Origin: Dictyostelium discoideum
Lineage: Eukaryota
Direction: 5' to 3'
NCBI GenBank assembly: GCA_000004695.1
Contig: CM000153.2
Span: 1,088,001 to 1,152,000, forward strand
DNA length: 64,000 bases
Shown: positions 1 through 64,000 of the stretch, one piece after another
Layout of the letters: every line of letters starts with the position of its first letter
How positions within the stretch are numbered: position 1 is the stretch's first letter
Translations under genes and position numbers: made by a program
The notes under the pieces: generated by a model
Databases searched by the model: none
The model's input: the letters and a program-made list of their open reading frames with translations, nothing else
What the model was told of the DNA's origin: nothing

Positions 1-92
1 AAAAAAAAAAAAAAAAATTTAAGAAAATCATAATAGTTCATTTTCGTTGTGAATATTTTATATTTTTTTTTTTGAATTATTTTAAAATAATT

Positions 93-124
<32 letters not shown>

Positions 125-351
125 CAAAAAGAGATGTTCAATTATTGGATTATTATTATTTTTAAATAATAAAAATTTTAAAAACTAATGAAAAAAAATT
201 GTTTAGTTAATTTTTTTTTTTTTTTTTTTTTTACTGATTTTGGCTCCACCATCCACCAAAACTTCATAATATTTGATCGAAATATCTTTTTAATTAATCG
301 CCACTAATAATGATATATTTTAATGAGAATATAATCATATTTTAATTATTA

Positions 352-478
<127 letters not shown>

Positions 479-741
479 TATAATTATTAAAAAAAAATAA
501 TTGAATCCCTTAAAAAAATAATATAAAAAAAAAATATATTTACATATCTCGATATCTATTATCATCTCTTTTTTCACCCCATTTTTATAATTAAAAATAA
601 ACTTTTTTTTTTTTTTTCCCAATATATATTATTTCCTTATTTAATATGTAAATAATATTTAATAATTATAATTATAATTTTTATTGTTGTTATTGCCTTC
701 ATTACAATAACAATTTTATTGAAAATGGAGTGTGCCGAAGG

Positions 742-784
<43 letters not shown>

Positions 785-1061
785 AAATTATAAAAAAAAT
801 TAAAATTAATATATTAAAAAATATATATATATATTTATTATTATAATAAATAAAAAGAGCCTTACAATTATGTCTATGTGTATGCATAAATTAAAACAAT
901 TAAAAAAATTAAACCTTAAAAAAAAAAAAAAAAAAAATTAAAAAAAAAAAAAAAAAAAAATAAATAACTTTTTTTATTTTTTTTTTTTTTTTATTTTTTT
1001 TTTTTCAGTTTACATAAAACACACCAAAGAAGAAGAGATAGTTTTAATTAATTAAAAAAAA

Positions 1062-1599
1062 ATGGATAATAGTAGCGGAGGAACAAAATTAAATGAAGAT
1101 ATTGATATATTTTCAACATTTACATCTGCAGCAAATCATTTAGCATTATTATATAAACAATCAATTAATATAAAGAAACAATCCTATCTCAAAGGATATA
1201 ACGACTCTTTGGAAAATATATTAGATTTCATAAAAACAAATAATATAGATTCAATATCTTTACTCTTAAATTATATAAATAAAGAAAAAGAAAATTTAAA
1301 AGAGACAAACATTAGCGATCATAATAATAATAATAATAATAATTCATCAAATACTAAAAATACTAAAAATATCAATAACAACAATAACAACAACAATAGC
1401 GATAATAATAAAAATAATATTAACAATAGCGGAATAAATAAAATAGATAATAAATTAGAAAAAACAAAGATTTTATTAAAAAAAGATATAATTGTAAAAA
1501 ATCCATTTGAAAAACAAAATTTAAATATTCAACAAAATAGTGTAAACCCATTCACAACTTCTCTTCATCAAACTCAAAATAATAATAATAATAATGGCG

Positions 1600-1688
<89 letters not shown>

Positions 1689-1884
1689 GTACAACAACAA
1701 TTAATAAACAATAAAAAGAGATTATTACCCAAACTTTATTACCTTAATGGACAGAATCATAATAACATAAATGTATATAACACAATCAATAGCGCACAAC
1801 AACAAAATAATAATACTGTAAATGAAATAGTTTTTGAACAAAATGAACATCACCAAATGCAAGATCAACCCCTTGATCAGCATC

Positions 1885-1946
<62 letters not shown>

Positions 1947-2168
1947 CCGCAACAACAATTATTAAATCAACATATACAAGAACAAGAACATCATCAATCA
2001 CAAATTTATCATAGTTTTAATAGATTTAACCAAAATACAACAAATATATCATTTTCAAATATTATACCACAACCAGATCTTGGTCAAGATTTCATTGGGA
2101 ACAATCAATTGTTTAAAAAATATAAACAATCTTCGGCAATATCGGATCAATTTATGGATCCAAATTAA
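1062..2168 (+). CDS. Hypothetical poly-Gln/poly-Asn low-complexity protein, 368 aa, apparently single exon
   Basis: ATG in an A-rich context. The long ORF contains two (CAA)n tracts at about 1597-1686 and 1882-1950, plus N-rich tracts. No recognisable domain. Confidence 0.5.
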
Positions 2169-2215
2169 CTTTTATAGAATATAATAATAATAATAATAAT
2201 AAATAATAAATAATA

Positions 2216-2252
<37 letters not shown>

Positions 2253-2620
2253 TATTAATTATTTATAATATAATATAAGTAATTGTAAAATAAATAAATA
2301 AATAATAGAACCATGTAAATAAAATCTTGTTTTTTGTTTTAAAAATAATATATTTTTTTTTTTTTTATTTAATTTTTATCATTGAGAACAAACTATGTAT
2401 AACCTCAATATCTTTTCAAAATTTAAACCTTTGGCAATTTTTTTTTTATTTTTCACTAATTCTTTGATTTGACATACCTTCTAATAATTTGTGTTCTAAA
2501 TAATGTGTACCTGAATTATTTGTTCACCAATAGTTGTTATCTATATCTTGTATTATATTGCACCTAATTGTCCATTTGCATCTGTGTTTTGGCGATTTTT
2601 TTTTTTTTAAAGTAAAGATA

Positions 2621-2652
<32 letters not shown>

Positions 2653-3244
2653 ATTTTTGGGAAAGAACGATTTCTTTAGTTTGGAAGATAAAAAAAAAAA
2701 AAATAAATTAAAAAAATAAAATCTTAAAAATGATTCAGCGAATGGTGTGAATTTTTTAAAATTGGTTAATTCGAATTATATTATTTTTATATTTAATTTT
2801 TTTTTTTTATCTTTCAAACTAATTCATTGGTTTTTTTTGTTTAATGGGCTTTATTAATAACTGATCACTTCCCCAATTTTTTTTTTTTTTTTTTTTTTTT
2901 TTGCTGGCAATATTCCACCAATCTGATTAAAAAAAAAAAAAAAAAAAATTTATAACTTCATCTATTATTAAGGGTTTATTTTTTTAATTTTAAGAATTTT
3001 CATTAATCAAAATTAAAAACCATTAAACGTTTTCTGATTGTATGATAATACCAAAGATTAGAATTTTAAAAATGACCTTTGGTTTTTTTTTTTTTATTTT
3101 TTTTTATTTTTTTTTATTTTTTTTTTTATTTAAAAAATTAATATAAAATAAAGAGCTTTTTTTTTTTTTTTTTTAATTCATCAAAATAAAATCTAAAATA
3201 AAGTAAATAAATAATTACAAAATAATTAATTAAAAAAAAAAAAA

Positions 3245-3694
3245 ATGGTTGTTATTACAGTTAGTTATAAAGTTCATATGACTTATTATTCAGAATCAGC
3301 TGGTTCAATCGGTACTGATGGTATAGGTCCATGTGTTGGTATTATTGCTAAAAAAACAAATGGCACTACTTTCTGTGCTCATATCGCTTCATCTATCCAA
3401 GGAATAGATGCCAATCTACCATCTATTACAAGTAAAACAACAGAATTAATTAATAAATATTTAAAAAATGTAGATTTAGTTGAAATGAGTTGTGTAACTG
3501 GAAATTTAAAAGATAAATCCGCAAATGCAATTTACAAAGGTATCACTAATGCATATGGTGCTAAAGTTAAGGCATTAGTTGAAGGTACTGGTATTTATTT
3601 CAAAGATGGTGCTGTTGGTGTTGTTAAAGCTGAAACAATCAAAGGAACCGTTGAAGGTCCAAACGCCTTTGATGGTCCAATGGATGTCAAATAA
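3245..3694 (+). CDS. Hypothetical small protein of 149 aa, not low-complexity
   Basis: Clean ORF with ATG at 3245 after an A-run (aaaaATG). Balanced composition with Gly, Val and Lys. No family recognised by eye. Confidence 0.45.
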   Translation: MVVITVSYKVHMTYYSESAGSIGTDGIGPCVGIIAKKTNGTTFCAHIASSIQGIDANLPSITSKTTELINKYLKNVDLVEMSCVTGNLKDKSANAIYKGITNAYGAKVKALVEGTGIYFKDGAVGVVKAETIKGTVEGPNAFDGPMDVK

Positions 3695-3923
3695 AATAAT
3701 TCATTGACCCAATGGATATTAAATAAAATAATAAAAATAATCTAATAATAATTAAAAAATAAAATTTTCATTTTCCGTTAATTTTTAAACTATAAAAAAA
3801 TAAAAATAAAAAAAAACAGAATGGTTACATTCATTTTATTTTTATATTTTATATCATTTTGTATTTTTGAGTGCTCTATATTTATATACTAAATTCATAT
3901 TAAAACTAAATAAATTAAATCTT

Positions 3924-3996
<73 letters not shown>

Positions 3997-4737
3997 AAAT
4001 AAAATGAAAAAAAAGAAAATATTTTTATATATTTTTAAGTGGCAAATAAGAATGTTTGTTAATAAAAAAAATAATAAGATCAGAATAATAACTGATTCCT
4101 TAATAATAAAATAAAAATTAATAATAAAATAAAAATTAATAAAAAATTAAAAAATAAAAATAAATTTTATTAAAAGTTATAACCATTAATCCTGGGGGAT
4201 ATATTAAATTTTTAATTTTACAATGTTTTTATTTATTTTTTTATTTTTTGTTTTATTTTATTTTTTTATTTTTTTATTTTTTTTTTTTTTTATTTTTTTT
4301 TATTTTTTTTTATTTTTTTTTTATTTTTTTTATTTTTTTTATTTTTTTTATTTTTTTTTATTTTTTTTGGTGGGTTGAATATCTCAAAATTTTGGGAAAT
4401 TAATTATTTTTAATTTATTTTACCAGGATTAAAAAAAGAATTCGTTTAAAATTGGTATTCGATGAGTTTAAAGATAGTTACAATTTTTTGTACACATGAC
4501 CAGAATTATCATTTAACTATTCATTTGAATTTTCCTGTTTAATTTAATTTAAAATTATTTAATTTAACAAAAAAAAAAAAGAAAAAAAAAAATGTTTAAA
4601 AGGGAAGAAATATTTTTTTTTTTTATTTTTTATATATTCAATAATTAACAATACTCAATAATAATTAAAATTTTTTTTTTTTTTTTTCACTCAATAATTT
4701 TATAAATATCCAATTTTTTTTTTTCCTTAAATATTAA

Positions 4738-6270
<1,533 letters not shown>

Positions 6271-6706
6271 CCATTTTTATATGTATAGATATATATATAT
6301 ATAAATACTCTTCAAACCTGTATAAATTTGTATATTCTTTATCTTTTTTTTTTCTTTTTTTTTTTCTGTTTATTCTTTTTTAAAAAAAAAAAAAAAAAAA
6401 AACAAATTATAATTAAAATAATTTAAATAAATTTCTTATTCAATTTTCCTAAATTAAAAACTATTTAATTTAAAAAAAGGTAACATTTATTAGAAGTTTC
6501 CAAAAAAAAAAAATTTTTATTTTGATTGTTGCTTGGTGTTTGGGCGATCAAAAAAAATATCTAAAAATAATTTTTTTGAATTTTTGTTTTTATTTTTTTT
6601 TTTTTTTTATTTTTTGATGGGGTTTTTTTGGATGTTTTATTTTTTTTTTTTACTTTTTTCCTCTTTTTTTGAAAATAATATCAAAAGTTATCAAAACAAC
6701 AAAAAA

Positions 6707-7472
6707 ATGAAAATTATAAAGTATTTTTATACTTTCATACTCTATTTTTTATTTTTATTTAATTGTTTGGCGTTTGTTAAAAGTGGTGACCTGGAATGTA
6801 AAAATAATTTATTATTAAAATATCAAGTATTTGCAAATACTTTGTGCGATTCAGCAGAAGTTAATACCACAACAATCACTTTTCGTGCAACTTGTATAAA
6901 TAATATTCTTTACACTTTGTAAATATCAACTTGAAGTAATAATAATAATAAAAATAATAATAATTAATAACTAATTTTAAAAATTAATTTAAAATAGCCA
7001 TATTACTCCAACTGCTAGCGCACCAAATGTTACATTGACTTATGATGATTTGAATTGCTTCACAGATCTTTCTGATATGTAATTATTTAAAATATATAAT
7101 TAATTATTTTTTTTTTTAAAATAAAAAAAAAAAAAAAAAAAAACATGGATTTTAATAGTGTACAATAATTAAAAAAAAAAAAAAAAAAAAAAAAGGGTTT
7201 TCACAAATGTTAGATTCAATGGAAATGCATTTGGACAGGAGAATCAACAACAGGTAGCAAAAAGACTTTATTTTATTAATTGTACATTTGAGTCTGGTGA
7301 AATTGGTGATTCCCTTTCAAAAAACACAACTCTAGTTTGGATTGAATTTAATGAGAATTCAAATTTAAAAAATATTTATTTTTTAAATATTAAACATTTA
7401 GAAACATTGTAATTATAATTTAATATTATTTCCTATGGCCTATAAGTTTCAATTTTAACTAACTTTTTGGTG

Positions 7473-7512
<40 letters not shown>

Positions 7513-10500
7513 AATAAATAAACTTTAATAGTATACTAACTAGAATAGGCGATTTGGCTAAAATTCCATATATTGATAATAATCTTCAAAATCCTTCATA
7601 TCATTTTAAAGAAATGTTTGTATAAATTAATATTATTATTATTAAAATTTTCTTTCCAAATATTAATTTCAGTTTGGAAAAAAAAAAAAAAAGAATATTA
7701 GTTACAGAACAATTAATGTCATTTAATGGTTTAAATTGTTCAAGAATGACTATTACACTTATAAATGCAACAGAACAACATAGTGGATTAGATTTTTTAA
7801 ATACCATTAATAGTATTGATGAATTGAATTTAGATTTTGGTGATAATTTAATTGCCTTTCCAGGTATAATAGGTTCAAACAATAATAAATTAAAAACTCT
7901 TTCAATTTCAGGTAAATTTAAAAAACCATCAATTATAGGATTAACTATTCAAGAAGGCCTTCAAGAGTTTTCAATTAATGGTGGTGGTGAATTATTTAAT
8001 ATTAATGGTGCTTTACCATTCTTAACTATTCCATCTTCATTAAAGTTATTTTATATTGCTGATATTGGTTTAACCACTTTTCCAACCTTTCCACTTAATA
8101 TTGAAACAATGTAAATATATATATATATATATAGTTTAATTTTTTTTTAATTTTTTTTTTAAATACTAATTTTAAAATTTTTTTTTATTAATTTATTATT
8201 ACTATTATTATTATTAAAAAAAACTATTAGATTAATTTATAAAAATAATTTTGGAGGCATTTTACCAGATTTGTCAAGTTATAAAAAATTATCACATGTT
8301 TCTTTAGCAGAGTGTGGTTTCACTGGTACAATTCCAGAAAGTTATTGTATGTTTACTGGTACTTTAAATAATAATTCACTTACTGGTTTTTGGCCCCAAT
8401 GCAAAATATGTTATTTTGATAATTTTGAAGAAAGTTTTGATGGTAATCCATCACTAGAGAAAGGAAATTGTGGTATGTATTATAAATTAAAAATAAAAAA
8501 TAAAATATATATGATTTTATATTAATATTAATATTAAAAAATTTAGAACCAGGATCAATTGTTCCAAATTTAGAATATTATAATGTTTCAAATGAAATAA
8601 CATTATATGGAGAGAATTTAGGCATTTTCGGTCCAGGTAATATTTATAATATAGGATTTAAAGTAATAAATAGACAATCATTATTTAAAGCAATTTGGAA
8701 TGAAACAGCCAATGGTATAATTCCAAATATTATTGAACTTAATTTTGGTGGTACTAATTTTAAATTAGCAACTAAATCTTTAAAACCAATAGTTCAATCT
8801 ATTACAAAGCTTGGTTCTAATTATGCTTTTAAAGGTGAAAATTTCTCTTATAATAAAGAACATTTTGAAGTTAAAATTGGTGGTGTACCATGTGAAATTA
8901 ATTATATTGCTTTTGAAATTATTAAATGTAGTTTCAAAACATCAATATTACCAAATAATGGTATAGATATCAAATCAACAATTCAAAATTTTAATATAGA
9001 TCAAATAATTTCATTCACTGTAAATACAATTGATAATAAAACAACAGATATTTTAACATGTGCATCTGAATGTCTTAATGGTGGTTTTTGTAGTTCAACA
9101 AGTGGTAATTGTATTTGTGGTGAAATATATAAAGGATCTGATTGTGCTATTTTAAAGACATGCCAAAACAATTGTATAGATTCAAATCATGGATATTGTA
9201 ATTATACAAGTGAAAGTTGTGTTTGCGTTAATGGTTGGTCTGGTAATGATTGCTCAACTATGGTTTGTACTTCTGATTGTAGTGAACCTTTAGGTAATGG
9301 AAAATGTGATACAACCACTGGAATTTGTAAATGTTCTCAACAATATACCAGTGATGATTGTAGTTTACCAAATCAATATATTTCATCAGTATCATCAGTA
9401 CCAACAAGCGGTGGTGTTGTAAATATCTGGGGTTGGTTTGGTACAATACATTCAGGATTATCAATTATGATTGATCAACAAGTTTGTCAACATGATGTTA
9501 ATTCAATTACTAGTAGTTTTATAAATTGTACAGTTGGTGCTGGTAGTGGTACACAATCAATTACTCTCACTCAAAATGGTATTACATATACTGGTAATAA
9601 TATGTTCCATTATACTGAATTAACATATAGTTGTCCAAAAGATTGTTCAAATAATGGTAAATGTAATACAAATACAGGTCAATGTAAATGTAATAGTGGA
9701 TGGGGTGGTTATGATTGTAATTCAAAAAAAACAACTCAACCATCAACATCATCATCATCATCAACAACAACTACAGCATCCTCTTCAACAACTGGTTCTA
9801 CTGAGACACCAACACCAACTTCAACACCAGTAGTTGAAATTCCAAAATCAAATACTACAATCAATGAAGATTTAGGTTCAGCAGTTATCAATAATCAACA
9901 GACAACATATGAAATTTCAATTTTATCATTAATTGAAACTGATTTTTCAAATAATATTGTAAATACATTTAATTTATCAAAGAAATGGACAGCTTCAGTA
10001 AGCACAGATAATATCTATAAATTTACTCAAACAATTCAAGAATCATGTAATATCACATACACTATTGAAGAGATTAAAACAGAAAGAGATTATCAATGGG
10101 CAGGTTTAGATTTAACATTGGATAAAGATTCAATCAAAATTTCAGTCTCAATTAAAAATTACACTTTTAATAGTGTTTTAAATAATCTTCAATTAAGATT
10201 TGAATCATTAGTAGGTGATAATAATAAAAATACTCAAGATAATAATGAATGTAATAATAAAGATACTCAAGTTGATACAAGTGAAATCGATAAAAATCAA
10301 TTATTAAATTATGTAACAATATCAAGAAATCAAAAAGTTTTATATGGTCGTTTCATTAATAGAGTTATTAGTGATTCAAGACAAACTTTTATAACAACCT
10401 CTGTAATTCCAAATAATAATAATAATAAACAATCAGTGATCATTGGATTAAATCTTCCACATTGCACGCATGAATGTTTAATTGATCCTGATTTCTCTGT

Positions 10501-10702
10501 TTTGGTTTCACCATCATATCAAGAATGTTCTAGTGATTTAAATAATGGTCGTGCCAGTTGGGTATTACCTGTTGCTATCGTTGTACCTTGTGTTGCTGTT
10601 GCTGCCATTATTATTATTAGTGCGGTATTGTATAAAAAGAATCGTTTATCTTTTTTGATTGTCAAAAATAAGTTAAATAATATAAAACTTTCCAAAAAAT
10701 AA
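6707..10702 (+). CDS. Paralog A of a tandem family: large type I membrane protein (signal peptide, LRR region, IPT/TIG-like fold, EGF-like modules, Ser/Thr mucin stalk, conserved juxtamembrane domain, TM, short tail). About 7 exons: 6707-6918, ~6998-7078, ~7197-7408, ~7532-7615, 7673-8110, 8231-8472, 8547-10702
   Basis: Signal peptide MKIIKYFYTFILYFLFLFNCLA. The LRR motif L..N.L.G.IP appears in LSHVSLAECGFTGTIPESYC and TLNNNSLTGFWPQC. EGF-like modules are CSEPLGNGKCDTTTGICKC, CPKDCSNNGKCNTNTGQCKCNSGWGGYDC. IPT/TIG-like stretch is PNQYISSVSSVPTSGGVVNIWGWFGT...VCQ...FINCTVGAGSGTQSITL. The TM helix is WVLPVAIVVPCVAVAAIIIISAVLY, followed by KKNR. Splice phases are consistent across exons (track ORFs 6533-6922, 7674-8114, 8271-8525, 9260-10702). 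Confidence 0.65.
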
Positions 10703-11058
10703 AAAAAGTAAAATTGTGAATAGAAAAAAAAAAAAAATTAAAAAAAAATTAAAAATAAAAATAAAGAAAAAAAATAGAAAAAAAGAAAATTTAATTTAAT
10801 TTAAATTAATAAACATATCCGAATACCATTTGTAACACTCACATTTGATTGTGTTGATCAAAAAAAAAAATTTTTAATCAAACCTTGAATTGTGAAAGGT
10901 CAGAAAATCTTAAATTACTTGAAATTGAGAAAATAAAAAAAAAGGTTGGATATCCTAAATGAGAGTCCAAGGTGGTTAAAAAAAAAAAAAAAATAAAAAA
11001 TAAAAATTAAAAATTTTCAAAAGAAATCGTGGTCACAAATAACAATCAAAAAAATAAA

Positions 11059-14000
11059 ATGAAATCAAATTTTTTATTTAATTTCTTTTTACTATTATTT
11101 TTTATTAATATCCTAAAATTTGGTATTGTAAAATCAAGTAATTTGATATGTTTAAATAGTATTTCAACAAAATTGGCAGGAAGCACAATTTCAGATTATT
11201 GCACTAATGAATTAACAGTAAATTTATATTCATTTTCATATAGCACAGTATGTAATGGAACAACTCTAACTCAACTGTATGTAGAGTTCATTCTTTTTTT
11301 TTTAATTTTCTAAAAAAATTAATACTAATTATTTTTAACTTCTTTTTTATAGAACTCTTAGTACCATTTTATACAATAATAAAAGTTTGTCATATACTGA
11401 ATTAAATTGTTTTGAAACAACATTAGAATCACTGTAAAATACCAAAATTATATTATATTATTACAATTTTTTTTATTTTTTTTATTATTATTATTATTTT
11501 TTATATTAATATGATGATGATTTTTTTTTTTTTTTTTTTAATTTTTAGAATTTTAAATAGTATTTTAATACATGAAGATTCCTTTGGAGTTGAAAACCAA
11601 CCAGCAATTGCTGATACAATTACTTTAAGTAATGTTACATTCATAGGTAATTAATTTATAATAATAATTTTTTAATTTTTTTAATATTTCTCGAAAATAA
11701 TATTAATTCATAATTAAATAGATGGAAGATTTACATCTCTTGGAAATTCTTTACCATTTAATACAAGCACTTTAAACATTTTTAATCTTGGAACATCAAA
11801 TTTACTCTTTATTGATTTTTTAGCTATTAAAAACCTAAAAACATAGTTTGTATAATTAGTGATATTAAAATTAAATATTATTTTTTTTTTTTATTAATTT
11901 TTTTTTTTTTTTTTTTTAAAAATTTGAAAAAAGCTATACAATTAATTTTAATTCTTTAGAACCTTATCCAACATATACCAATAGTTTAACTAGCCCAGAC
12001 TTTAAAATGGAAAAAATGTAGGTACTTTTATTATAAATTAAAAAAAAAAAAAAAAATTCTAATATTATATATAAACAGAACAATGGCTTTATCAAACATT
12101 CCTTCTTTTTTAAATGTTGTAGTTGACTATCTAGAATTGCTATTAGTTGGAACATCATTTTCTTCATCACAATTATCAAATTTAGGAACAATGACTCATG
12201 TTTCAGCTTTGGCTTTTAAATCGAATTCTGCTATTGAATATCCAACAGAGTTAGGTTCAGCAAATAACAGCATTACTACTTTAACGTTGACAACACCACT
12301 TCTTGCATATGCTAATTATGCTCTCCCTCCAAACCTTGCCCTGCTTTATGTTAGTGCAGGTTCAAATTTCAATTTTAACAAAAGGCTCCCATTCAGTGTA
12401 TTCCCGTCTTCTTTAAAATCTATATTTATTGGAGCTATTGGTATTGATTCTTTTAGTCAGGTCCTTCCTCAAACAATTGAAGCTATGTAAGTATTATTTT
12501 TATATATATTATTATTTTTACCATTATTAGAATAAAAAATATTAATTGTAGAAAATTTCAATCAATTCAAATAGAACAATTTCAAATAATCCTATGGGAC
12601 CAAGAAATTTACCAAGTTTTGAGCATTACACAAACTAACTCAACTTACCCTAACAGGATGTGGATTTACTGGAACAATTCCAGAATCATATTGTTTATTT
12701 GATTGTGTGTTAAGTTCAAATAATTTAAATGGTACATTACCTCAATGTAAGATTTGTCATGCTGAAGAAAATTATGGTAAATTTGAAAGTAATCCAAATT
12801 TAACTCAAGGAATATGTTGTAAGTATAGTAATTTAAAAATTAAAAACTAAATGGTAATTCTAATTATAAACTTTATTAGATCCAGGATCAATCGTTCCAA
12901 ATTTAGATTATAATAATATTACCAAGAGTTTAGAATTATATGGAACCAATTTAGGTTTACATGGTCCATTAATAAAAGAAACAAATCAAACATTTGCAGT
13001 TAATCTTCCACAATCTTCATTCAAATTAAATTGGAATGAAGTTGTTTATGGTACAATTCCTAATACAATTGATATAAAAATTTCAACAAAATACTATACA
13101 TTGGCAACTAAATATTTAAAACCAACAATTTTTGAAATTACAAGGTCTGGTAATACCTTTACATTCAAAGGAAAAAACTTTTCTTACAATATCAGTGTTA
13201 TTGAAATTAAAATTTTAGATATTGAATGTCCAATAAGTTATAGTGAATTTACTATTATTAATTGTAAATCTAATAAAACTCAATTGGGTAATTCAATCCA
13301 AGGAACAATTCAAAATAAAATGTCTACTGAAATTATTCCATTTTATCTAAATACAAATGATAATTCAACATCAATACAATGTAGTACTGATTGTAATGAA
13401 CCTTTAGGTAATGGAAAATGTAACATCGCAAATGGAATTTGTAAATGTATCAATGAATTTATTGGTAATGATTGCTCTATACCAAATCAATACATTTCAT
13501 CAGTATCATCAGTATCAACAAGTGGTGGTGTTGTAAATATCTGGGGTTGGTTTGGTACATTACATTCAGGATTATCAATTATGATTGGTCAACAAGTTTG
13601 TCAACATGATATTAATTCAATTACTAGTAGTTTTATAAATTGTACAGTTGGTGCTGGTAGTGGTACACAATCAATTACTCTCACTCAAAATGGTATTACA
13701 TATACTGGTATTAATATGTTCCATTATACTGAATTAACATATAGATGTCCAAAAGATTGTTCAAATAATGGTAAATGTAATACAAATACAGGTCAATGTA
13801 AATGTAATAGTGGATGGGGTGGTTATGATTGTAATTCAAAATCATCAACTGATGGTGGAACTACAACAACAATATCATCATCATCATCAACCACAGGTAC
13901 AACTCAAACACCAACACCAACAAAGGAAATTCCAAAATCAAATACAACCATTAATGGAACTGATGGTTTAACTGTTTTGAATAATCAACAAACAACATAT

Positions 14001-14810
14001 GAAATTTCAATTGTATCATTAATTGAAACTGATTTTTCAAATAATATTGTGAATACATATAACTTATCAAAGAAATGGACACCTGTAAACCATACCAATA
14101 TAAATATCTATAAATTTACTCAAACAATTCAAGAATCATGTATTATCACATACACTATTGAAGAAGTTAAAACAGCAAGAGAATATCGATGGGCAGGTTT
14201 AGATTTAACATTGGATAAAGATTCAATCAAAATTTCAGTCTCAATTAAAAATTACACTTTTAATAGTGTTTTAAATAATCTTCAATTAAGATTTGAATCA
14301 TTAGTAGGTGATAATAATAGAAATACTCAAGATAATAATGAATGTAATAATAGAGATACTCAAGTTGATACAAGTGAAATCGATAAGAATCAATTACTAA
14401 ACTATTTAACAATATCAAGAAATCAAAAAGTTTTATATGGTCGTTTCATTAATAGAGTTATTAGTGATTCAAGACAAACTTTTATAACAACCTCTGTAAT
14501 TCCAAATAATAATAATAATAATAAACAATCAGTGATCATTGGATTAAACCTCCCACATTGTAAAAATGAATGTTTAATTGATCCTGATTTCTCTGTTTTG
14601 GTTTCATCATCTTATCAAGAATGTTCAAGTGATTTAAATAATGGTGGTCGTGCCAGTTGGGTATTACCTGTTGCTATCGTTGTACCTTGTGTTGCTGTAG
14701 TTTTAATAGCAATTATTGTTGCAATTTTATACAGAAAGAATCGTTTGGCATTTTTAATTGCAAAAAGTAAAATTAATGATATTAGATTATCAAAGAAAGA
14801 ATTAAAATAA
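11059..14810 (+). CDS. Paralog B of the same family, about 8 exons: 11059-11276, ~11351-11444, ~11549-11646, ~11722-11845, ~11934-12017, 12079-12486, ~12575-12811, 12880-14810. Possible pseudogene: exon 7 has an apparent 1-nt frameshift giving an in-frame TAA near 12636
   Basis: Same architecture and exon phases as A and C. The 3' exon (track ORF 13101-14810) is about 95% identical to C. The LRR exon matches track ORF 12083-12490. Unlike A and C, no track ORF covers the exon between 12490 and 12880. The homologous frame ...NPMGPRNLPSFEHYTN* stops, and reading resumes +1 as LHKLTQLTLTGCGFTGTIPESYC. Confidence 0.5.
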
Positions 14811-14968
14811 TTAAATGTGACATATACGCTTTTTGAGTGCCATTCGAATAAAAAAATAAATTCGAATAAAAAAATAAATTTGAAAAAAAAAAAATCATTT
14901 TCTAAAAACACTTCGCTAAAAATAAAAAACATGCGGTTTTTCTTGAAATATAAATATCTAGGTAAACA

Positions 14969-15004
<36 letters not shown>

Positions 15005-15071
15005 TTTTTTTTTTTTTTTATCACTGCAAAGAAAAATAAAAATAAAAAAATATTAAGATAATTAAAATAAA

Positions 15072-30143: not shown

Positions 30144-30345
30144 AAATTAAAAAATCAAAAAAAAAAATCCAACGAAGTCTCTTTTTTAAAATAAATTTAG
30201 GAAAATCCTTTCAAAATCTTTGTCAAATCTTCCAAGTTTTATGGAAAAAAAACATCAAACACTTTCAATTTTTTTTAATAAAATAAATAATAATAAAAAT
30301 TAAAATGGAAAAAATTCCTAGTTTAAAAAATAATAAATTTATTAT

Positions 30346-31815
<1,470 letters not shown>

Positions 31816-32156
31816 TTTTCTTTCTTTTTTTTTTTTTTTTTTTTAAAAAAAAGAGAAAATGAATATATAATTTTTTTCTTTTTTTTTTCTCTTCTTTATT
31901 GGTTTTTTTTTTTTTTTTTTTTTTTTTATTTATTTGTTAATGGATGAATTTCCCCTATTTATTAAAAAAATATAAAAAATAAAAATTATTATTTTTGGTC
32001 GAGTAAGAAAATAAAAAAAATAAAAATAAAAAAAATAAAAAAAAAAGTGAAAAAATGAAAAATAAAAAATTAAAAAAATAAAAAAAAAAATAAAAAAAGA
32101 ATGACGTGCTTGACTCAACACTATTGAAAAAAGTTGGAAAACCACATAAAATTAAT

Positions 32157-32188
<32 letters not shown>

Positions 32189-32332
32189 CTTCCCTTTTGA
32201 CTCCTCTATGGATTAATTGAATTTTGGGTCCTAGATTTTTTTTTTTCTTTTTTTTTTATTATTATATACTATTTTGGATTTTTATTATATTTTATTTTTT
32301 TTTTATGTTTTTTTTTCCATTATTTACTTATT

Positions 32333-33659
<1,327 letters not shown>

Positions 33660-33772
33660 TTATTATTATTTATTAATATTATTGTTATTATTAAAAAAAG
33701 AAAAAGAAAAAGAAAATAGAAATTAAAAAAAAAAAAAAAAAAAAAAAAGAAAATAAAAAAATTAAAAATTAA

Positions 33773-33809
<37 letters not shown>

Positions 33810-33918
33810 ATCGTTTTTTCAAAATTCCTATAATTTTTAAATTTTTATTTTTTTTTTTTTTTTTTTTTAAATTACACACACAATTTTCTAGAAAAAGAAA
33901 AATAATAAAATAATAATA

Positions 33919-34338
33919 ATGTCAGATAATCCAAATCCAGTAATTTATGTTGATAATGAAAATTGTAAATCATTTGAAGATAATGAAAATTCATTCAATT
34001 CATCAAGATATTCAATTGAAGAAGATCAAATTGACGAATTCGATGAACAAGAGATATTCGATTTAGTTAGAAGTATAACAGATCCAGAACATCCATTAAC
34101 ATTGGAACAATTAAATGTGGTTAGAATTGAAAATGTTAATATCAATTTGGAAAATAGTTATATTTTACTATATTTCACACCAACAGTTCCACATTGTTCA
34201 ATGGCAAATTTAATTGGTTTATCAATTAAAGAGAAATTAGCAAGATCCTTACCAAAAAGATTTAAAGTTGATGTTATTGTTACTCCTGGTAGTCATTCTT
34301 CTGAATCTTCAGGTAAACTTTTTATTATTATTATTAAT

Positions 34339-34379
<41 letters not shown>

Positions 34380-34534
34380 ACTAATTATAATTTATTTTCT
34401 CTCTCTCTCTCTCTCTCTCCCTCAATATTCTATGTAATAGTAAACAAACAATTAAATGATAAAGAAAGAGTTTCAGCAGCATTAGATACAAGTTCTTCAA
34501 TTTTAACAATTGTAAATGAATGTATAAAGCAAAA

Positions 34535-34538
<4 letters not shown>
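33919..34538 (+). CDS. MIP18/CIA2 (FAM96, DUF59) cytosolic Fe-S assembly factor, 2 exons: 33919-34312 and ~34441-34538
   Basis: [28 protein letters not shown]...[47 protein letters not shown]|[32 protein letters not shown]. The intron has a GTAAAC donor and contains a (CT)10 run. Confidence 0.8.
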
Positions 34539-34572
<34 letters not shown>

Positions 34573-34898
34573 ATAAATAGAAAAATAAAAATAAATTAAT
34601 TGTACATAGTAATTTTAAATAATAATAATAATAATTAAAAACAAAAATTTGGGGGGAAGAGGGGAGAGACAGGGGGAGGTAGGGTCGTCCATCATCGGAC
34701 TTTTTTCCCCCTCCTCTCTAAAGTTTCACTGTTTAGAGATTTATTTTTTTTTTATTTTTTATTTTTTTTTTATTTTATTTTTTTTTTTATTTTTTTTTTT
34801 ATTTTTTTTATTTTAAAGTTCAATTTTGTTTTTTTTTTATTTTTTTTATTTTTTATTTTTTTATTCAAGCACATTTAATTTAAACACATTCATATTAA

Positions 34899-34992
34899 AT
34901 GTTAAGAAAAATGGAAACAGTTATTAAAGCACTTGCTGAAAATAAAATCTCTGATGTTATTTCTTTTACACCAAGTAAATATAAAAAATATT

Positions 34993-35023
<31 letters not shown>

Positions 35024-35829
35024 TTTTTAAAATATTCCCAATTTAAAACTATTATTAATATTATTATTATTTTATTAATCCAAAAATAAAAAATAAATAA
35101 ATAAATAAATAAATAAAAAAAGAGAAATTATTAACAGTTAAATACAATGGTAAAGAATTAAATATTAATGATACATTAACACCAACAATTGTCCAAAATA
35201 AACCACATGTATCATGGGATGCCAAAAATGATGAATTATATACTTTAATTTTTGATGACCCAGATGCACCAACCAGATCTGATCCAAAATTCGGTCAATG
35301 GAAACATTGGTTAGTAACCAACATTAAAGGTAATGATATTTCAACTGGTCAAGAATTAGCTGTAAGTACATATTCCTCCCCCCTCCCACCCCTTTCTATA
35401 TTATAAGATTTTAACTAATTAACTAATTAATCAATTAATTAATTAATTTTATTAGAAATACATTGGATCAGGTCCACCACCAAAAACTGGTTTACACAGA
35501 TACATTTTCATCTTATGTAAACAACCAGGTACTGAAAATATTGAATTCAAAGGAGAACATATTTTACCACTTTCGTAATTATTATTATTTTTTTTATTAT
35601 TATTATTATTTTTATTATTATTTATTATTATTATTATATTAATTAATTGGATTTTATAAATTTAAATAGAGCTGAATTAAGAAATAATTGGAATGCTGAA
35701 ACTTTCATTAAAAAATGGAATTTAGAACCAGAAGCTATCAACTTTTATCAAGCTGAATATGATGATTATGTTCCACAACTCTATGCCAAATTAGGTGAAA
35801 CTCAAGATAAACCAGTTGAAATTAAATAA
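34899..35829 (+). CDS. Phosphatidylethanolamine-binding protein (PEBP/RKIP family), 4 exons: ~34899-34974, ~35138-35361, ~35456-35574, 35670-35829
   Basis: MLRKMETVIKALAENKISDVISFTP|IKYNGKELNINDTLTPTIVQNKPHVSWDAKNDELYTLIFDDPDAPTRSDPKFGQWKHWLVTNIKGNDISTGQELA|KYIGSGPPPKTGLHRYIFILCKQPG...ILPLS|AELRNNWNAETFIKKWNLEPEAINFYQAEYDDYVPQLYAKL. The DPDAP and GLHRY signature motifs are present. Confidence 0.8.
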
Positions 35830-36175
35830 ACAATTATTCAATATTCAACATTAACAAATAAGTAAATAAAGAAATTACCAAAAAATTTCCTTATTTGAAA
35901 ATAATAAATAAATTAATAAATAGATAATAATAAATAATAATTAAAAAAAGTGGGATGCGTATTTTTATTGAATTACTATCATTGTTTATAATAATAAGTT
36001 GTCGGTGTTGGTTGTTTAATTGATTGATTGATTGATTGTGTTGGTTGGTTGGGATTGTTTGATAAATTTAAATTGTTTCTGAAATATTATTTGTGTGTGT
36101 GTGGTGTATGTGTTATTCTATTCTATTCTATTATTATTTTTTTTTTTTTTATTATTTTATTTTATTTTATATTTT

Positions 36176-37447
<1,272 letters not shown>

Positions 37448-38398
37448 TTATGATGATGATGACGATGATGAGGATATTGTTGATGATGTTGATAATAAAT
37501 TAATCTGCTTTTTTTTGTTGTAGTCAAAAACAATGATTTTGAAATTTTAAAAAAAAAAATAAAAAAAAAAAAAAAAAAAATAAAATTTTTTTAAAAAAAA
37601 AAAAAATAAAAAAAAAATTCAAAAAAAAAAAAAAAAATTGAAAAATAAAAAAACATCCTCTGTCGGCTCATGAACATGAAAAAATAAATAAAAAAAAAAT
37701 GATTAAATAATAATCCATTGCACAAAATTCATTGTTTTAAATTTATATTTGCAAATTAAATTCTCAAATTTTAGTTTTTAATATTTTTAAAAATATAAAC
37801 TTTTAATTTTTTTTTTTTTTTTTAAAATGTTAAATTTTTAAAAATTATTTTATAAACCTTTTATTTTTTAAATTTTTTTTTTTTATTATGTATTTTGTAA
37901 ACCTTTTTTTTTTTTTTTTTTTTTTTATCTTTTAACACAAACCACACACACTTTTGTTTTGTATGTATATATATATTATATATATTTTTTTTTTCTTTTA
38001 CAAATAAAGTTTAGTAGATATAATTACAAATAAAAATAAAAAAATAAAAAAAAAAATAAAAAAAAAAAAAATGAAAAAAAAAAAACCTTTTAGAAATCAA
38101 AGTTCATTAATATTTTGTTGTTTTTAAAAGAAAAAATAAAAAAAAAAAAAAACATTAATAAAAAGGTAAATTTAATGTCACCAACAAATTACCATGTACA
38201 AATGAATCGTAAAATTTTATTTTGATATTTCCCAAAATGTGTCGCAATCTTTTTTTAAAATGATGATATTAAATAAAAAACAATAAAAAAACAATAAAAA
38301 AATAAAAACAAAACAAAACAAAACCAAAAAATCAGTTTTTTTTTTTTTTTATTTTTTTATTTTTTTTATTTTTTAATTTTAAAAAGTAATTTCAAAAA

Positions 38399-38432
<34 letters not shown>

Positions 38433-38532
38433 AAAAAAAAAAAAAATAACAAAATAAAAATAATTAATTATTTCATTTATTTATTTATTAATTAATTAAT
38501 TATAAAAAAAATAGAAAAAAAAAAAAAAAAGA

Positions 38533-39306
38533 ATGGAAGCTAAAACTCAATTTGAATTAATAACAATTAAAAGTGAAGATGGATTTGATGAAAACGAACT
38601 TTCAGTTTTATTAAAAAGTGATAGTGATTTTCATATGAATGGATTCATTTGGGGTCATTTGGCAGCAAAACATGTATATTCTAAATTAAATAGTAAATTG
38701 AAATCATTTGAACCAAAATCCAGATCAGAAATTAATGAAATGATTAAAGCAATTACAGCAGTGACCGAATTCATAGAAGTGCATTACTACCATGAAGAAG
38801 AGATAGCATGGAAGTTTTTAATTGAGCAACAGCAATGTCTATCGGAACCATTATTGACCATTGTCAAACCTCAACATACTCAATGGACTGAGATTAATAA
38901 TGAAATGAAGGATTTGGTGAAATCGTTGACTGAAAACCAAGAAATTAAAGATAAATCATCAAATGGATGGACTGAATCAATTTCAAAAGTGAAAGAAATC
39001 CTTCAAAAATTGACAGCTATGGTTTATAAAAGTTTTTATGATGAAGAAAGAATTATTATACCTGTTGTTTTAAGTTCAATCCCAAAGAGTAAACAAAATA
39101 AATTGGGTGAGAAAATGAATGAAACTATGAAAAATGCACCAACTTCTAAATTTGTTTTAGGTGCAATCTTGGATGTTTGCAAAACTAATAAAGATTTAGA
39201 TGAAAATGTTAAAAAGGCAATTCCATGGGCTGTTAGAAAAGTAATTTTCCCATTAGCTCTTGAAAAGAATTATAATTGGTTCTCAGAATTTGTTGAAATT
39301 AAATAA
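38533..39306 (+). CDS. Hypothetical protein of 257 aa, single exon; possibly a hemerythrin/HHE-like cation-binding fold
   Basis: ATG at 38533. Clean non-repetitive ORF with spaced His/Glu motifs: HMNGFIWGHLAAKH, EVHYYHEEEIAWKFLIEQ. No firm family assignment. Confidence 0.45.
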   Translation: MEAKTQFELITIKSEDGFDENELSVLLKSDSDFHMNGFIWGHLAAKHVYSKLNSKLKSFEPKSRSEINEMIKAITAVTEFIEVHYYHEEEIAWKFLIEQQQCLSEPLLTIVKPQHTQWTEINNEMKDLVKSLTENQEIKDKSSNGWTESISKVKEILQKLTAMVYKSFYDEERIIIPVVLSSIPKSKQNKLGEKMNETMKNAPTSKFVLGAILDVCKTNKDLDENVKKAIPWAVRKVIFPLALEKNYNWFSEFVEIK

Positions 39307-39839
39307 ATTTTTTTAAGAAATCTATTTTTATTTTTATTTTTGATTATTATTTTTTTTATTTATTTTAATTGTCTCTTTTTAGTACTATGGAAATGTTATC
39401 ATTTTTATTTTTTATTTTTTTATTTTTTTTTTATTTTTTTTTTTTAAAACTGGTTAAATTGATGTTATTTAAAACAAAATTAATTTTTTTTTCTTGTTTA
39501 GAATAAAAACAAAAAAAAAAATGTTTTGAATTAAAACAAAAAAAAAAAAAAAAATATCTTTTTTCGTGCATTTTCATGAAAAAAAAACAAGATTTTTTAA
39601 TTTTTTTGTTTTAATTCAAAATAAATAAACAGGGTAAATTAAACCAGGAATGAAAATTTTTGATGGGTGGAAAAAATAAAAAAAAAAAAAAAAAAAATGA
39701 ATTGAAAAATTAAACAGTAAAAAAAAAAAAAAAACCAAAAAAAAAAAAAAAAAAAAATTAATATCAACGAAAAATATTATTAAGTTAAAAAAGAAGAAAA
39801 TTAAACAAATTAAAAAAATCGAAAAACCAAATAAATATA

Positions 39840-40197
39840 ATAAAATAATTAATAAAATAAAACAGATTAATTAAAAATAAATAAATATATTAATATTTAA
39901 ATAAATTAATAAATATATAAATAAATAAATAAATAAATAAATAAAATTAATTAAAAAAATTAATAAATAAATAAATTAATAAATAAATAAATAATAAATA
40001 AACAAATAAACAAATAAATAAACAAATAAAATTAATTAAATAAAAATTAATAAAAAATAAATAAATTATAAAAAAAAAAAAAAATAAATAAATAAATAAT
40101 AAATAAACAAATAAACAAATAAATAAACAAATAAAATTAATTTAATAAAAATTAATAAAAAATAAATAAATTATAAAAAAAAAAAAATATATATATA

Positions 40198-40250
<53 letters not shown>
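39840..40250. repeat. Complex AT-rich tandem repeat ((AAAT)n and (AAATAAAC)n), including a direct duplication of about 95 bp at ~39990-40080 and ~40085-40180
   Basis: The unit aaataataaataaacaaataaacaaataaataaacaaataaaattaat...taaaaattaataaaaaataaataaattataaaaaaaaaa recurs nearly verbatim. The repeat ends just before the ATG at 40255. Confidence 0.7.
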
Positions 40251-40252
<2 letters not shown>

Positions 40253-40254
40253 AA

Positions 40255-40694
40255 ATGAAAATATTTAAAAAAGTATTTTTATTTATTTTAATGATAACGA
40301 TATCATTCCTAAATATAGTTAAATCTACAGAAATTGATGAAAATAATAATAATAATAATAATAATAATTCGACATCATCATCAGAAAAAATAATAAAAGG
40401 AAAAGAAGATGAGGAAGAATTAAAAAATGCATTTTCAAGTTCAGTAATACCACCAACTGATCATAATAGTGAATTAAGAAGGAAAAAAGTTATAGCATCA
40501 ACAATTACTTTATTTGCATTTATTATTTTAGTACTTATAGTTAGTATTGTGGTTCGTCATGTTTTAAAAAAAAAGAAAAGAACAAAAAATAATTTTATAT
40601 TTTTAGATGATCAAAGTTTAAATGATTGTAACATAGAATTAAATGTATCATCTGAATACTTTTGTGATGAAAATAAATTATTAACCACCCACGA

Positions 40695-40698
<4 letters not shown>
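40255..40698 (+). CDS. Small hypothetical type I membrane protein of 147 aa
   Basis: Signal peptide [24 protein letters not shown], an N9 tract, TM helix [22 protein letters not shown] followed by the stop-transfer HVLKKKKR, and a short tail containing Cys. Confidence 0.45.
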
Positions 40699-40736
<38 letters not shown>

Positions 40737-41042
40737 AATTAAAAAAAAAAAGAAATTTCATTTTTTAAACACTCCCTTTTTTTATTTTTTTTATATTTTA
40801 ATTTTTAATTTTTAATCCTTTTTGGTAAAAGGATAAAAATAAAATTTTATTTTTTATTTTTTACTTTTTTATATTTTATATTTTAATAAATTTAAATCAA
40901 ATTTAATTAAATTTAAATAATAACTACCAACACATTATAATTATAAATTAATTAATTATAAAAAATAAAATAAAATAAAATAAAACAAAAAATTTGTAAA
41001 AATAAATTAATAATTCATTTATTTTTTTATATTTTTATATAT

Positions 41043-41090
<48 letters not shown>

Positions 41091-41094
<4 letters not shown>

Positions 41095-41640
41095 ATATTT
41101 GAAATGAATAATAATGAAATGATTAATATGATTAAAATTGATAATAATAGATTTTGAAAGATATTTCTAGCATCAGAGTATTGATGAGTATCATCAGATT
41201 GAGTTAGATATTTGAATACTTTTGATATACCACTTTTACCATGGGTTGTAACATTGATAAATATGATTTCACCATTTTTAATATTATTAAATGTATTATT
41301 TGTTGCTTGAATAAAACATGTAATCATTGTATCATTAATATACTTTGGTTCATTACAATTTAAAATATCACTACCATTACCATTACTATTACTACCAACT
41401 ATTGTTACTTTATCAATTGGATAATAGAAATCATTACCAATAATTGTTAAAATACCTCCTTGTTTTAAATTAACAATACTAGTTTGATTAATTGGTGGTG
41501 ATTTATAGATTATATTAAATGTTGATACTATTTTATTATTATCATTATTACTAAATGATAATGTACAAGTTTTATCATTTGGACGATTTAATTTAATGTT
41601 GCATTCTATTGATGTACTATTATTTAATTTACATTCGTAT
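41091..41640 (-). other. Open frame of about 183 codons with no start codon and a TAA immediately upstream; only its last 78 codons appear in the ORF track. It encodes an IPT/TIG-like beta-rich segment and a C-terminal TM helix. It is probably the terminal exon of an unannotated gene or a gene remnant
   Basis: The minus frame reads ...KCIDSKLIRYECKLNNSTSIECNIKLNRPNDKTCTLSFSNNDNNKIVSTFNIIYKSPPINQTSIVNLKQGGILTIIGNDFYYPIDKVTIVGSN...DILNCNEPKYINDTMITCFIQATNNTFNNIKNGEIIFINVTTHGKSG...IFQNLLLSILIILIISLLFISNI*. There is no ATG and a TAA lies immediately upstream. The nearest in-phase acceptor is aataatag. Confidence 0.3.
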
Positions 41641-42146
41641 CGAATAAGTTTGGAATCGATACATTTTTAAAAATTGGTATTAATTAATATTTTTTAAAAT
41701 TTAAATAAAAAAAAATAAAAATTGGTGTAAGTGGGTTTTAAGAACTTTTTTTCTATTTTTAACTTTGAATTGCATAATGATGTTTTAAATAGAAATGATA
41801 ACAATTTTTTTTTTTTTTTTTAATTTTTTTTTTTTTATTTTTTAATTATAAAAAAGACTTTATATGGCCAGCTTCTTCATCAAATAATAATAATAATAAT
41901 AATAATAACAATAATGATGTAGCTTGTTCATCAAAGAATAATAATAATAATTATAATAATAACAATAATAATAATAATAATAAAAATAATAGAAATAATA
42001 ATTATTATAATCATAATCAAATCCAAAATCAAAGTCAAAACCACAACAGAGGTATAGTAGATAATAGGATTAATAGTAATAATAGTTTAAGTATCAGAGA
42101 CAGCAACGGCAGAAACAGAGATAATGGCTGCGATATTAATAATTAT

Positions 42147-42262
<116 letters not shown>

Positions 42263-42787
42263 TAAATTAAAATTAAATTAAAATAAAATTAATAGGCAAA
42301 ATTATCAATAATCTTTTATTACTATTTATTATTTATTATTTATTAACTTGTAGTTTTAAAATGATTAGATAAATCTTGGACATTGAATTTTTCCAAATTA
42401 AATCTTGTATTTATATAACTTTCAGGAATGATTGGATATAGATGGTTGACTCTTTTGTTTATTATATTGACCATTAAAAGTTGATAATAAATTATTTTGT
42501 TGTGATTGTTGTTGTAGTTGTTGTGCTTGTAATGCTGCTTTCTTTTTTAGTTAAAATTGTAATTGTTTGAACTGGTTGTTTTTGACTTTGATGCTGTTGT
42601 TGTTGTTGTTGTTGTCCTCTAGAGGTGAAGTAGGTGGAGAAATTGGATAAGGTGAATATTGATTATTTACCTGTAAATTATTAGTCTTATTTTTATTATT
42701 TGATTTTGGTGAAACATTTTATTGTTGTTGTTGTTGTTATTGTTGATTATTATTATTTGGTGTTTGAGGTTGTATTTGTTGCACCTG

Positions 42788-43012
42788 TTACCAATTGTTG
42801 GTAGGTGAATTGATTACCACCCATTCAATTTTACCAATTTCTTTTCTAGTACGTGGATAGAAGTAAGTCTCTTTGAAAACTTCACGAATTGCACAAACTG
42901 AATCGGGTTCATCCTTATTGACTTTACCTTTCGGGAAACCTATTGTTACTACCATTTCCCTTAAACGAATGTTGTTCAAATAATGCTTGATGATGGGGAT
43001 GCATATGAGGTG
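42788..43012 (-). pseudogene. Fragment of an mRNA-decapping enzyme Dcp2-like Nudix domain, truncated and internally deleted; a likely pseudogene or gene relic
   Basis: The minus frame ...IPIIKHYLNNIRLREMVVTIGFPKGKVNKDEPDSVCAIREVFKETYFYPRTRKEIGKIEWVV...* matches the Dcp2 Nudix box (GFPKGKVNKEE....CAAREVFEETGFD). It lacks the roughly 35 residues between REVFEETG and ...TRREIRNIEW and has no Box A. It is bounded by stops (TAA upstream, TAA at 42788). The flanking Q/N/P-rich sequence is full of in-frame stops. Confidence 0.45.
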
Positions 43013-43709
43013 GCATTAACATACCATCTGACTCATGCATTGAATCCGTTTGTATGTGAATGAGGTGGTGCTGGTGCAAACATATTATTTGGTGGTTGCA
43101 TAAAATGATGTGGTGACATTATTTGTTGTGGTAGTGACTGTGGTTGAAATTGTTTCAAAATTAATAATTCAGAAGTAATGTTTATCGTCTTACTATTTTG
43201 GTATTTTTATATAATAATTTCAGTTTTTTTAAGTTTCATTAATTTTTATAATCTTATAAACACTTTTTTTTATATAAAAAGAAATTTAATTCTAAAAATG
43301 GTTATATACGATTAGAAATTAATTATCATAATAATAATAAAAAAAAAAAAAAAAAAAAAAATTATTAATAATTTTGAAAATAATAACAATTACAACAACA
43401 ACAACAAAAATAAAAATAATATAAACCAACCTCTACAATTACATTCATTGGTGATGATCTAATCATTAACAATTTGGGAAAAAAAAAAAAAAATGAATTA
43501 AAAAAAAAAAAAAAAATAAAAATAAAAATAATTGTGTTAATAAAATTATTATATCTTAAAATATGAAAAATAAAATTAAATAAATTAGATATCACCAACA
43601 AGAATTTAAACAAAAAAAAAAAAAAAAAAAAAAAAAAAATTAAAAAAAAAAAAATTTAATTATTATCAATTTAATAATAAATATCTTGAATTTAAAATTA
43701 TTTTATAAT

Positions 43710-43746
<37 letters not shown>

Positions 43747-44284
43747 GAATCAACCCAATTAATTTATTTTGGGTTAAATTTAAAAATAAAAAAAAAGAAT
43801 AATTGTGTATTATTATTTTTGTTTAGTTACTAATATATACTAATTACTTTAAAATATTGGGTGTAAATAATATTATCATAAAATTAAAAATAGAAATAAA
43901 AAAAAATAATTAAAATAAAAAAAAAAATAAAAAAAAATAAAAAAAAATAAAAAAAAAAATAAAAAAAATAAAAAAAAAAATACGTTTTCTATAACTGATA
44001 AACCAAAATCATTTTCAAATAAAATTTTCCAAAAAAAAAAAAAAAAAAAAATTCAAAATAAATTCAGAAAAAAATTAAAAAAAAAAAAAAAAAAAAATTC
44101 TGATAGTGTGCGACCACAGAATTTTATTTTTAATATTATTTTTATTTTTTTTTTTATATATTAATATCTCAAAAATATAAAACCAATAAAAAAAAAAAAA
44201 AAAAAAAAAAAAAATTAAAATTTTTATTTTTTATACAACCAAAACTATATAAATAAATATATATAAATATAATTACAATTTAAA

Positions 44285-45349
44285 ATGTACTCACCAGAAG
44301 ATTTAGAATATAGAGAACAACAACGTTTAAGTAAAGCATTACAAGGTAAATTAGGTGGTGCAAGCTCAAGAAAATCATGGGCACCAGTTGTAACAGGTAA
44401 ACCACAAACACATAGTGCACCAGTTAATAGTTCATTTGCATCAATTTCAATTTCAGATAAGCACCACGAATCACCATCAACAACAACATCATCACCATCA
44501 ACATCATCAGGTGTTGATAATAGTTCAATCTATCCAGGTGCAATCGTTGAGGATAAAGTTAAATCACAAGAAGCACACCGTTTGAAAAAGATGGGTCTTT
44601 CAACTGAAGAAGATGAATCAACCGCTCATATTCCAGCATATACTTCATTAAATTCATCATCCTCATCCACCATCTCAAAGAGTAATAGCAATCAAAGCCT
44701 TGCAAAGGAAACCAGTAGTAACAACCTCTTGCAATATCAATCACCAGTTAGAGTAGCCAGCTCAACATCATCTGAGAATTTAGTCGATAGTGCTTCCATT
44801 ATGAACAACGTTGATTCTCATACCTCTGAAGAGAAAATGAAGCAAGAGGCAAAGAGATTAGAAAGATGGGGTTTAAAGATTAACTCACCAACTGCTACCT
44901 CACCAAGCACTACCTCACCACCAGTCTCTAGTACCACTCCGGTTGCACCAGTGACTCCAACCGAACAATCTGTACCACAATCTCCATTCTCAACTGGTGC
45001 TGCCGTCTCTGTCAATCAAAGTCATAGCAATCTCCCAATCGCTACTACCCAACAATTCCTTGATCGTATCGTTCTCTCTGCTAAATCCGTTAAACAAATC
45101 ATTCAAAAGAAAACCTCTAATCGTGATATTGTCATCTCTATTCTCATGGATTTAGTAAAGGAATCTGCAAACTTTGGTATGACTCTCTCTTCAACTACCC
45201 CAATGTCTTTCGATATCTCTCAAAATGCTGGTAAACTCGCTGGTGCTGTCAATGAATTAGTTAAAGACACTGCTCACGAAAATAATAAAATCTTTGATGA
45301 AATTCAAGTACTCTTAGGTTTATTATATTTAGCTGTTGTTGCTAATTAG
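44285..45349 (+). CDS. Hypothetical Ser/Thr/Pro-rich protein of 354 aa with a conserved-looking alpha-helical C-terminal domain; single exon
   Basis: ATG in a tttaaaATG context. The N-terminal part is S/T-rich, with repeated KRLE(R/K)WGL/KKMGL motifs (EAHRLKKMGLSTEEDE ... EAKRLERWGLKINSP). The C-terminus is TQQFLDRIVLSAKSVKQIIQKKTSNRDIVISILMDLVKESANFGMTLSS...LAGAVNELVKDTAHENNKIFDEIQVLLGLLYLAVVAN*. C-ending codons such as TCC, ACC, GGT and CTC are notably enriched compared with neighbouring genes. Confidence 0.55.
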   Translation: MYSPEDLEYREQQRLSKALQGKLGGASSRKSWAPVVTGKPQTHSAPVNSSFASISISDKHHESPSTTTSSPSTSSGVDNSSIYPGAIVEDKVKSQEAHRLKKMGLSTEEDESTAHIPAYTSLNSSSSSTISKSNSNQSLAKETSSNNLLQYQSPVRVASSTSSENLVDSASIMNNVDSHTSEEKMKQEAKRLERWGLKINSPTATSPSTTSPPVSSTTPVAPVTPTEQSVPQSPFSTGAAVSVNQSHSNLPIATTQQFLDRIVLSAKSVKQIIQKKTSNRDIVISILMDLVKESANFGMTLSSTTPMSFDISQNAGKLAGAVNELVKDTAHENNKIFDEIQVLLGLLYLAVVAN

Positions 45350-45892
45350 AGAAAAAAAAAAAAAAAAAAAAAAAAAATAATAAAAATAATAAAAATAAAA
45401 ACCATTAAAAATTTGTAAATTAAATGAAATAAGGTTTTTTTTTTTTTTTCTCTAAAAATAAATATGAAAATAAGTTTATTTTATTTTAATTAATAACTAC
45501 TTTTATAAATTAATTGTACAAATATAAAATAAAAGATTAATTAAAATAATTTATATTGTTTATTTTTTTTTTTTTTTTTTCAATTATTTTTATTTTAAAA
45601 TTAAAAGTTAATTATTAATAATTTATAGATAATATAAAATAAAATAAAATAAAAGAAAATTTATTTAAAGAGAGAAAGTAAAATTTATTAATGAATGGGA
45701 GTTGTCAATTATTATTTTTTTCTTTTTTTTTGGGAAGATATTTTATTTATCCAAAATTATAATGAAAATTTAAATTTGGTAAGATTTAAGGAAAAAAAAA
45801 ATAAAAAAAAAGAAAATTTAATTAATTAATAAATATAACGCTCCTTTACTTTTTAAATTATTAATAATTATTTCTCAAAAAATAACGAATTG

Positions 45893-45924
<32 letters not shown>

Positions 45925-46007
45925 TTTTCTTTTTAGCACATCAAAAAGTTATCGTTTTTTTTTTTTTTATTTTTTTTTATTTGTTTTTATTTTCAATAAA
46001 GAAAGAA

Positions 46008-58736: not shown

Positions 58737-59469
58737 TTTATTATTTATCGATATATTATTTTAAAAAAAAATTTGTTTGTTTATTTGTTTATTTAATTTT
58801 TTGTTTAGTATTCAGTATATTAATGTGATTTTTTTGATTGTAATTGATGATTTATATTCTTTTATAATCTTTTTATTTTTATTTTTTTACTTGTGTGAAT
58901 GTGAATGAAAGAATGAAAGAATGAAATTTATAAATTTTTTTTTTTTTTTTAATTAAATTTTTTTTTTTTTTTTTTAATTAAAATTTTTTTTTTTTTTTTT
59001 TTTTTGTTTTTTTGTTGCCTGTTTTAATTTTATAAAAAAAAAAAAATAAAATTTAATTTTATGTAATTTGGTGGTGTGATTGTTTTTCTTAAATTGTTTT
59101 AAATATTAAAAAAAAAAAAAAAAATGGGTGTGGTGAGTGGGGGGTTATGATTTCTTTATAAAAAAAAAAAAAAAAAGTAGAGAAAAAAAATATATAATGT
59201 GATTGTGTTTTGATTGTAAATTGGTTTGGATGATCTATTTTTTTTTTATTTTAAAATAAAAAAATTATAAATATTTCTATTTTTGTGTAAAATTATTTTA
59301 TTTTTCTTTAACTTTTATTTTTTTTAAAATTTTGTGTATAAATATTTGTATACAAAAAGGAATGAGAAATATGAAAAAAAGAAAAGAGAAAAAAAAAAAA
59401 AAAAAAAAAAGAACAAATGAGAAATTTAAACGGTTTTACATTAAATTAAATTCGGTAAAATTCTAAAAC

Positions 59470-59518
<49 letters not shown>

Positions 59519-59689
59519 CAAAATATAAAAATACTCTCGTTGACTGGTCAACCTGCAAATATCAAAAAATTTGAAATAAAAAAAGAACTTTATTTCGAAA
59601 CATCTCGCCATCTCATAAGCATGTGATCATTTCAAAAGGAATGAAGAACACACAATAATAATTAAACAATGATCATTGGCAAAGTTTAA

Positions 59690-59720
<31 letters not shown>

Positions 59721-60079
59721 CTATTTTTTCTATTTTTATCATAAATAATTATTATTCTTTATTTTCAATTATTTTTATTAATCTCCTTTATTATGATTTT
59801 AGATTTTTTTTAATTACAATTTAAATGATACCCAGAAATATTAATAAAAAAAATTAAAAATAAAAAAAAAAAAAAATAAAAAATAAAAAAAGATATTTAT
59901 GAAATTTTGATTACTGTTTTTTGTAGTGTGAAAAACTTGTAAAAACATCATCACACACACAGACAATTTTATATTTACTAAAAGTAAATAAGGAATTACA
60001 TATATAATATTTTTATTTTATTATTCTTTTTTTTTTATTATTTATTTTATTTTATTTTATTTTTATTTTATTTTATTTT

Positions 60080-60116
<37 letters not shown>

Positions 60117-60241
60117 GTTACCAGTACAGTTTTATCATTAAATAAGTATCACTTATTAAAAAAAAAAAAAAAAAGGTTTTGAAAATAGATATTTTGAACA
60201 AAAAAAAAATTATTATTATTTTTTATTTTTTTTTGATTATT

Positions 60242-61573
60242 TTAATTTTTATTTTCTTTTAATTTATTTAAAATTGATAATTCATTTAAAGTATCTTTAT
60301 TATGTGAATCAATTTTTAAAGCTTTTTGAATATCATAAAATGCTAAATTTAATTTACCAGTTTCACGTAATGCTTTTGATCTACTATTTAAAGATTTTAT
60401 ATGATTTGGATCCAATTGTAATACTTGAGTAGTTAATTCAATTACTTGTTTATATTGTTTCATTAAAAGGTTACAAACTGATTGATTCGATAGACAAGAT
60501 ATTATATGTTGTTTACTATTACTATCATTTGAATTAAAGAATGCCAATGCCCTTTTATATTTCAATCTTGCCATTTCATAATATTTTCGTTTAAATAATT
60601 CAGTACCTTCTTCTTTCTTATTTAAACCAATTGATTCCAATTCATTTAAATTATATTGATATTTCTCTTTATCAAATTCAATAATTTCATTTAACTTAAT
60701 TTCAATTATAATTGGTTGTTGTTGTAATTGTGATTGACTATTTATTAAATCTTTAAATTTCTTTATATATGATAAATTATTATCTAATGAATCTAAAGGC
60801 CATTTTTTAATTGAATTTAAAAATGTTGACCATTCAACCTCAACTTGACAAAATTCACCAATTTGCATAGTCATTAAAATGAATTCGATAATATCTAATA
60901 CCATTATATCTGATCCAATTTTAAATATATAATTCTTTTTATCTTGAATAATTTCATTCAATTCTTTAGTTTTAATTTTAAAATCAATTGAAATTTTTGC
61001 TTCATATTTTGGAATTGTACCAATGGTGTTAGTGTTGGTGGTGTTGGTGGTTGAATTATTTAAAATTTTTTTAATAATTGAACCATCTTTTTCAATTGAA
61101 ATATCACTACTGTTTGAGAAAGATATTAATTCAATTTCATAGATTACTGTTGAATTTGGTGGTACAGAATCACCATTACCGATAGCACCAAATGCATACT
61201 TTGAACGAATTGTAAATGTTGAGATTTCACCTTTTTTCATTGACTTAATGGCATAGTTGAATGCTTTAATCGGTTCACCTAATCCACCTAAAATAAAGGA
61301 ATAACTTGATTTATTTCTATTATCTTCAAATATTGTACCATCAATAGTTTTTCCAAAATATTTTATATAAATTTGGTCACCATCAAACGGGAAATTATTA
61401 CCTATACCATTTTTATTAATAATTTTAGTTATACCATTATCTGATGTAATTTGAATTTTTTCGGTTTTATTTAAATCTATATTTTTAGTTATTTCTGTTG
61501 ATGTCGTCGTTGTTGTTGTTGTTGTTGATGTTGATGTTTCTTTTTTTGGAATAAATCTCTTACTACTGTTCAT
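60242..61573 (-). CDS. FKBP-type peptidyl-prolyl isomerase with two FKBP domains and a C-terminal TPR region (FKBP4/5-like immunophilin), 444 aa, single exon
   Basis: The true ATG is at 61573 (MNSSKRFIPKKE...); the track ORF starts upstream at a non-ATG. FKBP domain 1 is GDQIYIKYFGKTIDGTIFEDNRNKSSYSFILGGLGEPIKAFNYAIKSMKKGEISTFTIRSKYAFGAIGNGDSVPPNSTVIYEIELISF. It is followed by a second, degenerate FKBP-like domain and then the TPR region KEEGTELFKRKYYEMARLKYKRALAFF.... Confidence 0.8.
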   Translation of the reverse strand: MNSSKRFIPKKETSTSTTTTTTTTSTEITKNIDLNKTEKIQITSDNGITKIINKNGIGNNFPFDGDQIYIKYFGKTIDGTIFEDNRNKSSYSFILGGLGEPIKAFNYAIKSMKKGEISTFTIRSKYAFGAIGNGDSVPPNSTVIYEIELISFSNSSDISIEKDGSIIKKILNNSTTNTTNTNTIGTIPKYEAKISIDFKIKTKELNEIIQDKKNYIFKIGSDIMVLDIIEFILMTMQIGEFCQVEVEWSTFLNSIKKWPLDSLDNNLSYIKKFKDLINSQSQLQQQPIIIEIKLNEIIEFDKEKYQYNLNELESIGLNKKEEGTELFKRKYYEMARLKYKRALAFFNSNDSNSKQHIISCLSNQSVCNLLMKQYKQVIELTTQVLQLDPNHIKSLNSRSKALRETGKLNLAFYDIQKALKIDSHNKDTLNELSILNKLKENKN

Positions 61574-61592
61574 TTCTATGAAATAATTTAGG

Positions 61593-61637
<45 letters not shown>

Positions 61638-61642
61638 AATAA

Positions 61643-61673
<31 letters not shown>

Positions 61674-61948
61674 TTAAAAATAAAAATTCCCGAATAATCT
61701 TGAACAAAAATAAAAAACAAAACCCTTCACCAGAATAGTAAAAAAATTCAAGAAGAAAATGATGATAAAATAATAAAATTAATTTTTTATTTTTTTAATT
61801 TTTAATATATTGTTATTTTTTTTTTAATATAAATAGACAATTTTAAATTTTATTTTTTCATTCATTTAATTAAAAATTAAAATATATACACAAATAAAAT
61901 TAAATAATTAAATAATTAATAATTAAAAAAAAAATAAACAAATAAATA

Positions 61949-62830
61949 ATGTCAAATAATATTTCGAGAAAAGTTTTAAAAGTTGCTAAAGGTTTTGATA
62001 CACAAGATGGAGCAGGTGTATCACTTCAACGTGTAATTGGTGGACCAATTAAGAGATTAGATCCATTTTTAATGTTGGATGCATTTAAGAGTGATAATCC
62101 AGATGATTATATTGAAGGATTTCCAGATCATCCACATCGTGGTCAACAAACATTAACTTATATGATTGAAGGTTCAATGGAACATCAAGATAATAAAGGA
62201 AATAAAGGTTTACTATTACCAGGTATGGTTCAAGTTATGAATGCAGGTAGAGGTATAATTCATTCAGAGATTCCACAACAACGTGATGGTATGATGTTTG
62301 GTTTCCAATTTTGGTTAAATTTAAACTCTGTTGATAAAATGTCAGAACCATGGTATAAAGATATTGCATCATCAGATATTGAAGAGGTTTACGTAGAGGG
62401 TGAAAAAAAAGTTAGAGTCATAGCAGGCAATTATCAAGGTATTGAAGGTGTTGTAAAGAATTTACGTGTTAAACCAATATTTTTAGATGTCACATTAGAA
62501 CCAAACACTAAATTCTCTGTGGATATTCCGGATTTCGATCATAATTCATTCGTTTACGTTTTTCAAGGTGATGGTACATTTGGAGAAAATCAAATTAAAG
62601 TTGAAGATAGACATATTGGTGTTTTAGAAAATATTGATAATAATTCACTTGGCCTTGATGAACCAATTCCAAATAAATTGCATGCAACCTCTGGTGATAA
62701 AGGTGTTAGATTTTTATTTTTATCAGCTAAACCAATACGTGAACCAATCGTTCAATATGGTCCATTTGTTATGAATACTCAAGAAGAAATTCAAAAAGCA
62801 TTCTTAGATTATCAATTAGGTAGATTTTAA
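61949..62830 (+). CDS. Pirin (cupin-fold, Fe-binding), 293 aa, single exon
   Basis: MSNNISRKVLKVAKGFDTQDGAGVSLQRVIGGP...LDAFKSDNPDDYIEGFPDHPHRGQQTLTYMIEGSMEHQDNKGNKGLL.PGMVQVMNAGRGIIHSE. The canonical pirin N-terminal cupin is present, with the His/Glu metal ligands (HPHRG..E). Confidence 0.85.
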   Translation: MSNNISRKVLKVAKGFDTQDGAGVSLQRVIGGPIKRLDPFLMLDAFKSDNPDDYIEGFPDHPHRGQQTLTYMIEGSMEHQDNKGNKGLLLPGMVQVMNAGRGIIHSEIPQQRDGMMFGFQFWLNLNSVDKMSEPWYKDIASSDIEEVYVEGEKKVRVIAGNYQGIEGVVKNLRVKPIFLDVTLEPNTKFSVDIPDFDHNSFVYVFQGDGTFGENQIKVEDRHIGVLENIDNNSLGLDEPIPNKLHATSGDKGVRFLFLSAKPIREPIVQYGPFVMNTQEEIQKAFLDYQLGRF

Positions 62831-62908
62831 ATATAAAATAAATAAATAAATAAATAAACATAATTGTATTTTTAAAAATAAAATTAAAAAAATAAAAAAA
62901 AAAAAGTA

Positions 62909-62958
<50 letters not shown>

Positions 62959-63089
62959 TAAAATTTATATTTTATATTTATTATTATTTATTATTTATTA
63001 TTATTGTCGACAATATTTTTTTTTTTTTTTTTATATATGTATTTTTTTTTTAAAAAAGATAATTTTAAAATGTTTTTTTTTTTTTTAAT

Positions 63090-63922
63090 TTAAATTTTAG
63101 AATTATCCTTTAAACCTTGCCAACATTTCCAATAATCATCATCAATAAAATTCTTTTTAGCATAATCAGAGATACCTAAAATAAGAGAGGATTCAAACAT
63201 GAAAGCTAAAGCTACATCTGGAATTTTAGTTGGTTTTAATTCAGCTTTAATGGCGGCATAAAAGGTATCAGAGTCAGGACCATGTGGAGTCATACAACTG
63301 TGTAAACTACCACCACCTGGTAAGAAACCCTCTTTCTTTGCTTCATAGACACCACGGATTAAACCCATAAATTCAGACATACAATTACGATGAAAGTATG
63401 GTGGTCTAAATGTATTCTCTTGAACCAACCAACGTGGTGGGAAAATTACGAAATCAGCAGCAGCAACACCCACCTCATTGGTTGGTGCTGTTAAAACTGT
63501 GAAAATCGATGGATCCAAATGATCAAATGAAACCGAATTAACTACACAGAATAAACTGAGATCATACTTGTATGGACAATAGTTACCATGCCATGCTACA
63601 ACATTGAATGGTGAGTAGGTTTGTGTTGCACTAAATAACTTTCCAAGGAATTTATTAATCTTTGTATGTTCAATACCTTCCTTCTTTTCATAGGCTGCAA
63701 CTGGTGATAAGAAATCTCTTGGATTTGCTAAACCATTAGCACCAATTGGTCCTAAATCTGGAAGTTTAAAATGTGATCCAAACACCTCACAAATATAACC
63801 TCTAGTTGGTCCTTCAACATTAACACTAAATGTAATACCTCTTTGAATTACACAAATCTCACCTGATTTAACTTTCATAAATCCAAATTCTGTTTGAATA
63901 TCTAATGTACCTTGTTGTGGTA
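63090..63922 (-). CDS. Homogentisate 1,2-dioxygenase, 3'-terminal exon only; the upstream exons lie beyond the window end
   Basis: (V)[71 protein letters not shown]...[17 protein letters not shown]...[46 protein letters not shown]... is collinear with human HGD. The acceptor tatatag is at about 63923-25. The track ORF begins at an internal Met. Confidence 0.85.
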
Positions 63923-63940
63923 CTATATATTTATTTTAAA

Positions 63941-63974
<34 letters not shown>

Positions 63975-64000
63975 TAATATATAATTATAATGTATTATTA

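Follow-up and report, generated by a model that had tools for sequence, protein, structure and literature searches.

Three ComC-like paralogs (A, B and C) lie in tandem, head to tail on the + strand, in a stretch of Dictyostelium discoideum DNA of 64,000 nt (hereafter the window; 78% A+T, with short GT…AG introns), and the reading frame of the middle copy, B, breaks off in its second leucine-rich repeat (LRR) exon. The question is whether this break is a genuine mutation of the laboratory strains, an error of the 2005 Sanger AX4 reference, a frame mended at the RNA level or the mark of an old pseudogene.

A tandem array of ComC-like genes

The array runs from cysteine proteinase 3 to the rRNA adenine dimethylase gene, dimt1 (Table 1). 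Copy B can be identified as DDB_G0283853 of D. discoideum AX4, to which its last exon is 100% identical. Its eight-exon model rests on open stretches, on GT/AG sites and on the comparison with the homologous copies A and C; projected onto the wild strains CR116C and OT3A, the same junctions give exactly the independently annotated proteins of those strains (1056 and 1059 aa), and this validates them. The model of copy C comes to 1064 aa, equal in length to the annotation of strain AX2-214. CR116C and OT3A share with AX4 both the synteny (cysteine proteinase 3, A, B, C, dimt1) and the copy number of the array.

Table 1 Features of the array and of the lesion in copy B (positions in the window).
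Feature	Position	Strand	Remarks
Cysteine proteinase 3	about 4858-6012		flanks the array
Copy A (DDB_G0283869)	ends at 10702	+	
Copy A, exon 7	8231-8472	+	intact; 242 nt (2 mod 3)
Copy B (DDB_G0283853)	11059-14810	+	ComC-like, 8 exons; 1062 aa after restoring one C
Copy B, exons 1-4	11059-11276, 11353-11433, 11549-11646, 11722-11845	+	
Copy B, exons 5-8	11934-12017, 12079-12486, 12575-12818, 12880-14810	+	
Copy B, exon 7	12575-12818	+	last LRR units and Cys-rich cap; 244 nt (1 mod 3)
Lesion	12635	+	single C (ACAAAC-TAACT) versus CC in every intact allele (ACAAACCTAACT)
Premature TAA from the deletion	12636-12638	+	product ends after residue 358 (…PSFEHYTN)
Remainder of exon 7	12639-12818	+	conserved, open, one base out of register; LTQLTLTGCGFTGTIPESYC…NPNLTQGIC
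41-nt 'intron' of the AX2-214 annotation	12616-12656	+	bridges the lesion; donor GTTTTG, 36.6% GC
AX4-annotated part of copy B (DDB_G0283853, 628 aa)	12927-14810	+	residues 436-1062 of the full protein
Homogenised tract of copy B	13380-14770	+	89-96% nucleotide identity with A (9266-10671) and C (17459-18848)
Copy C	15072-18881	+	
Copy C, exon 7	16609-16856	+	intact; 248 nt (2 mod 3)
dimt1	about 19981-21115		rRNA adenine dimethylase gene; flanks the array

With one C restored, the protein of copy B matches the Pfam family ComC_SSD (PF22933) at residues 773-993 (208.6 bits, cut-off 24; E = 1.2e-61) and EGF_2 (25.5 bits, cut-off 22.1). EGF_Teneurin and EGF_TEN stay under their cut-offs, and the matches to TIG and to the second ComC beta-sandwich are likewise sub-threshold. 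The Pfam scan gave no match to LRR_ComC (PF24141) in B or C, and the LRR region of B has only weak matches (LRR_1, E = 1.3, residues 358-377; FNIP, 0.0017), none of them at the Pfam LRR cut-off; for copy A, a precomputed match to LRR_ComC exists on the exon-6 ORF. The repaired protein shows one hydrophobic stretch N-terminally (MKSNFLFNFFLLLFFINILKFG) and another close to its C terminus (WVLPVAIVVPCVAVVLIAIIVAILY).

An AlphaFold2 model of the CR116C ortholog, made from a 12-sequence alignment, is confident only in the N-terminal half (pLDDT 80-95 at residues 30-390), which consists of short strands at regular spacing; a helix is modeled at residues 1024-1046. Searched against the PDB with Foldseek, the model retrieved LRR ectodomains (PSKR, BRI1, LGR5, Lingo-1, InlA) and IPT arrays (plexin, MET) with E of about 1e-4 to 1e-5 and low TM-scores, the LRR ectodomains at about 1e-4; the likeness to LRR ectodomains concerns the N-terminal 360 residues. 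Going by this model, it is reasonable to read exon 7 as an LRR exon, as the preliminary description of this DNA did. The predicted layout of the protein is a signal peptide, an LRR solenoid, IPT, EGF and ComC supersandwich domains, a transmembrane helix and a short tail.

The comC gene has been described as encoding EGF domains, a signal peptide and a transmembrane region and as restricted to group 4 (Glöckner et al. 2016), and the Pfam families of ComC are PF22933, PF24141 and PF24143 (Beta-sand_ComC_2nd). Copy B likewise has ComC_SSD, EGF_2, a signal-like hydrophobic N terminus and a putative C-terminal transmembrane stretch; it differs from the family in that its LRR region falls under the Pfam LRR cut-offs.

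Copy B lacks one base in exon 7

The intron before exon 7 is in phase 2 and the intron after it in phase 1, so that the length of the exon must be 2 mod 3. Exon 7 of B, which follows an acceptor AG at 12573-12574, is therefore one base short. Read in frame, it runs …TISNNPMGPRNLPSFEHYTN and then directly into TAA, while the conserved text (A)LHKLTQLTLTGCGFTGTIPESYC… lies in the frame whose codons start at 12623. The preliminary description had reported a 1-nt frameshift, a premature TAA and conserved reading that resumes one base out of register after the stop, and all three are borne out by the exon model, as are the ORFs that it placed in A (8271-8525) and C (16628-16879). It had also remarked that no ORF of at least 60 aa covers the exon in B; on the + strand, there is none of even at least 50 aa.

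The other seven exons of copy B are all open, and a single added base gives an uninterrupted ORF of 1062 aa; no second stop or frameshift was found across the 3.2 kb of coding sequence. Since the lesion is a direct feature of the sequence, no question of chance arises.

The missing base is a C

The missing base was placed by alignment with six other copies of the locus. The window and the assembly GCA_054883475.1 read a single C, whereas two Logan contigs (SRR28564542, SRR26869268) and the genomes of CR116C and OT3A (GCA_054859385.1 and GCA_054859355.1) read CC, where ACAAACCTAACT encodes His-Tyr-Thr-Asn-Leu-Thr. The ancestral codons are thus AAC-CTA (Asn-Leu), and AX4 lost one C of the CC pair. 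The preliminary description had instead supposed that one A was lost from the aaa run at 12632-12634. An A put back there would also mend the frame (…HYTKLTQ…), but the intact alleles read AAC-CTA (…HYTNLTQ…) and point to the C. A lost T (AAC-TTA), our first guess from the protein alone, is excluded by the DNA. The site is a dinucleotide, not a homopolymer.

Intact alleles in other strains and species

With the repaired copy B protein as query, full-length orthologs (1052-1061 aa) were found in two other D. discoideum assemblies and in D. citrinum, D. dimigraforme and D. firmibasis; two D. cf. discoideum genomes have shorter models (855 and 865 aa) that still span exon 7. In 7/7 of these other genomes, the site of the lesion is read straight through; the five apart from the two D. 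discoideum assemblies have …YYTNLTQLTL… or similar there.

An intact allele close to that of the laboratory strains was also found. The 90% cluster of the closest ortholog holds an uninterrupted 85-aa Logan ORF (MGPRNLPSFEHYTNLTQLTLTGCGF…), identical to the AX4 allele at every residue, and the five Logan contigs with this ORF, from at least three runs (SRR26869267, SRR26869268, SRR28564542), all carry CC at the site. Apart from the length of one poly(A), these contigs are otherwise identical to the window over 1.2-1.4 kb. A Logan contig of 1871 bp (four samples) has G at position 9269, as do CR116C and OT3A, and AX4 and AX2-214 have in common a derived A. As it differs at 9269, the Logan genotype represents a different strain from AX4 and AX2-214, and it appears to be close to the laboratory strains but distinct from them. 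Judged by these alignments, the laboratory lineage would thus share two derived changes with respect to a near relative, 9269 G>A and the deletion of the C.

Read assemblies bearing the frameshift were sought through a 47-aa, GTG-started ORF unique to the deleted allele, and no record was found in a collection that is poor in Dictyostelium runs. Look-ups of a dimt1 exon ORF and of the exon-6 ORF of copy C returned no record from the same collection either. Because the collection holds so few Dictyostelium runs, the absence of the 47-aa ORF is uninformative.

The deletion is probably real

The single C is also present in the assembly GCA_054883475.1 (locus tag ACTFIT), whose copy B coding sequence equals that of the window in 8/8 exons. 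This assembly is not a copy of the reference, since within 14.7 kb the two sequences disagree by five substitutions and in seven very long runs of A, T, C or G. At one of the substituted sites, coding position 16972, the assembly agrees with a wild strain against AX4. The A/T runs of 12-20 nt between 7482 and 14971 have the same length in both sequences (8/8), which indicates good base-level polishing.

This assembly probably belongs to a set of ten de novo genomes (AX2-214, CR116C, OT3A, two possible cryptic species, three D. citrinum, D. dimigraformum and D. intermedium) that were assembled with Flye on Nanopore reads and then polished in 10 Pilon rounds with each strain's own Illumina reads, AX2-214 having a coverage of about 40x per read type (Holland et al. 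2025, PNAS; PMC12745789, supplement of 10.1101/2025.08.01.668227). The species make-up of this set matches the NCBI records that we found. From the strain table of that paper, in which AX2-214 is the only AX4-like strain, we infer that ACTFIT is AX2-214. The single C is therefore common to two assemblies that differ in technology, one of AX4 and one probably of AX2-214. AX2 and AX3/AX4 were derived separately from NC4. If ACTFIT is AX2-214, the deletion would be older than the AX2/AX3 split; most likely it is a genuine event of the NC4 lineage that preceded the separate derivation of AX2 and AX3/AX4.

Could the 2005 Sanger reference nevertheless be wrong and the true AX4 gene intact, with CC? 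The five Logan contigs speak for such an error, as they have CC and otherwise match the window at 100% along 1.2-1.4 kb, and the AX4 annotation simply truncates the gene. However, the single C recurs in a Nanopore assembly that was made independently of the reference and polished with its own Illumina reads, the affected bases form a dinucleotide rather than a miscall-prone homopolymer, and the Logan genotype, differing as it does from AX4 and AX2-214 at 9269, says nothing about AX4. We consider a reference error unlikely. For the same reasons, the homopolymer sequencing error that the preliminary description had allowed for does not fit the data well, as the independent assembly shares the single C and the affected site is a CC pair.

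Current gene models conceal the lesion

The AX4 model of DDB_G0283853 takes an artificial Met as its start and covers only a C-terminal stump of the protein. The AX2-214 model is longer (845 aa), starts in exon 6 and reads …PRNLP|RCGFTG… across a 41-nt intron that bridges the lesion (Table 1). The real introns of these genes measure 61-115 nt and have 6-16% GC. We regard the 41-nt intron as an annotation artefact, and both models are artefacts of an ORF forced through a frameshift.

If that intron were nonetheless spliced, or if the donor at 12616 were joined to the acceptor of exon 8, the frame would be rescued at the RNA level and an internally deleted, membrane-anchored protein would result. 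The arithmetic allows it, as removal of the 41 nt leaves 203 nt (2 mod 3) and the segment 12575-12615 ends in phase 1, as exon 8 needs. Yet the donor is non-consensus, and the putative intron is shorter and, at 36.6%, richer in GC than any real intron of these genes. Its removal would also delete the conserved LxxLxL strand of an LRR that all the orthologs keep, and all intact alleles have this stretch as ordinary exon sequence. Such a rescue is improbable, more so than a reference error. Two other ways of mending the transcript were tried and rejected: none of the alternative acceptors in exon 7 (AGs ending at 12604, 12616 and 12623) brings the conserved text into frame, and skipping of exon 7 joins phase 2 to phase 1 and is out of frame. 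No transcript-derived sequence of copy B was found in the protein collection searched, and a paper search found no mention of DDB_G0283853 in the literature.

Copy B is under purifying selection

By the Nei-Gojobori method, dS is about 0.10 and dN/dS is 0.30-0.34 between AX4 and the wild strains CR116C and OT3A; dN/dS between the two wild strains is 0.21. Copy B is thus under purifying selection, and its AX4 allele shows no clear relaxation. A hypervariable locus, suspected because the B proteins of D. discoideum strains are only 93% identical, was rejected, as dN/dS is well below 1. CR116C and OT3A are divergent tropical isolates at a distance of about 0.025 from AX4 in a tree of BUSCO proteins (Holland et al. 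2025; PMC12745789, 10.1101/2025.08.01.668227). Against this background of about 2.5%, a divergence of 7% in B does not amount to hypervariability.

These values also bear on the idea that copy B might be a pseudogene of long standing, in decay throughout the species or clade. The truncated AX4 model would suit it, as would the weak splice sites of intron 4 (GTTTGT…AAAAAG). Against it stand the single lesion, the full-length, intact gene in seven other genomes and a dN/dS of 0.21-0.34 at a dS of about 0.1; the weak-site junction of intron 4 is moreover annotated in the wild strains too. Great age of this kind is very improbable. A programmed ribosomal frameshift or transcriptional slippage site, for which only the 1-nt offset beside an AAA run could be adduced, deserves next to no credence: it would need a -1 shift, the X_XXY_YYZ slippery heptamer is absent (CAU UAC ACA AAC UAA), and all the other alleles encode the protein in a single frame.

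The preliminary description had proposed that B may be a young pseudogene. Its youth agrees with the single lesion and with the intact orthologs in seven genomes, but the label itself fits less well, as an intact allele persists. Of the usual marks of a pseudogene, copy B shows a disabling lesion (the 1-nt deletion at 12635 and the resulting TAA); it shows neither relaxed constraint nor extra lesions, and the deletion is not fixed in the species (CC in CR116C, OT3A and the five Logan contigs). Since a haplotype almost the same as that of AX4 still carries the intact allele, B is better termed a 'segregating or lineage-specific null allele' than a 'pseudogene'.

Homogenisation is confined to the 3' end of the array

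The preliminary description had placed B in an otherwise homogenised array. Only the 3' ~1.4 kb is highly similar between the copies (89-96%, Table 1), and the rest has diverged: the A, B and C proteins are 20-50% identical over the first ~600 residues, which include exon 7, and 80-100% identical over the last ~450. Exon 7 itself has a nucleotide identity of about 66% between copies and a protein identity of 45-50%. In its highly similar 3' 1.4 kb, the array resembles tandem arrays in concerted evolution, with the difference that the converted tract begins about 560 nt downstream of exon 7. Because of this distance, conversion neither caused the lesion nor can easily repair it. Gene conversion appears to have acted only in the 3' third of the genes and to have had no part at the lesion.

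A probable young null allele of the laboratory lineage

We put at roughly 0.8 the probability that the NC4-derived laboratory lineage carries a genuine truncating allele of copy B of recent origin, an ordinary lineage-specific loss of function. On this account, copy B is an ordinary gene in a tandem trio for ComC-like type I membrane proteins, and the lineage of AX4 and AX2-214 lost a C from the CC pair of its exon 7. The deletion would be recent, since the AX4 allele is otherwise identical over 1.4 kb to an intact one and carries no second lesion. The mRNA would meet the TAA after codon 358, just before the strand LTQLTL. As this stop lies before the last exon junction, 180 nt upstream of it (exon 7/8), the transcript would be a likely target of nonsense-mediated decay. 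At best, a secreted LRR fragment might be made that lacks the last LRR, the Cys-rich cap, the IPT, EGF and supersandwich domains and the membrane anchor. Either outcome would mean loss of function of B in the laboratory lineage.

A comparable situation has been described for the tgr family of tandem surface-protein genes, where pseudogenisation is strain-specific and a copy disabled in AX4 may be open in other strains (10.1101/2025.10.22.684067). Copy B differs from it in being ComC-like and not an IPT/TIG Tgr protein, and in carrying a single 1-nt deletion common to two laboratory strains. Its array also lacks the rapid turnover of tgr birth-and-death, with synteny and copy number conserved in the genomes examined.

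For annotation, the consequence is that DDB_G0283853 is not a 628-aa protein but the tail of an eight-exon, 1062-codon ComC-like gene that is disabled in the reference, and that in the AX2-214 annotation a 41-nt intron has been invented that masks the lesion. Where AX2 or AX4 serve as 'wild type', and in comparative work on the family, B should be regarded as a null allele of these strains. The main value of the finding lies in annotation and strain hygiene, and in an awareness of what the standard laboratory strains lack. It is a tentative idea, and one we hold to be unlikely, that AX4 and AX2-214, and by extension other NC4 derivatives, live without a functional ComC-like LRR receptor that is under purifying selection in natural isolates. 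If this were true, the model strains would lack part of the behaviour by which wild D. discoideum recognises other cells or its prey, and a single reinserted C could restore it.

Similarity and gene structure within the array

The three tandem ComC-like paralogs, copies A, B and C, share a similar 3′ tract, which includes an A/C block of 462 nt that is 96.5% identical, while protein identity over their 5′ two thirds is only 20–50%. The 3′ tract looks like a gene-conversion tract with sharp bounds that takes in the EGF and ComC supersandwich regions and the transmembrane part.

Positions of features of the array in the window
Feature	Copy	Positions	Remarks
Similar 3′ tract, ~1.4 kb	A	9266–10671	89–96% identity among the three paralogs
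	B	13380–14770	
	C	17459–18848	
Fused exons 3 and 4	A	7173–7409	
Intron between exons 3 and 4	B	11647–11721	
	C	15658–15733	
Intron 5 acceptor	A	7620–7700	two published models disagree
Intron 4	B	11846–11933	GTTTGT…AAAAAG
Very long homopolymers	–	16878–16937	60 A, intron 7 of copy C
		7473–7513	
		14972–15003	
		19066	
		19490–19535	
		19835–19845	

Exons 3 and 4 are fused in copy A and separated by an intron in B and C; the array has lost or gained an intron at this site. At the intron 5 acceptor of copy A, DDB_G0283869 (1141 aa) reads …KEILEKKKKRILVTEQ… and ACTFIT_006647 (1134 aa) reads …KEIILVTEQ…. The splice sites of intron 4 in copy B are unusually weak, and choosing the next GT instead leads to an in-frame TAG; the junction is carried by the wild-strain annotations despite these weak sites. 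The annotation of the wild strain CR116C (L004 1–5676) joins cysteine proteinase 3 and copy A into a single model of 1413 aa, ACTFIR_010198, which is probably a gene-fusion artefact.

Comparison with other assemblies

Runs of 12–20 nt matched exactly between the window and the Nanopore-based assembly GCA_054883475.1 (inferred AX2-214), and the very long homopolymers were 3–17 nt shorter in that assembly.

At window position 16972, AX4 has a G, giving PGSGVPN in copy C, where GCA_054883475.1 and CR116C have a T, giving PGSVVPN; the G is either a Val-to-Gly change specific to AX4 or a reference error. At position 9269, AX4 and the inferred AX2-214 have in common an A (Thr in copy A), while a G (Ala) is found in CR116C, in the wild strain OT3A and in a read-assembly contig from four Logan samples (L006 1–1871). 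The A is the second derived change in the lab lineage; it also shows the Logan samples to be a distinct genotype.

Follow-up and report, generated by a model that had tools for sequence, protein, structure and literature searches.

The Nudix box of Nudix hydrolases reads GX5EX7REUXEEXGU and includes both catalytic glutamates. The closest described systems for the locus analysed here include the genes for the decapping enzyme Dcp2 and the partial copies derived from them. We compared dcp2 loci from D. discoideum isolates other than the strain of the window (the whole stretch of 64,000 nucleotides under analysis), namely L001/L003 and L002 of assembly GCA_054859355.1 and L009 of GCA_054859385.1. 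The L009 gene (917-3053) is intact, with three exons (917-1471, 1564-1628 and 1757-3053) encoding a 638-aa Dcp2. The L002 gene gives an intact 678-aa protein after removal of one inserted C; at this locus (2750-5017) the extra C could stem from faulty assembly or be a genuine frameshift. A reconstructed parent matches the Pfam DCP2 Box A profile with 105 bits and the NUDIX profile over positions 3-119 of 134.

Other copies of dcp2 in these isolates are damaged. In L001 (6001-8287, equivalent to L003 10001-12287) most of exon 1 is gone and an (ATAAA)n tract stands in its place; further lesions of this copy are an 8-bp deletion and a TAG in frame, and the deposited model P0001 spans the damage with artificial introns. 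The L001 and L002 copies are around 99.7% identical in unique dcp2 sequence and around 88-90% identical in gene X, a neighbour that in the parental loci encodes 786-953 aa and is convergent with dcp2. In L009 (1-20647) the whole dcp2–gene X–tgrO unit has been re-duplicated in tandem, partial dcp2 copies included. One of these (9956-10955) retains only the N-terminus and Box A, in a 184-aa model (P0052), and is fused to fragments of gene X; another (15095-15358) is a scrap with the C-terminus only, lying between tgrO genes. When the D. purpureum dcp2 locus (L004) was compared with the D. discoideum loci for synteny and for the question of an ancestral locus, dcp2 itself was the sole match.

Two Dcp2 homologues are listed in RefSeq for AX4, XP_639160.2 and XP_644425.1 (PMC5862402, S5 Table C), both named mRNA-decapping enzyme 2, the first a strong match and the second a weaker one. 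XP_644425.1 may represent a partial copy of dcp2 of the kind seen in L001 and L009. According to published work, duplication in the tgr subfamilies approaches the rates of transposons, and AX4 contains 26 tgr pseudogenes (PMC12745789).

Against this background we analysed a block at 43158-40893 of the window that resembles dcp2 on the minus strand. With a probability of roughly 90%, we regard it as an unprocessed duplicated pseudogene block that has decayed without selection and is unable to make a decapping enzyme.

Anatomy of the dcp2 relic

A preliminary description of this DNA had placed a decayed Nudix fragment at 42400-43140. That extent is too small, as the dcp2 part alone occupies 43158-42343 and the whole duplicated relic continues to 40893. 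Alignment to the L002, L001 and L009 coding sequences, together with a stitched translation, shows that the dcp2 pseudogene (42343-43158, minus strand) runs from around nt 71 of the coding sequence (CDS) to its TAA stop at 42345-42343. In a three-frame translation of 43330-42300, coding-like stretches rich in Q, N, P and H switch among the three frames, and a stop ends each of them. The stitched translation matches D. discoideum P0001 (459 aa, with Pfam DCP2 Box A and NUDIX) with E=2.3e-49 and P0002 (176 aa, with a Q/P/H-rich N-terminus) with E=3.2e-9, and it also matches the D. purpureum orthologue P0003. At the DNA level the relic is 84-94% identical to the dcp2 loci L001, L002 and L009, and the protein match and this DNA identity together exclude a chance resemblance. 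The Q/N/P-rich sequence reported on both sides of the Nudix fragment is real and riddled with stops in all three frames; what had been called pseudo-coding is more precisely the decayed N- and C-terminal low-complexity regions of Dcp2.

The homology is thus to a functional gene of the same species. A full-length dcp2, for which the preliminary description proposed a check, exists elsewhere in the species in the form of the intact L009 gene, and the laboratory-strain parent is known only from the AX4 accessions in the literature. When the whole window was searched by tblastn with the Dcp2 models, no further Box A or Nudix locus came to light, hence the parent gene lies outside the window. The GC content of the relic is 31%, compared with 33% in the parental CDS, 11% in the adjacent intergenic DNA and 21.5% in the whole window, the last figure being typical of Dictyostelium DNA. 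The relic is therefore still gene-like in its GC content.

The 5' part of the relic (42968-43158, minus strand) aligns with the Q/P/H-rich N-terminal region of Dcp2, approximately aa 25-113 of 638, and corresponds to the P0002 match. It has suffered deletions of 6, 15, 17 (frameshifting) and 45 nt and one 6-nt insertion, and alignment to the parental loci reveals no recognisable parental ATG or promoter at the 5' end. This part stops at the junction of the largest dcp2 deletion (42960-42968, minus strand), which carries an ATT microhomology. According to the alignment and the structure of the parent gene, around 730 bp of the parent are lost here, comprising around 494 nt of CDS and both introns, and with them Box A in its entirety and the beginning of the Nudix domain. 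The absence of an N-terminal Box A had already been remarked upon and is borne out by the alignments to the parent and by Pfam, which gave no DCP2 Box A (PF05026) match in either the 63-codon open reading frame (ORF) or the stitched translation.

That ORF, listed among the open reading frames at 42788-42979 on the minus strand, encodes the 63 aa MNNIRLREMVVTIGFPKGKVNKDEPDSVCAIREVFKETYFYPRTRKEIGKIEWVVINSPTNNW. It starts with TTG, its first ATG is at 42955 and, as first described, the stops that flank it in its own frame are both TAA. Alignment to the parent and Pfam show that it consists of a Nudix-box fragment, GFPKGKVNKDEPDSVCAIREVFKET, joined in frame to the post-Nudix strand YFYPRTRKEIGKIEW by a 105-nt deletion, the ends of which are bounded exactly by the direct repeats GAAGAGACTT/GAAGAAACTT. 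The Nudix-box piece (42959-42869) contains a 5-nt deletion, and the piece beginning with YFYPRTRKEIGKIEW (42868-42790) contains a 1-nt insertion, near 42809 and inside the ORF. The segment between REVF(K)ET and YFYPRTRKEIGKIEW that was said to be lacking is indeed gone, through a precise loss of 35 codons relative to the parent. Likewise the string GFPKGKVNKDEPDSVCAIREVF quoted for this ORF is present in it. The quoted REVFEETG is not, as the ORF reads REVFKET.

Hence the Nudix box is not intact. It reads REVFKET|YFY, with K in place of the leading E of the EE pair, and the remainder of the box fell within the 105-nt deletion. The Pfam NUDIX profile (PF00293) matches the ORF over positions 32-69 of 134 with 22 bits, just above the cut-off of 21.1, and the stitched translation over positions 32-69/71 of 134 with 20 bits, just below it. 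A complete Nudix fold (around 134 positions) is absent, since the same deletion takes out 35 core codons. The best-supported reading of the ORF is an open stretch that has survived by chance in decaying sequence.

Beyond the Nudix fragment, translation and alignment identify a decayed Q/N-rich Dcp2 linker (42612-42789, minus strand; CDS approximately 1316-1481), which is preceded by a 202-214-nt deletion. Stops have arisen in it through changes of CAA to TAA, and it has gained a 6-nt repeat and a further 2 nt by insertion. The Dcp2 C-terminal region follows (42343-42615, minus strand; CDS approximately 1563-1917), again recognised by translation and alignment and ending in YPIIPESYINTRFNLEKFNVQDLSNHFKTTS and the stop codon. 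One nt has been inserted and 2 nt have been deleted in this region, which also lacks CAA-repeat blocks of 81 and 81 nt, or of 279 nt in comparison with L002. The final 100 nt or so of the relic CDS are unusually well kept, with 97 of 98 nt conserved. The boundaries of the relic fall in AT-rich low-complexity DNA.

Aligned to the L009 CDS, the relic keeps around 764 of 1917 nt (approximately 40%) with 34 substitutions, distributed 10/7/17 over the first, second and third codon positions. GC-to-AT changes number 17 as against 10 in the AT-to-GC direction. Among 671 sites aligned three ways, 39 of the 41 differences are specific to the relic. Its divergence from the parental loci is 4.5-6%, a figure that includes between-strain differences because those loci come from other isolates. 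There are at least eight frameshifting indels as well as internal TAA stops; stops occur in all frames, the parental ATG is missing and no continuous frame runs from a start codon to a stop. Deletion junctions other than those described above have 2-3-nt microhomologies or near-direct repeats. Collectively, these disabling lesions and this relaxed constraint are those of an unprocessed pseudogene.

Homology beyond dcp2

Homology to the parental loci does not end at the dcp2 stop codon. The sequence immediately downstream (42133-42342, minus strand), made up of the 3' flank of dcp2 together with an (ATT)n tract in which the convergent neighbour has its N-rich 3' end, is 92-94% identical to L001 8024-8493 and L002 4748-5186. 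It is followed by a fragment of the 3' end of gene X on the plus strand (41870-42017) that bears the motif TTTGATGAACAAGCTACATCATT and is 90.7% identical to L003 12372-12522; this fragment is mostly repeat and its boundary is soft. Further along, DNA homology and translations identify the C-terminal end and 3' flank of a tgrO-like gene of the TIG/Ig_TgrO1 family (40893-41681, minus strand). It is 86.7% identical to L003 over 775 bp (18457-19215), 96% identical to L003 18321-18370 and 89-90% identical to two tgrO genes of L009, and an internal deletion of around 87 nt shifts its frame. Pfam gave no match for the tgr fragment alone, and its tgr identity rests on the DNA homology. Between the gene X fragment and the tgrO-like piece around 5.8 kb of parental DNA are absent, and all the pieces downstream of dcp2, from its 3' flank through gene X to the tgrO end, keep the parental order and orientation throughout.

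Several other features of the region were recorded. The (ATT)n microsatellite is long, at around 150 bp (42133-42290), and an (AAAT)n tract (41040-41095) directly follows the stop codon of the tgr fragment. A unique, relatively GC-rich segment of around 114 bp inside the relic (42020-42133) matched none of the parental loci compared; either divergence of a part of gene X or an insertion could account for it. The relic is bordered by a gene encoding 147 aa (40255-40698) on one side and by a gene encoding 354 aa (at 44285) together with dus on the other. A lone GC-rich imperfect palindrome, TTCTGTGGTCGCACACTATCAGAA, lies at 44098-44121 in intergenic DNA of 11% GC, around 170 bp upstream of a gene starting at 44285, and could be a regulatory element.

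Because the homology runs into the flank and two neighbouring genes in parental order and orientation, the copy was made by segmental duplication of DNA and not by retroposition. As judged from the sequence comparisons, the 2.3-kb block is a collapsed copy of a dcp2–gene X–tgrO unit at least 8 kb long.

Origin and coding capacity

The preliminary description had suggested a relic either of a duplicated decapping-enzyme gene or of a retrotransposed copy. The first suggestion stands; the second fails, as the flank and neighbour genes were duplicated along with dcp2. Under the retrotransposition reading, a dcp2 mRNA would have been reverse-transcribed, inserted here as a processed pseudogene and subsequently decayed. 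D. discoideum does have active non-LTR retrotransposons, and the relic resembles processed pseudogenes in having a disabled reading frame and no parental intron sequence. Retained introns are the classic mark of an unprocessed copy, but their absence is uninformative in this case because both introns lie inside the single deletion of around 730 bp, which also removed exon sequence. Moreover, unlike processed pseudogenes the relic has no poly(A) tail: no poly(A) tract follows its 3' end, where the parental 3' flank simply continues, leading to the gene X 3' end on the opposite strand and then to the tgrO end, which is around 6 kb away in the parent. A tRNA scan found no tRNA gene nearby. With neither a 3' poly(A) tract nor homology limited to the mature transcript, but homology that reaches non-transcribed flank and two neighbour genes, we reject the processed pseudogene as extremely improbable. 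An assembly artefact or a chimeric mis-join in the source sequence might be suspected, since the region lies between long tracts, AT-rich or microsatellite, that make assembly difficult. We reject this too and give it next to no credence, because the relic (40893-43160) is 100% identical, with the same flanking genes, in the independent long-read assembly GCA_054883475.1. The window's pirin ORF and 354-aa ORF were found exactly on chromosome CM142510.1 of that assembly, which is 99.3-99.7% identical to the window with differences almost all in repeat lengths; these matches place the window in a D. discoideum chromosome of laboratory type. Exact-product look-ups for the window ORFs of 147, 459 and 480 aa gave no match.

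The duplicated pseudogene block could conceivably still have a role, either as a short gene or through its transcripts. In the automatic annotation of GCA_054883475.1, a three-exon gene model of 118 aa lies on the dcp2 relic at window positions 42955-42422 (L010 4155-4688), and such a gene might yield a truncated Nudix-box peptide that ends in the C-terminal tail of Dcp2 and serves as a decoy or a regulator. In its favour, the frame of 63 codons is open and the 33 C-terminal codons are nearly unchanged. However, the model could not be reproduced unless introns of 132 and 45 nt, the latter not AT-rich, were assumed, and these are needed just to skip stops and frameshifts. The product would keep 38 of 134 Nudix positions and no Box A, and its catalytic REVFEE motif would have E changed to K; half of the substitutions are at codon positions 1 and 2, the parental promoter and ATG are both gone, and the 118-aa model has no Pfam match on record. 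We consider a functional short gene very improbable. As a regulatory pseudogene, on the other hand, the relic would be transcribed in sense or antisense and would supply the Dictyostelium RNAi machinery with small RNAs directed at dcp2 paralogues. Genes of the Dicer-like, RdRP and Argonaute types exist in Dictyostelium, and stretches of 60-110 nt in the relic are 95-99% identical to parental dcp2. Yet an Rfam scan of 38000-47000 returned no family matches, and the structure is riddled with deletions and shows no sign of selection. A regulatory role of this kind is compatible with the pseudogene explanation and not exclusive of it, but we rate it as very improbable. We hold it very unlikely, too, that the relic is transcribed and its near-identical stretches give rise to antisense or small RNAs tuning dcp2 through RNAi; in that event mRNA decay would be subject to feedback from the pseudogene of a decapping enzyme.

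The same annotation places a 163-aa model on the tgr fragment (window 41091-41664; L010 2824-3397), which likewise has no Pfam match. Both 'hypothetical proteins' are probably false-positive genes called on pseudogene DNA. That the Nudix fragment is not a functional gene, as the preliminary description proposed, agrees with the present data: the relic cannot make a decapping enzyme because it has no start codon and no Box A, its Nudix fold is incomplete, with a third of the core absent, and a catalytic glutamate is mutated. Nor could splicing restore a full Nudix fold here, since the DNA for Box A and for 35 Nudix-core codons has been physically deleted. The best-supported conclusion is that the relic DNA does nothing as a gene, and we infer that it is untranscribed.

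History of the relic and its relation to other copies

We propose a model in which a segmental duplication would have copied a unit of at least 8 kb comprising dcp2, the convergent gene X and a tgrO-like gene, from a source lying in a tgrO gene cluster; the unit has itself been re-duplicated in a wild D. discoideum isolate. The copy would then have been under no selection. Deletions between short direct repeats or microhomologies, together with slippage in CAA and AAT repeats, would have shortened it, and small frameshifting indels and AT-leaning point substitutions would have eroded what was left. The colinearity, the junction repeats and the pattern of substitutions all point to such a course of duplication followed by decay, with the order of events and the neutrality of the decay as its more conjectural parts.

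Compared with the intact dcp2 of L009 (917-3053), the relic is clearly homologous, in DNA and in protein, at the low-complexity N-terminus, in the Nudix box and the strand that follows it, and in the Q-rich tail and the C-terminal motif as far as the stop codon; the 3' flank is shared as well. It differs in having only around 40% of the CDS, in lacking the ATG, Box A and introns as well as 35 Nudix-core codons and at least 202 nt beyond them, and in carrying at least eight frameshifts and REVFKET in place of REVFEET. The truncated tgrO-like end, and the segmental duplication of a tgrO unit followed by truncation and deletion, are shared with the unprocessed pseudogenes of tgr clusters; unlike those, the relic carried a housekeeping gene, dcp2, and sits between unrelated genes away from the tgrO array. 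Similar objects are the partial dcp2 copies of L009 (9956-10955 and 15095-15358), which are also by-products of duplication of the dcp2–X–tgrO unit that retain part of dcp2, and which may correspond to XP_644425.1 of AX4. These copies are younger or less decayed, at 93-94% identity in long uninterrupted blocks, and remain inside the array, whereas the relic is dispersed and consists of several short pieces taken from along the whole gene.

The relic is thus an ordinary unprocessed pseudogene. It has no bearing on the mechanism of decapping, and its significance is mostly one of annotation hygiene, in that the locus should be labelled a dcp2/tgrO pseudogene block. It also shows how deletion mediated by repeats and microhomology whittles down copies in an extremely AT-rich genome, and it provides a small, concrete example of fast-duplicating tgrO clusters scattering pieces of an adjacent housekeeping gene.
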